64,000 nt of DNA from Escherichia phage AV111. Each line of letters opens with the position of its first letter. Within the stretch, counting starts at the first letter, position 1. The position numbers were made by a program, and so were the translations under genes. Below, one piece after another: positions 1 through 64,000 of the stretch. The stretch lies in sequence record OR352941.1; one strand, written 5' to 3'. The notes beneath the pieces were generated by a model that had not been told where the DNA came from, searched no databases, and was given only the letters and a program-made list of their open reading frames with translations.

Positions 1-292
1 ATTCTGAAGCACCAAATTCTGAATCATAGAACAAACAAATTGCATCTTTATATTTCTTCATATATGCTGCAACCATGGTCAGTCCAAACAACGTTTTAAA
101 GTGTTTAGAAGGAGCAGCAAAAATAGTCAAGCCTGATTGCAATCCTGCATTCAGAGCACCACCTAGTGCAATATTCAACATCGGAATACGAGTAGGGACT
201 TCATCACGATTATTAAACAGCTTAGACTTAGTCAAGTCTGCAGTCATTTTAGAAGTAGAAGCTTTAATCAGACGAGATTTTAAATCAGACAT
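1..292 (-). CDS. uvsX: UvsX recombinase (RecA-like), N-terminal part; gene continues past window start
   Basis: Reverse-complement translation from ATG at 290-292 reads MSDLKSRLIKASTSKMTADLTKSK...FYDSEFGASE, matching T4 UvsX N-terminus; absent from ORF track because truncated by window edge. Confidence 0.9.
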   Translation of the reverse strand, partial: MSDLKSRLIKASTSKMTADLTKSKLFNNRDEVPTRIPMLNIALGGALNAGLQSGLTIFAAPSKHFKTLFGLTMVAAYMKKYKDAICLFYDSEFGASE

Positions 293-390
293 TGTATTTT
301 TCCATAGGCATCATTATATTTTACTCATGTTTAAAAGATAAGATGATTATATACTAAGAGTTATACAGCATTTAAAACTTTAAATGGCTC

Positions 391-939
391 TTAACGAGCC
401 CATTTAATGATTTCTGTAATCAAATTATTACGTTCGCTTGCATTAAATCCTATAACTTTGTTAGAACCATCATGATTAAGTAATTGATACGTTTGGATTT
501 TGTTATGAATTGCAAACTCTTCAAAATGTGAAATGACTGTATTAAAACCGAATGAAGACAAAGTAATAAGGTCGTCTTCAAAACTTTCAGACATTTCGTT
601 ACGTGTTAAAATAATTGTGAACACATCATGGTTTTGGCAAAGACGAACATAATCCTGTTCATAAACGTCAAGAACCGAGTCCGCATCTTGTCGAATACGT
701 CCATAAACCCAGTTACTAATATATCCACGGTCTAACAGATAAATCTTAGTAGGGTCTAAATAATTCAACATCGTTTCGAAACAGCCAACTTCATTTCGAG
801 ACTTAACATCGAAACGTCCATCAACTGTTCGTTTAGGGAAATCAATCTTTACATATCTTTCACTAATTTCCATTATGTCATTAATGAAAGTTGTTTTACC
901 AGCATTATCTGGGCCATCTACTAAAATAATTTTAGCCAT
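391..939 (-). CDS. P-loop (Walker A GPDNAGKTT) nucleotide/nucleoside kinase-like protein, 182 aa
   Basis: ORF track; N-terminal MAKIILVDGPDNAGKTTF resembles dNMP/thymidylate-kinase-type P-loop; sits where T4 has beta-gt region genes. Confidence 0.6.
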   Translation of the reverse strand: MAKIILVDGPDNAGKTTFINDIMEISERYVKIDFPKRTVDGRFDVKSRNEVGCFETMLNYLDPTKIYLLDRGYISNWVYGRIRQDADSVLDVYEQDYVRLCQNHDVFTIILTRNEMSESFEDDLITLSSFGFNTVISHFEEFAIHNKIQTYQLLNHDGSNKVIGFNASERNNLITEIIKWAR

Positions 940-940
940 T

Positions 941-1840
941 TTATTCCTCGATTACGACATCTTCATATTTAGGTATATTATACGGCGAAGAAATTAAAGC
1001 GTTAAAGTAGATGAACTCACCAAGACCTGGATGGAATACTTCTTCAGGATTTTCGAAATATTGAATCTTCGGACGTCCTTTAAGAATTTGATAGTACTCA
1101 GTTTTAGTTGGATTAAAAATTCGAATCAGCGCTTCTTCAGGATACTTATTTCTGTCGAAACTATTATTTGGATCAGTTATATAAAGCGGTTGACCTAATT
1201 GAATTGCGCATTCAACCACTTGTTCAAAACGATAGCATGGGTCACTAATTCGAAATGGATGAAAAATACCATCTAGATGAATAGGAGCCAAATCACCTAC
1301 AAGACGCTGCATGACGGAAGGACGTATAACTTTCTGCGTTACGATAATCTTATTACCATCTGCACCTGCGTTAACCAGCACTTCTTTTTGACGTTCATTC
1401 AACACAGTAGTTTGAAGTGAACGATTAACAGACAACATGTCGGTTTTTAAGAATTCATCAATATAAAAACGTGGTTTATTAGGGTCTGCAGTGATATTGA
1501 AATTGAATTCTACATCAAAAGCGCCGTCATATCCAGTGATATCTGTGATTAGAAAATCGCAATCATAATAAGCAATTAATGAATCAACTACAAATTCATT
1601 TTCAGACCAGAAATATTTACGAGTGTTATACGCGTTATCTTTATACCATAATGGAACAAACTTAAATTCTGGAAAAAGACGTTCGCATTCTTTAATATCA
1701 GATGCATTACGTGGATATGTAATCACATCACCCGGATTAGCACGGTGCAAATGAAGTTGGAAGTTGCCATCCTTAAGGATAGCATACTGTCCAGTTTCAT
1801 AAGACCGCATACTCAAGATAGGTACGCGGAAAATAGCCAT
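941..1840 (-). CDS. hypothetical protein, 299 aa (occupies the T4 beta-gt position; function unknown, candidate transferase)
   Basis: ORF track; tightly packed between P-loop gene and 42-like gene (1-nt spacing/overlap); no recognisable motif by eye. Confidence 0.6.
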   Translation of the reverse strand: MAIFRVPILSMRSYETGQYAILKDGNFQLHLHRANPGDVITYPRNASDIKECERLFPEFKFVPLWYKDNAYNTRKYFWSENEFVVDSLIAYYDCDFLITDITGYDGAFDVEFNFNITADPNKPRFYIDEFLKTDMLSVNRSLQTTVLNERQKEVLVNAGADGNKIIVTQKVIRPSVMQRLVGDLAPIHLDGIFHPFRISDPCYRFEQVVECAIQLGQPLYITDPNNSFDRNKYPEEALIRIFNPTKTEYYQILKGRPKIQYFENPEEVFHPGLGEFIYFNALISSPYNIPKYEDVVIEE

Positions 1841-2556
1841 TAGTCAAGGAATCCTTTAACATAATCAAAATCACGTTCAAACACATGGGCACTTACCATG
1901 GTATGAGTATAATCACCAACTTCTACACCACATTCGTTAGCGATATAATGAAGTAATTTTCCTTGGAGATAAAAATCCAACTGCATAACAACAGCACAGT
2001 TCTGAGAACGCATATGACAGTGGGTATAAAGCTTACCATCACGAATATAATAAGTCACTGAGTCAGTACATGGATATTCAAGCGTTTCGTCTGAATCAAG
2101 CAAAGCCTGATCAGAACTTTCTAGAATTTGGAACACAACTCTTCGAGAGTTAGGCTTCTCTTTAAGTTCTTTTAGAAGAGCTGGTAATTGAGCCGCAATG
2201 CGAGGACCATAGAAAGTGTTGAAGTTCGCCGGCAAAACATCTGATTTTGGTTTAGAAATAAATTTAGCGACATTAGGATATGCCTTAAACGCTTCTTCTG
2301 CGTTGGTACCACCAGAAATCATAAACTTCCAGAAGTCTTCGGCATATTCATAAGAGATGCGGTTAATACGTGGGTCGGTCATTTTGAATGATGACGGAGT
2401 GTCAACAACTACTGTCATAGACCCAATTTCATTACAACGTCCAATACGAGAATCAGTTACGAATTCCGGGTTTTCTAAAATTTCACGATTGACTGCTTTA
2501 AATGCGGTTTGAAAATCTGCGGCTTTGATATATTTCATTGTGTTATGTTTTCCCAT
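1840..2556 (-). CDS. 42: thymidylate-synthase-family pyrimidine hydroxymethylase (gene 42 position, divergent dCMP hydroxymethylase homolog)
   Basis: Motifs PNSRRVVF, YPCTDSVTYYIRDGKL and HMRSQNCAVVMQLDF parallel the T4 gp42 PDSRRG / CTNTVQYLIRD / MRSNDVVFG blocks, but overall identity to T4 gp42 as I recall it is low. Confidence 0.7.
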   Translation of the reverse strand: MGKHNTMKYIKAADFQTAFKAVNREILENPEFVTDSRIGRCNEIGSMTVVVDTPSSFKMTDPRINRISYEYAEDFWKFMISGGTNAEEAFKAYPNVAKFISKPKSDVLPANFNTFYGPRIAAQLPALLKELKEKPNSRRVVFQILESSDQALLDSDETLEYPCTDSVTYYIRDGKLYTHCHMRSQNCAVVMQLDFYLQGKLLHYIANECGVEVGDYTHTMVSAHVFERDFDYVKGFLD

Positions 2557-2597
2557 GTTTACCTCAATACAATTATTATATACTCAATTCGTAAAGC

Positions 2598-2837
2598 TTA
2601 TTTGAATTTCTTGGCAGTGTTGATATAACGTAAAGCTTCAGCATCGATACTTCCAAGAACACTATGAAGAAATGCATCAGCGTAGTATTCCAATTGAACA
2701 GATTCTTTAATCACTTTAGCCGCTTTAGTTTCAAACAGGCCCATCAGGGCCTTTTTAAGAATTTGTTCATTAGTGTTCAGTTTCATAGTCAAAATCTCTT
2801 CATTAAGTTGGTGGTTAAAAGTTTTTCTAGAAATCAT
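2598..2837 (-). CDS. hypothetical protein, 79 aa
   Basis: ORF track; overlaps stop of upstream gene by 4 nt, operon-like packing. Confidence 0.45.
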   Translation of the reverse strand: MISRKTFNHQLNEEILTMKLNTNEQILKKALMGLFETKAAKVIKESVQLEYYADAFLHSVLGSIDAEALRYINTAKKFK

Positions 2838-3994
2838 TCCGGGTACCTCAAAGCGTCATCAGAGTTAGTTATATCAATAATAGATATAGAGTTTTCTGCT
2901 AACCCGTTTTTAGATAATTGACGTTTATAATATCTTTCACAATATGTACACGTCGTCCCGCAGATTTCATTAGCACAATCGAAATCTGGATGTCTGAACC
3001 ACCTTTTTTCTAAAAAGCCATCTAACAAAGAGGTTTCAATATTTACTGTATGTGAAAACTCAGTTTCGTTTTCAAGAGTGAAAATAGTCTCTAAAGGCTT
3101 CCACAGTTCTAACAAATTACCTTCAAACTTTTCAGAAGCGTATGCTTCAAGAACTTTCAAAATGTAGTCTGTGCTACCTGTACGTCCTGAAACTTTGAAT
3201 TGAGTGATACCAATATCATTATAAAGTTTCAAATCTTGAGGACGAACAAAACGAGTTCTCAACCAGTTAAATGGGTCTGTATCACGAGCTTTAATACAGT
3301 GCTGCATAGGATATCCGTTTAAGGATTTAGCATCATCAGCTGTAACATCAGTACTATGGAAAATATAGCAAGAGTCACGATAGCTACAATGTGTTGTATA
3401 CCCTTTACCAGCATTAGAACAGAACTCATTTACAAGAACTTCAAATATTATATTGTTCTTATTGCAAAACTCTGCTGCACGCTTCAGGAAAGAAACTGAA
3501 CGGTTCTTATGAATTCCACAGCAGACCTTTTTGATATTATATTGGTCATGCAAGTATTTGATTTGAGTTACAGCATCGACATGTAGAATTGTTGAAACTT
3601 CAATCTCAATGTCTTTATTGACTTCACGAACAATTTCCATAACAACAGGGTTAGCGATAGTAATACGCCATACGCCTATTGACCAAAGATACTGAACATA
3701 ATCCTGAATAGCTTTCTTCTTCCACTCAACTAGTTCTCTTTTTGAACCAGGATTTATCGTGTTGAGTGTATAGTTAAAGCAAATACCTAATTCGTTACAA
3801 CGTTTAACGTAATCTTCTAACATCTTTTTGTCAACGTCAGGAAGCCTAAAATCAGGTCTGGCTGCTACAAAAGCCATTTCTCTTGTAGAGCCGTATACTT
3901 CGTTTATCAAGCTATTAGGATAGGTTTTATTGAGCTCTACGATTTTATCAAGAAGAGCTAAATCAAAATTCGTTCCGATTTTAAAAGTATTCAT
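2834..3994 (-). CDS. cysteine-rich hypothetical protein, 386 aa (possible metal/Fe-S binding; modification-island gene)
   Basis: ORF track; C-terminal FDCANEICGTTCTYCERYY (Cx4Cx3Cx2C) plus other Cys clusters; no confident family assignment. Confidence 0.6.
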   Translation of the reverse strand: MNTFKIGTNFDLALLDKIVELNKTYPNSLINEVYGSTREMAFVAARPDFRLPDVDKKMLEDYVKRCNELGICFNYTLNTINPGSKRELVEWKKKAIQDYVQYLWSIGVWRITIANPVVMEIVREVNKDIEIEVSTILHVDAVTQIKYLHDQYNIKKVCCGIHKNRSVSFLKRAAEFCNKNNIIFEVLVNEFCSNAGKGYTTHCSYRDSCYIFHSTDVTADDAKSLNGYPMQHCIKARDTDPFNWLRTRFVRPQDLKLYNDIGITQFKVSGRTGSTDYILKVLEAYASEKFEGNLLELWKPLETIFTLENETEFSHTVNIETSLLDGFLEKRWFRHPDFDCANEICGTTCTYCERYYKRQLSKNGLAENSISIIDITNSDDALRYPE

Positions 3995-4056
3995 TTTTTT
4001 TGCATCTCGCGTTAATTGATGCGATGGTTTTTTTTTTGCAGGTCTTACTTAAATTA

Positions 4057-4458
4057 TTATAGATTCGGTTTATATGATTTAAATGTTTCGAATTCGCCTT
4101 TATTCATAAGAGCTTTGAATTCATCAGGACGCATAGCTTTGTCGTCGATAATCCAATCATATACTGGTTTATGTGTTAGCAAATTATGGTACTTCAAACC
4201 AATGTTTTCCAAGTTCTGAATAAGACTTGGGAGAATGTCAATTGCTATACGACCAGGACCTACTGACTTCATACCACGAGCAGTGTAAAGCGTTATGGTA
4301 TGCCCTGCATCATACAGGGCATTAATGGCAGACACCATTTCGACGTCTGGTTTGAAGTTCACGTAATCACGATTGTTATTCCATTCCGTGATGCAATCAT
4401 CGACATCAAAACAAAGATTAAGCATGTTTTCTACACAGTGCATTAGATTCGTTCCCAT
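4057..4458 (-). CDS. HAD-superfamily sugar-phosphate phosphatase (KdsC/GmhB-like), 133 aa
   Basis: N-terminal FDVDDCIT = HAD motif I (DxD); small size typical of HAD IIIA phosphatases; overlaps upstream gene end. Confidence 0.65.
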   Translation of the reverse strand: MGTNLMHCVENMLNLCFDVDDCITEWNNNRDYVNFKPDVEMVSAINALYDAGHTITLYTARGMKSVGPGRIAIDILPSLIQNLENIGLKYHNLLTHKPVYDWIIDDKAMRPDEFKALMNKGEFETFKSYKPNL

Positions 4459-6128
4459 TGATGAGTGATATCGCCACCGATTGGACGATAAGAAACACCA
4501 GTTTCTTTATCAGTTAGTACCCATTTACCAGGATTTTTTGTAATCAGAGTAGCCGTTACAGGTTCTGCTACGTCATAACTAATAGAGCCGTCTTGAAGTA
4601 CACGGCCCATGTTACGTAATTGCTTAGTCAGAAGTTCCATACCTTTATAATATGCTGCTACCGCTTTAAGTGGATTATTCTTGAAATAACCACCTAATGC
4701 AATCCAGATAATTGCTACAGCCAAATGATGATACTCGTTAAACGAACTCATCTTTCCATATTTGTAAACTAATGGATTGATGTTAATAGTCACATTACAA
4801 GTTGTTTCATCAATAGTAAACTGTCCCCAGGCCGGATTAGCATTGAATTCATCATAACCTGAAACAGCATAAAGCACTTTAGCTTCATCATACAATTTTG
4901 GCCCGTAAATCTTGGTTTCGCCAAAATATCCACGAGGGTCGATAAACTTGACTTCGCCGTTATCAGTAATCATAGTATTACTGAAGTTCGGGTCACCATG
5001 AATAACAGAGTACTGTCCCTGAGAACGGTTATGATAACGAATAAGGTGTTCTAAAGCTTGTTTCAGCATTGGCTTCAGACGTCCAATCTTAGTGTAGTTC
5101 ACATGTGTGATTTTACCAAATGAATCAATCAATGGTTGAATACTTTCACAACGATCAATAACTTTCGTATAGAATTCTTTAGTGAAATCACGACGAACAG
5201 TTTCAGGACTTACAAAATAAGTGTCTGTGCTGAATTTCAGTGCATCTAAAATTGCATCAACAATTTGTGGACGAGCAAGACTTGATTTGGATTTAATATA
5301 TTCAAATGCCGGCTTACCTTTAATGCGTTCCATTTCAAAGTTATTTTCATTAACAGAAACTAACTGAGGAACTGAATCTGATTTCACTTTAAGATACCAC
5401 GAAATCTCATCTTTCTGAAGAGCTCGACCCTGTTCGGTTAATGCGAATTTAGTTACAGTTTCTTCACCAATTTCAACTGCATTAAAACTACGATTAAGTT
5501 CACGAACTTCATGAGCTTTTTCAAGTTTAGGCATATCACCTAAATCAATTAGATTCATAAGCTCTGATTTATTGAATGCGCTGCCGTAAAGGAATTCTAC
5601 GAAATCACGTCCTTTGCAGTATTCATGAATTTCCTCATCGGTAGAACCCATATAGAATTCCCAGTCTTTGAACTGATAAATTCCTACAACATTACCACCT
5701 GTTGAACCTACGTTAGTGATATTTTCACCGTCGAAATTATATCGACATTCATCACCCTTAACATAGATTGCGTTAACATTCCAAGACCATGAACCAAAAT
5801 CAGGAATAATATCACACCAGTTAACAATTACGTTATGGCCGTCTAAATCTTTGTGTAATTTAGCAAGAGCATAAGCAGAACCATACGCTTCATCAACTGT
5901 ACGAATAGTCACATTGAACCCTTCTTGCTCACAATAAGCTCGAACAGTTTCAGCAAATTTTGAATGAACTACTACAATAATTTCATCTGCGCCAAGGTCA
6001 GAATAAATTGTATACAAATTGCTCAGAATAGTGTCTTGTTTATAGTTAACAAGCACCTTAGGAATATGATGCGTTATTGGATACAAACGAGTTGCCAGTC
6101 CAGCACCAAGAATAACAGCTTTTTTCAT
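4443..6128 (-). CDS. bifunctional sugar-1-phosphate nucleotidyltransferase (N-terminal) / sugar anomeric kinase (C-terminal APH/ChoK-like), 561 aa
   Basis: N-terminus MKKAVILGAGLATRLYPITHHIPKVLV = GxGxRLxPxT pyrophosphorylase signature; C-terminus VIHGDPNFSNTMITDNGEVKFIDPRGYFG = HGDxxxxN catalytic loop of APH/choline-kinase fold. Confidence 0.75.
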   Translation of the reverse strand: MKKAVILGAGLATRLYPITHHIPKVLVNYKQDTILSNLYTIYSDLGADEIIVVVHSKFAETVRAYCEQEGFNVTIRTVDEAYGSAYALAKLHKDLDGHNVIVNWCDIIPDFGSWSWNVNAIYVKGDECRYNFDGENITNVGSTGGNVVGIYQFKDWEFYMGSTDEEIHEYCKGRDFVEFLYGSAFNKSELMNLIDLGDMPKLEKAHEVRELNRSFNAVEIGEETVTKFALTEQGRALQKDEISWYLKVKSDSVPQLVSVNENNFEMERIKGKPAFEYIKSKSSLARPQIVDAILDALKFSTDTYFVSPETVRRDFTKEFYTKVIDRCESIQPLIDSFGKITHVNYTKIGRLKPMLKQALEHLIRYHNRSQGQYSVIHGDPNFSNTMITDNGEVKFIDPRGYFGETKIYGPKLYDEAKVLYAVSGYDEFNANPAWGQFTIDETTCNVTININPLVYKYGKMSSFNEYHHLAVAIIWIALGGYFKNNPLKAVAAYYKGMELLTKQLRNMGRVLQDGSISYDVAEPVTATLITKNPGKWVLTDKETGVSYRPIGGDITHQWERI

Positions 6129-6169
6129 GTTGAAGTCCTCATTGGTAAGTAGGAGTATTGTACACTATT

Positions 6170-6313
6170 CTAGTTAAAGCATTCATACTTTGCTTGTAGT
6201 CCAATCATAATCCATCCAATTACAAGTGTTGGAATCATTACCGGAGCCGTTAAGCTCCAGTAGATAGTCATGACAAGCATCAATAGTAAAAGTCCTATTG
6301 TTATTGCTTTCAT
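6170..6313 (-). CDS. small hydrophobic membrane protein, 47 aa (not in ORF track; imm-region small protein)
   Basis: Own translation MKAITIGLLLLMLVMTIYWSLTAPVMIPTLVIGWIMIGLQAKYECFN; ATG overlaps stop of SIS gene (ATGA). Confidence 0.4.
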   Translation of the reverse strand: MKAITIGLLLLMLVMTIYWSLTAPVMIPTLVIGWIMIGLQAKYECFN

Positions 6314-6945
6314 TGTTCGCCTCGTAACATGGCACCTAGTGCACCGCCTGGATGGAACTTAAGGAAATCATTAGAGGTAAATCCACGTTCAGACGAAAGG
6401 TTGATAGCAAACGTATCGATAAGCGCTAACAACAATGTAGTGGACATTGTCGGAGCTAAAGAGTTCTCGTCAACTTCTACCGCGATACCGGTACAGAACG
6501 TATAATCAAAAAGAGCTTCGTATTCTTGTGGAATGTCAGGGTTACAATGTAACAGAATCTGTTTAACCTGAGGACGAATCATACGAAGATGTTTAGCAAC
6601 ACCTATCATTTCTTCAGTCTTACCAGAACGACTGATGTGAACTAATACATCATTAGGTGCAATAAATCCTGCGTCACCATGAGAATAATGCCCAGTGTTC
6701 AAGTACATACTCGGGATACCGAGTGAAGCAAATGTCTCAGAAGCTTTAGTTGCGATATTAGCATTCTTACCAACACCTGTAATAATTACCCGGCTTTCAT
6801 AATTGCTAAGTCCGGGGCGTCGAAGAGTTTCTAGAATAGCATTATAACGAGCAGGGTTTTGACTAATTACTTTGGCCATAGCGGCCAAAGAAGAAGCTTG
6901 TTTTATGATTGCGTCAATAGCGATAGTAATAGGAGTAGTTTTCAT
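6310..6945 (-). CDS. SIS-domain sugar-phosphate isomerase (KdsD/KpsF-type arabinose-5-phosphate isomerase-like, no CBS domains), 211 aa
   Basis: RVIITGVGKNANIATKASETFASLGIPS...HGDAG resembles the KdsD GxGKSxxIxxKxAATxASTGTP...HGDLG core rather than the GmhA GNGGS motif. Confidence 0.7.
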   Translation of the reverse strand: MKTTPITIAIDAIIKQASSLAAMAKVISQNPARYNAILETLRRPGLSNYESRVIITGVGKNANIATKASETFASLGIPSMYLNTGHYSHGDAGFIAPNDVLVHISRSGKTEEMIGVAKHLRMIRPQVKQILLHCNPDIPQEYEALFDYTFCTGIAVEVDENSLAPTMSTTLLLALIDTFAINLSSERGFTSNDFLKFHPGGALGAMLRGEQ

Positions 6946-6985
6946 ATTTCTCTCATTTAATTAGTTTACCGTCCATGACATTATA

Positions 6986-9697
6986 TCAAAAATCGAACAT
7001 ATCGAACAGAGATGCTTTCTTCTCATAATCGAGTTTCGCTGCTGATGTGAATCCTTCAAGTGGTTTAATAAATGTCTTCTCAAGGAGAACAGTGTAGTCC
7101 ATCCAATGAAGTACATCGTCTTTAATTAAATCTGTGATTTCAGTACCAGAAGGCCATGCGATACATTTATCACCGAATGGGTTTCCTTCACGTAAAGGCA
7201 GAACATATACTTTTTCACCTTCTACAACTTGCGGCGCATCAATATTACCTTTGATAGCTCGGTTATATGTCAGAATTCCACGAATATGGAACGGGCATTT
7301 GGGGCCAGGGAATCCACCGACATCATATTTAGCAATGTTATTCGCAGAAGATACCGACGCGATGCTAATATAATTCAATTGACGGAATTCTTTTTCAAAC
7401 TCTTTAAAATATTCTTGTAATGATTCTTCACCTTCTTGAAGCATACGACGAATACATTCTTTAAGAGCTTTCTGTACTGCTTTAGGGGTCGAAGATTTCT
7501 GAGTCTCTAGACCCATGATTTTGAGTTTAGGCTCAGCGTAACGAGTGCCTTCCATATCCCACACGTTTAATGCATAACGTTTCTTACCAGTCCAGAATCC
7601 ACCAATACCTTTAGAACCGAGCGGAGGGCCAGCAATAGCTTCTCGGTCCATGAACATCAAATGTTGCTTATTATTCATGTATTCACACATTTCACGGAAA
7701 CCTCTATCAATAGCTGGTTCCATACGTTCACGTGCAAACTTATCTAAGAAGTCTACCCAATGGTTGGTATCACGGAATTTAGATTCACCAACCTTATCAA
7801 TAATTTTATCTGCAGATACGTAAATGGAGTCTGTATCACCATATAGAACGAAAGCTTCGCCTTCTGTACCACAAACTTCATTCAGATATTCATTAACTTT
7901 ACGTTCAATCCACTGTAAAGCCATTTGCCCAAATGTTGTGATTGCAGTTGCATTACGCAAATCGTAATAACGGAACCAAACGTTTCCAAGTGCACCATAA
8001 AGTGAGTTGATAAGCAATTTACGGTTAATCTGTGCAGTCATACCTGCAACTTCAGTACGTTGAGCTCTAAACAACATTTCATTAAGAGATTTAGCAGACA
8101 ACTTTTTAATCTTTTCTTTAATCTCATCACTGAAGTCGAAACGATAATCAACATCTAATGGTTCGTCAACAGAAAGATTAGGATTATGCAATGCCTCTTT
8201 AATTATTTCGCCATTACGTTGAGCTGCAAGCATGTAACCTTTATGTTCTTTACGTTGATTAAAGACCTTAGTGATTTCAGTTGGAACTACACCATCACGG
8301 TCTTTATAATACATCATGCCGTTAGGAGAGCAACTGTACACATCTGAAGGACGTTCAGCGATTGCGTTAATATAATCATGCAGTGGAGCTACTTTAAACG
8401 TTCCTGCTATTGTTTCAGGGCTAATATTCACTTGGCGAATAATACTTGGATACAGAGATGTAAGGTCGAAACTCATTACATATTTGTATCGATTTGGAAT
8501 AGGTTCCTTAACAAAAGCGCCAGGATAAGGTTGAACCGGGTGAGAACGACCTTGTGGAATCACCTTGTTCTGCTCTTTAAGGCTATTAAAAATAATAGCA
8601 TCCCATGTTTTAATTGGACTGAACACAGATTGAATCTGAATTTTAGCATAATAACCCATGTCCAAGCTCAAGTTAATGAACTGGCGTTTAGCATCAATTT
8701 GCAATACACGATATACGTCGATAATGTTATAAGAAATATATCGTTGGTGATTGCTTTCACGAAGCTTAGAAATAGGGCCGTCATATTTCAGTTTACCAAC
8801 GTTCAATTCAAATTCTGAAATGTAATCCAGAGAATACGACGGTTGGTTCGTGAAAGAGAACTTTTTGTAAAGGTCAATGTAATCAAGAACAGAGATACCG
8901 AACAATGTAATGATTTCACGAGAACCATACATGTTTTCGATAACTTTAACACGAGTTTTACGATGTGGTGATAAACGTTTCGCAGTAGATTCGCCAAAAA
9001 TATTCTTGATTCGGTTATACACATATGGAATATCAAATGACTCAACGTTCCATCCAGTCAAAATGACAGGAGTTTTCTGTTGCCAGAAGTTGAGATATTC
9101 CATCAACAATTCTTTTTCGTTATCGAACGGCATATAAATGATTTTATCGATAATTTCGGATGGAACTTCATCACCGCCTTGTTCTTGAAGCTTAGCAGCG
9201 ATTTCAATAGACCATTCTTCTACATTACCATATGGAGAATTCAATAGATCAAATACGTAGAACCTGTCGTCAATTGAGTCATAATGGGTGATAGCATCAA
9301 TCGGATGTTTTGCTTGTGACGGCTCAGGGAACCCATCCGGAGATGTTACTTCGATGTCGAAGTTAGCCACACGAATTTTTGTATGGTCGTATTTGATTTC
9401 ATAGTTATAAGTGTCAGACAAATACGCCAATTTGAAATCGTCCATGCCAAGTGCTTCAAGTCCGATATCTTCCATGCGTTTAATCCATTGAGACGCATCG
9501 CGCATATTAGCGAACAACTTACGAGTACACGGCTTACCGTAGATATCGAAATATTTCGTAGCCTGACTTTCTGGACAATGAGCAAACAGTGATGGTTTAT
9601 ATTCTACTTCACGAGTACGTTCACGGCCATTAGAATCGATGTAACGTTCAAAAATTGAATCACCAATCTGTTCAACCGTTAAGTAAAATTCTTTCAT
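6986..9697 (-). CDS. 43: DNA polymerase gp43 (family B, with 3'-5' exonuclease)
   Basis: 903 aa; N-terminus MKEFYLTVEQIGDSIFERYIDSNGRERTREVEY and motifs DIEVT, YGDTDS match RB69/T4 gp43. Confidence 0.97.
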   Translation of the reverse strand: MKEFYLTVEQIGDSIFERYIDSNGRERTREVEYKPSLFAHCPESQATKYFDIYGKPCTRKLFANMRDASQWIKRMEDIGLEALGMDDFKLAYLSDTYNYEIKYDHTKIRVANFDIEVTSPDGFPEPSQAKHPIDAITHYDSIDDRFYVFDLLNSPYGNVEEWSIEIAAKLQEQGGDEVPSEIIDKIIYMPFDNEKELLMEYLNFWQQKTPVILTGWNVESFDIPYVYNRIKNIFGESTAKRLSPHRKTRVKVIENMYGSREIITLFGISVLDYIDLYKKFSFTNQPSYSLDYISEFELNVGKLKYDGPISKLRESNHQRYISYNIIDVYRVLQIDAKRQFINLSLDMGYYAKIQIQSVFSPIKTWDAIIFNSLKEQNKVIPQGRSHPVQPYPGAFVKEPIPNRYKYVMSFDLTSLYPSIIRQVNISPETIAGTFKVAPLHDYINAIAERPSDVYSCSPNGMMYYKDRDGVVPTEITKVFNQRKEHKGYMLAAQRNGEIIKEALHNPNLSVDEPLDVDYRFDFSDEIKEKIKKLSAKSLNEMLFRAQRTEVAGMTAQINRKLLINSLYGALGNVWFRYYDLRNATAITTFGQMALQWIERKVNEYLNEVCGTEGEAFVLYGDTDSIYVSADKIIDKVGESKFRDTNHWVDFLDKFARERMEPAIDRGFREMCEYMNNKQHLMFMDREAIAGPPLGSKGIGGFWTGKKRYALNVWDMEGTRYAEPKLKIMGLETQKSSTPKAVQKALKECIRRMLQEGEESLQEYFKEFEKEFRQLNYISIASVSSANNIAKYDVGGFPGPKCPFHIRGILTYNRAIKGNIDAPQVVEGEKVYVLPLREGNPFGDKCIAWPSGTEITDLIKDDVLHWMDYTVLLEKTFIKPLEGFTSAAKLDYEKKASLFDMFDF

Positions 9698-9755
9698 TTA
9701 ATTTCCTTTAGACGAGTTATTGTCTTTTGTTTGTTGATGAACTTATTATACTCCA

Positions 9756-9775
9756 AATGGGACCGAAGTCCCATT
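9756..9775 (-). promoter_or_regulatory. stable stem-loop (AATGGGAC-TTCG-GTCCCATT) between regA stop and gene 43 start; candidate regulatory/operator or processing hairpin
   Basis: Perfect 8-bp inverted repeat with TTCG tetraloop; followed on the minus strand by TATAAT-like hexamer, not by a U-tract. Confidence 0.4.
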
Positions 9776-9778
9776 GCT

Positions 9779-10156
9779 TTAATTACCAATTGTATATTTT
9801 GCTTTCAAAGTCCAGTCATCTTTCTGTTTAAAAGAGATAACACGGAAGTTATTAGTCAGGCCAAACAGATCTTCACGAGCAGAGTCTTCAATAACAATCA
9901 ATCCCCAGTCTTCAAGCAACTGGGCAATCGAATCACGTCGCTGATAGTCTTCACCGTCAATATCAACCTGACGTCCATCCATACGCAACATTTCTTTAAA
10001 GTGGACGATGTAGTATTTACCTTGCTTTTGGAGGATATGACAGGACTGATAAAGAACTTTATCCTTGTTATTAGCGATGCCCATACGGGTCAAAGTCTCT
10101 TTGACTTTCAGAAAATCTTCGGGGTTCTTCAATTTAATTTCAATCATTTTTACCAT
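9779..10156 (-). CDS. regA: RegA translational repressor
   Basis: 125 aa; [30 protein letters not shown] matches T4 RegA; conserved position after 62. Confidence 0.9.
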
Positions 10157-10713
10157 TCCAATGCTAATTTTTTAAATTGTTTTTGTTCTTTCACATTTTT
10201 TGTAACTTCTTTGAGAAACTCATCAGTGACCATGGCCTTCAGTTCTTTAAGGACTATTGGCAACTTGTTATTTTTTTCAAGGAGCCGCTTATACTCGGTA
10301 GCATCATTCATGTTGATTGTGTAACGTTTCATCAACAGTTTGATAACTAGTAACTCTGAAGTGTCTTCGACTAGTTTAGCCCATTTAGAGAATCGACGAC
10401 CACGTGGAATTGCCGCCATCATATAGTTGAAGTGCGCTTCATCACTTAATTCAGAACCGACTAAGTTCATCATGTAAACGGCTGGCATACATTCCGGGAA
10501 CTGGGATAATGAGTTCTCAACCATAAATTTTGAGTAGTCGACCTGAGCAATTGACATAGATTTCTTTTCATTAATAGCATTAATGATTTTAAAGAATTCA
10601 TTCTCAGGTTTTTCTTTAAACATGTCAGCACATTTTTGAATCGCATCAGCGTCATTAGACTTCCATGCAATTTGGTGCTCGTTAAGTTGGACGTCATCAT
10701 CAAATAAGTTCAT
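10150..10713 (-). CDS. 62: clamp loader small subunit gp62
   Basis: 187 aa, same length and position as T4 gp62, immediately downstream of gp44. Confidence 0.85.
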
Positions 10714-10714
10714 A

Positions 10715-11677
10715 TTATTTCCAAGTCAGTTCGCAGGTCAGTTGAAGAAGCATATACATAACATGTAATTCAATATTACTTGCTAATCCATGAAATTTAT
10801 TATTTTCGCCTGCGATTTCATAAAGCGAAATAATACTTTTACCAGGTGCAACTTGGTCATAACATTCTGAAACTAATTTATCGATGAACCATGAATAATC
10901 TGCGGCATATTTTGGAGCTAATGCACGAAGCTGTTTGATATCTTTGTTCTTCATTGCTTCGATAACATCATCTACCGTGCCACGATCATTGGTTACAATC
11001 GACAAAATACCTGCATCAAGAACACCTTTAGACGAGTACCTGTCTAATTGACCAATTGTACGTCGAAAGTCCGGGAAGTTCTTTTTAACCAGAGCTGCAA
11101 CAACTTTCATATCAGCGATTTCGATATTTTCGTTCTTACAGATTTCAACCATGCGATGAATCATTTTCTTCATCATTGAGATTTTATCTTCTTCGGTTGG
11201 ACGTCCGAATTCGATAACTCGACAACGACTACGTAATGGTTCAATAATTCCATCGATGTTGTTGGCAGTAATAATAATAGAACAGTTACTAGAGAATTCT
11301 TCCATGAATGTACGAAGGTGACGTTGTGATTCAGCGAGGCCACTACGGTCAAATTCATCGATAACAATAACTTTAGGCTTGCCTTCCATTGAGACTGAAC
11401 GAGCAAATGCAGTTAACGGACCGCGTACAAAATCAATTTTACAATCAGAACCGTTGACGAACATCATTTCAGCGTTGATATCGTTACATAGTGCTTTTGC
11501 CACGGTTGTTTTACCGGTACCAGGAGATGGAGAGTGTAAAATAATATGAGGAAGTTTTCCTTTAGATACTAAAGACTTGAATGTTTCATGGTCATACGCA
11601 GGCAGAATACATTCGTCAATGGAAGAAGGACGATATTTCTGTTCTAGAATGTGCTCTTTGGAATTGATAGTAATCAT
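10715..11677 (-). CDS. 44: clamp loader ATPase gp44 (AAA+)
   Basis: 320 aa; Walker [11 protein letters not shown], Walker B VIVIDEFD; T4 gp44-like. Confidence 0.92.
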
Positions 11678-11752
11678 GTAATTTTCCTCATTATCATTAA
11701 ACTGGAGGATTTCTCCTCCATAATCGTACTACATTAAACGTAAAGCTTTGAC

Positions 11753-12439
11753 TTAGAAGTCGTGAGTAGAATCGGCTTCCATTGCAATAACATAACTTAC
11801 TTGAGAGCTTTCAAACTTGGCTGCAACTTTATCACCAGCTCCCCACAACATTACTTTATAGTTACCTGGCTGGATTTTCATATTAGCCATATTGATTACG
11901 AAGTTAAAGTTGTTAGAACCATCATAATCGGTAAGAGTCAAAGAATACTTAGGACGAGTTAGTCCGGAATCTTCAACTTTATTATAGCCATTGATAACAA
12001 TTTTACCATCTTTATTTGTAATAGCAATTATATCAATCTGAAGACCACGTGAAACTCGAAGCAATTGTTGAAGGTCTTCAGCTTTAATTTCAGTAATCAC
12101 AGAAGCCACTGGGAATTGAATTGGCTTATTAGGAAAAACAATGGTGCTCTTGTCAGCGGCAGGCCAATAAACTGTGGAACGTGTATCTGCAATTTTAATA
12201 TTGCCATCGGTGTGCATTGAAATTTCAGCATCATCGGACACTAGACTCAAAATGCTTAAGAAGCTATTCAAATCATAAAGTGCTACGTCAAAATCAATTT
12301 CATCAGAGATATTTGCTTCCGCATAAGTGGTGCCATTAACTGCACGAGTCATAATAAATTTACCTTGACTAAGCAGAATGCCAGAGTTAATAGAAGCGAA
12401 GTTTTTCAGAATATTTACGGTTTCACGGCTAAGTTTCAT
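11753..12439 (-). CDS. 45: sliding clamp gp45
   Basis: 228 aa, T4 gp45 length and position. Confidence 0.9.
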   Translation of the reverse strand: MKLSRETVNILKNFASINSGILLSQGKFIMTRAVNGTTYAEANISDEIDFDVALYDLNSFLSILSLVSDDAEISMHTDGNIKIADTRSTVYWPAADKSTIVFPNKPIQFPVASVITEIKAEDLQQLLRVSRGLQIDIIAITNKDGKIVINGYNKVEDSGLTRPKYSLTLTDYDGSNNFNFVINMANMKIQPGNYKVMLWGAGDKVAAKFESSQVSYVIAMEADSTHDF

Positions 12440-12711
12440 TTAGGTTTCCTATTAGCATAATAATTTGTCCAAGACCGGATAGCACCTTGGTATGATTCAT
12501 CATTAAAACCATGCTGAATTGCATGTTTTCTAAATGTAATATAACTTGGTTTTCCTAAAGCAATCCACAATTCCTTTAATTTTTGTTCATGAAATATCCA
12601 TGTACCTCTAGCTTTAGATTTTCTGAATTTATCCTTAAATTCTTTGGTTGCATTTCTTTTCGAAGCTGCGATAGAGGCCTTTGCTCTATTTTCAGGTTTA
12701 GACCAATACAA
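12436..12711 (-). CDS. possible displaced C-terminal DNA-binding segment of the adjacent homing endonuclease (NUMOD3-like WSKPENRAKASIAASKRN plus HTH-like tail), in a different frame
   Basis: 91-aa ORF overlapping the last ~45 codons of 12576..13334 in another frame; AT-rich homopolymer runs near 12712-12740. Confidence 0.4.
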   Translation of the reverse strand: MYWSKPENRAKASIAASKRNATKEFKDKFRKSKARGTWIFHEQKLKELWIALGKPSYITFRKHAIQHGFNDESYQGAIRSWTNYYANRKPK

Positions 12712-13334
12712 TGTTTTAGATATTTTATTTTATCTTTAACATTAGGAGAATTCATTATATCTTTAAATTTTAAAGCAAAATCTCTATCGCTAAACATTTT
12801 TTTAGAACGAATAGAAACTTTCTCTCTTCGTTCTTTGGTCCAATATGTTTTTTGAAATTCTCTAATTGCGTTTAAATGATTCTCCGACAATTTGCAATTT
12901 TTTCTAACACCGACGTAATCTTCATTTATTTCGTTTTTAGAAAGTTTTACTATTTTGCCTGTTTTTAAATTTTTATACGGTGCATATCCTTTAGCTGATA
13001 TTCTAGACTTCTCGTTAGCATAAGCCTTATTAAAATATTTTTCATTTGAAACGGCTTTAACATTGAGTTGGAATAGTCTTTCTATTCTTCTAGGGTCTAA
13101 TGTGGTTTCGCCTAAAATTTTTACAGAATATTCGCCTTGGTCTATTAATCTGTTATATAAAGGAGAATACGAGGAATTAACACTACCGGTATATATTTTA
13201 CCGGTAGAATCTTCAATAATATCCTTTCCATTAAAATGACACGAAACTTTAGAACCTATATAATAACACGGGTATTCATTTTTAATCTCACGATTATAAA
13301 AGGTTATAAGATATATTAAATTCATAATTATCAA
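12576..13334 (-). CDS. GIY-YIG homing endonuclease-like protein (Seg-like), possibly frameshifted near its 3' end
   Basis: N-terminus NLIYLITFYNREIKNEYPCYYIGSK (GIY...YIG spacing) and NUMOD3-like YWTKERREKVSIRSKK; inserted between 45 and rpbA-like gene. Confidence 0.7.
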   Translation of the reverse strand: MIIMNLIYLITFYNREIKNEYPCYYIGSKVSCHFNGKDIIEDSTGKIYTGSVNSSYSPLYNRLIDQGEYSVKILGETTLDPRRIERLFQLNVKAVSNEKYFNKAYANEKSRISAKGYAPYKNLKTGKIVKLSKNEINEDYVGVRKNCKLSENHLNAIREFQKTYWTKERREKVSIRSKKMFSDRDFALKFKDIMNSPNVKDKIKYLKHCIGLNLKIEQRPLSQLRKEMQPKNLRINSENLKLEVHGYFMNKN

Positions 13335-13747
13335 GCAGCAACCATCTGCTTTTTAATAGCTTCAGGCAGTGATTCAATATATTCTGGAATTTTAGAAGCA
13401 ACAATTTCGCCAGCTGCAATTAGTTGTTCGTCGGCATCAACACAGTAAAAATCTTCAAGGCGTTCAGAACCGTCTTTATCAAGAACGATTTTAGCACCTG
13501 CTTCGATAGAATCTTTATAGTGCTTACGCATCAAATGAATCCACATATCAGACACATCGTTATCAATAAAACCATAAATCATAAAACGAGTTTCTTGTGG
13601 CAAAGATTGGAGTTTTTTAGCACTTGCGTCATCACAATGCAGGACCCATGCTTTACGAACACGATTATGGTTATGCGGGTTAGCGTCAGTACGGATAGAA
13701 GTAACTTTCAGATCAGCAGCGGTAAAACCTTTAGCAGTAGTAAACAT
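13331..13747 (-). CDS. rpbA: RpbA-like protein (positional assignment)
   Basis: 138 aa ORF between 45 and 46 where T4 has rpbA; no sequence verification possible. Confidence 0.45.
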   Translation of the reverse strand: MFTTAKGFTAADLKVTSIRTDANPHNHNRVRKAWVLHCDDASAKKLQSLPQETRFMIYGFIDNDVSDMWIHLMRKHYKDSIEAGAKIVLDKDGSERLEDFYCVDADEQLIAAGEIVASKIPEYIESLPEAIKKQMVAA

Positions 13748-13759
13748 ATTATTTCTCTC

Positions 13760-13960
13760 TTATTCGTAGAAGTCGGTAACTGTCCATGCGGAATTGCGAT
13801 TAGACATTATTTTATTATACTCATCTTTAAAAGCAGATTTGAGCATTTGTTCAGTGACAATATGTTCTTCACCTGAAAACGTATTGGTCAAAACATATTT
13901 TTTAATTTCAGGGACAACGAGAAGATGTTGTCCAGTTGAATACTCCATGTTGTTCTCCAT
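13760..13960 (-). CDS. hypothetical protein, 66 aa
   Basis: ORF track; between rpbA-like gene and 46. Confidence 0.4.
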   Translation of the reverse strand: MENNMEYSTGQHLLVVPEIKKYVLTNTFSGEEHIVTEQMLKSAFKDEYNKIMSNRNSAWTVTDFYE

Positions 13961-14002
13961 TTAATTTGATGTGGTCATTATAACCACATCGTGTTAAAGC
14001 GT

Positions 14003-15691
14003 TTATGAAACAGTCATTACAGTAAATCGTCCAACTTTGCTCATTTGCAAATGTTGTCCATAACGTTGAGGGTCATGGTCCCTATGAGAAATAATGAACA
14101 CGTTAGTATTTTGTAAACTTCCAAGAATGGTATCTATAGCCTTAACAGCTTCAGAATCAACTGCCCCATCAAAAACCTCATCAAGAATCAGAGTGTTGAT
14201 TTTAACACCAGAGACCTTTTCAGCAATATCTCGCCATGTAAACAACAACGCGATATCAATGCGTGCTTTTTCACCTTGACTAAATGAAGCATAACTAAAA
14301 TCTTCACGACCACGTGATTTTATAGATTCATTGAATTCTTCATCAATAGAAAACACGTAATCAGCTTCCATAATTTTAAGATAATGGTTAATCTGCTTGT
14401 TGAACAGAGGCACATATTTTTTAATGATAGCACCTTTAATACCAGAATCTTTTAACATATCTGTGATAATACCACGATGGTATTTTTCAAGAACGATATC
14501 CGATTTTGTTTTAATGATTTTATCAAGTTCTTTTTGAAGCAAAGCTATCTCATCGGCATGGTCGATAAATTCTGCTGAGGCTTGCTCTATTGCAGCTTTA
14601 ACTTTCTTAGCTTTATCAATAGTGGCAATCATTGCTTGTTTCTTGGTACGAATATCGGATGCAAGGTCCTGCTTAGTCTTAACATTAGCTCTATATTCGT
14701 CCACTAGGACACTCAGATTATCTCTGTGACAGGTAAGTTGCTCGAATGAGTGATTACATTCATGAAGCTTATCGGTAATCTTAGAGACAATAGGGTCACC
14801 CTGGTGCAATTGTGATGCACAAGTAGGACATGTGCCACCGTCATGATACATCTTAATAACTTTGTTATATGAGTCGATTTTAGATTTAATCAAGAATGCT
14901 TCTTGTCCTATCTTGTTGAATGCCTCAGTAGGGTCTTCATCAAGAACGATATTAAGTAGTCGCTCATTAGCTTCTTCGATTTCTGCTTTTAATGAACGAG
15001 CTTCTTTGGCTAGGTCGTCATACATATTCTGTAGACGCGCTACATTATCACCAGATAATTTCTTTTGACGTTCGATATTCTCGTTATAAATCTTAATTTG
15101 TTGGATAACACCATCTTTCTTGGCATCAAGAACTTGTCCCTGAGAATTAAGTTCGCGAACTTGAGACTTATTGATTTTATCCATTTCAGCGAGTGTGCCG
15201 ACTTCTAAAAGGTCTTCGACAAGTTTTCTACGAGCAGGGGTGCTAAGAGCCATGAAAGGGGTATACCCTGCCGTCCCAAGCACAACGATCTGTTTAAAAG
15301 ACGCGTATGACATTCCGATGCTACGTTCAAATTCTTCTTGGAAGTCACGACTGCTGGCAGATTCATCAAGACGAACACCGTCAACGGAGATTTCGAAAAT
15401 ATTGGGCTTTTGGCCTCGTTTAATGAAGTATTTTTTATCATCGAATTCCATCCAAAGCTCAACTAAGAGCTCTTTCTTGTTCGTGCTATTAATGATTTGT
15501 CCTTTCTTAACATCACGAAATGGTTTACCGAAAAGTCCGAAAGTAATGGCTTCTAACATCGTAGATTTACCACCGCCATTTTTACCGGTGATTAAGGTCT
15601 TTTGGACTTTATCTAATTGGATATCGATAGGATTCCCACCTACCGACATGATGTTTTGATAACGAACACGATTTAATTTAAATGATTTCAT
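14003..15691 (-). CDS. 46: recombination endonuclease subunit gp46 (Rad50/SbcC-like ATPase)
   Basis: 562 aa; Walker A GKNGGGKST, coiled-coil middle, zinc hook CPTC, C-terminal LILDEVFDG. Confidence 0.93.
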   Translation of the reverse strand: MKSFKLNRVRYQNIMSVGGNPIDIQLDKVQKTLITGKNGGGKSTMLEAITFGLFGKPFRDVKKGQIINSTNKKELLVELWMEFDDKKYFIKRGQKPNIFEISVDGVRLDESASSRDFQEEFERSIGMSYASFKQIVVLGTAGYTPFMALSTPARRKLVEDLLEVGTLAEMDKINKSQVRELNSQGQVLDAKKDGVIQQIKIYNENIERQKKLSGDNVARLQNMYDDLAKEARSLKAEIEEANERLLNIVLDEDPTEAFNKIGQEAFLIKSKIDSYNKVIKMYHDGGTCPTCASQLHQGDPIVSKITDKLHECNHSFEQLTCHRDNLSVLVDEYRANVKTKQDLASDIRTKKQAMIATIDKAKKVKAAIEQASAEFIDHADEIALLQKELDKIIKTKSDIVLEKYHRGIITDMLKDSGIKGAIIKKYVPLFNKQINHYLKIMEADYVFSIDEEFNESIKSRGREDFSYASFSQGEKARIDIALLFTWRDIAEKVSGVKINTLILDEVFDGAVDSEAVKAIDTILGSLQNTNVFIISHRDHDPQRYGQHLQMSKVGRFTVMTVS

Positions 15692-15942
15692 ATGTATTCT
15701 CTTCGAATGAAGTCCTCTACATATTTTAACATGTCATCTCTATCAGCAAAATATTCATCTAGTTCTGCATACATAACAACACCTGGTGCATACTCACAGG
15801 TAACATACATTGTTCCAAAGAAACGAGGAGTTGATTCCTCGTAATTCTCAGTCCATTCAACGATACCAATATAACCGTCACCAATACTAAATTCATGACG
15901 ATGGATTTCATAATCAGTCTTCGTCATTATACGCATCCTCAA
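15688..15942 (-). CDS. hypothetical protein, 84 aa (46.1-like)
   Basis: ORF track; overlaps 46 start by 4 nt. Confidence 0.5.
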   Translation of the reverse strand: MRMRIMTKTDYEIHRHEFSIGDGYIGIVEWTENYEESTPRFFGTMYVTCEYAPGVVMYAELDEYFADRDDMLKYVEDFIRREYI

Positions 15943-16171
15943 TACACGCTTCAGCCATTTTAAGAATAGAGCCGGGAGTATCGTTGTCCATTATATTAAA
16001 GCTAAATTCAATAGCCCAGTCGGTGCAGACATGAACTGCTTTAACTTCATTGCCTTCAACGCGTAATGGCTCAATCCAATACTTGATAGTGTTCTCGAAT
16101 CCATCATCGTCTTTAACGTCCATTTCAACTTCAAGTCCAAGCCCAGCATTATTAAATTCATCTAAAGTCAT
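15914..16171 (-). CDS. hypothetical protein, 85 aa (46.2-like)
   Basis: ORF track; overlaps 47 stop by 4 nt. Confidence 0.5.
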   Translation of the reverse strand: MTLDEFNNAGLGLEVEMDVKDDDGFENTIKYWIEPLRVEGNEVKAVHVCTDWAIEFSFNIMDNDTPGSILKMAEACIEDAYNDED

Positions 16172-17187
16172 TGTGTTGCCTCAATATAAAGTTCGTTGGA
16201 ATATTTGACCAGCGCTTCTCTGTCTTCGTCTGAGATATCTGGAATCGCGTCAATATATTCTTTAATGATATCTTGAAGTGATTTAATCTCGATTTCCTGG
16301 TCGTCATCAGATTCAACACTGTTATCAACTTTAGAAACCATGCGAAGAGAGTGAACTACTTTTTCAAGTTCAGATTCAAACTTAGTCAACTCTGAATCAA
16401 TTTCTGATACTATAACACGTAAGGCTAGATTAGTATAATCAGAATAATTGATTTTGCCTTTAAACGGATAAGTGATTCGTCGATGCCATGTTGTTTCATT
16501 AGGAATAAATTCCATACGTTCAACATCAGTGTCAAATACCCAGAATCCGCGCGGGTCATTCTCATCACCTGCAGTAAGGGTCCATGGTGTCCCAATATAT
16601 TTGACGTTAGCAGCTTCAGAGATTGTGTGGAAGTGGCCGGACCAGACTTGTTTATAGGTCTTTAAGAAATCAGGTTCAAGCCCATGAGACTTCATTCCTT
16701 TATAGAAATAAAAGCCGTTAAGTTCCCAGTGACCAACACAATACGCAGCAGAAGAAGTCTTGATGTGCTCTAAGATTTCACCTGTATTTTCTTCACACAT
16801 CCATGGAACGATATCAATCAGACATCCGTCAAAATCTACAGTAGTCGGATGCTCGTAAATAGTAAAGTTTTCAAATTGAGTTAACAATTCAGAAACAGTG
16901 TTAGGTGTTATTGTATTCTTAAACGCCATGTCATGGTTTCCTATCGTGACATGAACGTGAATGCCTGCTTTAGAAATCATATCAACGATTTCACGATTGA
17001 ATTCCATTGTACGATGTGTTATTGCTTTACGGACGTCAAACCAATCACCGTACTGAATCCAAGTTTTAATCCCGTGTTTCTTAGAGTATTCAATTGCTTG
17101 TTGAATACCATCACGTTGAATATCTTGAACCCATGGGTCGTCTTGTTTGACTCCGATATGGAAGTCGCCTAAGTGCAAAATTTTCAT
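16168..17187 (-). CDS. 47: recombination endonuclease subunit gp47 (Mre11/SbcD-like phosphoesterase)
   Basis: 339 aa; MKILHLGDFHIG, GNHD, GHWELNGF metallophosphatase motifs. Confidence 0.93.
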   Translation of the reverse strand: MKILHLGDFHIGVKQDDPWVQDIQRDGIQQAIEYSKKHGIKTWIQYGDWFDVRKAITHRTMEFNREIVDMISKAGIHVHVTIGNHDMAFKNTITPNTVSELLTQFENFTIYEHPTTVDFDGCLIDIVPWMCEENTGEILEHIKTSSAAYCVGHWELNGFYFYKGMKSHGLEPDFLKTYKQVWSGHFHTISEAANVKYIGTPWTLTAGDENDPRGFWVFDTDVERMEFIPNETTWHRRITYPFKGKINYSDYTNLALRVIVSEIDSELTKFESELEKVVHSLRMVSKVDNSVESDDDQEIEIKSLQDIIKEYIDAIPDISDEDREALVKYSNELYIEATQ

Positions 17188-17232
17188 ATTATTTCCTCAT
17201 TAGTTAATTCATTCTATCATCCGTTTATAAAG

Positions 17233-17257
17233 CAAAAAAGGAACTCCGAAGAGTTCC
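17233..17257 (-). terminator. rho-independent terminator (GGAACTC-TTCG-GAGTTCC + T6 on minus strand)
   Basis: Hairpin immediately after stop of small ORF 17257..17430, followed by TTTTTT. Confidence 0.7.
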
Positions 17258-17430
17258 TATCCACATAGTACACCGTACAGAGGCTCATTTGAACTTTTAA
17301 ATCGAATGGGCTTGTACGTAATAGTTCCTTCGGCTTTAGCTTTATCATAAGACTCTTTAAAACGTCTCATTCTTTCTGCTTTGCCTTTACGGATTTTATC
17401 GAAATTTTCAGAAGTCGGGATGTTCGTCAT
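17257..17430 (-). CDS. small basic protein, 57 aa (not in ORF track)
   Basis: Own translation MTNIPTSENFDKIRKGKAERMRRFKESYDKAKAEGTITYKPIRFKSSNEPLYGVLCG; terminator directly downstream. Confidence 0.45.
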   Translation of the reverse strand: MTNIPTSENFDKIRKGKAERMRRFKESYDKAKAEGTITYKPIRFKSSNEPLYGVLCG

Positions 17431-17469
17431 GCATAAGCACCTCTCAGAAAATGCCTAAATCGATTTCTC

Positions 17470-17691
17470 TCATCGTTTCCACCATTTCTTAACTTGAAAT
17501 GAATCAACCCACACGAGTTGTTTTGGGTCTGCCTTTACAATAGGCGGACAAATTTCTGTAATAGAACCGTCGTGATATTCCTTTTCAGAAATTTTAACAC
17601 AAAGAGGACCACCCAATTTAACGGTGAACCCTGCGTTCAGCTTCAGACGTTTAAACTTTGTTTGAACTAGCGCCATTAATGATGTCCTCAA
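17470..17691 (-). CDS. hypothetical protein, 73 aa
   Basis: ORF track; overlaps next ORF, true start may be internal. Confidence 0.4.
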   Translation of the reverse strand: MRTSLMALVQTKFKRLKLNAGFTVKLGGPLCVKISEKEYHDGSITEICPPIVKADPKQLVWVDSFQVKKWWKR

Positions 17692-17974
17692 TAGCCTGTC
17701 GAGTAGTAACCCATTGGATTTTAATTAACTTGTCATTGTATGGTTGTCGTAGAATATCCCGAGATTTCTTAATAGCATATTCGTAAGCTTCGAAGTTGTT
17801 TTTAATTGCTGCTTCTTGAGCATGGGCATAAAGACGGTTTAGTTCAAAACGATTCTTTTTAAGAATCTTTTCGGATTTTTTACGTGCTTCAGCTTCATTT
17901 TTCTTTTGGATTTCTTGTAGCATTTTAGCTACTGCATCTTCTGCTTCTTTATTTTCAATAATCTCGGTAGTCAT
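17651..17974 (-). CDS. hypothetical protein, 107 aa, lysine-rich/coiled-coil
   Basis: ORF track; lies in the interval where T4 has alpha-gt, but is far too small to be a glucosyltransferase. Confidence 0.5.
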   Translation of the reverse strand: MTTEIIENKEAEDAVAKMLQEIQKKNEAEARKKSEKILKKNRFELNRLYAHAQEAAIKNNFEAYEYAIKKSRDILRQPYNDKLIKIQWVTTRQAIEDIINGASSNKV

Positions 17975-17975
17975 A

Positions 17976-18185
17976 TTATCTCATTAAATTAAAATAAAAA
18001 CGTCCATCCTCTTCAATACAGAACTCATATTCAACTGGAGTCCCGTTTATCGAAAATGACACGTCATGTGGGTTCAAAGGGTCGATGTCAAAATTAATTT
18101 TAAATTCACGACCCAACAGTTTTACCAAATAAGGGATTGCTTCGTCAAAAGGTTCTTCTAAGTAGTTAGAGATGTCAATTGTCAT
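17976..18185 (-). CDS. hypothetical protein (~70 aa; start moved to internal Met to avoid overlap with 55)
   Basis: ORF track 17976..18269 overlaps gp55 3' end; internal [13 protein letters not shown] start abuts gp55 stop. Confidence 0.4.
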
Positions 18186-18750
18186 CCTCATATAAAAAAT
18201 CCAAACTAGGCGAATCGCTAACAACTTCCTTCTTTTCAGCCCCAGGAGCTTTATAAGCGGATTCTTCATAATGCGTCATTTTATCGTAGATGTCTTGAAT
18301 AAATGTTTCATCTACCAACGCTACCATATCATCGTCATGACTGTCGTAGACATTATGAACGAAGTAACTATATTTCTTTGCAACTTCCTTACGTTCTTTT
18401 TTGATACGTTGGACAAAAGCATTAAAACAAGCTCGAGTTATGTATGCATGTGGGTTATTGTACTTAGTTTCGTCGAAATTATGAAGTCCCTTAATAGAGG
18501 CTTCAATCCCATCTGCAATCATCTCCTGCTTCCAAGACTGGGTATATCCTGAAAAGTTGAAACGTTTGGACAGGCCTTCGGCGATAAGCATAATTGCTAA
18601 ACCGATGGTATCATTCTGACGAATAATTTTGTTTGGGTCTTTATTATTTAAGAGCTCCTTTTTCCACTCGATTATAGCGGCGAGAAGCTCTTTATTATTC
18701 ACATAGTTATTTTTAGGTTTTTGTTCAGTCATAAGTACCTCTTGGCTCAA
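18175..18750 (-). CDS. 55: late-transcription sigma factor gp55
   Basis: 191 aa; [23 protein letters not shown]...[35 protein letters not shown] matches T4 gp55. Confidence 0.93.
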
Positions 18751-18804
18751 TTCATAGGTCTATTATATCATAATATTTAGAGACCTATCTTAAAGCACGA
18801 GATA

Positions 18805-19074
18805 CTATCGGAGCAAACAATAAGCCTGAAACACTTTTTCCATTAAACGTTTGAACTCATGGATATCGATATAAAGCTCAGTAAGACCGGCATTATAAAG
18901 AAAATCTAAAAAGTTCTCATGTGTTTCGTTATAGACGCCTTCGTTTAATTGAGATACATGAGTTTCCCAAAAACCAACACCTTTAACGAATGGAAAATAC
19001 GTGACTTTCATGTATTCGTCAACATAAAATTCGCCCAGCTTTTCTTCAGTTATACTGATTCGAGTTAATTTCAT
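18805..19074 (-). CDS. hypothetical protein, 89 aa
   Basis: ORF track; early-gene cluster packing. Confidence 0.45.
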   Translation of the reverse strand: MKLTRISITEEKLGEFYVDEYMKVTYFPFVKGVGFWETHVSQLNEGVYNETHENFLDFLYNAGLTELYIDIHEFKRLMEKVFQAYCLLR

Positions 19075-19298
19075 TCTAGTTCCTTTGCTGCTTCAAGAGC
19101 AACATCCAGCGAATCAAATTGGTCAACGAAATCAATATTCAACGCATCGTCAACCGTAGCATATAACCACCATTGTTTGAATTCGTATTCTAGAATAAAT
19201 CCAGGACCTTCAATCTGAGGAAGACCTAGACTATTTGTACCAACTTCGTAACCAGCTAGACGCAGGTCATTAATCAAAGTTTCTGTTAATACGCTCAT
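19071..19298 (-). CDS. hypothetical protein, 75 aa
   Basis: ORF track; 4-nt overlaps with neighbours. Confidence 0.45.
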   Translation of the reverse strand: MSVLTETLINDLRLAGYEVGTNSLGLPQIEGPGFILEYEFKQWWLYATVDDALNIDFVDQFDSLDVALEAAKELE

Positions 19299-19627
19299 TT
19301 TACCGCCTTAACAATTTTAAGGTCAACGAATTTTTTCTTACGTTGATTTTTCATACGACGGATAGTCTTTTCAGAGATTTCATGTTTCTGATAAGCTTTA
19401 GATTCAACACCAAATGCAGCAACGTCAAATTCAGAAAGAATATATTGTACTAGAATTTCACGAATAGAATTACGTCCAATTTTCTGGTCGTGTTTTTGCA
19501 TGATTTCATAAAGACGGAATTCCCACGCATCAAGAACTTGAGGAGTAACAATATTGCCAGATTCCAGAAGAGCAACAACTTTATCGAAAGCGAAAGAATT
19601 AACTACGTTTTTGATTTTAGTAGACAT
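19295..19627 (-). CDS. hypothetical protein (~110 aa; start at internal MSTKIKNV with GAGGAAAA RBS)
   Basis: ORF track 19295..19675; listed start lies inside the upstream promoter element, internal Met has a good SD. Confidence 0.45.
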   Translation of the reverse strand: MSTKIKNVVNSFAFDKVVALLESGNIVTPQVLDAWEFRLYEIMQKHDQKIGRNSIREILVQYILSEFDVAAFGVESKAYQKHEISEKTIRRMKNQRKKKFVDLKIVKAVK

Positions 19628-19665
19628 ATTATTTTCCTCGGTTATTTTATTATCCAACGAGAGAA

Positions 19666-19694
19666 TTATACTCATCTCTCAAGAGTTTGTATAC
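19666..19694 (-). promoter_or_regulatory. early sigma70-like promoter (-35 TATACA / -10 TATAAT) inside an inverted repeat
   Basis: rc reads TATACAAACTCTTGAGAGATGAGTATAAT; near-identical copy at 49883..49910. Confidence 0.55.
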
Positions 19695-19933
19695 TATTTT
19701 TTAAGCATGAAAAGTAAGTAATTTGTATCACGTGGAGTAATATCAACACCCATATCAAAGATGCCTTTATAGATTGGGTATTTGTTTTCGGTTGTATCGA
19801 AGCTGAAACTATTTCCATCACAACTAACAGTAATAGCATCTGTTAAAATGTCATACTCAATCCTAACAATTGAATCCCCAATTTTAACGTCGAGGTGTTT
19901 TTTGAATTTGATAAAATCTAATTCTTGGGCCAT
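19694..19933 (-). CDS. hypothetical protein, 79 aa
   Basis: ORF track. Confidence 0.45.
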   Translation of the reverse strand: MAQELDFIKFKKHLDVKIGDSIVRIEYDILTDAITVSCDGNSFSFDTTENKYPIYKGIFDMGVDITPRDTNYLLFMLKK

Positions 19934-19996
19934 GATATTTTCCTCATTTTAAGACGATAGGAAGATAATAACATGTCTTCCTATCATTGTACATTA

Positions 19997-20197
19997 TTAA
20001 CCGAACTTTTTAGCGCCTTTCCAGCCTTCGTACATAACTGCACAAGTCAGTAGTACAGCTTGCTGGCATTCTTTGTATTTGTAAATCCAGAACCAGCGTA
20101 AGAAGTCTTCATCCTCAACGCCGTTGAGTTTCATATTGGCAAAGAATTCGGCACGTTCTTCACGAAGCTTTTGCGATAACATAGATTCAGGATTCAT
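19997..20197 (-). CDS. hypothetical protein, 66 aa
   Basis: ORF track. Confidence 0.4.
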   Translation of the reverse strand: MNPESMLSQKLREERAEFFANMKLNGVEDEDFLRWFWIYKYKECQQAVLLTCAVMYEGWKGAKKFG

Positions 20198-20331
20198 TTT
20201 GTGTTCCAGGCCCCATTTTCATCGATGAACTTAATCCAGTCATTTACAGACCATTTAGTTGTATCACCCTTTGGATTAACATTTAAAGTATATAATCCCT
20301 GCTTAAAAAGCATTCGTTTGATATTCATAAT
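20194..20331 (-). CDS. hypothetical protein (~45 aa from internal MNIKRMLF start with GAGGAAA RBS)
   Basis: ORF track 20194..20421 overlaps upstream ORF; internal Met abuts it. Confidence 0.35.
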   Translation of the reverse strand: MMNIKRMLFKQGLYTLNVNPKGDTTKWSVNDWIKFIDENGAWNTK

Positions 20332-20335
20332 TTCC

Positions 20336-20656
20336 TCAACTGTAACGATAACATTCGTTAGCTTTACGTTTGGCTTCAGTATGAGAAGTATTATAATCAT
20401 ACTCTTCTTTACTGTAAACATCTTTTTTCAACTTATGAACTTCTTTGCGGAGTTGTCGATTCATTTCATTCTTGACTTCAGAATCAACGCCTTTCATACG
20501 TTTCCATTTATCTGAGCGGAAAATGTTTTCAACCATGTCTTTGTGGCTAACACCGTCAGGAGCTTTACGCTTACCAAAATAGTCATAATCGCGAACTTTC
20601 AAATCTTTACGACGATACGTTTTACCCATAAGTACCTCAGAGGTTGATTGATACAA
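20336..20656 (-). CDS. hypothetical basic protein, 106 aa
   Basis: ORF track. Confidence 0.45.
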   Translation of the reverse strand: MYQSTSEVLMGKTYRRKDLKVRDYDYFGKRKAPDGVSHKDMVENIFRSDKWKRMKGVDSEVKNEMNRQLRKEVHKLKKDVYSKEEYDYNTSHTEAKRKANECYRYS

Positions 20657-20885
20657 CGCGTTTGATAAAATTCACTTCACTTACTGAAAGGTCTTTAAGA
20701 CCGATTGATTCTAAACGCTGAGTAAGCGTCAACATCGGGATATAATCCCAATGAGTTTTAGTTGCTTGATAAGTACGAACTCCATTAGCAATTTCAACGT
20801 TCAAATCGGAAATGGTAATGAATATCGGACGTTCGTTATTTACATTAAGAGATAGAACAACTTTCTTTGAATCTAAACTAATCAT
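20637..20885 (-). CDS. hypothetical protein, 82 aa
   Basis: ORF track. Confidence 0.4.
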   Translation of the reverse strand: MISLDSKKVVLSLNVNNERPIFITISDLNVEIANGVRTYQATKTHWDYIPMLTLTQRLESIGLKDLSVSEVNFIKRVVSINL

Positions 20886-21064
20886 GGCTTAATTTCCTTC
20901 GCAATTGAACAGAAGATACCACGGTCACAAAGCATTTCACCAATTTCTGGATATTTGATTGAACGGTACCAAACATCCAGGCTTGAAACTCTGGTTATCT
21001 GTACGGCATTACCATTGACAGAATAGTACTGGTCAACCTTAATTTCTTTATCTTCAATTGTCAT
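20882..21064 (-). CDS. hypothetical protein (~60 aa from internal MTIEDKEIKV start with GAGGAAAA RBS)
   Basis: ORF track 20882..21226; upstream part lacks coding character, internal Met has SD. Confidence 0.4.
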   Translation of the reverse strand: MTIEDKEIKVDQYYSVNGNAVQITRVSSLDVWYRSIKYPEIGEMLCDRGIFCSIAKEIKP

Positions 21065-21230
21065 TTTATTTTCCTCTATAGCAGATGGTTTAATCTTAAC
21101 ACATCTATTGAGGATGTAAACTGTTTTATGAAAATATTTTTTGATTTGAGAGGGGCACAAGGAGATAGTGAAGTGAAGATTCCAATGGATTATATTAGAA
21201 ATGAGATAAAGAAGACCAGGCGGCACCTGG

Positions 21231-21554
21231 TCAATCTTCTATGATATCAGAGTCATATCCTAATGAAATCAAGGACTTTTTAAACTCTGCAATATTCTTT
21301 TGTTTCTTATCATTTAAAAATATGACAGGATAACGAATATTAAGTGAAGTGAATCCTGCACGTTTAGCAAGAGATACGATTAAAGGACGGTCATATTCAA
21401 TCTTACCATTATTAGTGAGGACTTTATAAAATGTATAAGGAGCATTGAGCTCCTTTAAAAGTTTTGTAACAGTATAACATCCTGGACAACGTCCAACTTC
21501 TTCAGGGATGCCATAAATTTCAATCTTGTTCTTTAAGTTCGAGTTTTGTTCCAC
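21231..21554 (-). CDS. nrdH: NrdH-like glutaredoxin (CPGC redox motif); probable GTG start
   Basis: KIEIYGIPEEVGRCPGCYTV...; ATG-initiated ORF would overlap upstream gene by 160 nt, whereas in-frame GTG at 21552-21554 is preceded by AAGGA. Confidence 0.6.
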   Translation of the reverse strand: MEQNSNLKNKIEIYGIPEEVGRCPGCYTVTKLLKELNAPYTFYKVLTNNGKIEYDRPLIVSLAKRAGFTSLNIRYPVIFLNDKKQKNIAEFKKSLISLGYDSDIIED

Positions 21555-21837
21555 GAGAAATAATTCCTTGGTAAGCCCAATAAGGAGGATTAACAGAATC
21601 CTCACCAGAGTTTTCTTCAGGAAAATAAACCTGGATAACGAAGCCGGATTCATCAAAGGTAAAATAAACCGTAGGCAGTTCACCTAACAAATCGGCACGA
21701 GCGTTGATTTCTTCGAGGTCTTGTTCACGTCCAGCCCAGAAGCTTGGGTTCAGACTACATTCATAGAAATAATAGTCATTACCGAACATATCAAAACCAT
21801 TCCAACTCTCTACTACATACCGCTCAAAACTAATCAT
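21520..21837 (-). CDS. hypothetical protein, 105 aa
   Basis: ORF track. Confidence 0.5.
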   Translation of the reverse strand: MISFERYVVESWNGFDMFGNDYYFYECSLNPSFWAGREQDLEEINARADLLGELPTVYFTFDESGFVIQVYFPEENSGEDSVNPPYWAYQGIISRGTKLELKEQD

Positions 21838-21839
21838 AA

Positions 21840-22055
21840 TTAAGCCTTTTTATCAAGAACAGAATTCAGTTTATTAGTAATTTTGTCCAAACGTTCATTG
21901 AATTCGCTGGAGGATAAACCCTTTTCTGGAGAAATTAAACTAATCACGAAAAATACACCAGTAAAAGGAATAAGAAAAATAGCTCCAACTGCCATAAACA
22001 AAAAGAACGTTACAGTTGTAAGAAAATCAGCTAAACCTTTACGAAATTTGTACAT
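21840..22055 (-). CDS. small membrane protein, 71 aa
   Basis: ORF track; hydrophobic core TVTFFLFMAVGAIFLIPFTGVFFVISLI. Confidence 0.5.
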   Translation of the reverse strand: MYKFRKGLADFLTTVTFFLFMAVGAIFLIPFTGVFFVISLISPEKGLSSSEFNERLDKITNKLNSVLDKKA

Positions 22056-22165
22056 ATTTACCCTTAATTAACTAAGCATTGATAATCATTAAACTATATT
22101 GCGAATAAAATTCTGGACCAAAACGAAAAATCATATCATTTATAGTATCCATAATGTAATTCAAT

Positions 22166-22636
22166 TTAATCATGTTTCCACACCCCATCGGTATTTGACC
22201 AAAGTCGCTGATTATCTGATCCTCGCCACAGCTTTTTAGTCGGAAGATTTTTCTCATACTTCCCATCAATAATAACATCAACATATTTAAGCATTTCTAG
22301 TTGTTTAATATCTTCAAACTTATATCCTGTCCACAACCAAATGCTTTTATTGGGATAAAGATTTTTTACTGTTTGAACAATGCAATGAATAACATCTCGA
22401 TTATCAGGATAGAGAGGGTCTCCTCCGGTTATAGTCAATCCTTCTATATAATCGTTATTCAAACATTCAATTAATTGTTCTAGTGTTTCACCAGTGAATG
22501 GAATACCATTTCTAGCATTCCATGTTGATTTATTATAGCACCCTTCACATTTATGCAAACAACCTGTAACGAAAAGAACGACCCTGCATCCAGGGCCATT
22601 CACAAAATCGCAAGGATAAAATCTATCATAATTCAT
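22166..22636 (-). CDS. nrdG: anaerobic ribonucleotide reductase activating protein (radical SAM)
   Basis: 156 aa; CDFVNGPGCRVVLFVTGCLHKCEGCYN. Confidence 0.92.
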   Translation of the reverse strand: MNYDRFYPCDFVNGPGCRVVLFVTGCLHKCEGCYNKSTWNARNGIPFTGETLEQLIECLNNDYIEGLTITGGDPLYPDNRDVIHCIVQTVKNLYPNKSIWLWTGYKFEDIKQLEMLKYVDVIIDGKYEKNLPTKKLWRGSDNQRLWSNTDGVWKHD

Positions 22637-24450
22637 TGGTGTTTAACCCTATGCATGATTTCTTTATTTTTGCCGAGATTAAATCCGCGTTCGTTCGGGT
22701 TTCCCAAATAACCGCATGTTCTTCTTATGGTGTTCATCTTTTTAGGATCAGTTTCTCCGCAAACTGAACAAACAAATCCGTTTTCAGTAGGAGTCATTTC
22801 ATGGGTACTTCCACATGTAAAACATTTATCTACTGGCATATTAACACCAAAATAATCTAAATGTTGTGCAGCATAATCCCACACGGCCTCAAGTCCTTTT
22901 AAGTTATTTTTCATATCAGGAAGTTCAACATAAGAAATGTGACCACCTGTCGCAATGAAATGATATGGCGCTTCACGAGAAATCTTTTCAAACGGAGTAA
23001 TATTTTCTTCTACTGAAACGTGGAAACTGTTAGTGTACCAGCCTTTATCGGTAACATCTTTTACACTTCCATATTTTTCTGTATCGAGTTTACAGAAGCG
23101 ATAACAAAGGTTTTCAGCAGGAGTAGAATACAAACTAAAAGCAAAACCAGTTCTTTCAGTCCACTGCTTAAGATGAGCATTCATTTTAGTTAAAATTTCT
23201 TGCCCAATATCACGGCCGACAAGAATATTCAATTCGTGAATACCAATGTATCCTAAAGACACTGAACTTCTACCGTTTTTAAATAACTCAATTATGTCGT
23301 CATCAGGTTTAAGACGAACCCCGAATGCACCTTCTTGGTAAAGAATAGGAGCTACAGTTGCTTTAACTCCTTTTAAGGAACTAATTCTACACATCAAAGC
23401 TTCAAAACACAGGTCCATTCGTTCGTTAAATAGCTCAACAAATTTCTGTTCATTGAACTGTGTTCCAATATAAGAATCTAACGCAATACGAGGAAGATTC
23501 AGTGTTACAACACCAAGATTATTACGTCCATCAAGAATTTCATTACCAGTCGAATCTTTCCATACGCTCAAGAAACTACGGCAACCCATTGGAGAAACTG
23601 GAACTGAAGAACCGGTAATAGCTTTATTATTCTTAACCGAAATAATGTCAGGATACATTCTTTTGCTTGCACATTCTAACGCAAGTTGTTTAATATCATA
23701 GTTTGGATCATCTTTATAAAGATTAACACCTTCTTCAACAAACATAACAAGTTTAGGAAAAATAGGAGTTATTCCATCACGACCAAGACCTTTAATGCGG
23801 TTTTTAAGAATTGCCTTCTGAATCATTCGTTCAGTCCAATCGGTTCCCGTACCAAATGTAATTGTTACAAAAGGAGTTTGTCCGTTTGAACTAAAGAGAG
23901 TGTTTACTTCATATTCATAAGCTTGGAATGCATCGTATACGTCTTTTTCTGTTTTAGATTGAGCATAATTCAACGCGTCAGCGATTTGCCATTTTTCTGC
24001 ATCTTCAACATGTTTAGCGTATGTACGTTTAACATAAGGAGAAAGAACTTTATCGACATTCGCAAAAGTCGTTCCGCCGTATTGGTGTGAAGCAACTTGT
24101 GCAGTAATTTGTGCCATAATTGCAGTAGCAACACCAATCGATTTAGGCGTTTCAATTTGAGCATTGCCTAATTTAAATCCGTTCTCAAGCATCCCTTTTA
24201 AATCTACTAAACAACAATTAGTAAAAGGCAATGATATACTGTAATCTAAATCATGAAAATGAATTAACCCGGCATTATGAGCATTTACAATATGGCTTGG
24301 AAGAATACTGCAAGCGATATGTTTAGAAACAATACCGGCCATTAAATCTCTTTTTGTTGGAAAGACACGAGAATCTTTGTTGGCGTTTTCGGTATTTAAT
24401 TCTTTATCTTTATTTGAAATAAAATTTAAAACATCTTTCTCTAAAGACAT
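22633..24450 (-). CDS. nrdD: anaerobic ribonucleotide reductase large subunit (glycyl radical enzyme), uninterrupted (no intron)
   Basis: 605 aa continuous ORF; C-terminal CFTCGSTHE...CSVCG zinc site and RRTCGYLG glycyl-radical motif. Confidence 0.95.
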   Translation of the reverse strand: MSLEKDVLNFISNKDKELNTENANKDSRVFPTKRDLMAGIVSKHIACSILPSHIVNAHNAGLIHFHDLDYSISLPFTNCCLVDLKGMLENGFKLGNAQIETPKSIGVATAIMAQITAQVASHQYGGTTFANVDKVLSPYVKRTYAKHVEDAEKWQIADALNYAQSKTEKDVYDAFQAYEYEVNTLFSSNGQTPFVTITFGTGTDWTERMIQKAILKNRIKGLGRDGITPIFPKLVMFVEEGVNLYKDDPNYDIKQLALECASKRMYPDIISVKNNKAITGSSVPVSPMGCRSFLSVWKDSTGNEILDGRNNLGVVTLNLPRIALDSYIGTQFNEQKFVELFNERMDLCFEALMCRISSLKGVKATVAPILYQEGAFGVRLKPDDDIIELFKNGRSSVSLGYIGIHELNILVGRDIGQEILTKMNAHLKQWTERTGFAFSLYSTPAENLCYRFCKLDTEKYGSVKDVTDKGWYTNSFHVSVEENITPFEKISREAPYHFIATGGHISYVELPDMKNNLKGLEAVWDYAAQHLDYFGVNMPVDKCFTCGSTHEMTPTENGFVCSVCGETDPKKMNTIRRTCGYLGNPNERGFNLGKNKEIMHRVKHQ

Positions 24451-25262
24451 AATTCTAATTTATCCTTTTGAAATTCTTCGTCTAAATATGGGTTCCAACC
24501 CATTTTAAACCTTTTGATGAAATTATCAATTCTAAATTTCGGTAAGTTTAAATCCGCAAAAATAGATGATTTACTTTTAAAATCTGGACCTAAATAATCA
24601 TATAAAATTTCTGCGTATTTTAACCATAATATATAAGTACCAGATTTAATTGCTCTCGGAGTTTTCCAAGGTTTTACACCATACATCGGATTTCCACTTC
24701 CTTTATGCCTGATAGAAGATGAAATTCCAATTTTAATTTTAGCTTCCTCTGTATGCGAAAATCCATGATGTGGATTTTCTTTCCAGTATTTTTTAGAAGC
24801 TTCTGATATTTTCTTTCTGGCTAAATTAGTATGATGCTTTCCATAAAATCCATGATTTTTACCTTTATTACGATTTCTTTTAATCATGGTTATTGATTGC
24901 TTTTTTCTAGTTTCTTTAGAAGGAGAAACACCATACGTTGTAAATTGACCATTAGCATATGCTAAATTAAAATACTCTTTATTCCATATATCTTTTTCTA
25001 TATTCTTTTGAAATTCAGCTTCAATGCTAGTTATTTGCTCATCTCCGACTAATTGAAAATATAATATTTCAACTTTCGGCGTTTCTTTCAACAGGGCTTT
25101 TTGAAATTCGGAAGATGACGAAGACGAATAATAAAATTTACCATTTTTATCAATAATATTCGTTCCGTCAAAAGTGCAATTAGTTTTACTTCCAATGTAA
25201 TAATATGGCGGGGTTTTAGCATTAATTCTATTAATAAATGATAGTTTATATACTACATTCAT
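24441..25262 (-). CDS. GIY-YIG homing endonuclease-like protein (Seg-like), free-standing between 49 and nrdD
   Basis: N-terminus VVYKLSFINRINAKTPPYYYIGSK; NUMOD3-like ISEASKKYWKENPHHGFSHTEEAKIKIG; overlaps nrdD start by 10 nt and 49 stop by 4 nt. Confidence 0.75.
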   Translation of the reverse strand: MNVVYKLSFINRINAKTPPYYYIGSKTNCTFDGTNIIDKNGKFYYSSSSSSEFQKALLKETPKVEILYFQLVGDEQITSIEAEFQKNIEKDIWNKEYFNLAYANGQFTTYGVSPSKETRKKQSITMIKRNRNKGKNHGFYGKHHTNLARKKISEASKKYWKENPHHGFSHTEEAKIKIGISSSIRHKGSGNPMYGVKPWKTPRAIKSGTYILWLKYAEILYDYLGPDFKSKSSIFADLNLPKFRIDNFIKRFKMGWNPYLDEEFQKDKLELCL

Positions 25263-25732
25263 TTTAAACTCTTTCTAAGCTGCTTTTTGAATGAAGCTAT
25301 TAATTGTGTTTTAGTATCAGATTCATTATATTCAAATCCTCTTTGAAGCATCTCAGCCATCATTTCCTCTTTGCCTAGTCTTGAGAACTCTTTAGTTTTG
25401 TCTGGAACAAAATTAGGATGGATATTATTATCAGAATAATCTTGTTTCAAATAAGCAAGAAGAGCTTCAAGCCATTCGAGGTAGTCAACATCACGTCCTT
25501 TAAGACCGGAACGATTGAACTTATGCTTCATTTGGCCTTCTGCTGCGTTGCACAGAGAACAGAGTAACCCACGAACTCTACCGGCTTTTGGCCCGTTTAA
25601 TTCGTGGTCGTGGTCAAGATGGTTACCTTGAACATCAGGGTCTAATTCACGGTGGCAAATAGGACACTTACCATTCTGTGCATCATAAAATTTTTGTTTT
25701 TCTTCTTTGTATAATTTGCCAGATAATAACAT
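25259..25732 (-). CDS. 49: endonuclease VII (Holliday junction resolvase) gp49
   Basis: 157 aa; CPICHRELDPDVQGNHLDHDHELNGPKAGRVRGLLCSLCNAAEG matches T4 gp49. Confidence 0.93.
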   Translation of the reverse strand: MLLSGKLYKEEKQKFYDAQNGKCPICHRELDPDVQGNHLDHDHELNGPKAGRVRGLLCSLCNAAEGQMKHKFNRSGLKGRDVDYLEWLEALLAYLKQDYSDNNIHPNFVPDKTKEFSRLGKEEMMAEMLQRGFEYNESDTKTQLIASFKKQLRKSLK

Positions 25733-25762
25733 AATAAACCCTTACCATATATAAGATAAGGG

Positions 25763-25770
25763 TATTTATA
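25763..25770 (-). promoter_or_regulatory. T4-type late promoter TATAAATA upstream of gene 49
   Basis: rc of tatttata at 25763-25770 gives TATAAATA about 30 nt upstream of the gene 49 start codon. Confidence 0.55.
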
Positions 25771-25961
25771 ATTTAGTAAACGTTATAAAAGTCTCGATGA
25801 AAACGTTTATACTGTCGAATCATTCTTTTAGTAGGACGTGTTACCGAAATGATTGAAGTCCTCATGTTCGGATTGTTTGGAGCCCCAATCATAATAAATT
25901 TCCAGGATTTTTGGCCGTTTGTTCTTTCGCCATAAAATAGTTCAGTTTTCATAATAAACCT

Positions 25962-26513
25962 TTAACTTAAACGTCTTTCTAAATATTCAATGTATTCCGC
26001 TGCGGCTTGCATCAGATTACCTTCATAACCGTCATTATTTTCTTGGGCGGCTAATTTAGCTAAAGCATAAGAAATACGTTCACCTTCGAATTCGCCAAGT
26101 CCACCATCACAAACTACTTGGTCAATTTCTTCGAGTTCATCTATTGAATGGGATTCCCAGAAGCACCAAAGAGAAGTATCACGGTCATAGATGCAAAGTT
26201 TCTCACCTGTGTTCAACATCACTTCAATAATGCCATGGTCGCCATAACCATCTTCGGTAGTAGTGCCAATTACCTTGATGATTGTTCCTTTCTTTAATTC
26301 AGGAAACTTATCTTGGAGTTCTTCGTCATCTTTAACAATCTTGAACCACTTACCACGTGTGTCAGAAATATTCATATCAATATCCTCTATAAAAGTTGCG
26401 ATGCGTGCGTTTCGCTTTGCGAAGCTGACGTTTAGTTGGTCGAACCGTAAATGGTCGTCCGGAGAAAAAATTCGGATCGGTTTTAATAAGCAAATACCAA
26501 TCATGCTTGCCAT
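25962..26513 (-). CDS. hypothetical protein, up to 183 aa (pin/49.x region)
   Basis: ORF track; true start may be an internal Met. Confidence 0.45.
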   Translation of the reverse strand: MASMIGICLLKPIRIFSPDDHLRFDQLNVSFAKRNARIATFIEDIDMNISDTRGKWFKIVKDDEELQDKFPELKKGTIIKVIGTTTEDGYGDHGIIEVMLNTGEKLCIYDRDTSLWCFWESHSIDELEEIDQVVCDGGLGEFEGERISYALAKLAAQENNDGYEGNLMQAAAEYIEYLERRLS

Positions 26514-26675
26514 TTTTTAATAAACGGTACAATAATTTAACTTGCATAATAATCTCTTCCCATCTCCATATCAATTAATTCATTTATTGAAGGTTCATCA
26601 TAACACGTTTCTTCGTCGTTGTAAACTGTTTCGACGTCTGGCTCGACTGTCTCCCATCGAGCCGAATACCATGGC

Positions 26676-27032
26676 TTAACCCCGGAGTTTATTGAGCTCT
26701 TCATAATCAATCCAGGATTCTAGCCCTGACGGCAGGTCACATTCAATGTTCCACAGAAGCTCTTCAATGGCTTGCAGGCGATTATATTCTTCAACGGTAA
26801 TGGTAACCATTGGTGCAACCGGTTCTGCCTTTTTAACCATCATGTCGTTCATCAGGACGTAAAGGTCATCACGAACGACAGTGTCGTTCCATCCCCATGA
26901 TTTGGCTTCGTAAGCTAATGATGAAGGGAGCACATTTAAAACTTCAATAATAGTTGGAGCATCAGGACCAAGTTCATTGGCACAAACTTCGTATACATCT
27001 TGGAAATCTTTAAGATTTAATGAATATGTCAT
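26676..27032 (-). CDS. hypothetical protein, 118 aa
   Basis: ORF track. Confidence 0.5.
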   Translation of the reverse strand: MTYSLNLKDFQDVYEVCANELGPDAPTIIEVLNVLPSSLAYEAKSWGWNDTVVRDDLYVLMNDMMVKKAEPVAPMVTITVEEYNRLQAIEELLWNIECDLPSGLESWIDYEELNKLRG

Positions 27033-27050
27033 TTAAAATTTTCTCGCAGG

Positions 27051-27347
27051 TTATTGTTCTACCCATGAACAAGAGACTTCAAAATCAGGACCACCGTATT
27101 CCCAGTGATATTCACCAACAGGAATCCAGTCACCGTGCTCGTTTTCTTCATAGTCCTCAGGCTCAAGGCCAACGAATCGCCATTGGACACCGATGATTCG
27201 ATTACCCATCATTACTCGAAATTCGCCCCATGGATTATCGATAGCATACTGAATATCGTTCTTGGCACGAGAGCACATTTCTTGATATAATAAAGCTTCT
27301 AATTCACCCTGGTCATAAGGGCCAGGGAAAGTTAAATCAATACTCAT
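27051..27347 (-). CDS. hypothetical protein, 98 aa
   Basis: ORF track. Confidence 0.5.
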   Translation of the reverse strand: MSIDLTFPGPYDQGELEALLYQEMCSRAKNDIQYAIDNPWGEFRVMMGNRIIGVQWRFVGLEPEDYEENEHGDWIPVGEYHWEYGGPDFEVSCSWVEQ

Positions 27348-27622
27348 TTAAAATATTCTCGCAGTTGATCAAATCCGCCAATGTGACTTCCGTCAGGAGC
27401 AAACACTTGAGGCATAGTCAATCCAACTTGTGATTCACGTCCAAGCTTAACCAGAAGCTCAGTAATTTTCTCATCATCGAACACACCTTTTTCTGGCATA
27501 ACATTAATGAATTCGAATGGCTGTTTCTTAACAGTCAGCAATCGTTTCGCATTATCACAATAAATGCATTTATGAATAGTAGAGTCATAACCGTACACTT
27601 TAAACATTATTTTTCCTTTCAT
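27344..27622 (-). CDS. nrdC: thioredoxin/glutaredoxin NrdC
   Basis: 92 aa; KVYGYDSTIHKCIYCDNAKRLL...MPQVFAPDGSHIGGFDQLREYFK matches T4 NrdC. Confidence 0.92.
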   Translation of the reverse strand: MKGKIMFKVYGYDSTIHKCIYCDNAKRLLTVKKQPFEFINVMPEKGVFDDEKITELLVKLGRESQVGLTMPQVFAPDGSHIGGFDQLREYFK

Positions 27623-28013
27623 CGATTAAATATGCAACACCAAATACAATACATGTAATAAAACCTGTGATACCGATAGAGAACATCAACACTGTACCAA
27701 AGAACCAAATCAAGTTATCTTTGGTAGTTTGTTTGATATCCATCTCACGAATTTCTATAGCTATCGTATCACCTTTATTCAGAAGCGTATAAAACGATGG
27801 CGATACACGCCTGTCAAAAACTCGTCCTTGTTCATCTTTATAAACTGCAATAAATTCCAGTTTAGAATATTTTCCTGTAGATTGGCCTGAGATTAATTCT
27901 ACTACCTCCACAGGAATTACTTTAGTTTCCATGTAAGTATTCTGGCTGTTCCAAATGAATGGAATGATGGCAAAAACTAAAGCTGCAATAAAACAACGAA
28001 GGCTATATCTCAT
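27600..28013 (-). CDS. membrane protein, 137 aa (two TM segments)
   Basis: ORF track; hydrophobic N- and C-terminal segments. Confidence 0.5.
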   Translation of the reverse strand: MRYSLRCFIAALVFAIIPFIWNSQNTYMETKVIPVEVVELISGQSTGKYSKLEFIAVYKDEQGRVFDRRVSPSFYTLLNKGDTIAIEIREMDIKQTTKDNLIWFFGTVLMFSIGITGFITCIVFGVAYLIDERKNNV

Positions 28014-28318
28014 TATAATGTTCTCTCAAATTTGTGGAAGCATTTACGGCATTTCAATTTCAAGTTATCAGTGGTCCAGTTAACCAGTTGGACTTGGATA
28101 GTTCCACATTCCGGGCATGGATGTTTTGCTGCCGATTTGGCAGCATTTTCACGTCGTTCAACCATTTTCATTATTTCGTTCCATGCCGGAGGAACGAACT
28201 CTTCTTCACCGTGGATTTTATCTCGCTGAACAAATTCAATCTTTGAACTATCGTCAATAAACTTAACCAAGCCATGATTAGTGCTCATATCAATATCCTC
28301 TAAAAGACGTAGTTTCAT
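28013..28318 (-). CDS. zinc-ribbon protein, 101 aa
   Basis: ORF track; CPECG...CRKC pair. Confidence 0.5.
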   Translation of the reverse strand: MKLRLLEDIDMSTNHGLVKFIDDSSKIEFVQRDKIHGEEEFVPPAWNEIMKMVERRENAAKSAAKHPCPECGTIQVQLVNWTTDNLKLKCRKCFHKFERTL

Positions 28319-29268
28319 TATAACACCTCAATGGCATTTCGTAAACCGTCCGCTTTCGCATTCAGAGCTTTTAACGATTTAGTTTGTTCTGCAATCTGGG
28401 CTTCGACTTCTTTCAGACGAGATTTGAGGTACTCACGTTCTTCGCTCAAGTTGTCAACTTTTTCTACTTTAGGTTCTTTAATAGTCTTAAGTTTATACTC
28501 GTTAGGGTTCTTCAACTTAATTCGGGTACGAGAACTATATAACATTGAACCGTTATCTTCGGATTCGTCGAACGTTTCAACAACATCCATAGTCTCTAAC
28601 AATGTAATAAGTTTATAAGACAACGAACGAATAGTTTTGTTGTGCTTATTAATTTCTTCGGCTTTCATAGTACCGAGATTACGTGAGTAGTAATAAGGAA
28701 CCTGGATATCAATTGACAATGATGCGTTACCATTACCAGTTGGTTTGAATACTGCAGTAACCCAATCTTTAACATGAACTTTATTTGTACGGCCATCACC
28801 GCCAGTGAATAATTTACGAGAATGTTTAAAAAGCATATTCACTTGTTTATTGAATTCACAAGCAAATTTATCAGCAAATTTAGTTTCAGGAATGGTAGAT
28901 AACCAATCAGCCAAATGAGTCTTTTTAACATCATTAACAATAGTGAATTCAACCAAATCGGTTTTAGATGTCACAGATTTAATAAAGCTCGGTTTCATAA
29001 AGTTTTTAATGTTATCGCGAGCTACAGTAGAAGATAATAAACGAGAACGTTTGAACCATTGAAGCAGCGTCCCTAGTGAATGAGAATATGCATTTTGAGT
29101 ATCTTTACAGATATGATTTTCTTGGCCTGTGTATGTACCAAAATCGCGAAGAATACCACTTACTACATCTCGGTGTGGAACATCAAATCCTAGTGCACCA
29201 ACAGCGCGCTGGGCACGAACGTTAGCGATAAGACCGGCAAAGTATTCAATGTAATGTGAACGTGTCAT
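28318..29268 (-). CDS. hypothetical protein with C-terminal coiled coil, 316 aa
   Basis: ORF track; own early promoter upstream. Confidence 0.55.
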   Translation of the reverse strand: MTRSHYIEYFAGLIANVRAQRAVGALGFDVPHRDVVSGILRDFGTYTGQENHICKDTQNAYSHSLGTLLQWFKRSRLLSSTVARDNIKNFMKPSFIKSVTSKTDLVEFTIVNDVKKTHLADWLSTIPETKFADKFACEFNKQVNMLFKHSRKLFTGGDGRTNKVHVKDWVTAVFKPTGNGNASLSIDIQVPYYYSRNLGTMKAEEINKHNKTIRSLSYKLITLLETMDVVETFDESEDNGSMLYSSRTRIKLKNPNEYKLKTIKEPKVEKVDNLSEEREYLKSRLKEVEAQIAEQTKSLKALNAKADGLRNAIEVL

Positions 29269-29296
29269 AATATTTTCCTCTCGTTAAGATAGATTC

Positions 29297-29326
29297 ATTA
29301 TACTCCAACCATCCTTGGTTGTAAAC
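29297..29326 (-). promoter_or_regulatory. early sigma70-like promoter (-35 GTTTAC, -10 TATAAT)
   Basis: rc GTTTACAACCAAGGATGGTTGGAGTATAAT; near-identical element at 30314..30343. Confidence 0.6.
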
Positions 29327-29330
29327 CGTT

Positions 29331-30287
29331 TTATGATTTTAATGCATTCATTGCGTTAAAAAGTTTAGAATACTGCAACTGGAGATTCGTTACAACACTT
29401 TGAGCATCACGAAGCTTAGCTTGTGCTTTGTCAAGTTCAACGGACAGTTGGTCTACAGTAGCCTTGATTTGGTTGTAATAATAATCTTCGGCCGGAAGAA
29501 GGTCATTAGAAACATTTAGTTTTACTGCCGACAGTTTGCACACATTTGGCAAACCTTTAAACATATCGGGTTGTGCCGGAGAATATGCGCTTAGAACCTC
29601 TGCATTACCGACTGGTGTTGCTGTGATATTGCCTTCGAACGTTGCATTTTCCTTTTTAAGATTTTGATAGTATTCAGAGTCTTTGTGCCACCATGGCGCA
29701 GGAACCTTTTTACCAATAGATACACGAGCCTGGATAGCGATATGGCCCTTATTCTTGATAATGTCGATAATATTAAGCTCACGAGAATAAATCGCTTTAA
29801 TCTGGTGGATATTATCACCTAAAACTTCCAACGCTTGGTGGAATACACGAGCAACGTTATCATTCTTAGGTTTATACGTAAGAGTGAACTCATTCTCACT
29901 GATAACCATGATTTCCAACTTATCGTAAGTATATTTCAAATGTTTCATGTTAATTGCTTGAGGACGAATACGAGAAGCAATGGCCATCAAATTGTTAAGG
30001 TTATTTCTGAACTGTTTAGCAAAATATTGTCCGGTGCCGCCGATACAAAAATTACGAAGTTTCTGTTTGGCTAATAAACGGCTGAACTCACCATTTTTAA
30101 TGAACTCTTTAACGGGTGTGTTGGTAACGCATTCAAATTGAGTAAACTTACGAGAAGTAATCCCATAATATGAACAGATTTCCTCAATCTCTTCAGGAGT
30201 CTTTACAGGCATACGGATAGGATTAGGTCCTGGAGTATATGCGTTCGAGGTAAATTCTTTAATAAGTTCTCTACGTGTAATAGCCAT
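29331..30287 (-). CDS. hypothetical protein with C-terminal coiled coil, 318 aa
   Basis: ORF track; own early promoter upstream. Confidence 0.55.
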   Translation of the reverse strand: MAITRRELIKEFTSNAYTPGPNPIRMPVKTPEEIEEICSYYGITSRKFTQFECVTNTPVKEFIKNGEFSRLLAKQKLRNFCIGGTGQYFAKQFRNNLNNLMAIASRIRPQAINMKHLKYTYDKLEIMVISENEFTLTYKPKNDNVARVFHQALEVLGDNIHQIKAIYSRELNIIDIIKNKGHIAIQARVSIGKKVPAPWWHKDSEYYQNLKKENATFEGNITATPVGNAEVLSAYSPAQPDMFKGLPNVCKLSAVKLNVSNDLLPAEDYYYNQIKATVDQLSVELDKAQAKLRDAQSVVTNLQLQYSKLFNAMNALKS

Positions 30288-30313
30288 TTTATATTCCTCA
30301 TGTTGAAAAATTT

Positions 30314-30343
30314 ATTATACTCCAACCATCCTTGGTTGTACAT
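30314..30343 (-). promoter_or_regulatory. early sigma70-like promoter (-35 TGTACA, -10 TATAAT)
   Basis: Duplicate of the 29297..29326 element (ttattatactccaaccatccttggttgta). Confidence 0.55.
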
Positions 30344-31338
30344 CATTCCTTAAGAAGTTTTACTACCTGAATAAGATTAGCTCGTTCTGTTTTATTTTTA
30401 CCGTTTAAGCCTGCTAATCGTGAGATTTCATCGTCAGTCTGCTGAATAGTTACATTAAGTTCGTTAATCAAAGCTTCAAAGTATTTGATTTGCTCAGCAT
30501 GTTTTGATTCAAATTTCTGAACCGGAATAACGTCTTGGTTTAGTTCATCAATAAGGTCTTTAAGAGCATCTTCTTGGTTGATATCATATTCAACTTCTTT
30601 TATTTCTTCAACGAGCTCGTCTTTATATCTAACGTCTTTTAGTCCTGGTGCGGGTCCCGAAATCTCTTCTTTAAGAGTACAAACATATCCAATACGATAT
30701 CCAATGCCATCTCGCTTGATATCAACTTCGTCGATAAATCCACAATGTTTAAGTCCAGAGCCGATTATGTCAAAATATCCTTGACGTCGCCCTTCAAACG
30801 TTACACGAACTACTAAGACGGTTTTACCTGCAACCTTTTGAAGCTCACATTTATAAAAGTCAGTTGAACCTGAATAACGTGGATGAGTTTTAAAGTTCAT
30901 CTGACGATCTAGGCCCATTTGTAAACGTGCTGATACAGCCAGAAAACGTGTTTGGTTCTCGTTAAGATGAGCAACAATCTGTTTCAAAGGCATTTTACCC
31001 TGTTCACGACCGAACAAATCGGTACGTCCTAAATTACGCAGGATATTGTTAGAGTTAATCATCGACAGAACGTTAAGTTTATTCAGCGCGCTGAAGATTC
31101 CATCAGCCATTGATTTTCCATAACCTTTACACGCTTTAATAAGTGCTCGCGGCAGATTAGTATAAATTTCAGACGGCATATGAAAATCAAATTTTCTAAC
31201 CAATAATTGATGAACTTGGATAGCAATTTGCTCATAATTAAGTGCTCTGCGATCGTTATGGTCTTTAAACCACACTTTAATCTGTGAAGCACATAAACCG
31301 TTAATTTCATGTTTTACCGCATCAGATGTAATGCTCAT
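30343..31338 (-). CDS. hypothetical protein with C-terminal coiled coil, 331 aa
   Basis: ORF track. Confidence 0.55.
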   Translation of the reverse strand: MSITSDAVKHEINGLCASQIKVWFKDHNDRRALNYEQIAIQVHQLLVRKFDFHMPSEIYTNLPRALIKACKGYGKSMADGIFSALNKLNVLSMINSNNILRNLGRTDLFGREQGKMPLKQIVAHLNENQTRFLAVSARLQMGLDRQMNFKTHPRYSGSTDFYKCELQKVAGKTVLVVRVTFEGRRQGYFDIIGSGLKHCGFIDEVDIKRDGIGYRIGYVCTLKEEISGPAPGLKDVRYKDELVEEIKEVEYDINQEDALKDLIDELNQDVIPVQKFESKHAEQIKYFEALINELNVTIQQTDDEISRLAGLNGKNKTERANLIQVVKLLKE

Positions 31339-31400
31339 AACTATTTCCTCAGATTGAATTGGAACTCAAAACCATTATAACCCGTCCTTGGGTAAAGCGT

Positions 31401-31928
31401 TTATGCGTGAACCGTCTTTAAACGTTCTTCAAATTTCCGAAGAGTACTAATACGTTCTGCTTTCTGTTTTGTATAGTTTGCAATACGTTCTGAAGTGAGA
31501 GCGTATCGTTCGTTTACTGTTTCTTTCATGAAGTCAGGGATTTCACGAGAAGCTTTAATTTCATCAAACTTATCGAGTACCGCCTGGTCTTCAGCGATTA
31601 AATTTTCGTACATCTCGATATCTTTCTTGATAAACTCGATATCTTCCTGGGTTACTTTGGATAAACGAGATGCTTTATCCTTTTTGTACTGATCGTTAGT
31701 TTCACGAGACCAGAATAATGTACGTTTTTTGTTAGTGTTTTTGTAGACTTCCACAATTCCAACTGAATCGATGATAGCAATCCAATTCCAGCGAGATTTG
31801 AAAATCTGACCTCCGTCCACGGTAATCTCGTTACCATAAGCAATGTCATTAAAGAACTTACTTTGTGCTTCAGATTTAAATTTACCGTCGTTATAATTTA
31901 CCAGGTTGAAAATATCTTTAGCGTTCAT
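31401..31928 (-). CDS. hypothetical protein, 175 aa
   Basis: ORF track; early promoter 31956..31984 upstream. Confidence 0.55.
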   Translation of the reverse strand: MNAKDIFNLVNYNDGKFKSEAQSKFFNDIAYGNEITVDGGQIFKSRWNWIAIIDSVGIVEVYKNTNKKRTLFWSRETNDQYKKDKASRLSKVTQEDIEFIKKDIEMYENLIAEDQAVLDKFDEIKASREIPDFMKETVNERYALTSERIANYTKQKAERISTLRKFEERLKTVHA

Positions 31929-31955
31929 GTTTTACCTCCAGTAGTTGATAGGTCT

Positions 31956-31984
31956 ATAATAACATAACCATAGACCTTGTAAAC
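31956..31984 (-). promoter_or_regulatory. early promoter (-35 GTTTAC, -10 TATTAT) within inverted repeat ATAGGTCTAT/ATAGACCT
   Basis: rc GTTTACAAGGTCTATGGTTATGTTATTATAGACC. Confidence 0.55.
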
Positions 31985-31986
31985 AA

Positions 31987-32274
31987 CTAAAAGAAACTTT
32001 TTTCGGTATTTTTTCCACTGAACCAAACAGACTTCGGGATTTTTTGTAATTTTTCAGATTTAAGTTTCTCTTCCTGTTCTTTCTTATATACACCCTTGTC
32101 GTACTGGAGCATCTCTATGGCATTCTTTTGCAAACGATCTAAGGTAATTAAGGCTTTAGTTTTTCCTTTCAAGGAAGAGTCCTGGCGAACCTCCTCGCTA
32201 TATTGCATTGTAGAACTAACCATACGATGAGCATAGAGTTCGACTGCGGCTTTAATTTTTTGCATAAAATCCAT
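31987..32274 (-). CDS. hypothetical protein, 95 aa
   Basis: ORF track. Confidence 0.4.
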   Translation of the reverse strand: MDFMQKIKAAVELYAHRMVSSTMQYSEEVRQDSSLKGKTKALITLDRLQKNAIEMLQYDKGVYKKEQEEKLKSEKLQKIPKSVWFSGKNTEKSFF

Positions 32275-32412
32275 AACATATCCTCTTTGATTTGTACATC
32301 ATTATTTTTAAATATTTCTATGCCCTCAGTAGGTTCCTGGTGTCCTTCTTTGAGGTAAGCCATATGATTATTCATCTTTATGGCTTTTGTTACCTCAGAA
32401 CTTCCTATAAGC

Positions 32413-33414
32413 TTATTTCAGTAAAGTTACTTCAGAGATTTCCTCCCAACCATCTTTATCAGTTGAAATAAAATCTGCTACATAAAGAGCCGTACGTAAT
32501 GATACATTGCGAAGACGAGATACGTTAGCCTTCATCCAGGACAATGCTTTATACGTTTCTGCATCCGTCAGACCACGTTTCTGCATCATGTCAGTAGATA
32601 ATATTACATCTTCAACTCGAACCATAATCTCTTCATTAGAGTGTACTCCAAGGTCGAGATACACTGAACGAGATACTAAAGCTTGAAGGTGTGGAGCAAG
32701 TTTCGAACCCCGTTCTAACTCTTTATCGATATCAACGTTTGTAATGAAAACGATAGTACCTTCAAACTCAAATTCTTTATCAATACCCTTATCCTCGAGA
32801 TAAGATGACGCAGTGCTCCAACAAACTTTGCGTTTATCTCCGGTATCTAATGCTGCTTTAAGAAGGTTCAGGATGTCCATATCTGAGAATACGTCAACGT
32901 CATCGATTAAGAGAACGCTGTCTGCATCACGGTTGAGCCAAAGTTGTTCGTAAAGGCCAATACCAGAGATTTTACCATTAATGCTTTTGTATTTGATGAA
33001 ACCATTATCATTAGCATTATTAAGTGCTTTATCCAGAGAATACGTCTTACCAATACCAGCTGCACCTGAAATAATGAGTGAACGAATTTTGCCATCGATA
33101 ATGCCATTCGTCATCATGTTCATTACTTTAAAGCGTTTGTTGATACGAGTTTTCATATCTTCAGTGCTTTCAACAACTGCAACTGGTGATGTCTCAACTC
33201 CTTCCATTACGATGTCTGATTTGAAGACCCATACTCCACGTTCAGAACCATCAATCATAACGAAAATTTTACCATCACCTAAGTGTGAACATTCAGGATT
33301 AAGCTTTGCCGGGAACCATGTCTTTGTGGCAACATAAGAACCAGAGATTTCGTTATTACGATAGATACCTTTTTTGATTTGAACGTTGAACATTTTATTC
33401 TCCAATTTACTCAT
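32413..33414 (-). CDS. P-loop NTPase with N-terminal extra domain, 333 aa
   Basis: Walker A SGAAGIGKTYS and Walker B VLLIDDVD. Confidence 0.6.
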   Translation of the reverse strand: MSKLENKMFNVQIKKGIYRNNEISGSYVATKTWFPAKLNPECSHLGDGKIFVMIDGSERGVWVFKSDIVMEGVETSPVAVVESTEDMKTRINKRFKVMNMMTNGIIDGKIRSLIISGAAGIGKTYSLDKALNNANDNGFIKYKSINGKISGIGLYEQLWLNRDADSVLLIDDVDVFSDMDILNLLKAALDTGDKRKVCWSTASSYLEDKGIDKEFEFEGTIVFITNVDIDKELERGSKLAPHLQALVSRSVYLDLGVHSNEEIMVRVEDVILSTDMMQKRGLTDAETYKALSWMKANVSRLRNVSLRTALYVADFISTDKDGWEEISEVTLLK

Positions 33415-33431
33415 TTCGTTTCGATAGGTCT

Positions 33432-33459
33432 ATAATAACATATCCTAAAAGCATGTACA
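33432..33459 (-). promoter_or_regulatory. early promoter (-35 TGTACA, -10 TATTAT)
   Basis: rc GTGTACATGCTTTTAGGATATGTTATTATAGACC. Confidence 0.45.
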
Positions 33460-33507
33460 CCACTTTTTAAAAATATTTTATCCCCCTAAAGGGCCTTCAG
33501 GCCCTTA

Positions 33508-34497
33508 TCATTTATAGTACGAATTGTGGTTTTCTAAGTAAACTTGCTCAAGGAAATCATCCCAGAAACTCATATCTACTTTTTGTTGCATACCGTTCTT
33601 AGCGGCTTGTTCTGATGCTTGTTCTACCTGGTCAACGATATCTTCTAGGAATTCTTGCACAGTTTTAAACGTATGTTTACCAAGCTTAACATCGAGAATA
33701 AATGGAGCATCCTGAAGTGGGTAAACCAGGTCACCGGTTTTGTAAATTTCCAATAGTTGAAGTCCACCACGACATGCATGACTCAATGCTTTCCAGTCAA
33801 TACCTTCGTTGGCTTCTGCCTTACGAGCACGTTCACCATAGTTCTCTTCCAGTTTAACCAGGATGGCATTGAACTCTTTATTGGTTAACGTGTCTTGGAA
33901 TTTACGGTCTAACAGATTATAGAATGTTTGCTTACCTGTTTTCTCGTTTTCGGTTTCAACCCACGAAGCAAATTCACCTACGGGCAGAACATTCTTCATA
34001 TGTGATAAACGAATTACTGCACCATTATCAAAGTATTGTCCCCATTCATTAGAACGTTTAAGGGCTTGACGAAGAACGGCCAGTCGAGAACCCTTGACAC
34101 CATATTTAGAAGCTTGCTTACGGACATACCCTAAATAAGATTTCATGTTAGTGGTATAGAAACGAGACCTGTTATCTTGAATATACTTCCATACATCAGG
34201 CAAATCAGATTTAACTACTAGACTTGGTGGAGTGTGAAGCATATCTAATGCGACGGTTTCACCATCCGCAGCCAGTTTAAAGAAATATTTGAGACTATAT
34301 AACTCATGGTCCACGTCGTCTTTTGTGTTCTTAGAAGATGTGTTATTCGTGTTCTTGCTCATGTGTTCTTTAACGTTACCGGTCAAGATATCACGAGCAT
34401 GAGGGACATAAATTTCTTTAAAATCGACGTCAGATTCAGGAGTAGACGTTCCATAAAGGTGGCTACCAAAGTAGCCTTTCATAATTGTTTTCATCAT
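33508..34497 (-). CDS. Pol-beta-superfamily nucleotidyltransferase, 329 aa
   Basis: N-terminal GYFGSHLYGTSTPESDVDF = hG[GS]x9-13[DE]h[DE]h minimal nucleotidyltransferase signature. Confidence 0.6.
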   Translation of the reverse strand: MMKTIMKGYFGSHLYGTSTPESDVDFKEIYVPHARDILTGNVKEHMSKNTNNTSSKNTKDDVDHELYSLKYFFKLAADGETVALDMLHTPPSLVVKSDLPDVWKYIQDNRSRFYTTNMKSYLGYVRKQASKYGVKGSRLAVLRQALKRSNEWGQYFDNGAVIRLSHMKNVLPVGEFASWVETENEKTGKQTFYNLLDRKFQDTLTNKEFNAILVKLEENYGERARKAEANEGIDWKALSHACRGGLQLLEIYKTGDLVYPLQDAPFILDVKLGKHTFKTVQEFLEDIVDQVEQASEQAAKNGMQQKVDMSFWDDFLEQVYLENHNSYYK

Positions 34498-34967
34498 TTA
34501 GCCTTATATTCAAGAGTAGGACAGACTTTTTCTTTACGAGCTTTAAGGTATTCGCCTATTAATGATTTCTTACGTTCAATAGGCTCAAGTCCATTTTTAA
34601 TTCGTTCTTGGTTTTGCGCAATGAGCTCAATTTCTTTATAATATTTTCTGTCGTTATATTTGTCTAACAACCAAGACGGAACAATTACCAACCCGGTAGA
34701 AATAAAAGCCATGACTGCTACCATTGAAATGCCTACGCCAATTGAGGCTGGAACTAATGTCCATAGACTGCTAAAAACAAAGAATTTAGTTAAAATTTCA
34801 TGGCCAACGATTGTGACTGCTGCTAAAATCGCAAATCCAATAATTGAAACAGACAATACCGGAATTAACGTTTTCCAAAAATAAGCACACAACGTTTTCG
34901 GGCGATTCCATGTACTATTGAACGCGGCATAAATTTTAAAGTGCCAAGAGTTTTCATTGATAATCAT
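34494..34967 (-). CDS. membrane protein, 157 aa
   Basis: ORF track; several hydrophobic helices. Confidence 0.5.
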   Translation of the reverse strand: MIINENSWHFKIYAAFNSTWNRPKTLCAYFWKTLIPVLSVSIIGFAILAAVTIVGHEILTKFFVFSSLWTLVPASIGVGISMVAVMAFISTGLVIVPSWLLDKYNDRKYYKEIELIAQNQERIKNGLEPIERKKSLIGEYLKARKEKVCPTLEYKAK

Positions 34968-34976
34968 AATAATTCC

Positions 34977-35519
34977 TTATTTCAAAGTCGGGATAATAGA
35001 ATCAAGATAAGCTTTAAGAGCAACTGCTTCATCTTTGTCTAATGTAACGATATGTTGACGAAGGTCATCAATTTGGCGAATAACTACGACATCACCATCT
35101 TCATAAGAAGGATTAACGCCTAGGACTGTTGTATAGTCAGGGCGGTCCTGATTTGTAATAAAAGCATTACGGCATTTAGCCCATTGAAGTTTGGCCTTTT
35201 TGGCTGTTTCAGATTCCATTAATTCTTTCACCTTATTGACAAATGTTTTCCAATTATTAATAGAAAAACATTCGTCTTCAGTTTCGATATTAACCCCACT
35301 ATAAAGTCCGTGATAAAAACGAACTTGAAGGTCTTCATCAATGTTAATTACAGATGCATGGCCGGGTGGATTGAGTTTCAAAATCTTGTCCAGTTCCATA
35401 GGAAGAATAGTAGCAGCATCATCTTCTTGTGTCAGAACATACACATAACCACGTTTTTCGATACATAAATCACCAAACAACTCGGTTGTTTCAATTACAG
35501 TTTTCATATTATTCACCAA
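34977..35519 (-). CDS. hypothetical protein, 180 aa
   Basis: ORF track. Confidence 0.55.
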   Translation of the reverse strand: MVNNMKTVIETTELFGDLCIEKRGYVYVLTQEDDAATILPMELDKILKLNPPGHASVINIDEDLQVRFYHGLYSGVNIETEDECFSINNWKTFVNKVKELMESETAKKAKLQWAKCRNAFITNQDRPDYTTVLGVNPSYEDGDVVVIRQIDDLRQHIVTLDKDEAVALKAYLDSIIPTLK

Positions 35520-35823
35520 TTAAAGTTTCAACAAAATTCACCAAATCATTCAGACAAGCATCAACCTGTTTTTCATAAAAGTCTTCGTTATCATTTACTG
35601 CATGATAAGCTACATCATTCAAATCTGAATCGGCTTCACGTAAGTCACGGATAAGGTCCATCAATTTATTAGCTTGTTCACGGGTCATTTTACCATACTC
35701 GTTTCAATAAGATTCATTATGCCGTTTACCATGTTATAAGTAAACATTGGATAATTGTATTGTACCACAACATAAGCGATAAGCAAAAGTTTCATTTTGT
35801 TCTCCGTTTGTTTTGATAGGACT

Positions 35824-35853
35824 ACTATAACATAGTCCTACCAAGATGTAAAC
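35824..35853 (-). promoter_or_regulatory. early promoter (-35 GTTTAC, 18 nt, -10 TATAGT) inside palindrome GATAGGACTA...TAGTCCTA
   Basis: One of four near-identical copies (also 45790, 47085, 54505). Confidence 0.6.
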
Positions 35854-36113
35854 TACCGATTGTGTTTTAAATGTTGATAAAGTTCTTCAACTTGTTTTGG
35901 GTCCAAAACAATTAGGTCATTTTCTTGACGAAGATAAATCCATCCCTTATCCCCAGGACCATTTTTACAAAACATCACCGTCGTCATATCATCATCTTCA
36001 GCGCTTTCAGGTAAAAGTTCAAGTACACCGTCTTCAGATTTTCCAGTATAATCGTAAAGCATAATATCCTCACATAATCTCGTTAACATACATTTGCAAT
36101 TCGGTGTGGGCAT
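35853..36113 (-). CDS. hypothetical protein, 86 aa
   Basis: ORF track. Confidence 0.45.
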   Translation of the reverse strand: MPTPNCKCMLTRLCEDIMLYDYTGKSEDGVLELLPESAEDDDMTTVMFCKNGPGDKGWIYLRQENDLIVLDPKQVEELYQHLKHNR

Positions 36114-36249
36114 CGGCCATCTTTTTCATAGCTCTGTTAATGTCGATGTCTCCATCTTCGCAACCATGAGCATTTTCCCAATCAGATACCGCATTAGCGT
36201 ACTCTTCAATCAAAAACATTAACTTAGAAATTTTTTCTTTACGTGACAT
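36070..36249 (-). CDS. hypothetical protein (~59 aa from internal MSRKEKISKL start)
   Basis: ORF track 36070..36318; listed start lies upstream of the predicted promoter 36268..36295, so internal Met used. Confidence 0.4.
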   Translation of the reverse strand: MSRKEKISKLMFLIEEYANAVSDWENAHGCEDGDIDINRAMKKMADAHTELQMYVNEIM

Positions 36250-36267
36250 AACGTTCTCCTCTAGTAA

Positions 36268-36295
36268 GTAAGGTTTACTATAACACAACCTGAGG
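36268..36295 (-). promoter_or_regulatory. early promoter (-35 GTTTAC, -10 TATAGT) inside inverted repeat CTCCTCAGG/CTAGAGGAG
   Basis: rc GTTTACTTCTCCTCAGGTTGTGTTATAGT. Confidence 0.55.
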
Positions 36296-36314
36296 AGAAG
36301 TAAACTGATAGATG

Positions 36315-36344
36315 CCAAAAAGCCCCAACCATAAGGAAGGGGCT
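36315..36344 (-). terminator. rho-independent terminator (AGCCCC-ttccttatggtt-GGGGCT + U-tract), repeat family member
   Basis: Hairpin then TTTTTGG on minus strand just after stop of 36351..36653; related copies at 50829 and 51373. Confidence 0.6.
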
Positions 36345-36350
36345 AGTAAA

Positions 36351-36653
36351 TTAGATAGATGTAGGCTCTAATTTTATTTTCATGAACTCGGCAAATTGTC
36401 TGGCAGTTTTTATGCCTTGTTCATGACATTCAAATGCATCATCACAGGGACTATTTTTGTAATGCTTTGCCATATACTTATAGAATTTTTCAGAATTCTC
36501 GACATTTTGAATTTCAAACAAAGTATATACGTTTTTAATCCCTGATTCCATAAAGTTATCAAAATATGGGTCGATATGTGCAATACCAACGATAGGAGTT
36601 GTTGCTGCAAAAAACCCCAGCATCGCTATGACAGCTATCGCTCTTAAGGCCAT
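36351..36653 (-). CDS. secreted/periplasmic protein with signal peptide, 100 aa
   Basis: N-terminus MALRAIAVIAMLGFFAATTPIVGIAH. Confidence 0.55.
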   Translation of the reverse strand: MALRAIAVIAMLGFFAATTPIVGIAHIDPYFDNFMESGIKNVYTLFEIQNVENSEKFYKYMAKHYKNSPCDDAFECHEQGIKTARQFAEFMKIKLEPTSI

Positions 36654-36665
36654 ATAGGCCTCCTG

Positions 36666-36878
36666 TTAATTTTGGCCAGTATTTATTTTTCGCCTTTGGA
36701 CGGCCTTAACATCTGCGAGGTATTTTTCCAGCTTGCGCTTGCGTGTATAATCAGCTTTAGAACCAGTTTGACGGATATCCTCGTTTAAATGAGAAATAGA
36801 ATGTCCTAATTCTCTTCGGATTTCATCCAATTGGGTTACAGTAAGATTACGAAGTTGTCTTTCGTTTAATTGCTGCAT
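36666..36878 (-). CDS. hypothetical protein, 70 aa
   Basis: ORF track. Confidence 0.45.
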
Positions 36879-36905
36879 ATATACCTCTTGGTTAGATATT
36901 AGTAT

Positions 36906-37487
36906 TTATAACAACCCTGTCAAATCGTTCCAATGCTTCCGGCATAATGACACATATCTATCGGTATCACCAATTTCAATTTGACTGCCATCTGTAATTG
37001 GAAGTCCGTCTTCCGTGACTCTAGCTACCATTGTGGCCTTTTTACCACAATGACAGACACCTTTAAGTTCAACAAGCTTATCGGCAATAGCCATTAATGC
37101 TTGAGAACCTTCAAATAGATTACCTTTAAAATCTGTTCGTAGTCCATATGCCATTACCGGCACATTGTATACGTCAACAATACGACTAAGTTGATACACC
37201 TTTTCAGTAGTTAAGAACTGAGCTTCGTCAACAAATACGCAGTGAATATCCTTTTGTGCTGCAGCCCATTTATAGAATTCAAAGATATCCATGTCTTTTG
37301 TAATTATATTGGCGTCCTGACGAATACCAATACGAGAGACTATTTCACCTTTTGAATCGCGAGTATCAATAGCCGGTTTAAGAACTAATACACCCATGCC
37401 ACGTTCTTTATAGTTATGTGCGGCAGTAAGTAATGAAGCAGACTTACCAGCGTTCATAGCGGCATAGGTAAAAATTAAACTAGCCAT
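36906..37487 (-). CDS. tk: thymidine kinase
   Basis: 193 aa; AAMNAGKSASLL P-loop, CHCGKKATMVARV...CRKH zinc site; T4 Tk-like. Confidence 0.93.
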   Translation of the reverse strand: MASLIFTYAAMNAGKSASLLTAAHNYKERGMGVLVLKPAIDTRDSKGEIVSRIGIRQDANIITKDMDIFEFYKWAAAQKDIHCVFVDEAQFLTTEKVYQLSRIVDVYNVPVMAYGLRTDFKGNLFEGSQALMAIADKLVELKGVCHCGKKATMVARVTEDGLPITDGSQIEIGDTDRYVSLCRKHWNDLTGLL

Positions 37488-37496
37488 AAGAGTCCC

Positions 37497-37679
37497 TTAT
37501 AGTGAATTCACGTAGTCAATGAGTTCTTGTTCTTTCCTGTCAAATGATTCCAACAATGCTTGATATTCTTCGTCCGTCAAAGGAGCATATTCATCATACG
37601 CATTGGTGGCTGCTTGCTCATCCAATAGGTCATGGATAAGTTCAAACAGTTTAGTTTTCTCTTCTTTAGTCAATTTCAT
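37497..37679 (-). CDS. hypothetical protein, 60 aa
   Basis: ORF track. Confidence 0.4.
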   Translation of the reverse strand: MKLTKEEKTKLFELIHDLLDEQAATNAYDEYAPLTDEEYQALLESFDRKEQELIDYVNSL

Positions 37680-37903
37680 TTAGGTTCACCTTCTTTAACG
37701 AAATCTGGGTAAGGGTAAAATCCTGAGTAAAACCCTTCACCTTTATGATTGCTACAACCTTTGTTCGAACAGTAACACCAATAATCAAAATCACAAGCCA
37801 TTTCGTCATTGCATAAAGCAAAAACTACAGGCCATTCGCATTTTTCGCATTTAGCACCTGTAAGAATTTTTGTTTGACTCATAGCCATGTCACCTTTAAG
37901 CAA
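37676..37903 (-). CDS. cysteine-rich small protein, 75 aa
   Basis: ORF track; CEKCEW...CYCSNKGC. Confidence 0.45.
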   Translation of the reverse strand: MLKGDMAMSQTKILTGAKCEKCEWPVVFALCNDEMACDFDYWCYCSNKGCSNHKGEGFYSGFYPYPDFVKEGEPK

Positions 37904-38106
37904 TATTCTTCTACATGTTGTTTACGGCCTTTCTTATCAATAAAGGTATATTCAACGAATGTTCCGATGTAGTCTTTATCTACATCATGTGGACTATTAA
38001 TTGGACATTTAGTACGACAAATGCGTTCCCATTGACGAATAATTACTGCCTTATTCTTTGGATCATATGGATGTGGATAATGTATATTCATAATAACGGT
38101 TCCCAA
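37879..38106 (-). CDS. hypothetical protein, 75 aa
   Basis: ORF track. Confidence 0.4.
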   Translation of the reverse strand: MGTVIMNIHYPHPYDPKNKAVIIRQWERICRTKCPINSPHDVDKDYIGTFVEYTFIDKKGRKQHVEEYCLKVTWL

Positions 38107-38585
38107 TCAACAATCACAATTTCTAGTTTAGTGGAATACGTATCTAAAATCTCTTCGATGACATCCCAGTTTCCACCGCCAATACCTGCACCAATTCTTG
38201 GCATATAAATTACAGGCTTTGTTATCTTATTCTTTCCAAATTCATTTAATTCTATTATACAATTCATTAAAGCAGAGTACTCAAAATTAGGTCCCGGCTC
38301 AAACTGTGTATAAAGATTAAAGCAATAAGCTTTATGGGTCTTAAAATATTTTTCATAAACCGAATAAGTCCCGAGTTTAGACTTGTCTCCGAATTCGGTT
38401 TGAAGTTTATCGGCTTCTAAAATTTTTGGATAAGCCTTTGCTAATTGGCCTGCTACACCGGCGCCCATTGTATGAAAACAATTACACCCATGAGCAATAT
38501 TATTACCTTTAGAAAACAGGGCGACAATATCGCCCTTGATATAGTTTTTAATCACTTGCTGCAAGTCCTCTATTATAAGAGTCAA
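38088..38585 (-). CDS. macro-domain-like protein (ADP-ribose binding/processing fold), 165 aa
   Basis: GNNIAHGCNCFHTMGAGVAGQLAKAYP and IGAGIGGGNWDVI resemble macro-domain glycine-rich loops; by-eye call. Confidence 0.45.
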   Translation of the reverse strand: MTLIIEDLQQVIKNYIKGDIVALFSKGNNIAHGCNCFHTMGAGVAGQLAKAYPKILEADKLQTEFGDKSKLGTYSVYEKYFKTHKAYCFNLYTQFEPGPNFEYSALMNCIIELNEFGKNKITKPVIYMPRIGAGIGGGNWDVIEEILDTYSTKLEIVIVDWEPLL

Positions 38586-38895
38586 CTAGACGGTCCACCA
38601 TAGAATTGCATGCTGCCTTATCTTTAGGTTCCGCCACCGAGCATTCTAATATTTGCCATTTTTTATAGTATCTTTTAATTAAGGTAGACGCCTTGAACCT
38701 ACTAGACGCCCCATCTTTTTCTCCGTCTTTATACGCGTATAACAATTTTTGTGAAAAATCTACTTTACACTCTTGACTTTTACCACAATAATCAGACGCC
38801 GTTCTGTTTGTATACTCCGTTACATCAGTATATGTAGTATTAGCAAGAGCGTTAAATGAAACCAAGCTAACTATTAAAGCCAACATTTTGGTCAT
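38548..38895 (-). CDS. secreted protein with signal peptide, ~112 aa
   Basis: MLALIVSLVSFNALANT signal-like N-terminus, several Cys. Confidence 0.5.
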   Translation of the reverse strand: MTKMLALIVSLVSFNALANTTYTDVTEYTNRTASDYCGKSQECKVDFSQKLLYAYKDGEKDGASSRFKASTLIKRYYKKWQILECSVAEPKDKAACNSMVDRLVDSYNRGLAASD

Positions 38896-39434
38896 TCTTT
38901 TATTTCCAGTAGTTTATTTGATTTAAGGTAATTAGCCTTTTCTAGGACTTCAGAAGCATATTTACTTCCGGCACTTGTCTTCCATCCCGCATTATATGAG
39001 GATATAGCTTTTCTTATATCCCCGTTATGTATATTTAACCAATAAGAAAATTCGATATAAGCCCATCTGGCTGAATTAGACCGCTTAGATAGCATTTTCT
39101 TAATTTGGGCATCAGTCATATTATAACCAAGCTGGTTAATTCTTGCCCTCATTGTCGGTAGATAATTTTGGAACATTCCATACGCATGGTGACCTTTCTT
39201 ATCTTTAAGATTAATACCGGCAGATGATTCCTGCCATAGTATTGCGGCCATTATGTATCCAAGTCCTTTCTTATGCATATTTTCATGCGTTTTAAATTTT
39301 CCATCCTTAGAAAACTGTTCCCCAAACTGATAAGCATAATTCAAGTTATCGAGTTGGACATTACTAAAAGTATGCTCGGAGCTATGTGCTGATAATGAAA
39401 GAGCAAATAGACCAGCGAGTAGTGCTTTTCTCAT
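38892..39434 (-). CDS. secreted soluble lytic transglycosylase-like protein (SLT domain) with signal peptide, 180 aa
   Basis: Signal MRKALLAGLFALSLSAHS; AILWQESSAG ... GMFQ ... YNAG resemble SLT catalytic-Glu, GLMQ and YNAG motifs. Confidence 0.55.
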   Translation of the reverse strand: MRKALLAGLFALSLSAHSSEHTFSNVQLDNLNYAYQFGEQFSKDGKFKTHENMHKKGLGYIMAAILWQESSAGINLKDKKGHHAYGMFQNYLPTMRARINQLGYNMTDAQIKKMLSKRSNSARWAYIEFSYWLNIHNGDIRKAISSYNAGWKTSAGSKYASEVLEKANYLKSNKLLEIKE

Positions 39435-39442
39435 GTTTACCT

Positions 39443-39901
39443 CTAGATTTTAATCACTGCTTTAGAAGCTTTTCCTGGTAGTCGTTTACTGTTAATAATA
39501 GCCATTCTGCATTGAAGAGTCTTCATTTTGAATGCTGGATTTTCGCGACAAACTGTAAGTCCTAACCAAAGATTTCCGTCAGTTATTTCTAAACGGCCTG
39601 GGCGATATTCGACACCTTCGACAAAATCTTCATCAACATCTGGACGGGCCGGCATTGATAAAAATTCTGCAACTTCTTTAACATGATTTTTTACTTTACG
39701 AAATAATTCAAAAACGTAATTCTCATCTATTTCTCTCTGGATGGCACGATCTAAGAGATGTTGAGAATACTTGATATGAAAGCCCGGTAGTCCAAGAGAC
39801 TTTGCAGCATCTTTTATACCGGCATTTATTTTGCGGAACTCCGTTTCAAAGATTCGACGGAGTTTATTACGGCGGATAAAAACGTCTGAATTGATAGTCA
39901 T
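39443..39901 (-). CDS. regB: RegB site-specific endoribonuclease
   Basis: 152 aa; MTINSDVFIRRNKLRR...YSQHLLDRAIQREIDE...RLPGKASKAVIK matches T4 RegB. Confidence 0.93.
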   Translation of the reverse strand: MTINSDVFIRRNKLRRIFETEFRKINAGIKDAAKSLGLPGFHIKYSQHLLDRAIQREIDENYVFELFRKVKNHVKEVAEFLSMPARPDVDEDFVEGVEYRPGRLEITDGNLWLGLTVCRENPAFKMKTLQCRMAIINSKRLPGKASKAVIKI

Positions 39902-39929
39902 TTTGATTTCTCCTCTAGTTGACAGGTCT

Positions 39930-39958
39930 ATAGTAACACAACTAGAGGAGAAGTAAAC
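39930..39958 (-). promoter_or_regulatory. early promoter (-35 GTTTAC, -10 TACTAT) inside inverted repeat
   Basis: rc GTTTACTTCTCCTCTAGTTGTGTTACTAT upstream of regB. Confidence 0.55.
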
Positions 39959-39962
39959 TACT

Positions 39963-40178
39963 TTATTGATAAAATGGAGTTAAAGCCCAAGATTCTTTAG
40001 ATACCATATTGGCGAAATGCCTCATCTCTTCGATTTGGCGTCGACGCTGGTCAGCATAGTCTTCTTCGCCTTCTTCCTTACAATCTTCAAGGTCTTCTTC
40101 AAGATACTTTAAGTATTCACTACAAATTTTGTTGACCTTTTCTTGAAAGTCCAATAACCCAGTAATAGTAGAAGCCAT
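39963..40178 (-). CDS. hypothetical acidic protein, 71 aa
   Basis: ORF track. Confidence 0.45.
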   Translation of the reverse strand: MASTITGLLDFQEKVNKICSEYLKYLEEDLEDCKEEGEEDYADQRRRQIEEMRHFANMVSKESWALTPFYQ

Positions 40179-40441
40179 TAGTATTTTTCCTCAGGTCGAA
40201 ATACTGCACGACATGCCCACATGCTGGCTTCTTTTAGATGTTGCTTAGCATACTTAAGAGCCTGCACTGCATCCATATCTTCTTTGGTTTGTTGCTCTGT
40301 TTCATTTTCTTTCAAGATATATGCTTCTTCAATCAGAGCATCAAACATCAATCCAAGACGGACTTCTGCATCTTTAATAGCGTTCACTTTACCGATTTTA
40401 TCGTCGGTATGTGGCTTGTAGCCTTTGATGTCTTCAATCAT
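40178..40441 (-). CDS. hypothetical protein, 87 aa
   Basis: ORF track. Confidence 0.45.
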   Translation of the reverse strand: MIEDIKGYKPHTDDKIGKVNAIKDAEVRLGLMFDALIEEAYILKENETEQQTKEDMDAVQALKYAKQHLKEASMWACRAVFRPEEKY

Positions 40442-40671
40442 TTCACTTCCTCGCCGGTTGCGATATCATATTCTACCAAACTAAGTCCGTCGGTCCAACC
40501 CTGAACGGAGATATAAGTGCTAGGATAAACCAGTTCTTTACCGTTCCACTGACCACCGTCCCAACATTCCATAAAGTCCTGTTCGCCTTGACCGTGGAAC
40601 CAGTCAACAAACATCTTCAGAGCTTCTTCAGAACCTTCAATAGTCAATTTAGACATATTTTTTCCAGTCAC
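40438..40671 (-). CDS. hypothetical protein, 77 aa
   Basis: ORF track. Confidence 0.45.
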   Translation of the reverse strand: MTGKNMSKLTIEGSEEALKMFVDWFHGQGEQDFMECWDGGQWNGKELVYPSTYISVQGWTDGLSLVEYDIATGEEVK

Positions 40672-40945
40672 TAATTAATCGCACATCCTGGTCATATGTC
40701 AGGAGGCTACGAGTTATAATACCCTTACATGGTCCAGAAATAAATTCCAAAGTAAAGTAAGGAACCAACTTCATCAAGCGAATACTCGGAGCAGTGCAAC
40801 GAAATCTGGACCCAATAAAAGGTCCAGACAAAAACACGTACTCAAAGAAATTTGCTTTATTAAAGATTTCAAAATTCTTTACGAAATCTTCAGACCTAAC
40901 CTTTGGAATAAAATAGATTTGGTCAAAAAGCTCTTCATGAGTCAT
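40649..40945 (-). CDS. hypothetical protein, 98 aa
   Basis: ORF track. Confidence 0.45.
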   Translation of the reverse strand: MTHEELFDQIYFIPKVRSEDFVKNFEIFNKANFFEYVFLSGPFIGSRFRCTAPSIRLMKLVPYFTLEFISGPCKGIITRSLLTYDQDVRLISDWKKYV

Positions 40946-41526
40946 TATTGCATTCCAATCACAAAAAATTGAGGACGAACTGTTCCACCCGTTTTAAAAC
41001 AATGAGCATGACAGCAGTGTTGTACAGTTTTCATATGGATATCGTAAATCTTGTCCATATCAGGAGCTTTAATAGGTTCATCAATTATATACAATACGCG
41101 TGAAAGCGCAAGGCCACGGAATTTAGAACCTTCATTACCGATAAAGCTACGTAATGAATCATGGAAAAGCTGGTAACGAATATCTTCCGCGCTAAAACGA
41201 ATAAAATCATTTTTGATAGAATCGGATGAAATTCTTGCATAAGCAGAGGTATTAGACAGGACAATTACTGTACCTCCGTCATAAATCCAGTTAGCGGCAA
41301 AATTAGTTACTGCAGTAGATTTACCTGATTGTCGCCCGCCATCCATACGGAGTGTGCAGTATTCTTTGAGCAAGACTTCCATTGGAGGAATATAACAATC
41401 GGTCTTACAAAGTTCTTCTATTCGAGCATCAGAATGGTGGGTAAAAGCATTCATCAGGGATAGATAAGGTCCAGTTAAAAATGTTCTCATATTATTTCTC
41501 TTAAGGTTTGGGCCATTCCGTGGCAC
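40945..41526 (-). CDS. P-loop-containing hypothetical protein, 193 aa
   Basis: GGRQSGKST Walker-A-like motif. Confidence 0.5.
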   Translation of the reverse strand: MPRNGPNLKRNNMRTFLTGPYLSLMNAFTHHSDARIEELCKTDCYIPPMEVLLKEYCTLRMDGGRQSGKSTAVTNFAANWIYDGGTVIVLSNTSAYARISSDSIKNDFIRFSAEDIRYQLFHDSLRSFIGNEGSKFRGLALSRVLYIIDEPIKAPDMDKIYDIHMKTVQHCCHAHCFKTGGTVRPQFFVIGMQ

Positions 41527-41662
41527 ATGTTAGGTCCTTCGACTCGCTATGTAAACCCATTACCGCATTGCGCTCGACCTTATTACAGGTTGGAAAAGGT
41601 ACATCACTCAGAGGACTCGACGTTCATAAGGAGAGGTTGCGTTTCCCTTTATTAGGCAAGAA

Positions 41663-41992
41663 TTATACTCGAGGCTTTTGAGCTTGTTTGGTATTGGATT
41701 CCCATGCAGCTTTGGTAATTTTGTTAGCGGCATAACCAAAGGCATTAGATAGAACACCTTTAGAGTTGAATACATCCAATCCAATAAGTACACCGGCTGC
41801 GTTAAATTTAGGAGCAAAGTATGCATTAGTTTTAGAAAGAGCTTTTTTCAATTCAGGGTCTTGAACCAAACCATCAAAAACGCCTTTACTATTTACTTTA
41901 TATGTTACTTTGGGATTTTTACCTTCTTCGATAGCAGCTTTCTGTTCCGCAGATAATGTAACTTCAGTGATAAACTCTTGATACGTTTTCAT
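41663..41992 (-). CDS. internal head protein with capsid-targeting leader (MKTYQEFITEV)
   Basis: N-terminal CTS consensus shared with T4 IPI/IPII/IPIII. Confidence 0.7.
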   Translation of the reverse strand: MKTYQEFITEVTLSAEQKAAIEEGKNPKVTYKVNSKGVFDGLVQDPELKKALSKTNAYFAPKFNAAGVLIGLDVFNSKGVLSNAFGYAANKITKAAWESNTKQAQKPRV

Positions 41993-42055
41993 TTTTGTTT
42001 CCTTGTTTATTTTGATAGAGTAATTATACCATATTAATACTTAAGCGTAAACAAT

Positions 42056-42316
42056 TTAAGCTTTACCGCCAGAAATAATTCCGAAGTTGTTAAAATCGTA
42101 TCCAATATCGTCAACATCTACTTTAGGGCTTGCTACAACATAAGCAATTTCACTACGTTTTGCATAGGTGTTGATTTCTTTACCATCGCCACCTAAGAAA
42201 GAATACCCATTACGTTTTAATGAGCCAAAGTCTTCCGCATCACCAATGAAAGCTTTAACTTTAAATTTAGGACCTTTGGCATCTGCTTCAATGATAAATT
42301 CTTGATACATTTTCAT
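42056..42316 (-). CDS. internal head protein with capsid-targeting leader (MKMYQEFIIEA)
   Basis: CTS-like N-terminus. Confidence 0.7.
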   Translation of the reverse strand: MKMYQEFIIEADAKGPKFKVKAFIGDAEDFGSLKRNGYSFLGGDGKEINTYAKRSEIAYVVASPKVDVDDIGYDFNNFGIISGGKA

Positions 42317-42322
42317 TTTTCC

Positions 42323-42736
42323 TTAGTAAATTGATTTGCCATAATATTTATACCAAGACGGCCGTTGAGCAATTTTTTCATCTAAGCGTGCTTGACTTAT
42401 CGCAATGGACGCTTCGGACGGGTCATAATTATTACGAAATTCGGCAGGGATGTCGGAAATATCCTGGACTGTCGTGTCCTTGATTTTGAAACCACGTTTC
42501 AAGCATTCAGCGATTAGCTCGATTTGACGTAAACGTAAAAATTCGAGTTTGTCGTAAAAGAATGTTACGTGACCTGTGCCTAAGATAAATGTTGGAGAGA
42601 TTTTAAAATCCTTTACACGTTTACCGTTTTGAACATGTTTACGGACTGCACCAAATACGCGTGGTAATTCACGATACTCAGCCATAAGATGTTGGTCGGA
42701 CAGTTCAGAAACAAGTGTTAAATTGATACGAGTCAT
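42323..42736 (-). CDS. denV: endonuclease V (pyrimidine-dimer DNA glycosylase) DenV
   Basis: [35 protein letters not shown]... matches T4 DenV; start taken at MTRINL. Confidence 0.93.
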
Positions 42737-42763
42737 AATTTCCTCCAAGTAGTTGATGAATGT

Positions 42764-42793
42764 ATAGTATCAAAACCCTTGGAGGAAGTAAAC
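42764..42793 (-). promoter_or_regulatory. early promoter (-35 GTTTAC, -10 TACTAT) inside inverted repeat
   Basis: rc GTTTACTTCCTCCAAGGGTTTTGATACTAT upstream of denV. Confidence 0.55.
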
Positions 42794-42794
42794 A

Positions 42795-43076
42795 CTATTT
42801 TTCTGAAGCGCCTGAAATATATTTTTCAAGACGTTGTTTCATTAGCGAGCCGTTCTTAGCGATTTCTTCCGGTTTATCGCACATACGTAACAAGGCTTCA
42901 AGCTTAGCGATATCGCTGGTACGTTCAAATTTGCGAGTATCTATCTTACTAGCAAGTTCAGAAATACGTGCTAATAGACTTTCGGCTTCAACCAAAGCTG
43001 CACCTAGCTTAGTTGCAAATGTGTCAGTAGCTTCGTTAAGAATAGATTCTGATAAAAATTCACTATATGTTTTCAT
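42795..43076 (-). CDS. internal head protein with capsid-targeting leader ([10 protein letters not shown])
   Basis: CTS-like N-terminus from internal Met; abuts lysozyme stop. Confidence 0.65.
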
Positions 43077-43561
43077 ATATACGCTTTCCAAGTTCCTGTT
43101 TTAAATGTTGAGATTACGCGTTTCGCGCGATTAGGTGTCTGACGATACCATTTAGATTGGGCTAGATTTACTGCCGCTTCATCCCAACGTTTCTGTTGAA
43201 GCATACGAAGAGAATTAGTAAAACCGGCGACGCCTGATATACCCATTTGGAAGACCATATTGACCAATGCACACCGACGAACCGCATCTAAAGAATCATA
43301 TACCGGTTTAAGTTTAGCATTACCCAAGATTCCGCGAACGGCTTTATCAACGTCTTCATTAAATAGCTTTTCAGCCTCATCAAGGGTAATTGTACCGTTG
43401 CATTTACGTCCGATCATTCTGTCAAGTTCAGCTTTAGCTACGGCTAAAGACGGATTCTTTGTTACTAAATGGCCAATGCCAATAGTCCAAAAGCCTTCGG
43501 TGTCTTTGTATAAAATCAGTCTAAGACCTTCGTCATTACGAAGCATTTCAAATATATTCAT
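43073..43561 (-). CDS. e: lysozyme (endolysin) e
   Basis: [31 protein letters not shown]... roughly 80% identical to T4 lysozyme; catalytic E11/D20/T26 present. Confidence 0.95.
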
Positions 43562-43595
43562 AATACCTCCCACGTTTATAGGAGGTATTTATTAC

Positions 43596-44054
43596 TTATA
43601 GGAGTGTAGTGAGCACCTTATATAATGATTTGCCCATTACATATTCCCATTGAGAAGGTTTAATTAAAGCGAATGCATCAAATTCAGGAATCTGTCGTCC
43701 GTCTGGGAATGTATGATAGGAATTACAAACACTGTTTCTGAATTGCTCGTGCTCTACAGGGATGGTATATAGGAACAGATGAATATTCTTATTGTCTGAG
43801 TAATGATGTTCACCTAGGTCTTTCAGGAAGGCAGGGTCATATTGTGTAAACCCGGTTTCTTCTTCGCATTCACGAATAGCGGCTTCAATAGGAGATTCGC
43901 CAGGTTCGACACGGCCTTTAGGAATATCCCACCGATGAGCTAAAGAACCTTTAGGACGAGAACCAGTTACACGCCCCATGAATAATTCTTTATCTTCGGT
44001 AAGGAAAATAATACCGGCTGATAGTTCTTTCACTTTATTTTTCTTACTCATCAT
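43596..44054 (-). CDS. nudE: Nudix hydrolase NudE
   Basis: Nudix box GRVEPGESPIEAAIRECEEETG. Confidence 0.85.
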   Translation of the reverse strand: MMSKKNKVKELSAGIIFLTEDKELFMGRVTGSRPKGSLAHRWDIPKGRVEPGESPIEAAIRECEEETGFTQYDPAFLKDLGEHHYSDNKNIHLFLYTIPVEHEQFRNSVCNSYHTFPDGRQIPEFDAFALIKPSQWEYVMGKSLYKVLTTLL

Positions 44055-44280
44055 CTCGGTCCCATGATTTGGCCATTAATTCGGACATAAATTCTTCAAT
44101 GCGCGTTTCTTTAGATGGACTTTCACTATTAGAGACCGCAAGTTTGTAATCTGCAATAGGACAGAACATATCAAGGTCCATATTAAGGTCGTCTTTGATT
44201 TTTTCTTCTGACACATCTTTATCGTATGTGTACAGATAACTATCACATGATTCTGATTTAATGTAAATTGCTATACTCAT
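44044..44280 (-). CDS. hypothetical acidic protein (~78 aa)
   Basis: ORF track 44044..44295; internal Met start avoids overlap. Confidence 0.4.
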   Translation of the reverse strand: MSIAIYIKSESCDSYLYTYDKDVSEEKIKDDLNMDLDMFCPIADYKLAVSNSESPSKETRIEEFMSELMAKSWDRDDE

Positions 44281-44768
44281 CTCAAATTCCTGCATTCGGT
44301 AATAAAACGTTCAACTTCATTATTCTTGGCCTTTATCTTGTCTTTACGTTCCTGTAAACTACTTTTAACAAGATTAATAATGATGCCTACAGTACCGCCG
44401 CCAATGATGCCACCAACAACACTTATGATAATAGATGCTAATAAGATAGCAATAATATCAACAAAACCGAAAGAACTCACCTTAGTACTAAAAAACCATA
44501 CCGATGGTACAAATATAATCCATCCTGCTATCCATTGGCACTTATTGAAAAACTTTTCAAGATCAGCTTGAGTTGTTCGTATTACTTCATCGATAGGTTG
44601 ATAACCGTTAATGTATCTGTTCACGATAATACCTGCTGGCTGGTCGATTTTAAATTCTTGGCAAATACGTTTAACTAAGTAGGATGGACATCCTGTCCAA
44701 TCTACTGAATAGTATGAAATACCTTCGTTGCCATCGTCTATATTAGACCAATATGTTTTGTTAATCAT
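44277..44768 (-). CDS. membrane protein, 163 aa
   Basis: ORF track; two TM helices and glycine-zipper region. Confidence 0.5.
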   Translation of the reverse strand: MINKTYWSNIDDGNEGISYYSVDWTGCPSYLVKRICQEFKIDQPAGIIVNRYINGYQPIDEVIRTTQADLEKFFNKCQWIAGWIIFVPSVWFFSTKVSSFGFVDIIAILLASIIISVVGGIIGGGTVGIIINLVKSSLQERKDKIKAKNNEVERFITECRNLR

Positions 44769-45454
44769 TACCAGCCTTCCATAGGGAATTCCAGATAAAC
44801 TTGAGCGTTGACACGAATTTCATTGGTAATCTTTTTAACTCGGTCTGTATTACGAGATACACGTCCGAACCAACGCCATCCATTACTAATTGCACGAGAA
44901 CCAGTGTGCCATGTTTGCCAATCAAACTGAAGAAGAGTACGGTCTGGAGCTTCCCATTTCTCTAGTTCACCTTTTTCAATTTTTTCGAGGACTTCTTTGT
45001 GCCACTGGCGATAGATAAGTTCACCATCAGGAATCTGACTGAACTCTGCAGTTCCTGTTGCAAAATGAGTAGGACACACATCAGCGTTAACAAGACCAAG
45101 AATATGTTCAGATAAATAGCGAGGATTGTCATAATCAGGTTGTCCTGCAGTAATAAAGTGTTGACCAACTGGAATATCAGGGCGTGGTACGTCATCATGG
45201 TGATAACCTGGGATAGCAGGGTACCAACCGGGCATCAGCATATGAACCCGAGAATCAAATACAACATGTTGATTAGTCCAATCAATTGGGAGATTGGCAA
45301 TAAAGCTACGAGTGATTGAGCCACCATTATCCCAAGCAAAACCCAAATCACAATTAAAGAACATTGGTTCATTTTTGATTCGGTCATTTTGTACGTTATG
45401 TGCAAAACTACCAACTGCACGAGCTTGACTATTAAACACTTTAGAACTATTCAT
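44768..45454 (-). CDS. hypothetical protein, 228 aa
   Basis: ORF track. Confidence 0.55.
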   Translation of the reverse strand: MNSSKVFNSQARAVGSFAHNVQNDRIKNEPMFFNCDLGFAWDNGGSITRSFIANLPIDWTNQHVVFDSRVHMLMPGWYPAIPGYHHDDVPRPDIPVGQHFITAGQPDYDNPRYLSEHILGLVNADVCPTHFATGTAEFSQIPDGELIYRQWHKEVLEKIEKGELEKWEAPDRTLLQFDWQTWHTGSRAISNGWRWFGRVSRNTDRVKKITNEIRVNAQVYLEFPMEGW

Positions 45455-45455
45455 A

Positions 45456-45761
45456 TTATTTTCCTCGACATTCTTTAATGAAATTTTCTAGATTGGTAGA
45501 TTCAATAGCTTTTTTACGAGCTTCTGCGTGTTCTTCTTCAGACAATTTACATTTATAATTGACCCAGACGTTATGGTCGAAACTAGTCGTGGCATATAAT
45601 AACAATGCTCCAACGAATAGCAAAAACGGCGATAAGAATACAAAACCAGGAACACCATCCATACTGTAAGCCTTTTGTAATACTGCAACAGAAAGAGTTG
45701 CGTAAAAAGGTGATGCAAGTATTGTTAAAAGACCAATTCGATTGGTTTCTGTTAATTTCAT
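45456..45761 (-). CDS. membrane protein, 101 aa
   Basis: ORF track. Confidence 0.5.
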   Translation of the reverse strand: MKLTETNRIGLLTILASPFYATLSVAVLQKAYSMDGVPGFVFLSPFLLFVGALLLYATTSFDHNVWVNYKCKLSEEEHAEARKKAIESTNLENFIKECRGK

Positions 45762-45789
45762 AATATTCTCCTCATGTTTTAATAGGACT

Positions 45790-45819
45790 ACTATAACATA
45801 GTCCTATAATTGTGTAAAC
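45790..45819 (-). promoter_or_regulatory. early promoter copy (GTTTAC-18-TATAGT) in palindrome ATAGGACTA...TAGTCCTAT
   Basis: Repeat family with 35824, 47085, 54505. Confidence 0.6.
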
Positions 45820-45831
45820 AGTTTTGTGAAG

Positions 45832-46788
45832 TTATTTGAAAGGTTTTACCATATGGAAATTTTGTTTGAAACGTTTGACGTAATCGTCATGTCCTAAGCT
45901 TTGGTACATACTTACTACTTTGCTGTAGTTTTCCCAGGCGTATTCACGGAACCAACCGGAGGTGATGCTTGTGCAGACTTTTTCCAATGCCATTATGAAA
46001 CTGGCTTCAGGGTTAATTTCAAAGTTATTAGGAATCTGAGAACGTTCTAATGCTAGTACACATGATTCTTCATATACACCGGCCAATTTGACCATTTCTG
46101 GTAATGATTCGAACTTCTCGCGTGAGGTCATGACTTCAGAACCATCTTTCATGTAAAATGTATACGCTGGACGGTCAGTTAGTGCAATGGCTTCATGGAT
46201 AGTATCATGGTCATATGTATAGATGTCATCTTTAAAGAACGCACTTTTAGAAGTGTCAAGAACTGGGTGAGCATAATTCAAGGTTTCTTTCTGGCGTTTC
46301 AGCATAATTTCAGTAAGTTCATCGTTCAGTGTAACACCTTTACCACGAAGATACTGAATATGGTTCATAGTCTTTAAAAAGAATGGATTATTTTTCTTGA
46401 AACGATGAGACATCTTAATTGCAAGACATATCTCAGGAGTTGCCCAGTAAAACCCGTTCAAACGGTCTTTAGTCAAATTTTTCTTGGCGTATTTTAAAAG
46501 GTCATAAGAAGACGTGAAATCTTCAGGAGTGAGTTCACCGACTAATTCACGGACATTAGTGATTGCCGGAACAATATATGCTTCAAAATGAGTTTCGCGT
46601 CCATTATGGAAGCATTTGAAAACTTGGACATCAGGGTTATCTTGGTGAACATATACACCCATCATTTGATTTTTGAATGCATTCCAAGAACATTGGTCCG
46701 CAATAAAGTCCCAATCACTATTTTTAATAGCGCTAGAATCAATAAGACCGTGATAGTGAAGTGCACGAGAACCAATAACTAACATCAT
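45832..46788 (-). CDS. hypothetical protein, 318 aa
   Basis: ORF track. Confidence 0.55.
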   Translation of the reverse strand: MMLVIGSRALHYHGLIDSSAIKNSDWDFIADQCSWNAFKNQMMGVYVHQDNPDVQVFKCFHNGRETHFEAYIVPAITNVRELVGELTPEDFTSSYDLLKYAKKNLTKDRLNGFYWATPEICLAIKMSHRFKKNNPFFLKTMNHIQYLRGKGVTLNDELTEIMLKRQKETLNYAHPVLDTSKSAFFKDDIYTYDHDTIHEAIALTDRPAYTFYMKDGSEVMTSREKFESLPEMVKLAGVYEESCVLALERSQIPNNFEINPEASFIMALEKVCTSITSGWFREYAWENYSKVVSMYQSLGHDDYVKRFKQNFHMVKPFK

Positions 46789-46816
46789 AATATTTTCCTC
46801 GGATTAATTCATTAAC

Positions 46817-47068
46817 TTAAATTTCACGACATGCGATATTATATTCATCCCAGAGGTCATCATGTGAAGCCTCTACCAATGGAACGATTGTACCGTTTAT
46901 GTCTTCATTATAAGGGCAAATTGTACAGTGCGCATCTTCGAATCGGATGCCTTTGTGTTCAGATTTTTTATAACGCATATCGAATATCTTTGCAAACTTT
47001 TCACGAGTAATGGTTTTAGCAACTACTTTGGTTCCGATACTTTCGTAATAAATCATTGTGGACTCCAT
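46817..47068 (-). CDS. hypothetical protein, 83 aa
   Basis: ORF track; start codon immediately downstream of promoter copy. Confidence 0.5.
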   Translation of the reverse strand: MESTMIYYESIGTKVVAKTITREKFAKIFDMRYKKSEHKGIRFEDAHCTICPYNEDINGTIVPLVEASHDDLWDEYNIACREI

Positions 47069-47084
47069 TTGTTTTGATAGGACT

Positions 47085-47114
47085 ACTATAACATAGCCCT
47101 ATCTTGTTGTAAAC
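47085..47114 (-). promoter_or_regulatory. early promoter copy (GTTTAC-18-TATAGT) in palindrome
   Basis: rc GTTTACAACAAGATAGGGCTATGTTATAGTAGTCCTATC. Confidence 0.6.
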
Positions 47115-47118
47115 TGTT

Positions 47119-47316
47119 TTAGCAAGAATAACTAGATGATACCCAGCCTTGAACAGTGATACTATTGTGGGATAATGAGATCGCGTCCTGGAGATTCAGA
47201 CCTGCGTTATCTTCAATCCATAATGTAACTTCTTCGCGTTCTTCTGTTGCAATTTGGAACAGGTTTTCCAGAGCAGCTACTGCCGTACGTACAGCACAAT
47301 CTAATTCACGAGACAT
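47119..47316 (-). CDS. small protein, paralog family member (C-terminal GWVSSSYSC)
   Basis: Shares C-terminal GWV[AS]SS..C with the next two ORFs. Confidence 0.5.
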   Translation of the reverse strand: MSRELDCAVRTAVAALENLFQIATEEREEVTLWIEDNAGLNLQDAISLSHNSITVQGWVSSSYSC

Positions 47317-47325
47317 ATGGTTTCC

Positions 47326-47598
47326 TTAGCAAGTGTGAGAAGATGCGACCCAGCCGCCATCTTCAAGGCTCAGGTTGTAGTCGTATTGGTAAACGTCAGC
47401 CCATTCAGCCTGGCCGTTTTTTGTACAACGTTCAAGATCGGCTTTAAGATGTCCGGGTGAATGATAGGTTCCACCCATACCATAAGCTGGATACAAGTTG
47501 AACGTTGTGTTTTGTTTATCAGCAATTTCTTTGGCAGCCTCAATAGCTGCATAGATTTTTGCTACAGCTTCAGCCAGTTCGGTTTGTTCTTTAGACAT
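47326..47598 (-). CDS. small protein, paralog family member (C-terminal GGWVASSHTC)
   Basis: Tandem paralog. Confidence 0.55.
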   Translation of the reverse strand: MSKEQTELAEAVAKIYAAIEAAKEIADKQNTTFNLYPAYGMGGTYHSPGHLKADLERCTKNGQAEWADVYQYDYNLSLEDGGWVASSHTC

Positions 47599-47607
47599 AA
47601 TGATTCC

Positions 47608-47913
47608 TTAGCACAACGCAGAAGACGAAACCCAAGCACCTTCAGTAATAACGTAACCATTACCTTCACGCTTAACATCGCCACCATTATTTTCAATTTC
47701 ATCTTTCATCCACTGGGATACGATTTCACCCTTAGGATAATAAGTACGGCCGCTACCATAATCACCTACAGAAAATGATACGGCATATTGGTCTGCGATC
47801 TTTGTTGCTTCTTCTTCGATACGTTCAGCTTGATTCAGAAGTTTATAAATTGCATCTGAAGCGGATTTGGCATCATTAAACTCTGGTACTTTAATTTCAA
47901 TAATCTTACTCAT
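47608..47913 (-). CDS. small protein, paralog family member (C-terminal GAWVSSSALC)
   Basis: Tandem paralog. Confidence 0.55.
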   Translation of the reverse strand: MSKIIEIKVPEFNDAKSASDAIYKLLNQAERIEEEATKIADQYAVSFSVGDYGSGRTYYPKGEIVSQWMKDEIENNGGDVKREGNGYVITEGAWVSSSALC

Positions 47914-48269
47914 TTTCTACATTCCTTAATAAAGTTTTCGATTGTTTCATTTTCACGTTTAGCTAGAAGTTCATTATAACTAATCATTTGAGAAGCGTAA
48001 ATATTTTTATTTTTCTTGTTATGGTTTATAAAATCGTAGTAAAAATAGACTACGGTACAAAAGGATGCGATGGATGCAAAGGCTTGGGTATACCGTAAGT
48101 CCTGCCATTGGTCTGTGAATCCACCAGTGTTCCCTATAAATCCTAACACAACGCCGTCAATAAGAAATCCAACTAATCCAAAGGCAAATCCCATGCCAAT
48201 ACTCATAATAAAAATTAGAATGTTCTCACCAAGAGAAGGCCATACGGTTAAGAGTTGAGGCTTTTGCAT
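47910..48269 (-). CDS. membrane protein, 119 aa
   Basis: ORF track. Confidence 0.5.
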   Translation of the reverse strand: MQKPQLLTVWPSLGENILIFIMSIGMGFAFGLVGFLIDGVVLGFIGNTGGFTDQWQDLRYTQAFASIASFCTVVYFYYDFINHNKKNKNIYASQMISYNELLAKRENETIENFIKECRK

Positions 48270-48673
48270 CTTATTTCCTTAACGAATTCCATAGCTTCTT
48301 CATATTCATACTTTTTAACAGCTTCATCATACTGAGCTTTGGCTTTTGCGCACTGAACTTTCCATTCACGAACTCGAGCTCTGTGATGACGGCCTTGGTA
48401 CCAATATCCCACCCAGTTAATAGGCATTAATAAAAATGGCACAATAAACGGCCCGGCTATAACAAGTAAAAACACTGCATCAGACGATATAACTTCACTA
48501 GAATCTAAAACAGCTCCTATAATCATAAAGATTAAAAATGCTAAAGCTAAAATAGGGCCAAATAGTACTTCGTTTGGGATTAATTTACGTTTGTATTCGT
48601 ATGCCCAGGGCTTACTTGGCATGTATAGGGTTGGCTTTGACATATTCTCTACATTCCATAATAAATTGCTCAA
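48248..48673 (-). CDS. membrane protein, 141 aa
   Basis: ORF track. Confidence 0.5.
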   Translation of the reverse strand: MSNLLWNVENMSKPTLYMPSKPWAYEYKRKLIPNEVLFGPILALAFLIFMIIGAVLDSSEVISSDAVFLLVIAGPFIVPFLLMPINWVGYWYQGRHHRARVREWKVQCAKAKAQYDEAVKKYEYEEAMEFVKEIRCKSLNS

Positions 48674-49214
48674 GGATTAAATTGTTAGTGAAATTAGGAC
48701 TAACAACCATAGTTTCATAAAGCGCGTCAATAGCACTTAAAGCATCAACTCTTTTAAGCAAAGGCTTGCCTTCATACATAGTTTCAGAATCGATGATTAA
48801 CGTAAAGTAATATTTTTTATTATCGACTAGAACTTCTGTATCGATATAAAACATATTAGACCTCAGAAGCTTATCTCTAAAACCATAATAATCTTCTGAA
48901 CGTTCACTGATATATTCCAATTCGGTGTTTAAACAACAAACAGACCACGTAGGAGCAACGAAATCAGTGAATCTAATATCATGGTCTGCAACTAGTTTAG
49001 CAATAGCTCCGATATCATGAATCATAATACCTGGGGCTAATAAAGATTTTCTGCTATGGCTAGCCGTTTTCTCGGTGGTCTCATAAGAAGACGACCAGTA
49101 CCATTTACGTCCGGTTGCAACATATCGTAATGAATCAACTAAAGACGTAGGTGGATTTACCTTATCTCGGAACTCTTCGAACATTGAGTCAATATCATTA
49201 TTTTGGTTTCGCAT
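48612..49214 (-). CDS. hypothetical protein (~200 aa)
   Basis: ORF track 48612..49235; internal MRNQNNDID start after terminator. Confidence 0.5.
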   Translation of the reverse strand: MRNQNNDIDSMFEEFRDKVNPPTSLVDSLRYVATGRKWYWSSSYETTEKTASHSRKSLLAPGIMIHDIGAIAKLVADHDIRFTDFVAPTWSVCCLNTELEYISERSEDYYGFRDKLLRSNMFYIDTEVLVDNKKYYFTLIIDSETMYEGKPLLKRVDALSAIDALYETMVVSPNFTNNLILEQFIMECREYVKANPIHAK

Positions 49215-49231
49215 GTTAACTCCTTTATTAT

Positions 49232-49255
49232 CCAAAAGGAGGACCGGAGTCCTCC
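49232..49255 (-). terminator. rho-independent terminator (GGAGGAC-TCCG-GTCCTCC + TTTTGG)
   Basis: Hairpin just downstream of the stop of 49264..49872. Confidence 0.6.
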
Positions 49256-49263
49256 GTATTATT

Positions 49264-49872
49264 TTATTTCAAAGAGTTAATATATTCTTGTACATCAGCA
49301 GAAGTGGTTTCAACACCAGCTGGAGTGCCATTGAACGTTTCAACACGAGTCAGAGTATCTTCGATATCAACCTTAGTCAGTGCAGCGATTTCAATTACAT
49401 CATCGGCCGTAGAGATACCAAGGGCATTAGCTGCTCGAGTTTCACGAATGTATTCGAGTTTGATTGCCAGATTCTGACGAGCATCATCAAGTTCAACCAC
49501 CTTACGAGCAATTTCAATTCGCATAGCGGCATACCCATCAGCTTTTGTATTAAGTTGTTCGGCAGTTCGACGATACAGAAGACCAAGCTTAGCATGCATA
49601 GTAACATCTTGTCCTTCAGCCAGGAGCTTACGAATTTCACGTTCCTTAGAAGCGGCTTGCTTGTTCTTTTCATTAACAAGTTCGCGAATACGTTTTTCTT
49701 CATTAATAGATTTAACAGAAGCCGTTTTTAGTTCTTTGATTTGGGTAATCAACTTATCTGCAGCTGCGTTATACTGTTCTTCGACAGTCAGATTTTTAGC
49801 CATAGCAGTACCCAGTTTAGTGCGGATGAATTCAACAAGTTTCTTCAGTGTGTTCATATTATTACCTTTCAA
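49264..49872 (-). CDS. coiled-coil protein, 202 aa
   Basis: ORF track. Confidence 0.55.
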
Positions 49873-49882
49873 TTGGTGGTTT

Positions 49883-49910
49883 ATTATCCAACGAGAGCAT
49901 TATACTCTGC
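49883..49910 (-). promoter_or_regulatory. early promoter (-35 TTTACA, -10 TATAAT) inside inverted repeat
   Basis: Duplicate of the 19666..19694 element. Confidence 0.55.
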
Positions 49911-49927
49911 TCTCAAGAGTTTGTAAA

Positions 49928-50155
49928 TTATTTTTTAATCAAATTGACATAAAACTTGGCGTCTTCGGGGTGCATGCCTTCGCAGTATTCTTCAACCATG
50001 AACTTCTTAACAGCTTCATAAGGACCACTCAGATTAAGCTCAGTTGTCCAGAACTTGGAATCTTGGGCTGAATCGATACGAACTTCAGGGTGTCGGTTGC
50101 GAATAACTTCTTCGGTGTATTCATAATCAACGACATCAATACTAACTTTAGCCAT
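49928..50155 (-). CDS. hypothetical protein, 75 aa
   Basis: ORF track. Confidence 0.45.
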   Translation of the reverse strand: MAKVSIDVVDYEYTEEVIRNRHPEVRIDSAQDSKFWTTELNLSGPYEAVKKFMVEEYCEGMHPEDAKFYVNLIKK

Positions 50156-50202
50156 TTTGTTTCTCCTCTTGATTTGATGTGATTACTATAACATAAACGT
50201 AC

Positions 50203-50367
50203 TTAGATGTAAATTATTTCAACGTCACCTTTAGCTGCTTTATAACCTTCAGCCCAAGATACAACAGAGTTTTTATCTGAGGATTCAAATTCAGGCATTG
50301 GACTTTCACCAATATTCACACAGTATGTTTCTTCATTTTCATCAAACCAAATAATTAAAGTAGTCAT
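50203..50367 (-). CDS. small protein, 54 aa (not in ORF track)
   Basis: Own translation MTTLIIWFDENEETYCVNIGESPMPEFESS...; GGAG RBS; promoter 50398..50425 upstream. Confidence 0.35.
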   Translation of the reverse strand: MTTLIIWFDENEETYCVNIGESPMPEFESSDKNSVVSWAEGYKAAKGDVEIIYI

Positions 50368-50434
50368 TTTGTTTACTCCTCTGTAGTTGATAAGTCTATA
50401 GTATCACCATCCTTGGGGCTTGTACATCATTATT

Positions 50435-50740
50435 TTATTTTTTCCAACTCAACAACTTGTAGTGCCCTTCATTCGTACGAGGTTTATCCCAAGAAATACT
50501 AATATATGATTCGCTGTCAATAGAAGTCGCCGGGTTTTTCTCTACCGTAAGACCTTCACTTTCCAGCCACTCAATAGTATTTGCGCATAAATCTGAAGAA
50601 CACCTAATCGGAAACCGGCAAGATTTTTCACCTTTAGCTGCAGCGTTATACATCTTTTCTAAAATACGCTTTTGCACGTTTTTAAAAATAGTTTCAGCAG
50701 ATTCTTCAGATTTTTTATTCAGTTCAGTGTAAAGACTCAT
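50435..50740 (-). CDS. hypothetical protein, 101 aa
   Basis: ORF track; promoter 50769..50797 upstream. Confidence 0.5.
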   Translation of the reverse strand: MSLYTELNKKSEESAETIFKNVQKRILEKMYNAAAKGEKSCRFPIRCSSDLCANTIEWLESEGLTVEKNPATSIDSESYISISWDKPRTNEGHYKLLSWKK

Positions 50741-50768
50741 AACATTTTCCTCTGTGGTTGATAAGTCT

Positions 50769-50797
50769 ATAGTATCATGTCCTTAGAAGAAGTAAAC
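50769..50797 (-). promoter_or_regulatory. early promoter (-35 GTTTAC, -10 TACTAT)
   Basis: rc GTTTACTTCTTCTAAGGACATGATACTAT, directly downstream of terminator 50829..50857. Confidence 0.55.
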
Positions 50798-50828
50798 ATC
50801 TTTATGAAATATTTTTATGCCCTAGATA

Positions 50829-50857
50829 CCAAAAAGCCCCAACCTTTCGGAAGGGGC
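50829..50857 (-). terminator. rho-independent terminator (GCCCC-ttccgaaaggtt-GGGGC + U-tract), repeat family
   Basis: Nearly identical to 51373..51402. Confidence 0.6.
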
Positions 50858-50863
50858 ATTCTA

Positions 50864-51127
50864 TTATTTAATTTGTTTAGCAGACCAGATACGGTCTTTA
50901 ATAAGTTTTTGGATATCTTCAACATACTCAAGGCTATGAGCGTGAGGATTATCTTTGAAGCTATGTGCTCGTGCCAGTTTCTGGCCTTCTGTTTTGATTA
51001 CTAAAAGCTCTTTAAGAATTGCTTCATACTTAGAAATAATTCCTTTGGCGATATTTTTTTTCTTGAGCTGCTTTAGGGTCCGCTTTTGGCGCAGGTGCTT
51101 TACCTGTAGCTTTCTGGAACAATTCAC
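50864..51127 (-). CDS. hypothetical lysine-rich protein, 87 aa (overlaps 3' end of next gene)
   Basis: ORF track; 98-nt out-of-frame overlap with 51030..51329 makes one of the two starts doubtful. Confidence 0.35.
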   Translation of the reverse strand: MNCSRKLQVKHLRQKRTLKQLKKKNIAKGIISKYEAILKELLVIKTEGQKLARAHSFKDNPHAHSLEYVEDIQKLIKDRIWSAKQIK

Positions 51128-51329
51128 CTGATGCAGCTAGGCTTTTAAAAACTCGGCTAACAGTATTAGCATTAGTAAAACCTTCGGCTTTAAAATCTCT
51201 AATAAAACGGAAACGTTCTTCATCAGAGGCGTCTTTGTAAGAATATTTACCTGCTTGAATTGCTGCAATCGCAGCGGCTTTTACATCTGAACTAGATTGT
51301 TCAGTCAAAAATTCAGCGTATGATTTCAT
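51030..51329 (-). CDS. internal head protein with capsid-targeting leader (MKSYAEFLTEQ)
   Basis: CTS-like N-terminus. Confidence 0.6.
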   Translation of the reverse strand: MKSYAEFLTEQSSSDVKAAAIAAIQAGKYSYKDASDEERFRFIRDFKAEGFTNANTVSRVFKSLAASGELFQKATGKAPAPKADPKAAQEKKYRQRNYF

Positions 51330-51372
51330 GTTGCTTTTCCTAAGTTAATTAACTTATCTATTTATTATTATG

Positions 51373-51402
51373 CCAAAAAGCCCCGACCTTTCGGAAGGGG
51401 CT
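51373..51402 (-). terminator. rho-independent terminator (AGCCCC-ttccgaaaggtc-GGGGCT + TTTTTGG)
   Basis: Hairpin plus U-tract at the downstream end of the structured RNA region. Confidence 0.6.
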
Positions 51403-51712
51403 AAGCCTTGCGGCAACCTTGTCGGGGTTCCACCTGCTAAGGCAAGTGTTTGTACGAAACGCCGGGATTCGAACCCGGTTATTAAGTAGTTGACGCTACT
51501 CAATATTTTTAAAAGGCCATATCTCGACCATATCCGAACGTTCCGTCAAAAACGCTACTCGGCTTACGGCAAAGATATTTCCTCGAATCGATAATTCGGT
51601 GCGCCGTTTCTGCTGTGATGTAAGGGGATATTAACGAATCATAAAGATTTATTAAGACCAGTCCTTACTCAGGGAACATCAGTCCGACGACTTACCGGTA
51701 GCGACCCGGCTT
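51403..51712 (-). ncRNA. non-coding structured RNA region with a canonical tRNA-like T-arm (CCGGGTTCGAATCCCGG at 51461-51477); possible small stable RNAs or degenerate tRNA
   Basis: No ORF of 60 aa or more; T-arm consensus on minus strand; I could not fold a complete cloverleaf by hand. Confidence 0.3.
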
Positions 51713-51713
51713 C

Positions 51714-52058
51714 TTATTTTGGCATATCATCAATTTGCTCTCGACGCCGACGCCATAGATTAATCGCTTCATTGGCACATTCTGCGTTTGGTATATGACG
51801 GCAATAATATAATGATTCGCGTTTCTGGAACCGATGTTGTAATGGGATTTCGTTTAAAAGGTCTTTACGGTCAAAGTATTCAAAACTAGTTAACCCGGAA
51901 CGGTTTTTAATGAACTTCCAATGTCCAAATTCATTTTGAACATAGATGTAATCGGCATGTTGGTATAACAAATTAATCAATCGGTCTGAAATAACTGTAT
52001 CATGTTCGTTAAAATAAAACGTTAAATCATGAACTACCAGATAAATATTGCCTTTCAT
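51714..52058 (-). CDS. hypothetical protein (~114 aa; start at internal MKGNIYLVV)
   Basis: ORF track 51714..52109; the listed N-terminus overlaps tRNA-Arg, so the internal Met is used. Confidence 0.5.
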   Translation of the reverse strand: MKGNIYLVVHDLTFYFNEHDTVISDRLINLLYQHADYIYVQNEFGHWKFIKNRSGLTSFEYFDRKDLLNEIPLQHRFQKRESLYYCRHIPNAECANEAINLWRRRREQIDDMPK

Positions 52059-52076
52059 ATTTTCCTCACTTAAAGT

Positions 52077-52152
52077 TGGTGCCTCTAGAAAGATTTGAAC
52101 TCTCACCATTAACCTTAGAATGATTATATGCTATCCATTACACTATAGAGGC
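52077..52152 (-). tRNA. tRNA-Arg (anticodon UCU), 76 nt with encoded CCA
   Basis: Hand-folded cloverleaf: acceptor GCCTCTA/TAGAGGC, D-arm with GG, anticodon loop ATTCTAA, T-arm GAGAG-TTCAAAT-CTTTC, ACCA end. Confidence 0.75.
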
Positions 52153-52809
52153 AATTAAATTATTTACAATATCTTCTTTATAAACTTCAGCATAATGAAG
52201 TTCATATATTTCCCATCCTAATGATTTTATAATATCATGGCGTTCTTTATAATAAGGGGCCAAAATCTTTTTCTTAGGATTGGAGTAATGTTGGTTTCCA
52301 TTAACTTCAATAATAATCTTTTTATCTATTAAAGCAATATCCGTGCAATACGCTCGGTTTTTAACCGGTTGGTATTCTTCAATAAATGAAATTCCATTTT
52401 CTATTAATTTAGATTTCAAAAATTCACAAGGCACAGATTTAAATTTTGTATTTTTCTTCCAAGGATGTTTATCGGGGTTTTCATTCAACCATTTTTTCCG
52501 AGCATTAGATATTTTTATTCTAGCTTCCTCAGAGTGTTCTCTACCTAATGAAGCGGCTGACAATTTTTGTCTAGTCTCTTCCGAAATTACTACAGGAACA
52601 CCAGTCTTTTTAGATACAACATACTGGTTTAAATTACCTGAAGCTATACGTGCTTTATTCATTGCTGCAATGGCTGATTTAGAACTTTCTTTATACAATT
52701 CCAATTTAGGGTTGGATTTACACCATCTAGTGTGGTTAGCCATCCATCCTTTAGGTTTATTAGAAATATCAAATTCCATATTACAATGTTTACAAATGCT
52801 CATTACCAA
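52138..52809 (-). CDS. homing endonuclease-like protein: N-terminal zinc finger, NUMOD3-like motif, C-terminal Vsr/DUF559-like PD-(D/E)xK nuclease domain
   Basis: CKHCN...WCKSNPK; SEETRQKLSAASLGREHSEEARIKIS; YCTDIALIDKKIIIEVNGNQHYS; last 5 codons overlap tRNA-Arg 5' end. Confidence 0.65.
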   Translation of the reverse strand: MVMSICKHCNMEFDISNKPKGWMANHTRWCKSNPKLELYKESSKSAIAAMNKARIASGNLNQYVVSKKTGVPVVISEETRQKLSAASLGREHSEEARIKISNARKKWLNENPDKHPWKKNTKFKSVPCEFLKSKLIENGISFIEEYQPVKNRAYCTDIALIDKKIIIEVNGNQHYSNPKKKILAPYYKERHDIIKSLGWEIYELHYAEVYKEDIVNNLIASIV

Positions 52810-52877
52810 TTATCTCCTATAAAATATAGGAGTATTTATTATTTGGATAGAGCACTTAATTTACTTCGTTTAAATTA

Positions 52878-52949
52878 CTGGCGCACTTTGACTCGAACCA
52901 AGATAAAGGAGTTAACAGCTCCCCGTAATAACCTTTATACGATGCACCA
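52878..52949 (-). tRNA. tRNA-Asn (anticodon GUU), CCA not encoded
   Basis: Acceptor TGGTGCA/TGCGCCA, anticodon loop CTGTTAA, T-loop TTCGAGT; T-stem has one mismatch. Confidence 0.6.
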
Positions 52950-52955
52950 TTTGTT

Positions 52956-53030
52956 TGGTGACCCTGGCTGGTTTCGATCCAGCTACCTATCAGTTATGAG
53001 CTGACAGCTCTCCCATTGAGCTACAGGGCC
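52956..53030 (-). tRNA. tRNA with CAU anticodon (Ile2/lysidine-type or elongator Met), 75 nt with encoded CCA
   Basis: Acceptor GGCCCTG/CAGGGTC with C4-G69 and C5-G68, D-stem GCTC/GAGC, anticodon loop CTCATAA, T-arm GCTGG-ATCGAAA-CCAGC. Confidence 0.75.
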
Positions 53031-53109
53031 TAAATAACTTTCTATTATGAAAGGCACTTTAGAGCACCTTTGGTAATAGAGGGTATTAATTAATAATAAC
53101 ACATAATTC

Positions 53110-53625
53110 TTAAAGCAAATCAATCATTTTAACAGTTGGCAAAACGATTTCTTCTTCAATATAAGCAAATTCAACACATTCAACTACACGCAAGAAATCA
53201 TAATCATAATATTCAGAAGCATGACCAAGAATATCAATGAGACCTTCTGATACCAAATATCCATTCTCACGGAACAGGTCGAATACACGCGATTCGTCTT
53301 CTTCAGATTTATTACCAAGGTCGACTTCAATATCAAAGACCTTTTTAATGAATTCTGGATAAAGCTGGTCCGAGAACAGTCCTTCAACTAAGTATTCATA
53401 GATTAAAAGTGAGCAATCACTGAATGGTGTATTACCACAGTAACGTTCAGCTTTAGTGCTGGAATGACGACTCTTAAATTTCTTCAAAAGATATTTAAAC
53501 TGTTGGAGCTCATGCTCTTCCACACCAAATAACGTTTTGGTTTTATAGTTGTCGCCGTCATTTTCCCAAGTAGTGACATCAATTACGTAACCCTTAGGAA
53601 TTGTACTGCCTAAACAAATATTCAT
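53110..53625 (-). CDS. hypothetical acidic protein, 171 aa
   Basis: ORF track. Confidence 0.55.
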   Translation of the reverse strand: MNICLGSTIPKGYVIDVTTWENDGDNYKTKTLFGVEEHELQQFKYLLKKFKSRHSSTKAERYCGNTPFSDCSLLIYEYLVEGLFSDQLYPEFIKKVFDIEVDLGNKSEEDESRVFDLFRENGYLVSEGLIDILGHASEYYDYDFLRVVECVEFAYIEEEIVLPTVKMIDLL

Positions 53626-53629
53626 TTAC

Positions 53630-53920
53630 TCACCGTACCATATTAATGTAATTATATTCAATGCAACGTAATTTCAAAGGATTCTTGAAAATATCATATT
53701 CAAGAGGACCTTTTTCTGTTTCAATAAAGAAATCAAAGTTCACACTATTAAATTTGCGGTCTTCCCAAAGTAATTTAACCTGTGAAGATGAACGGTCGAC
53801 GTAAACCTTTTCAACTTCAAAGTGGGTCAAAATACCATAGTAATCGACTAGTGCTTTAGCTGCACGTTGATCGCTCTCATATCCGTTCTCGACAGATTTT
53901 ACTTTAGCATAAAGAATCAT
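53630..53920 (-). CDS. hypothetical protein, 96 aa
   Basis: ORF track. Confidence 0.5.
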   Translation of the reverse strand: MILYAKVKSVENGYESDQRAAKALVDYYGILTHFEVEKVYVDRSSSQVKLLWEDRKFNSVNFDFFIETEKGPLEYDIFKNPLKLRCIEYNYINMVR

Positions 53921-54288
53921 GAATGTTCCACCATTTCAAAGGTATGAGCATCAACAATATGATACCAGTCAAAATTTTCTTCCGCGTTTTTATAAATTTC
54001 GCGAAGAGCCTCAACAGTTTTTCCTGTAGCAACAAGGTCGTCAATACCACCAAGAGGATAACAGTCATAACCAGCAAACAGAAGGAAATTAATAGTTTCT
54101 GTAGGTTCTGGATGCAGTGTACCGTTGTCATCGACTACTTCAAAGAAAGTGTAAGAAGGAGTACAAGTTTTAATCCAAGCCCATGCTTGAGCTGCCGAAT
54201 CAAATGGTCTGCGTATTAAACGACAATCAGGGTCTTTAGAAGGATTTGCTTCAAAATCCGCATATACGTGATATTTCATTTTACTCAC
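53917..54288 (-). CDS. hypothetical protein, 123 aa
   Basis: ORF track. Confidence 0.5.
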   Translation of the reverse strand: MSKMKYHVYADFEANPSKDPDCRLIRRPFDSAAQAWAWIKTCTPSYTFFEVVDDNGTLHPEPTETINFLLFAGYDCYPLGGIDDLVATGKTVEALREIYKNAEENFDWYHIVDAHTFEMVEHS

Positions 54289-54488
54289 CTTTTTGCAATT
54301 TTATCCATAACGATAGCGATTAAACCGATTAGAAATGCTACTACCAATGAGATAGAATTTTCAGTTGTTGTCAGTAGTCCGCAAATGAATCCTACAAACA
54401 TCGAAAAACTAAAAGCCATTGAAGCAATTACTACAGCAACATTACGAATCAGTTCAGCGCGTTTCATTTTATTTCTCCATTTACTCAT
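54285..54488 (-). CDS. small membrane protein, 67 aa
   Basis: ORF track; hydrophobic. Confidence 0.5.
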   Translation of the reverse strand: MSKWRNKMKRAELIRNVAVVIASMAFSFSMFVGFICGLLTTTENSISLVVAFLIGLIAIVMDKIAKR

Positions 54489-54504
54489 TTGTTTTGATAG
54501 GACT

Positions 54505-54534
54505 ACTATAACATAATCCTATCAGCATGTAAAC
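54505..54534 (-). promoter_or_regulatory. early promoter copy (GTTTAC-18-TATAGT) in palindrome
   Basis: Repeat family; further related element with duplicated TGTAAACTGTTTTGTG at 54850..54905. Confidence 0.6.
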
Positions 54535-54537
54535 TAC

Positions 54538-54825
54538 TTACAGAAGAGTTTTTGCAATAATTTTAAGCTGAGCTACAGAAATATGCTTAGCTTTAAACAG
54601 TGCAGTCTCTTCAGCCGGAGAGATAACAATAGTAGCGCCGTCTTTCTTAGCAGACCATCCATCCCCTAAGTAAACAGTACCTTTTACTTCTTCGCCGTCA
54701 ACCAGACTAATCATTGGTTTACCCTCACGTCCTTTATTTGTTTTAATAACTTCGGAAGTAAGGGTTGCTTCGGTCAGAGTAGAAACGTTAGCATCAGGTG
54801 ATATAAATTCTTTATAGGTTTTCAT
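54538..54825 (-). CDS. internal head protein with capsid-targeting leader (MKTYKEFISP); ipI-like position next to 57B
   Basis: CTS-like N-terminus; location matches T4 ipI. Confidence 0.65.
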   Translation of the reverse strand: MKTYKEFISPDANVSTLTEATLTSEVIKTNKGREGKPMISLVDGEEVKGTVYLGDGWSAKKDGATIVISPAEETALFKAKHISVAQLKIIAKTLL

Positions 54826-54844
54826 TTTATTTCCTTGAGGTCGT

Positions 54845-55587
<743 letters not shown>

Positions 55588-55591
55588 TTTA

Positions 55592-56326
55592 TTACCTTAA
55601 GATTTTTTCAATTTTAGAATAAAGCTCTTCTAAAGAGCCGTCGTTTGTAATAACTAAATCGCCTTCTTCAATAGGCAACCCAGCTTCTGTAATATGTTTA
55701 TCAGTGGATTCCGTACCAGAGCGAACCACATGAATAACTGTAGCACCCATCGCTCTAGCGGTTTCCATTTCATGGACTTGGCGTGTATCGGTCACAACGT
55801 AGTAATCGAAATCACTTCCAATATAATCCATATAGTTTAATGCAAAAAGCTTAACCCAATACATACGGTCAAATAAATTAACGACAACATCCGTACCGAG
55901 GGCTTGCATAAGACGGCGGATCGACCACGTGTCGTTGATATTATTTATAGCTTCACGCAGGGCTTCGTACGGTTTAATATCTAGATATGAGTATCCACCT
56001 TCTAAGGATGATAATACTTTAACATTATTAATTGGTAAATATTGACTTTGTAAATAAATTAGCGCTTCTTCCATTAATTCAATAACATCCAACTTATTGA
56101 TATTTAATGGTGTTTCACGGTCATATCCGACACCTTCAAAGTATTCGTATTTCAACTCCGTGAATACATCAGGGTTTTCAGCATGTTTACGCCCCCAGGC
56201 TATTGCTAGAGCGTCTTTAATCGGATATGCCAATTGATATTTTACGGATTTAAAGTTTGAATTGATGTAATCAGCAGTAGTGTCTTTACCACTACGTTTG
56301 ATGCCGCTTAAAAAGATTAGCTCCAT
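55592..56326 (-). CDS. 1: deoxynucleoside monophosphate kinase gp1
   Basis: 244 aa; LSGIKRSGKDTTADY P-loop; matches T4 gp1. Confidence 0.92.
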   Translation of the reverse strand: MELIFLSGIKRSGKDTTADYINSNFKSVKYQLAYPIKDALAIAWGRKHAENPDVFTELKYEYFEGVGYDRETPLNINKLDVIELMEEALIYLQSQYLPINNVKVLSSLEGGYSYLDIKPYEALREAINNINDTWSIRRLMQALGTDVVVNLFDRMYWVKLFALNYMDYIGSDFDYYVVTDTRQVHEMETARAMGATVIHVVRSGTESTDKHITEAGLPIEEGDLVITNDGSLEELYSKIEKILR

Positions 56327-56379
56327 AGGTTTTCCTCATATAATTTATGAATGATTATAACATACGGAGCTAGAAGCGA

Positions 56380-56970
56380 TTAACGCAAGGAAGGGTGTCT
56401 AGAAATGGATTTAGATTCGACCGCTTGACGTGGTTGTTGAGATACAATGACTTCACCATCCTTTTCTATCGTCATATACGCGTAGTGAATAGTTGCTACG
56501 CACGTAACGGCAGGGTCAGAGTCTTCAGTGTAACTAAATTCAATTTCACTCAAATCAGAAATCCATGGTTTATAGAAATTTGCCGTCAAAACTACTTCGG
56601 TCTTATTGTTGTTTAAAATGTGCAAAGTAACAAACTCAGGACCATCAGAGTGGGCCGTATTATGTCCTGTTATATAGTTATTAGTGCTGAGCATCCATTT
56701 ATACATGTTCATCCAGGACGTCATGTCTTCATCAACTATAAATCGTACAACAAAAGGGTCGTATTCAAATGTGGTGCCTGCACGCATTGCACGTCCTAAC
56801 CCCATTGTGCCTGTCACAGTTTCAACAACAGGAATTCTCACACCTGGTAATGGTGCCGTCTGGGCATTGAGCACAAAACCTGAAGTTCGTGTACTATCCG
56901 GGATATCCACAACAAAGTTTGTTATATTTGTTTGGTTAAAAATCTGTCTCGTTGGACGAGTCATAAGCAC
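56380..56970 (-). CDS. 3: tail completion / sheath stabiliser gp3
   Basis: Position between 1 and 2 as in T4; length similar. Confidence 0.75.
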   Translation of the reverse strand: MLMTRPTRQIFNQTNITNFVVDIPDSTRTSGFVLNAQTAPLPGVRIPVVETVTGTMGLGRAMRAGTTFEYDPFVVRFIVDEDMTSWMNMYKWMLSTNNYITGHNTAHSDGPEFVTLHILNNNKTEVVLTANFYKPWISDLSEIEFSYTEDSDPAVTCVATIHYAYMTIEKDGEVIVSQQPRQAVESKSISRHPSLR

Positions 56971-57066
56971 CTCAAAAACGCTTTAATAAAAATGCAGTAT
57001 AATGGTTTTAGGTCTCTTCCATTAATCCGGTTCAACAGAATATCAGAAGAACGGAAGAGAATAGAA

Positions 57067-57888
57067 TTAAGATTTCCAAACAGTATTCGCAGAGAAACGT
57101 TTTCCTTTTGACATAAACTGCTGAGTAGGTAACATGATTATGTTAGCCCAGTCTTTAGGAGCTATTTCTGTTATTGTTCCTCTAATGTGGCCTGGCAGGT
57201 ATGCTTTAATCATTTTGTCAGCACCTTGAAATCCTTTCACCTTGCTCCAGTCTATCTTCAACTTTGTGTTATTAGTAATAGTAGTTGTGCTAGCATATTG
57301 CTTCAGCAATTCTTCAAGAAACTGTTGACGTGCTTTAGGTGGGATATAGTGCAAGTTTAACCCGTACATCAAATTATGTTTACCTAATCCCAAATAAATA
57401 ATTAAAGGATATCGGTCCCAGTATGGCAGAGTATCTTTATGTTTAGCATCATACACGTAAGTATAAATTTTGCCTGGCGTAGGCTTGACTACTTTATGGC
57501 CTTTTACACTTTTCTTAATTGTTTCAACGAACCACTTAGATGATTTGTTGTTTACTGCTGCGCCTTCATTTCTAATCTTTTCTCGTATTGAACTGCGAAA
57601 CGAGTTTATCATCAGAAGTTGACGTTCTTGCTTATTGAGTTTATTTTTAGGTTTAGATTCAAGCGTTTCAATTTTCTGTGCAGTCTTAATAGATGATGCA
57701 TATCTAGACATTGCAGATGTAAACGACGAGTATTTTATTCCTTTTGATTCTGCAAATGCTTTTGCAGTGATTCCTTTCTCTTTAGCTTTCTTGTATTCTA
57801 ATCCTATCTCAATCCATTTTCTTTCATTCATAGACTGAGCAATCTTAGGGGCTTGTACGCCTTCAGATATAATTTGGAATATGCTCAT
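57067..57888 (-). CDS. 2: DNA end-protector protein gp2
   Basis: 273 aa, T4 gp2 length and position. Confidence 0.8.
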
Positions 57889-57890
57889 AA

Positions 57891-58340
57891 TTACCCCTTG
57901 TATCCGAGTTTCCTAAGTCCGTCTTCGGTTAGAACTCGAAATTTTATATTTCTCTTTTCAGCAACAGCTGAAGCAGCTTTCCATTTGTCACAGTTCACAG
58001 ACCAGGTGTATATTTCATTCATATAACGTTTCTTTGCTGCGGTAGTAAGATTTGCAGGCTTAATAGGTGGCTGAGTTTCTTTCTTTGGTTTTATTTCTAC
58101 AAAGAACTCTTGGCCTGATGCATCTTTCATCCATATGTCCATATAGTATCGACGTTTCTTGCCTTCAGCATTACAAAAATATGGAATTACTGCTGTTTCA
58201 CTACCCCATGCAATAATTTCTGGATTTTTATCCAACCATTCGAAAAAGAATTTTTCCCAGTTTGAACGATACGTTATTTTGGTATGGTCTCCACGGTATT
58301 TTTTTAAATTTTTCGGGACCCATTTACCAGAGTAGGCCAT
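57891..58340 (-). CDS. 4: head completion protein gp4
   Basis: From internal [37 protein letters not shown] matching T4 gp4 (150 aa). Confidence 0.88.
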
Positions 58341-58351
58341 GTTGTCCTCCT

Positions 58352-58359
58352 TATAAATA
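58352..58359 (+). promoter_or_regulatory. late promoter TATAAATA for gene 53
   Basis: Exact TATAAATA about 43 nt upstream of the 53 start codon. Confidence 0.6.
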
Positions 58360-58366
58360 GTATTAT

Positions 58367-58374
58367 TATTTATA
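58367..58374 (-). promoter_or_regulatory. late promoter TATAAATA (minus strand) for gene 4, divergent from the gene 53 promoter
   Basis: rc of tatttata gives TATAAATA about 27 nt upstream of gp4 start. Confidence 0.55.
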
Positions 58375-58401
58375 CCAATTTCATATTGGAAGGAGACTAT
58401 C

Positions 58402-58977
58402 TTGTTATTTACATTCTTCGACCCAATAGGATATAGTGCTAAAACAGTTAATAAGAATGCACCTACTATTCCTATGACAGACATATTTCGTAACTATAAA
58501 GAGTACTTTAAGCGTGTGGCTGCCAATTATAGATTACGTTCTTATTACATTAAAGGCTCTCCACGTCCTGAAGAACTAGCGAATATCATTTATGGCAACC
58601 CGCAATTATACTGGGTTCTTTTGATGTGCAACGATAACTACGACCCGTATTACGGTTGGATTACATCTCAGGAAGCAGCGTATCAAGCTTCTATTCAGAA
58701 ATATGCTAATGCAGGCGGCGACCAAGTTCTTTATCATATTAATGAAAATCGTGAGAAATTTTACAATTTGGTTTCATATCCTGACGAGCCTTTAGTGTGG
58801 TACGATAAAGGTGATGAAGCTCGTAAGTATCCGCAATATAAAGGACCTTTAGCTGCAGTAGATACTTATGAAGCGGCAGTATTAGATAATGAAAAACTTC
58901 GTAAAATAAAAATTGTTGCAAAAGAAGATATAAACTCGTTTATCACAGATTTGATTCGTGAGATGGAGATTGCATAA
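58402..58977 (+). CDS. 53: baseplate wedge protein gp53
   Basis: 191 aa; MLFTFFDPIGYSAKTVNKNAPTIPMTDIFRNYK matches T4 gp53. Confidence 0.92.
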   Translation: MLFTFFDPIGYSAKTVNKNAPTIPMTDIFRNYKEYFKRVAANYRLRSYYIKGSPRPEELANIIYGNPQLYWVLLMCNDNYDPYYGWITSQEAAYQASIQKYANAGGDQVLYHINENREKFYNLVSYPDEPLVWYDKGDEARKYPQYKGPLAAVDTYEAAVLDNEKLRKIKIVAKEDINSFITDLIREMEIA

Positions 58978-60710
58978 TGGAAATGATTAGCAGTAGCCTT
59001 AATTGGTTCGTTGGTGTTGTTGAAGACAGAATGGACCCATTAAAACAAGGGCGAGTTCGAGTTCGAGTCGTTGGCCTTCATCCGGCTCAGAGAACACAAG
59101 GTGATGTACAAGGTATTCCTACAGAAAAACTTCCATGGATGACTGTTATTCAACCTATTACGTCTGCATCAATGTCAGGTATCGGTGGTTCTGTTACAGG
59201 TCCTGTTGAAGGAACTCGAGTATATGGTCATTTCTTAGACAAATGGAAAACAAACGGGATTGTACTTGGTACATATGGCGGAATCGTACGTGAAAAGCCT
59301 AATAGACTTGAAGGTTTTTCAGACCCGACAGGCCAGTATCCGCGACGTTTAGGTAATGATACGAACGTATTAAACCAAGGTGGTGAAGCTGGTTATTATT
59401 CAAACTCTAACGTAATTCAAGATAACAACTTAGATTATGGTATAAACCCAGACGATACAGATTTAGCAAATATTCCAGAAGATGATGACCCTAATTTTAC
59501 AATAACAGAAATGTTACGTCGTGACGAAGGTCTTCGTGATAAAGTGTATTGGGACCATCTCGGATATCCTACCGTAGGTATTGGACACCTTATCGTAATG
59601 GAAAAGACCCGAGATATGTCTCGAATTAATAAATTGCTATCTGATCAAGTAGGGCGTGAAGTAACAGGAAATCCGGGAACTATTACATTAGAAGAAGCAA
59701 CAGCGTTATTTGAGAAAGACCTTGCTAAGATGCAGAAAGACATTCGTTCTAATTCTAAAGTAGGTCCTGTTTATGCTAAAATGAACAGATCTCGTCAAAT
59801 GGCATTAGAAAACATGTGCTTCCAAATGGGCGTTGGTGGTGTAGCAAAATTCAATACTATGCTTAAAGCAATGGCCGAAGGTGATTGGAAAACTGCATAC
59901 AAATCTGGGCGCGATTCATTATGGTTCCAACAGACTAAAGGACGCGCTTCACGTGTAACAACAATTATTTTAACCGGTAACATGGAATCATACGGTGTTC
60001 CTGTTAAAACACCGCCTTCACCAGGAGTTGGTGCCGATTTAGTTACTAGAAATACCGATTCAGAAGACCCGGCTGGTCCTCCTGTTCCATTAGATTCACG
60101 CATCCTTTTTAAAGAACCGGAATCAAGTTATCGTGGTGAGTACCCATATGTTCATGCTATGGAAACAGAAAGTGGTCATATCCAAGAATTTGACGATACT
60201 CCAGGTAATGAACGTTATCGCTTAGTTCATCCAACAGGTTCATATGAGGAAGTTTCTCCGTCTGGGCGTCGTACTCGTAAAACTGTAGAAGACCTTTTTG
60301 ACATCACTAATGGCGATGGGAACTTCTTGATTTCTGGCGATAAGCTTGTTAACGTTGGTGCTAATGAAATATATTATAACATGGCAGACCGCCTCCATCA
60401 AATAGACGGCAATGACACAATCTTTATTCGTGGTAACCAATCTAAAACTGTTGAAGGCGATGGAACTCTTTACGTTAAGGGTAATATCAAAATAGTTGTT
60501 GACGGAAATGCAGATATTCTTGTTAAAGGCGATGCTAAAACTCAGGTCGAAGGGAATCATGATTACACCGTCAACGGAAACGTTAAATGGACCGTTAATG
60601 GTAATGTTGATATGACTGTTGCCGGGGATTGGGCAGAAACAATGTCTACAATGAGCTCAGTAGCTTCAGGACAATACACTGTTGACGGATCTCGTATCGA
60701 TATTGGGTAA
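58977..60710 (+). CDS. 5: baseplate hub / tail lysozyme gp5
   Basis: 577 aa; MEMISSSLNWFVGVVEDRMDPLKQGRVRVRVVGLH N-terminus, central lysozyme domain (DEGLRDKVYWD...GIGHL), C-terminal VxGxxxxx beta-helix repeats. Confidence 0.95.
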   Translation: MEMISSSLNWFVGVVEDRMDPLKQGRVRVRVVGLHPAQRTQGDVQGIPTEKLPWMTVIQPITSASMSGIGGSVTGPVEGTRVYGHFLDKWKTNGIVLGTYGGIVREKPNRLEGFSDPTGQYPRRLGNDTNVLNQGGEAGYYSNSNVIQDNNLDYGINPDDTDLANIPEDDDPNFTITEMLRRDEGLRDKVYWDHLGYPTVGIGHLIVMEKTRDMSRINKLLSDQVGREVTGNPGTITLEEATALFEKDLAKMQKDIRSNSKVGPVYAKMNRSRQMALENMCFQMGVGGVAKFNTMLKAMAEGDWKTAYKSGRDSLWFQQTKGRASRVTTIILTGNMESYGVPVKTPPSPGVGADLVTRNTDSEDPAGPPVPLDSRILFKEPESSYRGEYPYVHAMETESGHIQEFDDTPGNERYRLVHPTGSYEEVSPSGRRTRKTVEDLFDITNGDGNFLISGDKLVNVGANEIYYNMADRLHQIDGNDTIFIRGNQSKTVEGDGTLYVKGNIKIVVDGNADILVKGDAKTQVEGNHDYTVNGNVKWTVNGNVDMTVAGDWAETMSTMSSVASGQYTVDGSRIDIG

Positions 60711-60713
60711 TAT

Positions 60714-61229
60714 ATGGCACAAATACTTCCTTTAAATACCGACTTAGGAGAAGACATGGAAGGGGCGTCTATTGACGTCCTTTTTACTCCACAGTTAGAA
60801 ACAACCGAAACTTTAGTGTCAATAAATATAACAGATTATGAACCGACACAAGGCATTACGGTAGATGGTAATCGTTTATATGGAACATATGAAAGTGTGT
60901 TTAGCTTTTCTTCGGACGCATTGAAATACCGATTAAATGATGATTTTGAAACCGCATCTTCATGGGATGATTTACCAAAAGATGAGTCCACACAGTTATA
61001 TTTGTGGAGAGCTCCTCAGAATCTTCGTAAAGTGTTTAGTTATACGGTTGAAATGATTTATAACTACCAAGAAGAAAGTTCATCAGGAGGTTCTAGAAGT
61101 GACTCTGGTACAGAACCTCCACCAGCTCCAGTACAAAAAACTCTTACTAAGGTTTATACAAAAACTATAGTAGGAAATTGGAGCAAATGGGCTCATCAAT
61201 TACGAAACTATGTTTATGTGAGGCCGTGA
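60714..61229 (+). CDS. 5.1: gp5.1-like baseplate-region protein
   Basis: 171 aa ORF directly after gene 5. Confidence 0.65.
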
Positions 61230-61231
61230 AA

Positions 61232-61525
61232 ATGTCTGGCTTAAGTTACGACAAGTGCGTTACAGCAGGTCATGAAGCATGGCCTCCTACTGTAATAAAT
61301 GCTTCCCAATCTAAAGTATTCACCGGCGGTATTCCTGTTCTTGTAGCAGGAGACCAAATAACACCTCATACAGAAATTAAAAAACCGTACGAGACTCATG
61401 GTGGTGTTACTGAACCTCGTACATCTAAAGTATACGTCACCGGTAAAAAGGCTGTTCAAATGGCTGACCCAATTTCATGCGGGGATACTGTTTCTCAGGC
61501 CTCGTCAAAAGTCTTTATAAAATAG
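61232..61525 (+). CDS. 5.4: gp5.4 PAAR-repeat spike-tip protein
   Basis: 97 aa from internal MSGLSYDKC; PAAR-like ITPH/GDT repeats; T4 gp5.4 size. Confidence 0.75.
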
Positions 61526-61530
61526 GAATT

Positions 61531-63504
61531 AAAATGGCAAACACTCCTGTAAATTATCAATTAACCCGAACAGCGAATGCTATTCCCGAGATTTTTATCG
61601 GGGGCACATTTGCCGAAATCAAACAGAACATTATCGAATGGCTCAACGGGCAGAATGAATTTCTTGATTATGATTTTGAAGGTTCACGTTTAAACGTATT
61701 GTGTGACCTTTTAGCATATAACACTCTTTACATCCAACAGTTCAGTAATAGTGCAGTGTATGAAAGTTTTATGCGTACTGCAAACTTGCGTAGTTCTGTT
61801 GTACAAGCGGCTCAAGATAACGGATATCTGCCTTCATCTAAATCAGCAGCACAAACAGAAATTATGCTCACGTGTACGGATGCATTAAATAGAAACTATA
61901 TCACCATTCCACGCGGCACTCGTTTCTTAGCATACGCTAAAGATACTTCTGTTAACCCGTATAACTTTGTTTCTACTGAAGATGTCATTGTAGTTAAAGA
62001 CAAAAATAACCAATATTTTCCACGTCTTCGATTAGCTCAAGGACGCATTGTTCGCACTGAATTAACATTTGATAGATTAAAACCTATCATTATTCGTGAT
62101 AAGAATATTGACCGTAATTTGGTTAAGTTGTATGTTGACGGAGCAGAATGGATTAACTGGACTCGTAAGTCGATGGTTCACGCTGGTTCTACGTCAACAA
62201 TCTATTATATGCGTGAAACAGTTGATGGGAACACCGAATTTTATTTTGGTGAAGGCGAAATCTCTATTAACACATCAGAAGGTGCGTTAACATCTAACTA
62301 TATTGGTGGCCTTAAACCTGTTCAGGGTTCTAAAATCGTAATTGAGTATATTTCTACTAATGGCGCAGATGCTAATGGTGCTGTAGGATTCTCTTATGCT
62401 GATACATTAGCTAATATCACAGTTATTGGAATTAATGAAAACCCAAGTAATAACCCTGACTTCGTTGGTGCGGATGGCGGTGGCGACCCTGAAGATATTG
62501 AACGTATCCGTGAATTAGGTACAATTAAACGCGAAACTCAACAACGATGTGTGACTGCGACTGATTACGACACATTCGTCTCTGAACGATTTGGTTCTAT
62601 TATTCAAGCGGTTCAGACATTTACGGATTCATCTAAGCCTGGGTACGCATTTATTGCTGCCAAACCTAAGTCTGGGTTATATTTGACTTCTGTCCAACGA
62701 GACGATATTAAAAATTATCTTAATGAGTATAACTTAGGGACGATAACTCCTGTTGTTATTTCTCCTGATTATTTGTTTATTAAAATGAATATTCGCGTTA
62801 CGTATGCATTGAACAAATTACAGGAATCTGAACAATGGTTAGAAGGCCAAATTATTAATAAAATCGACCGTTATTATATTGAAGACGTGGAAATTTTTAA
62901 CTCGTCATTCGCAAAATCTAAAATGTTAACGTATGTCGATGACGCAGATATTTCTATCATTGGTTCGTCTGCGACTATTCAAATGGTTCGCGAGGTACAG
63001 AACTTCTACAAAACACCTGAAACAGGTATTAAATACAATAACCAGATTAAAGATAGAACATTAGAATCTAACGTGTTTTCATTTGATAGTTTACGCGTTG
63101 ACCCTGAAACGGAAGCTACTATTAAATACGACGTTCGCATTGTAGGTTCAGATAGAAATGACCGCGGCATTGGACAAGTTATTATTGGCCCGTTTGCAGA
63201 TGGCGACGTTATAGAAAACGCTTATATTCAACCATATACTGGTGACGATTTTAATAAACTTCATGTTACGGACGGAAGAAACAAATATTACTCTATAGGT
63301 GAAGTAAATTATCCGGCTGATTCAATTTATTGGAATATAGCTAAAATTGATTTAACTTCTGATAGGTTTGAAGTTCAAACTATTGAACTCTATTCAGACC
63401 CAGCTGATGATGTTATCTTTACTAAAGACGGGTCGTTAATTGTATTTGAAAATGACTTACGTCCGCAATATTTAACCATAGATTTGGAGCCTATTTCACA
63501 ATGA
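61531..63504 (+). CDS. 6: baseplate wedge protein gp6
   Basis: Start at MANTPVNYQLTRTANAIPEIFIGGTF matching T4 gp6 N-terminus. Confidence 0.92.
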   Translation, partial: KMANTPVNYQLTRTANAIPEIFIGGTFAEIKQNIIEWLNGQNEFLDYDFEGSRLNVLCDLLAYNTLYIQQFSNSAVYESFMRTANLRSSVVQAAQDNGYLPSSKSAAQTEIMLTCTDALNRNYITIPRGTRFLAYAKDTSVNPYNFVSTEDVIVVKDKNNQYFPRLRLAQGRIVRTELTFDRLKPIIIRDKNIDRNLVKLYVDGAEWINWTRKSMVHAGSTSTIYYMRETVDGNTEFYFGEGEISINTSEGALTSNYIGGLKPVQGSKIVIEYISTNGADANGAVGFSYADTLANITVIGINENPSNNPDFVGADGGGDPEDIERIRELGTIKRETQQRCVTATDYDTFVSERFGSIIQAVQTFTDSSKPGYAFIAAKPKSGLYLTSVQRDDIKNYLNEYNLGTITPVVISPDYLFIKMNIRVTYALNKLQESEQWLEGQIINKIDRYYIEDVEIFNSSFAKSKMLTYVDDADISIIGSSATIQMVREVQNFYKTPETGIKYNNQIKDRTLESNVFSFDSLRVDPETEATIKYDVRIVGSDRNDRGIGQVIIGPFADGDVIENAYIQPYTGDDFNKLHVTDGRNKYYSIGEVNYPADSIYWNIAKIDLTSDRFEVQTIELYSDPADDVIFTKDGSLIVFENDLRPQYLTIDLEPISQ

Positions 63505-64000
63505 CAGTAAAAGCGCCAGCAGTCACGAGTCTCAGATTATCTAAATTGTCCGCAAACCAAGTTCAAATTCGCTGGGATGAGGTTGGCGCTAATTTCTACT
63601 ATTTTGTGGAAATAGCTGAGACCAAAACAGCTAATGGGGAAGAAATTCCCCGTAATAGTTATAGATGGACTAATTTAGGATATACCGCTGATAACAATTT
63701 CTTTGAGTCTGGTTTAAATTCATTAACAACATATATGATGCGTGTGGCTACAGCAGCGGAGGGATTTGAGCAGTCTGATTGGAGATACACCGAAGAGTTT
63801 GAAACATTTGAAATAAACGCTTACACATTCCAACATATGATTGAAATGCAATTAGCTAACGAGTTTATTTCTGAAAAATTTACAAAAAATAATACAAACT
63901 ACGTTGATTTTAATAATGACACGATCATGGCAGCACTGATGAGCGAGTCGTTCCAATTTAGTCCTGCATACACCGATGTGTCATCGATTAGAAATTTTAT
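63501..64000 (+). CDS. 7: baseplate wedge protein gp7, N-terminal part (runs off window end)
   Basis: ATGA overlap with gp6 stop; MTVKAPAVTSLRLSKLSANQVQIRWDEVGANFYY; position after gene 6. Confidence 0.85.
   Translation, partial: MTVKAPAVTSLRLSKLSANQVQIRWDEVGANFYYFVEIAETKTANGEEIPRNSYRWTNLGYTADNNFFESGLNSLTTYMMRVATAAEGFEQSDWRYTEEFETFEINAYTFQHMIEMQLANEFISEKFTKNNTNYVDFNNDTIMAALMSESFQFSPAYTDVSSIRNF

Follow-up and report, generated by a model that had tools for sequence, protein, structure and literature searches.

The tRNA and stable-RNA cluster of bacteriophage T4

Since the 1970s, phages have been known to carry tRNA sets matching their codon bias, and T4 to make the species 1 and species 2 RNAs. 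The T4 tRNA cluster (NC_000866, 70908..72530) is transcribed from a middle promoter located just upstream, transcription ends after species I, and occlusion of the translation start within a hairpin has been proposed for segB, the endonuclease gene embedded in the cluster (PMC2330249). The two stable RNAs, rnaC (species 1) and rnaD (species 2), are annotated in T4 immediately downstream of tRNA-Arg. T4 RNAC was detected by Northern blot as a discrete late RNA (PMC9697503), and a T4-like phage adapting to a semi-permissive host acquired a convergent SNP in rnaD (PMC12685909). What rnaC and rnaD do has been a puzzle in this best studied of all phages for fifty years.

The RB69-like version of the cluster in phage AV111

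The window analysed here is a stretch of 64,000 nucleotides of Escherichia phage AV111 (OR352941.1), which belongs to an RB69-like Mosigvirus. A first-pass annotation had described positions 51373-53030 as a small tRNA set plus about 300 nt of structured non-coding RNA. This finding is correct but already known: the locus is the RB69-like version of the classic T4 tRNA region, near-identical sequences are already deposited, and as a genome feature it is ordinary. Specifically, the region 53117..51375 on the minus strand is very probably a single phage operon of ~1.7 kb, which corresponds in Mosigvirus to the tRNA/stable-RNA cluster of T4. Its elements follow one another, 5' to 3' on that strand, in the order tRNA-CAU, tRNA-Asn, endonuclease ORF, tRNA-Arg, 114-aa ORF, rnaD, rnaC and terminator. 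What is established directly is the nature of each element with its orthology, along with the rnaC consensus fold and the codon bias, all presented below.

In both AV111 and T4 the cluster is flanked by the trna.2-4 genes on one side and by the e.x genes on the other, and the strand logic is shared, with a middle promoter (predicted in AV111) upstream and a terminator after rnaC; both carry orthologous tRNA-Ile(CAU) and tRNA-Arg(UCU) genes and rnaD followed by rnaC, and in both a homing-endonuclease gene, predicted as such in AV111, lies inside the cluster directly upstream of tRNA-Arg. In contrast, T4 has eight tRNAs and AV111 three, one of which, tRNA-Asn, is absent from T4; the AV111 endonuclease is of a predicted DUF559/NUMOD3 type, while that of T4 is the GIY-YIG enzyme SegB; AV111 has an extra ORF (RB69ORF150c) between tRNA-Arg and rnaD; and the apical part of rnaD is not alike in the two phages. 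Within Mosigvirus, RB69 and PhAPEC2 show ORF150c, rnaD, rnaC and the terminator in the same order as AV111, and the CAU tRNA of PhAPEC2 differs from that of AV111 by one base. However, RB69 contains the CAU and Arg tRNAs only and PhAPEC2 has unrelated Asn and Arg alleles, both phages lacking the endonuclease gene.

Promoter, terminator and predicted transcript

The signals that would delimit the transcription unit are the following.

53093..53117, minus strand: T4 middle-promoter-like site (MotA box TGCTTTA, 12-nt spacer, -10 TATTAT)
51403..51450, minus strand: trailer with small hairpins, for example CACUUGC-CUUA-GCAGGUG (folding, alignment)
51375..51402, minus strand: intrinsic terminator, AGCCCC..CC-GAAA-GG..GGGGCU then UUUU

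The promoter-like site lies 63-87 nt upstream of the first tRNA. Sites of the form TGCTTNA-N11-13-TANNNT occur 13 times in the window, if compared to 3.9 expected (none of 100 shuffles reached 13), and 11 of the 13 are on the coding strand; no exact T4 late promoter (TATAAATA) was found in the region. We infer that 53093..53117 works as a MotA-type middle promoter. At the opposite end, the strong terminator that had been noticed behind several hairpins was confirmed at 51402..51375 as a G+C-rich hairpin with a GAAA loop, then UUUUU, and the PhAPEC2 annotation reports a terminator at the same place. The trailer 51403..51450 is kept in T4, and in Dhakavirus it is found directly after rnaD.

In its predicted layout, the AV111 unit matches the single ~1.75-kb tRNA/stable-RNA transcript of T4. 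A MotA-dependent middle promoter would drive a single precursor ending at the intrinsic terminator, from which host tRNA-processing enzymes would release the three tRNAs and both small stable RNAs. In this scheme, RNase P would trim the 5' ends, endo- and exonucleases the 3' ends, and the CCA-adding enzyme would complete tRNA-Asn. Single-transcript expression, this processing route and the stability of the RNAs in AV111 are what we infer from the T4 literature.

Three tRNA genes and the codons they would serve

Three cloverleafs had been folded by hand on the minus strand, with an Infernal/Rfam scan proposed as a check. ARAGORN and the Infernal/Rfam scan both recovered them as genuine tRNA genes.

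52956..53030, minus strand: tRNA with anticodon CAU, predicted Ile2 (lysidine/AUA) type; ARAGORN CAT, Rfam RF00005 59.4 bits, CCA encoded
52878..52949, minus strand: tRNA-Asn (GUU); ARAGORN GTT, RF00005 45.9 bits, CCA not encoded
52077..52152, minus strand: tRNA-Arg (UCU); ARAGORN TCT, RF00005 57.6 bits, CCA encoded

All three combine a score at or above the RF00005 gathering score of 29 bits with an independent ARAGORN call, which is the definition of a tRNA used here. A20 and A73 are present in tRNA-Arg. The Asn gene carries U1-A72 and G73 together with the mismatches U13.U22 and G52.A62; two non-standard stem pairs are flagged in its Rfam alignment and its score is the lowest of the three. 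We regard it as a predicted functional tRNA, the mismatched pairs and the low score counting against this assignment. As a separate observation, the T loop of the CAU tRNA is unusual in reading AUCGAAA (A54, A60), and its atypical A54 runs against the picture of an operon with an Ile2 tRNA.

The window has a G+C content of 36.9% and uses AGA at 7.4 per 1000 codons (16% of Arg), AUA at 11.4 per 1000 (15% of Ile) and AAU at 35.3 per 1000. In E. coli K-12 (Kazusa) AGA stands at about 2, AUA at about 4.4 and AAU at about 18 per 1000, so that the window uses the three codons ~2-3.5 times as much as these background host values; the earlier remark that AGA and AUA are commoner in AT-rich phage genes than in E. 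coli holds on this comparison. The tRNAs may supplement the decoding of codons used far more by the AT-rich phage than by its host: AGA would be read by Arg-UCU, AAU and AAC by Asn-GUU, and AUA by the CAU tRNA once host TilS has modified it with lysidine.

The CAU tRNA: Ile2 or Met

The suggestion that the CAU tRNA is of the lysidine-modified Ile2 type had been based on C4-G69 and C5-G68 in its acceptor stem, pairs that can be read directly in the sequence. An alignment with annotated genes bears it out: both pairs are common to the AV111 tRNA, E. coli ileX (tRNA-Ile CAU) and T4 tRNA-Ile, and differ from those of both E. coli tRNA-Met types, namely the elongator metT (U4-A69/A5-U68) and the initiator metV (G4-C69/G5-C68). 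TilS reportedly tells tRNA-Ile2 from tRNA-Met by these same C4-G69/C5-G68 pairs, as Ikeuchi and colleagues are said to have found in 2005. Overall identity is 72% with ileX, 70% with T4 tRNA-Ile, 61% with metT and 53% with metV, and the E. coli BLAST matches are only genes annotated as tRNA-Ile. In addition, the sequence and the Rfam alignment show A73, A37-A38, C29-G41 and U12-A23, which are identity elements and context of the IleRS type.

An ordinary elongator or initiator tRNA-Met is what the anticodon CAT would suggest, and ARAGORN and nearly all GenBank records of deposited T4-like genomes do label this AUA-reading tRNA as tRNA-Met; however, callers relying on the anticodon alone cannot tell Met from Ile2, and the 4-69/5-68 pairs, the highest overall identity and the BLAST matches all point to isoleucine. 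Nor does it show the hallmarks of the initiator, which in metV are the mismatched C1/A72 and a run of three G-C pairs closing the anticodon stem at its base: G1-C72 is paired and the anticodon stem reads GUCAG/CUGAU. We consider a tRNA-Met identity very unlikely; the CAU tRNA is, on its sequence features, of the Ile2 type, with a predicted lysidine at C34.

Two embedded ORFs

The cluster is interrupted by two ORFs that the first-pass annotation did not mention.

52138..52803, minus strand: 221-aa free-standing homing-endonuclease-like ORF (candidate NUMOD3 motif and DUF559/Vsr-like PD-(D/E)XK nuclease domain)
52814..52832, minus strand: 8-bp hairpin, whose 3' arm holds the Shine-Dalgarno GGAG of the endonuclease ORF
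51714..52058, minus strand: 114-aa ORF, RB69ORF150c orthologue (phrog_3355, E = 3.5e-50)

The last 15 nt of the endonuclease ORF overlap tRNA-Arg. Its product matches the Pfam family DUF559 (E = 2.4e-4, 21.4 bits vs a cut-off of 20.6), with RAP (23.8 vs 24.2) and NUMOD3 (17.8 vs 20.4 bits) remaining below their cut-offs, and phrog_9084, 'homing endonuclease', at E = 1.5e-5; its Rhizobium-phage homologues are annotated as homing endonucleases. Comparison with SegB gave a BLASTP E value of 2.1, a GIY-YIG match was absent in Pfam and a sequence search of the PDB returned nothing significant. The ORF is sporadic, being found in 38 of 50,697 phage records, and the Asn-endonuclease-Arg block is common to only about ten deposited phages. 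This block is a swapped cassette, in which a homing-endonuclease-like gene travels with its own tRNA-Asn and tRNA-Arg.

The closest described system is SegB of T4 (PMC2330249), which is likewise a free-standing endonuclease gene among phage tRNA genes, with a hairpin enclosing its translation start, co-inherited neighbouring tRNA alleles and a sporadic presence among close relatives; in contrast, the AV111 ORF, a putative endonuclease gene, comes from another nuclease family. By analogy with segB, the hairpin at 52814..52832 may regulate translation of the endonuclease ORF.

The stop codon of the 114-aa ORF, which is conserved, overlaps the first bases of rnaD. Only seven homologue clusters of its product were found, with no significant Pfam match (DUF2654 at E = 0.032, below its cut-off) and no sequence match in the PDB; an AlphaFold model (pLDDT 70) gave nothing below E = 0.3 with Foldseek against the PDB.

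Species 1 and species 2 RNAs in the ORF-free stretch

The stretch 51403..51712 had been described as free of ORFs, and small stable RNAs resembling species 1 and 2 of T4 had been suggested for it. The ORFs found there measure 34-49 aa, none reaching 60 aa, and alignment to T4 rnaC and rnaD identifies an orthologue of each.

51598..51717, minus strand: rnaD (T4 species 2 RNA) orthologue, with ends set as annotated in T4
51451..51591, minus strand: rnaC (T4 species 1 RNA) orthologue, by alignment; 167 bits in the rnaC covariance model

The window aligns with T4 almost column for column. The ends of both RNAs were taken from the T4 GenBank annotation and may be off by 1-2 nt; the T4-annotated extent of rnaC maps to 51591..51453. 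The whole non-coding stretch folds better than its shuffles (z = -4.4), as does rnaC alone (z = -4.6). In Rfam at E <= 10, the stretch gave only chance-level matches (tRNA-Sec with 17 bits, ceN54, isrK) and no family fits rnaC or rnaD.

AV111 rnaD is orthologous to annotated T4 rnaD, lies immediately upstream of rnaC and is 100% identical to that of RB69. Its 5' 50 nt and 3' 25 nt are invariant across 8 phages; the basal helices are invariant as well, and covariation therefore supports the fold in the apical part only. The CGCUAC loop of its 5' hairpin is complementary over 6 nt to a GUAGCG in rnaC, which we judge to be at chance level (~4 expected).

As in T4, rnaC stands at the 3' end of the tRNA cluster and is followed by the terminator. 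It is ~98% identical to T4 rnaC, in a near-invariant alignment, and scores 167 bits in the covariance model, if compared to 170 for T4 and 13-33 for real tRNAs. By this homology, AV111 rnaC is a predicted stable RNA of about 140 nt. The family model finds one copy per genome, with 113-170 bits. The gap separating tRNA-Trp from tRNA-Gly is filled exactly by rnaC in Karamvirus, Gelderlandvirus and Erwinia phage COW86c; Tegunavirus and Mosugukvirus have it directly upstream of tRNA-Trp, and a Klebsiella phage within the tRNA cluster. Each of the two RNAs also occurs without the other. A scan of bacterial genomes with the pattern of invariant columns returned a single match, in Arthrobacter, which was rejected by the covariance model and ARAGORN.

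A covariation-supported fold of rnaC

Covariation among 27 copies from about ten phage genera supports a fold with a 7-bp acceptor, a T arm of canonical form and a U73-NCA tail, plus two long arms that meet in a 6-bp kissing loop. In AV111, the acceptor is formed by 51590..51584 and 51461..51455, the perfect T-arm consensus already noticed in the stretch is CCGGG-UUCGAAU-CCCGG at 51478..51462, and the tail UACA occupies 51454..51451. The two kissing-loop partners are as follows.

51544..51549, minus strand: UUGACG, apex of long arm P2
51490..51495, minus strand: CGUCAA, hexaloop of arm P3

RNAalifold, applied to 8 sequences from 6 genera, proposed 46 pairs, 28 of them with compensatory changes. 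Over 19 rnaC sequences, 91.3% of cells pair, vs 39-46% in slid controls, and double changes occur in 31 pairs, vs 7-10; these values were reached by none of 500 shuffles. Covariation extends to the acceptor, where 1-72 is C-G or A-U, 3-70 is A-U, G-C or G.U, and the U.U pairs 4-69 and 5-68 are replaced by U-A and C-G in TG1 and PM2. In the kissing loop, 99.4% of 155 cells pair (slid controls 16-51%), with double changes in two lineages and one-sided changes in none, so that support comes from only two independent lineages. Position -1 is U in 17 of the 19 copies; a true U73-CCA is encoded by four of the 19, those of PM2 and of the Klebsiella group, and most copies have ACA or UCA.

The 7-bp acceptor stacked on a canonical T arm, the U at -1 and the U73-NCA tail would make rnaC a tRNA mimic and, taken together, a substrate for tRNA-type processing, in which two long arms joined at their tips would replace the D and anticodon arms. 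Being without an anticodon, rnaC therefore cannot decode. With its tRNA-like acceptor/T arm, tail, kissing loop and independent occurrence, this comparative fold makes the function of rnaC and rnaD experimentally approachable.

Some observations stand beside the fold. The consensus fold of rnaC, an RNA without an Rfam family, is the one result that goes beyond the first-pass finding. The T4 annotation of rnaC runs from U(-1) to A74, which is at odds with a CCA-bearing mimic. Pairing of the 3' strand of rnaC with GAAACG at the 3' end of rnaD, in an RNA of ~170 nt, was rejected on the grounds that rnaD is missing beside the rnaC of Karamvirus, Gelderlandvirus and others, where a CGAUUCG/CGUUUCG stem covaries instead. 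A 95-nt 'tRNA-Met' called by ARAGORN inside Karamvirus rnaC is an artefact, its acceptor pairing not being conserved in other lineages.

What the two RNAs may do

Among possible roles of rnaC we favour, as a guess, the titration or distraction of a factor binding the tRNA acceptor/T-arm. In its full form, with rnaC a purpose-built tRNA mimic acting late in infection as a decoy or sponge, directed at a factor recognising the tRNA elbow or acceptor, and rnaD an independent, host-specific accessory RNA, this proposal is tentative and rather unlikely. The acceptor/T-arm half would give rnaC its tRNA-like processing and look, and the body locked by the kissing loop would render it undecodable and nuclease-resistant; a tRNA-processing enzyme, or a nuclease with which the host cleaves tRNAs in defence, could be the target. 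Against the idea, T4 deletions of the whole tRNA/stable-RNA region are viable on laboratory hosts. A decoy would fit the place of the family in the tRNA clusters of about ten T4-like genera, as well as the convergence of the rnaD SNP in adaptation to a semi-permissive host (PMC12685909).

The same SNP (PMC12685909), and the designation of rnaC and rnaD as 'small regulatory RNAs' in recent omics work, would also suit trans-acting antisense regulators of phage mRNAs. However, the longest complementarity in the 64-kb window (~38% of the phage genome) is 13 nt, a length often reached by shuffled RNAs, and the invariant parts are mostly locked in helices; we hold an antisense role to be quite unlikely.

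That the ~300-nt stretch might be a degenerate tRNA had been raised from the outset, and one half of the idea stands: rnaC does keep a tRNA-like acceptor/T-arm module. The other half, decaying tRNA pseudogenes without a function of their own, does not, rnaC being a conserved RNA family. The perfect T arm and acceptor-like stem, the tRNA-Lys, tRNA-Met or tRNA-Phe labels of some GenBank records, the 'tRNA-Met' label given by ARAGORN to part of the Karamvirus copy and the weak Rfam match to tRNA-Sec (the best, E = 4.8) are all compatible with decay. Nevertheless, the non-tRNA arms P2 and P3 and the loop-loop contact are kept by compensatory substitutions in about ten genera, each genome has one copy scoring 113-170 bits, and neither the Klebsiella nor the Gelderlandvirus copies have the 'acceptor' used by ARAGORN (ACGGAAC with GUUCCGU). 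In addition, RNAC is a discrete late RNA in T4 (PMC9697503). A pseudogene is largely refuted by the covariation and highly improbable.

Equally remote is a chargeable tRNA-like or tmRNA-like rnaC, aminoacylated and acting on the ribosome. The acceptor stem, the T arm and the single-stranded U73-NCA tail speak for such a molecule, four of the 19 tabulated copies have U73-CCA, and PM2 also has G3.U70; yet most copies end in ACA or UCA instead of CCA, the T4 annotation stops at U73-A74, and a tag reading frame, an anticodon loop and a conserved G3.U70 are missing. AV111 rnaC itself has A-U at 3-70 and the tail UACA, and tmRNA was detected neither by ARAGORN nor by Rfam at E <= 10. An acceptor/T-arm kept while other helices replace the anticodon arm is known also from the tRNA-like domain of tmRNA and from the bacterial Y-RNA-like YrlA. 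Unlike tmRNA, rnaC has no mRNA-like part and no G3.U70; unlike in YrlA, its 5' and 3' ends lie at the acceptor stem instead of the distal end of a Ro-binding stem, and neither family was matched in Rfam at E <= 10.

Finally, that the stretch encodes small proteins, as the two to five 'hypothetical protein' entries laid over it in GenBank and its ORFs of 34-49 aa would have it, is scarcely credible, given that no ORF is conserved across the family, substitutions keep base pairs and not codons, and T4, RB3, RB6 and Kha5h annotate rnaC/rnaD as RNA here. In most of the ~800 deposited T4-like genomes, rnaC and rnaD are unannotated or hidden under such spurious proteins or wrong tRNA calls, annotations that an rnaC covariance model like the present one would correct.

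Organisation of the predicted tRNA and stable-RNA operon

A 24-kb piece of the window shares about 97% identity with Shigella phages JK42 and JK36, classified as Mosigvirus (RB69 group); judged by sequence, the window is a T4-like coliphage of this genus. The 1.66 kb under study match Escherichia phages F2 and WFL6982 at 98% identity. The elements of this region, with the promoter motif just upstream of it, are all on the minus strand.

53117..53093, minus: MotA-box/-10 motif TGCTTTA-N12-TATTAT (pattern match, middle-promoter type)
53030..52956, minus: tRNA with CAT anticodon (ARAGORN; Rfam 59.4 bits; CCA encoded)
52949..52878, minus: tRNA-Asn (GTT) (ARAGORN; Rfam 45.9 bits; CCA not encoded)
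52803..52138, minus: endonuclease-like ORF of 221 aa, between tRNA-Asn and tRNA-Arg
52152..52077, minus: tRNA-Arg (TCT) (ARAGORN; Rfam 57.6 bits; CCA encoded)
52058..51714, minus: conserved ORF of 114 aa, RB69ORF150c orthologue (phrog_3355), between tRNA-Arg and rnaD
51717..51598, minus: rnaD, the T4 species 2 RNA (T4 coordinates transferred)
51591..51453, minus: rnaC, the T4 species 1 RNA (T4 coordinates transferred)
51402..51375, minus: G+C-rich hairpin and downstream U run, closing the non-coding stretch

The distance from the promoter motif to the terminator is about 1.7 kb. In its general form, TGCTTNA-N11-13-TANNNT, the MotA motif is present 13 times in the window against 3.9 expected (about threefold enrichment), with 11 of the 13 copies on the minus (coding) strand. 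ARAGORN identified three tRNA genes and no others in the 64-kb window; each is on the minus strand. The Infernal scan against Rfam 15 proposed by the first-pass annotation recovered the same three, with nothing further above threshold in the window (tRNA gathering score, 29 bits). Both programs thus bear out the Arg-UCU, Asn-GUU and CAU cloverleafs folded by hand in that annotation.

The CAU tRNA is of the Ile2 type

The CAU tRNA was aligned with annotated reference genes, namely E. coli ileX, metT and metV and the T4 tRNA-Ile. Acceptor pairs 4-69 and 5-68, the pairs read by TilS, are both C-G in the window tRNA, in ileX (tRNA-Ile CAU; 72% identity to the window tRNA) and in T4 tRNA-Ile (70%), whereas they are U-A and A-U in the elongator metT (61%) and both G-C in the initiator metV (53%). 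In addition, the tRNA carries A73, A37-A38, C29-G41 and U12-A23, which are IleRS elements, and its BLAST matches in E. coli are solely to genes annotated as tRNA-Ile. These data support the earlier suggestion, made from the acceptor stem, of a lysidine-type, AUA-reading Ile2 tRNA. The 'tRNA-Met' label found in most deposited records is a call from the anticodon alone, and is unlikely to be right given the match of the acceptor pairs with ileX.

The T loop of this tRNA (52970..52976, minus strand) reads AUCGAAA, with A54 and A60, in place of UUCGAAU. This sequence, typical of eukaryotic initiator tRNAs, is common to PhAPEC2 and absent from RB69, T4, Dhakavirus, Karamvirus and E. coli ileX. In Salmonella phage Melville (locus L006, 812..887), one CAU tRNA has exactly the sequence of E. 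coli K-12 ileX.

An endonuclease-like ORF lies between tRNA-Asn and tRNA-Arg

The 221-aa ORF shows marginal matches to DUF559, RAP and NUMOD3, and its PHROG is annotated as homing endonuclease. It has no similarity to SegB, the unrelated GIY-YIG protein which occupies the same place in T4. Its final 15 nt, including the stop codon, lie inside tRNA-Arg, and an 8-bp hairpin (52832..52814, minus strand) encloses its Shine-Dalgarno sequence. Homologues have a sporadic distribution, occurring in only 38 of the 50,697 phage records; those of Klebsiella phages, with 64% amino-acid identity, likewise adjoin tRNA-Arg. PhAPEC2, overall otherwise near-identical, has the CAU tRNA almost exactly as in the window, but this is directly followed by unrelated Asn and Arg alleles, completely different from those of the window, and by no endonuclease, while RB69 lacks any Asn gene. 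Given the sporadic ORF and these differences, the Asn-endonuclease-Arg block behaves as a mobile cassette carrying a putative homing endonuclease. Such behaviour has been demonstrated experimentally for SegB in T4 (PMC2330249).

The tRNA-Asn is the lowest-scoring of the three, with mismatches U13.U22 in the D stem and G52.A62 in the T stem, and shares only about 50% identity with its counterparts in Dhakavirus and PhAPEC2; it was apparently acquired together with the endonuclease cassette. As for the 114-aa ORF, its stop codon overlaps the rnaD start, and in Karamvirus phrog_3355 likewise follows the tRNA cluster. No significant match to this ORF was found in Pfam, PDB or Foldseek searches (AlphaFold model, pLDDT 70).

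The non-coding stretch comprises orthologues of T4 rnaD and rnaC

The region 51403..51712 had been described as devoid of ORFs, holding several hairpins, closed by a terminator and bearing a perfect T-arm consensus. Our analysis agrees on each point: the largest ORF is of 49 aa, folding of the whole non-coding stretch gives z = -4.4 against dinucleotide shuffles, the hairpin and U run follow, and the T arm CCGGG-UUCGAAU-CCCGG maps to 51478..51462. In the T4 reference record, rnaD (119 nt) and rnaC (139 nt) are annotated directly downstream of tRNA-Arg, and window positions 51730..51360 align with them almost column for column, rnaC being nearly invariant and rnaD differing only in its apical third. 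The proposed likeness to T4 species 1 and 2 is therefore a literal orthology; the rnaD of the window is 100% identical to that of RB69.

A trailer with small hairpins (51403..51450, minus strand) lies between rnaC and the terminator; it is conserved in T4 and directly follows rnaD in Dhakavirus. One possibility is that it represents a processing site.

The distribution of rnaD is restricted to Tequatrovirus, Mosigvirus, Dhakavirus and Gaprivervirus. Across eight phages no variation is seen in the first 50 nt (5') and the last 25 nt (3'), and the apical hairpin is variable, with some covariation: 96.5% of cells pair in the predicted structure against 30-50% in slid controls, and all five compensatory pairs are apical. 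Since rnaD is found without rnaC in Dhakavirus, and rnaC without rnaD in Karamvirus and others, the two RNAs are independent modules. In the Dhakavirus phages IME281 (L003, 1500..1700) and CLB_P2 (L010), rnaC is cleanly lost; the CAU, Asn and Arg tRNAs are still contiguous, and both rnaD and the terminator region are retained.

rnaC adopts a conserved tRNA-like fold

Divergent rnaC homologues were found in Karamvirus, Tegunavirus, Gelderlandvirus, Mosugukvirus, Moonvirus and Kanagawavirus, and in T4-like phages of Klebsiella, Edwardsiella, Cronobacter and Erwinia, always within tRNA clusters. Specifically, tRNA-Trp and tRNA-Gly directly flank rnaC in Karamvirus, Gelderlandvirus and Erwinia phage COW86c, and in Tegunavirus and Mosugukvirus rnaC is found just upstream of tRNA-Trp. 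RNAalifold on eight sequences predicted 46 pairs, 28 of them with compensatory changes, and the covariance model detected a single copy per genome, with scores of 113-170 bits (real tRNAs, 13-33 bits). On 19 sequences, standard pairs fill 91.3% of cells (39-46% in slid controls) and 31 pairs show changes on both sides (7-10 in slid controls), values attained by none of 500 shuffles.

The acceptor stem is of 7 bp (CGAUUCG/CGUUUCG in the window). Its tandem U.U pairs are replaced by U-A and C-G in the TG1 lineage and by two U-A pairs in PM2; pair 1-72 alternates between C-G and A-U, and pair 3-70 is A-U, G-C or G.U. A canonical T arm stacks directly onto this stem, U occupies position -1 in 17 of the 19 copies, and the tail consists of an invariant U73 followed by NCA (mostly ACA; TG1 has UCA, and PM2 and the Klebsiella group have a genuine CCA). 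No anticodon loop is present in rnaC; in place of the D and anticodon arms, it has a 3-bp helix that leads into arm P2 of approximately 60 nt, followed by a linker rich in A and by arm P3 of 10 bp. The hexaloop of P3, CGUCAA, is perfectly complementary, read in reverse, to UUGACG at the apex of P2. Both sides change together in two groups, to CAUCAA/UUGAUG (TG1 group) and to CGCCAA/UUGGCG (Klebsiella group), so that the match is kept. Pairing holds in 99.4% of 155 cells, and one-sided changes are absent (slid controls, 16-51%). On this preserved complementarity, supported by two independent lineages, we therefore propose that the tips of P2 and P3 form a 6-bp kissing loop.

The family is absent from Rfam 15, tmRNA features were not found by ARAGORN or Rfam, and one pattern scan returned no bacterial counterpart. 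In Citrobacter phage Moon, 127 nt of the tRNA cluster (L022, 1068..1194, minus strand) score 33 bits with the rnaC model, above ordinary tRNA scores.

Codon usage, expression and possible function

Across 101 ORFs (18,649 codons; window 36.9% G+C), 89 of which are on the minus strand, AGA occurs at 7.4 per 1000 (16% of Arg codons), AUA at 11.4 per 1000 (15% of Ile codons) and AAU at 35.3 per 1000. Relative to the E. coli K-12 tables, the three codons are used about 3.5, 2.6 and 2 times as often, which fits the proposal that the phage tRNAs supplement decoding.

We count element identities, orthology, consensus fold and codon bias as established. By analogy with the T4 literature, the operon would be expressed as a single middle or late transcript and processed by host RNase P and 3' nucleases, with CCA added to tRNA-Asn and the CAU tRNA modified by TilS. 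In T4, rnaC and rnaD are late RNAs by RNA-seq and Northern blot (PMC9697503), their function is given as unknown (PMC3014915, PMC9697503, PMC12685909), and a convergent rnaD SNP arose when a T4-like phage was evolved on a semi-permissive host (PMC12685909). Our preferred hypothesis, admittedly a long shot, is that rnaC might be a tRNA mimic titrating a defence nuclease, a processing enzyme or another factor that binds the tRNA acceptor/T arm. Within the window, no support emerged for an antisense function of rnaC or rnaD.

All together, the first-pass observation is confirmed and its interpretation supported. The feature is the already known T4/RB69 tRNA and stable-RNA region, with near-identical sequences in databases, and the tRNA-like fold of species 1 RNA may already be described in the earlier (1975-1985) literature or the Miller 2003 review. 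What is added is a family-level, covariation-backed rnaC structure with a kissing loop, not in Rfam 15, the correct name for the CAU tRNA, and an endonuclease cassette now recognised as non-SegB.

In most deposited T4-like genomes, rnaC and rnaD are unannotated or overlaid by 2-5 'hypothetical protein' CDSs. Some GenBank records name rnaC tRNA-Lys, tRNA-Met or tRNA-Phe, and ARAGORN calls a 95-nt 'tRNA-Met' within the Karamvirus copy.

Follow-up and report, generated by a model that had tools for sequence, protein, structure and literature searches.

On the minus strand of the window, by which we mean the whole 64,000-nucleotide stretch of Escherichia phage AV111 (OR352941.1) that was analyzed, a putative free-standing homing endonuclease gene follows tRNA-Met(CAU) and tRNA-Asn(GUU) and runs directly into tRNA-Arg(UCU) (Table 1). 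The open reading frame (ORF) listing for the window gives 52138..52809 (minus) and 223 amino acids (aa) counted from TTG, the length adopted in a preliminary description of this region. While the ORF itself stands, the in-frame TTG at 52809 is an alternative start. All homologs begin with MS(I/V)C, matching the ATG at 52803, and the true product is therefore, as judged from these alignments, most likely the 221-aa protein. The ORF product is 100% identical to the hypothetical protein WFL6982/WFK. At its 3' end, the gene reads ...AAT TTA ATT/GCC TCT ATA GTG TAA, with the slash marking the start of tRNA-Arg. The 15-nt overlap was thus described correctly, and the codons previously counted as the last five are four sense codons followed by a stop.

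Table 1. Features of the endonuclease locus, in window coordinates
Feature	Position	Strand	Remarks
tRNA-Arg(UCU)	52077..52152	minus	ARAGORN (tct); Rfam 57.6 bits
Exchanged cassette (tRNA-Asn' + endonuclease gene + tRNA-Arg')	52077..52950	minus	Sliding identity; 873 bp
ORF/tRNA-Arg overlap	52138..52152	minus	A-S-I-V codons and TAA stop are tRNA-Arg nt 1-15
Putative free-standing homing endonuclease ORF	52138..52803	minus	ATG start, 221 aa
Vsr-like (EDxHD-type) nuclease domain, residues ~110-221 (predicted)	52141..52476	minus	E127, E143, D155, E166, N168, H172
Two NUMOD3-like helices, ISEETRQKLSAASLG / HSEEARIKISNARKKW	52486..52587	minus	Pfam NUMOD3 sub-threshold, AF2 helices
N-terminal CCHC zinc finger	52720..52794	minus	C4-x2-C7...H24-x3-C28
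Outer stem, AAGTGCTC paired with GAGCATTT	52850-52857 with 52794-52801	minus	Spans start codon
5' UTR/regulatory module	52804..52877	minus	Promoter-like octamer, anti-SD/SD hairpin, outer stem
Anti-SD/SD hairpin, CTCCTATA-TTT-TATAGGAG	52814-52832	minus	SD GGAG at 52814-52817
Late-promoter-like octamer, AATAAATA	52833-52840	minus	7/8 match
tRNA-Asn(GUU), non-resident allele	52878..52949	minus	Left part of cassette; Rfam 45.9 bits
tRNA-Met(CAU)	52956..53030	minus	Conserved left flank; homology with ORF-less phages resumes here

Comparative data confirmed that the ORF is a genuine gene and allowed us to dismiss a chance reading frame. Its product has full-length homologs with E values from 1e-143 to 1e-40 and matches 1407 representative clusters at E<=1e-3, its dN/dS is 0.06-0.30, and the overlap with tRNA-Arg was seen again in four further phage lineages, the junction ...AATTTAATT/GCY... 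being common to PSD2001, DCP548, LilPanda, and L022. Purifying selection covers the whole ORF, candidate metal-binding and general-base residues included.

The AF2 model of the protein (pLDDT 93) was used together with homolog alignments to define its modules. Residues 1-108 are predicted to form a separate DNA-binding region made of a CCHC finger and NUMOD3-like helices. The N-terminal CxxC zinc finger noted earlier is borne out by the conservation of C4, C7, H24, and C28, with the cysteines kept in every homolog possessing this N terminus, and by a modeled beta-hairpin plus helix (pLDDT ~96); a BFVD neighbor of this region carries the name "C2H2-type zinc finger." The NUMOD3-like region comprises model helices at residues 75-85 and 92-108, presumed to bind the minor groove, and its S99 and R102 are near-invariant in the homolog alignment. 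We call it NUMOD3-like only, as the Pfam match (PF07460; E 0.003, 17.8 bits) misses the gathering score of 20.4; homologs score 13-20 bits, with an Acinetobacter homolog at 20.0 bits. The likeness claimed for this repeat therefore holds at the level of helices, whereas formal membership in Pfam NUMOD3 does not.

The C-terminal domain is, according to the model, of the Vsr/EDxHD fold. In structure comparisons, a DNA homing endonuclease was the closest match, with DUF559 and Vsr next in line, and the protein scores 21.4 bits against Pfam DUF559 (PF04480), over the gathering score of 20.6. So does I-Bth0305I (29.7 bits), an EDxHD/Vsr-like homing endonuclease from the recA intron of Bacillus phage 0305phi8-36 (PDB 3R3P); both proteins also match MTES_1575. 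A profile comparison of the C-terminal domain, proposed earlier as a check, gave E 9e-6 for the nuclease-domain profile against I-Bth0305I in hhalign, with an identical IEVNG motif. Using the EDxHD motif set of I-Bth0305I (E170, D196, H213, E206, and N208), hhalign pairs D155 with D196, E166/N168 with E206/N208, and H172 approximately with H213; the His and the Glu are each offset by one residue. The motif YCTDIALID..IIIEVNGNQH is present in the protein as described and holds D155, E166, N168, and H172, which, like E143, are invariant (75/75 homologs); E127 is kept in 73 of the 75. For the final Asp of EDxHD (D222 in I-Bth0305I, D97 in Vsr), hhalign pairs D222 with the near-invariant Y184. The nearest acidic residue to Y184 is D190, which is D in 49/75 and E in 8/75 homologs (57/75 acidic). 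These comparisons, fold and domain-restricted hhalign, are the whole basis of the link to I-Bth0305I: with the full alignment, hhalign matched an irrelevant C-terminal HTH extension of some homologs, which is why the nuclease domain was used by itself, and PDB sequence searches with the single protein or the 75-sequence profile returned nothing useful. Fold comparison and hhalign agree with the assignment to a DUF559/Vsr-type PD-(D/E)xK nuclease made in the preliminary description, the predicted fold being that of a nuclease. They likewise support its proposed architecture, a zinc finger and NUMOD3 N-terminal to a Vsr-like nuclease in a minority homing endonuclease family. In homologs, the same nuclease module is found behind other N termini (HTH_23, HTH_28, and MerR). 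The window protein has no HNH Pfam match, and its fold is Vsr-like; the label "HNH endonuclease" in PP889504 and PQ885451 names the wrong family. No NCBIfam model matched the protein, and we know of no member of its subfamily with known enzymatic activity or cleavage site.

The 5' UTR of the gene carries predicted regulatory signals. The window 5' UTR folds with a dG of -19.9 kcal/mol (z -3.7 to -4.4). There are four copies of the octamer AATAAATA on the minus strand of the window, which makes it weak evidence alone, but at its position the relatives have an exact TATAAATA in 12/12 cases, each with a hairpin masking the Shine-Dalgarno sequence (SD) and AUG. The z scores of these SD/AUG-masking folds range from -1.9 to -6.6, with -7.6 for the segB UTR. 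By sequence and fold, the T-even-type design of I-TevI, segB, and Aeh1 mobE, a late promoter within or beside a hairpin that masks the ribosome-binding site (RBS), is thus present at the ORF. RNAalifold on eight 5' UTRs recovered the outer stem alone, MAFFT having misaligned the inner hairpin, and covariation support is weak because both sides have changed in a single pair and the 3' arm lies in coding sequence; the masking claim is accordingly drawn from the individual folds and not from RNAalifold. Rfam detected no family in the UTR, nor in the rnaC/rnaD region, and a sigma-70 promoter scan was uninformative, finding fewer sites than in shuffled sequence.

With respect to distribution, the ORF is spanned by 10/845 matching E. 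coli-phage records and present in 5/180 Jiaodavirus records, and in all 13 contexts examined (at least six phage genera) the homolog sits between tRNA genes. The 873-bp cassette of the window is 98-100% identical in eight E. coli phages, two of them filed under Tequatrovirus, and the flanks are 65-97% identical; near-identity beside flanks that differ by 10-35% argues for recent lateral spread. PhAPEC2-type relatives do not have the cassette, and their Met-Asn-Arg tRNAs lie 4 nt apart. Within the cassette, the window copy of tRNA-Asn(GUU) differs from the others by a T-stem mismatch at 52889. We rejected this allele as gene-linked, since Gelderlandvirus SEA1 and Mosigvirus AV115 carry it without the ORF. 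The window tRNA-Arg is of T4 type (D-arm GTGTAATGGATAGCA), stands in place of the resident Mosigvirus tRNA-Arg, and is unrelated in sequence to that of PhAPEC2; its full-length allele is restricted to ORF-carrying phages (11/11 records). As the flanking tRNA-Asn and tRNA-Arg are both different alleles, we rejected the idea that the gene simply inserted into the resident Mosigvirus locus. Sequence comparison instead shows that the element came to this locus with its own tRNA-Arg allele, displacing the resident one, so that the claim that another nuclease family has colonized this site is right as to its presence and wrong if read as simple insertion.

Empty sites allowed us to place the insertion precisely. 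Klebsiella phage Merci has an uninterrupted ...GCACCAAA/GCCCTTATAGTG... where LilPanda and L022 carry an insert of ~689 bp, which puts the insert exactly at position +1 of tRNA-Arg. Polymorphisms at tRNA position 3 were considered as a source of immunity and rejected, since the gene of L022 adjoins the very tRNA-Arg allele found at the empty site of Merci. In Dhakavirus QL01, the slot from tRNA-Ile to a T4-type tRNA-Arg is likewise empty. Insertion at tRNA-Arg +1 is precise and repeated across four different tRNA contexts, and DCP548 and L017 contain chimeric, non-functional tRNA-Arg genes. Together, the Merci and QL01 empty sites, the rarity of the gene, the cassette identity, and the linked tRNA-Arg allele amount, at the sequence level, to presence or absence at one precise site in genomes that are otherwise collinear, with co-conversion of flanking markers, as expected of a homing gene.

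Could the gene instead be a decaying or domesticated remnant, perhaps a DNA-binding repressor of its own or neighboring transcription, its patchiness reflecting ordinary recombination and loss rather than homing? We consider this improbable. Such a reading would fit the rarity of the gene among sequenced relatives, the imperfect promoter octamer of the window, the last EDxHD aspartate, which is not clearly conserved, and the fact that I-TevI-type endonucleases double as autorepressors (PMC2988022). One close copy, in PTE-Eco05, is also frameshifted by a 1-nt indel, but seven of the eight are intact, so the gene is not a pseudogene in its relatives. Purifying selection over the entire ORF, with the metal-binding and general-base candidates conserved in 75/75 homologs, the recent lateral spread of the cassette, and the precise, repeated insertion in four tRNA contexts all argue against a remnant.

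The RAP domain has a Vsr-like fold too. An RNA-directed, RAP-like endonuclease or RNA-binding protein acting on tRNA precursors would also explain the location in tRNA clusters, which the 13/13 contexts make conspicuous. RAP (PF08373) gives the best Pfam E value of the window protein (4.4e-5), and the LilPanda copy exceeds the gathering score (25.4 against 24.2 bits). The window protein itself, at 23.8 bits, remains under it, its closest structure is a DNA homing endonuclease ahead of DUF559 and Vsr, and its N-terminal modules are typical of DNA-binding homing endonucleases. Moreover, most phages with the same tRNA genes do not have the protein, which is therefore dispensable for tRNA maturation, while presence/absence, precise junctions, and hitchhiking alleles are the expected product of homing at the DNA level. 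An RNA-directed role would thus be very surprising.

The slot occupied by the gene is that of segB. In T4, the order is tRNA-Ile, segB, 5 nt, and tRNA-Arg, and in Gaprivervirus PSD2001 a homolog of our ORF replaces segB between T4-like flanks (97.7% identical to T4 on the tRNA-Ile side and 86% on the tRNA-Arg/rnaD/rnaC side). The earlier statement that T4 has SegB at the analogous site and that a different nuclease family is found here is therefore literally true. Both genes lie between an upstream tRNA and tRNA-Arg(UCU), both products are 221 aa long, and both 5' UTRs follow the same design with partly the same sequence, (C/T)ATAAATACTCYTA...ATAGGAG. Nevertheless, the proteins are unrelated (best BLASTP E against T4 SegB, 2.1): the catalytic domain of SegB is GIY-YIG, for which the window protein has no Pfam match, instead of Vsr-like, and the domain order is reversed. 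In addition, segB terminates at a stop codon of its own, 5 nt short of the tRNA, whereas the window gene ends inside tRNA-Arg. SegB spreads along with the surrounding tRNA genes (PMC2330249).

Several other systems offer points of comparison. I-Bth0305I, like the window protein, has a DNA-binding region N-terminal to the nuclease, but it is intron-encoded rather than free-standing, is longer (266 versus 221 aa), and carries two NUMOD2/HTH repeats in place of the CCHC zinc finger and NUMOD3 helices; in the window protein, the His is one residue nearer the Asn, and D222 has no clear counterpart. Hef of phage U5 and the Hef-like endonucleases of T4-related phages were reportedly described by Sandegren et al. 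in 2005, and Taylor et al. placed them in the same Vsr-like family. Judged by description, Hef resembles the window gene in being free-standing in T-even phages, and its replacement of mobE, which belongs to another homing endonuclease family, at one locus parallels the replacement of segB; it lies, however, between nrdA and nrdB and not in a tRNA cluster. By tblastn, neither the whole protein nor its nuclease domain found a Hef-like T-even match, and at E<=1 there was no homolog located at nrdA/nrdB or in Acj9/LIMEstone. Vsr-like putative homing endonucleases of "fractured genes" were also reported from metagenomic loci of T4-like cyanophages (Dassa et al. 2009, PMC2677866). As set beside the window gene by description, these are likewise free-standing, with a Vsr-like C-terminal domain and RNA hairpins upstream of their start codons, and two of them have tandem NUMOD3 motifs N-terminal to the nuclease; they reside within protein-coding genes that are split, in many cases flanked by split inteins, while the window gene lies between tRNA genes and ends inside one. 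Unlike E. coli Vsr (PDB 1CW0), the window protein has neither the T:G mismatch-recognition elements nor the Vsr zinc site, and it has an Asn for Vsr His64; unlike both Vsr and DUF559 proteins (NGO0050, 3HRL), it combines extra DNA-binding modules with a mobile-element context. Free-standing homing endonuclease genes that are Vsr-like and carry NUMOD3 repeats have thus been described previously, and the window gene, which adds one, is not new in kind.

Considering these data, we propose, with good confidence, that the gene encodes a Vsr-like homing endonuclease of T4-type tRNA clusters, positioned in the segB slot directly upstream of tRNA-Arg(UCU). On read-through transcripts of the tRNA operon, the 5' UTR hairpin would hide the SD and AUG, whereas late-promoter transcripts would start inside the hairpin, without its 5' arm, and be translatable; sequence and precedent would thus predict late, low-level production of the enzyme. 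The zinc finger and NUMOD3 helices would then bind a long DNA site, and the Vsr-like domain, through E127, D155, E166/N168, and H172, would cut both strands of a co-infecting relative that does not have the gene. The likeliest target would be the point at which the upstream tRNA, with its 3' CCA end, meets the 5' acceptor/D-arm of a T4-type tRNA-Arg, and as the insertion splits this proposed target, the carrier would be immune to its own enzyme. Recombinational repair would copy the gene along with the tRNA-Arg allele next to it, an allele that must come too as the source of the last four codons and the stop. The comparative data show the outcome: flanking tRNA alleles hitchhike, and occasional crossovers inside the tRNA leave a broken, chimeric tRNA-Arg.

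Finally, maturation of tRNA-Arg by RNase P would cut the mRNA 12 nt before the stop, so that a transcript would yield either the tRNA or a terminated protein, limiting expression. This step alone is touched by the idea that the overlap is functionless, a mere footprint of insertion at +1, with the D-arm TAA supplying, by chance, the first stop in frame; the remainder of the homing model is compatible with it, and we give it slightly less than an even chance. In phi1_146055/L018, a different tRNA-Arg produces a 24-nt overlap and the longer tail ALIVKRI, and relatives with no tRNA-Arg downstream have unrelated tails of 4-5 residues and stop codons of their own. The tail thus changes with the downstream tRNA, which indicates that it is a product of the tRNA rather than of selection on the protein. 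Against a functionless overlap, the stop-less arrangement has been kept in four or more lineages that are saturated at synonymous sites (dS > 1). Furthermore, the segB mRNA of T4 is reportedly cleaved at the stop codon as tRNA-Arg matures, a proposed limit on expression (PMC2330249), and a similar effect would be hard to avoid here.

There is one aspect of the distribution for which the homing mechanism does not account. The resident Mosigvirus tRNA-Arg (PhAPEC2/SEA1 type) is unlike the proposed T4-type target, and the spread of the cassette among Mosigviruses therefore falls outside the mechanism; it could have come about through ordinary recombination at conserved flanks. The low frequency of the gene could mean that the element is no longer actively homing.

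These results provide a name and a testable function for a gene that about twenty T4-like phage genomes list as a "hypothetical protein" or, wrongly, as an "HNH endonuclease." The segB slot gains a second, unrelated nuclease family, and the promoter/hairpin/RBS shell of the slot is common to both. The locus offers a clear instance of a selfish nuclease ORF taking the place of another, in parallel with the replacement of mobC/mobE by SegH/Hef. To our knowledge, the EDxHD family has a single characterized enzyme; a free-standing member that is small and folds well, and whose empty sites are defined, would be a convenient choice for the second. Nuclease-linked turnover of phage tRNA genes is also documented here, in the form of replaced alleles, dead chimeric tRNAs, and deletions of the T arm. 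It is of current interest, as escape from tRNA-targeting defenses has recently been linked to rearrangement of the tRNA region by SegB (PMC13096335). A further reading, which we advance tentatively and regard as rather unlikely, is that the endonuclease gene and tRNA-Arg form an obligate composite mobile unit, with the 5' half of a T4-type tRNA-Arg plus CCA as a portable homing site. If so, a nuclease without its own stop would spread only alongside "its" tRNA-Arg allele, and the homing site, the conserved 5' half of tRNA-Arg with the preceding CCA end, would be usable across phage genera. The choice between mature tRNA and terminated protein on each transcript would constitute an RNase P-based throttle. 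Such an element would actively rewrite the tRNA repertoires of phages, with resident tRNA-Arg genes either swapped or broken, and this rewriting could aid the evasion of host defenses that attack tRNAs.

Our data confirmed that the endonuclease gene of this Mosigvirus (RB69-like, T4-type) genome segment overlaps the 5' end of tRNA-Arg(UCU), as both the coordinates (see table) and the reading of the ORF's 3' end, ...AAT TTA ATT|GCC TCT ATA GTG TAA, make its final 15 nt tRNA nucleotides 1 to 15. The product length of 223 aa in the preliminary description is obtained from a TTG at 52809, but the ATG at 52803 is most likely the start, as it is for every homolog, and yields 221 aa. Escherichia phage vB_EcoM_WFL6982/WFK carries an ORF of the same sequence (100% identity).

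Features of the endonuclease locus, with order of transcription
Feature	Coordinates	Strand	Order	Remark
tRNA-Met	52956-53030	-	1	
tRNA-Asn	52878-52949	-	2	follows tRNA-Met
Leader	between tRNA-Asn and ORF	-	3	74 nt
Endonuclease ORF	52803-52138	-	4	
tRNA-Arg(UCU)	52152-52077	-	5	
114-aa ORF	51714-52058	-		MKGNIYLVV..., resembles RB69ORF150c
rnaD homolog	51598-51717	-		T4 stable RNA, species 2; 86% identity
rnaC homolog	51453-51591	-		T4 stable RNA, species 1; 99.3% identity over 139 nt
ORF	51354..51503			mostly within rnaC; probably spurious

Whereas tRNA-Arg and rnaD abut in T4, the 114-aa ORF lies between them in the window; a longer, 131-aa reading of it from 52109 would overlap the tRNA-Arg 3' end and is probably not used. 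The rnaC and rnaD homologs in the window are covered by no Rfam family, and their block is conserved at 98-100% even in PSD2001 (Gaprivervirus) and ELT1.

The insert lacks a stop codon of its own. Copies from Mosigvirus, Gaprivervirus and Jiaodavirus share the junction ...AA(A/T)TTAATT|GCY, after which the tRNA encodes the terminal A-(S/L)-I-V-stop. In phi1_146055/L018, with a different tRNA-Arg (GCCCTTATAGTTAAGAGGATATAA), the ORF enters the tRNA by 24 nt and has the tail ALIVKRI, and at locus L024 its end falls within the remnant of a decayed tRNA; in Providencia, Acinetobacter and another metagenomic phage, relatives are flanked by other tRNAs and terminate at stops that belong to the gene. 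From these sequences, the tail is clearly dictated by the tRNA; the overlap as such may serve a function or be incidental. During tRNA-Arg maturation, RNase P would sever the ORF's last four codons and stop; segB mRNA is cut between its last codon and stop in the same process (PMC2330249).

With respect to the protein, the NUMOD3 repeat and DUF559/Vsr nuclease proposed previously fared differently: the nuclease stands, with a Vsr-like fold and a DUF559 match barely over threshold (21.4 bits), whereas NUMOD3 stayed sub-threshold. The Pfam matches are weak and every one falls in a single clan, RAP and MTES_1575 being sub-threshold. Searches of the PDB by sequence alone gave no match to the product. 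When a profile of the nuclease domain was aligned by hhalign to the C-terminus of I-Bth0305I, whose gene we took from phage 0305phi8-36, the two matched over 98 columns (E 9e-6) with IEVNG identical, which supports the nuclease fold. Following the residue roles and Vsr mapping of Taylor et al. (PMC3239194), D155 equals I-Bth0305I D196 and Vsr D51, N168 equals N208 and Vsr H64, and E166 is the extra conserved acidic residue; H172 approximates H213 and Vsr H69 with a one-residue shift and E127 approximates E170, whereas D222, the final Asp of 'EDxHD', has no clear counterpart. In a 75-sequence alignment, E143, D155, E166, N168, G169 and H172 are invariant and E127 and R188 nearly so, and C4, C7 and C28 are kept wherever the N-terminus exists, forming with H24 a CCHC finger that bears out the predicted N-terminal zinc finger.

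Among 5.8 billion proteins searched, full-length relatives reach down to ~40% identity, and many further proteins match residues ~86-221 only (~50% identity), with different DNA-binding N-termini (HTH_23/28, MerR); several of these nuclease-region relatives carry the JGI name 'very-short-patch-repair endonuclease'. In an exhaustive HMMER scan, 1407 clusters (50% identity) pass E<=1e-3, and 208 pass E<=1e-30. Earlier work on T4-like cyanophage loci described free-standing Vsr-like homing endonucleases in which tandem NUMOD3 motifs precede the nuclease and hairpins lie upstream (PMC2677866), and T-even 'Hef' endonucleases have been placed in the Vsr-like family (PMC3239194). As for annotation, homologs in GenBank PP889504 and PQ885451 are labelled 'HNH endonuclease', the wrong nuclease family; the ORF is left unannotated in F2 and HY126, and the Mizar annotators noted NUMOD3 and DUF559 on a homolog.

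The reading frame is intact, and pairwise dN/dS values of 0.06-0.30 among phage copies show purifying selection on it; its product has a Vsr-like fold with conserved predicted catalytic residues. Nor is it a pseudogene in relatives: only one of eight close copies, that of PTE-Eco05 (L015, 2638-3304), is interrupted. This copy has a 1-nt insertion with a first stop at codon 78, is annotated as two fragments, and could reflect true decay or a sequencing error.

A DNA-level comparison with 50,697 phage records finds the gene in only 22; just 10 of 845 records that match the surrounding 3-kb region span the ORF, as do just 5 of 180 from Jiaodavirus. A tRNA cluster is the setting in all 13 contexts examined (six or more genera). 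Only this setting and the sub-threshold Pfam matches suggest an RNA-directed, RAP-like role, and both the gene's patchy occurrence and the product's DNA-binding modules contradict it. A homing endonuclease is the better reading, and presence and absence are precisely polymorphic at tRNA-Arg +1: the empty site of Klebsiella phage Merci reads tRNA-Leu...GCACCAAA|GCCCTTATAGTGTAATGG, and an insert of ~689 bp occupies exactly this point in LilPanda and in the metagenomic contig L022, whose tRNA-Arg allele is identical to that of the empty site. In Dhakavirus QL01 the order is tRNA-Ile-ACTAC-tRNA-Arg, with no gene between.

Klebsiella phage Shinkou (Jiaodavirus; L009, 860-1210) has a different tRNA order, Arg (bacterial-like type), Leu, Thr, with a ~80-nt stretch between Leu and Thr whose end resembles a tRNA T-arm; the cluster is therefore highly mosaic inside one genus. 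In metagenomic contig L021 (protein P0010), a second ORF (502-1155, 217 aa, faint NUMOD3 match) directly upstream of the tRNA pair preceding the Vsr-like gene may be another homing endonuclease.

The T4 order is tRNA-Ile, 41 nt, segB (221 aa, GIY-YIG), 5 nt, tRNA-Arg, rnaD, rnaC. PSD2001 carries the ORF in the segB position between T4-like flanks (tRNA-Ile plus spacer 97.7% identical, tRNA-Arg nt 10 through rnaC 86%), in agreement with the proposal that a different nuclease family occupies the analogous site. Although the two proteins are unrelated, their leaders are alike: TATTTTGAGAA-CATAAATACTCTTAGAAATAGGAGATATTTATG in T4 segB and TATTTTTAGAA-...-TATAAATACTC(C/T)TAT...AATAGGAG...ATG in PSD2001 and DCP548. 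The exact T4 late-promoter octamer TATAAATA lies 30-40 nt before the ATG in all 12 relatives; that of the window, AATAAATA, is comparable to CATAAATA of segB. Every leader has a predicted fold that buries Shine-Dalgarno and AUG, with the promoter within or beside the 5' arm (dG -19.9 kcal/mol and z -3.7 to -4.4 for the window, z -1.9 to -6.6 for its relatives and -7.6 for segB). Such RBS masking by a promoter-containing hairpin is documented for I-TevI, I-TevII, I-TevIII, segB and Aeh1 mobE (PMC2988022; PMC2330249), and translation of the endonuclease may be late only. Given the shared slot and leader design, the element looks like an ORF replacement inside the segB regulatory shell, paralleling the replacement of mobE/mobC by Hef/SegH.

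The cassette of tRNA-Asn, endonuclease gene and tRNA-Arg (52077-52950) is 98-100% identical in eight E. coli phages, while adjoining 100-bp bins drop to 65-90%, most clearly in ELT1 and F2, both under Tequatrovirus in GenBank; its spread through these divergent genomes is recent. This contrast, together with selection on the predicted catalytic residues, makes a domesticated or decaying copy the less likely reading. Linkage of the mobile element to the tRNA-Arg allele of the window is obligate: over its full length, that allele occurs only in gene-bearing phages (11 of 11 records). The tRNA-Asn allele is also found in two phages that lack the gene, Gelderlandvirus SEA1 and Mosigvirus AV115. 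The T-arm motif GGTTCRANTCC of tRNA genes is reported to be the sequence that SegB recognises, and its spread takes surrounding tRNA genes along (PMC2330249). In DCP548 (L006) and the metagenomic contig L017 the gene copy is more divergent (76-79% identity), and next to it comes a chimeric tRNA-Arg (L006 2652-2727; downstream of the ORF in L017), whose 5' two-thirds (5' acceptor, D-arm, anticodon arm) match the gene-linked allele and whose T-arm and 3' acceptor (GAAGGTTAGAATCCTTCTGTCTCGACCA) match the resident SEA1/PhAPEC2-type allele; its acceptor stem is unable to pair, and ARAGORN called no tRNA at either locus.

The window tRNA-Asn has a private C to A substitution (tRNA strand) at 52889, GAGTCAAAG replacing GAGTCCAAG, giving a G-A mismatch in the T-stem, whereas all seven sister phages keep the pair, as does Salmonella phage SEA1; the window copy scores 45.9 bits in Rfam vs 57-59 for adjoining tRNAs. 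In AV115 (L029, ~907-1100), a deletion fuses the tRNA-Asn T-arm (GGTTCGAATCC) straight to the 3' part of rnaC, losing tRNA-Arg, the 114-aa ORF and rnaD, and is one more example, at this hot spot, of rearrangement through T-arm microhomology.

Mechanistically, the product would make double-strand cuts in genomes without the gene, at a putative target common to two empty sites, CACCAA-N(1-4)-GYCC...GTGTAATGGAT(T)AGCA, that insertion would split. Simple insertion in the window is ruled out: in PhAPEC2, a Mosigvirus without the gene whose Met-Asn-Arg tRNAs are spaced 4 nt, tRNA-Met is the same as in the window, but neither tRNA-Asn nor tRNA-Arg shows sequence relationship to its window counterpart. 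Since the resident Mosigvirus tRNA-Arg is unlike this putative target, the gene may have passed between Mosigviruses through cleavage elsewhere in the cluster, relaxed specificity (cf. SegB, I-Bth0305I) or plain recombination.

In conclusion, our analysis supports the interpretation of this gene as a Vsr-like homing endonuclease at a segB-like site. It is an uncharacterised new member of a known family at a known hot spot for such genes, not categorically new and moderately interesting for specialists, with three particulars: a stop codon borrowed from a tRNA, a co-mobilised tRNA allele and a leader common to segB.
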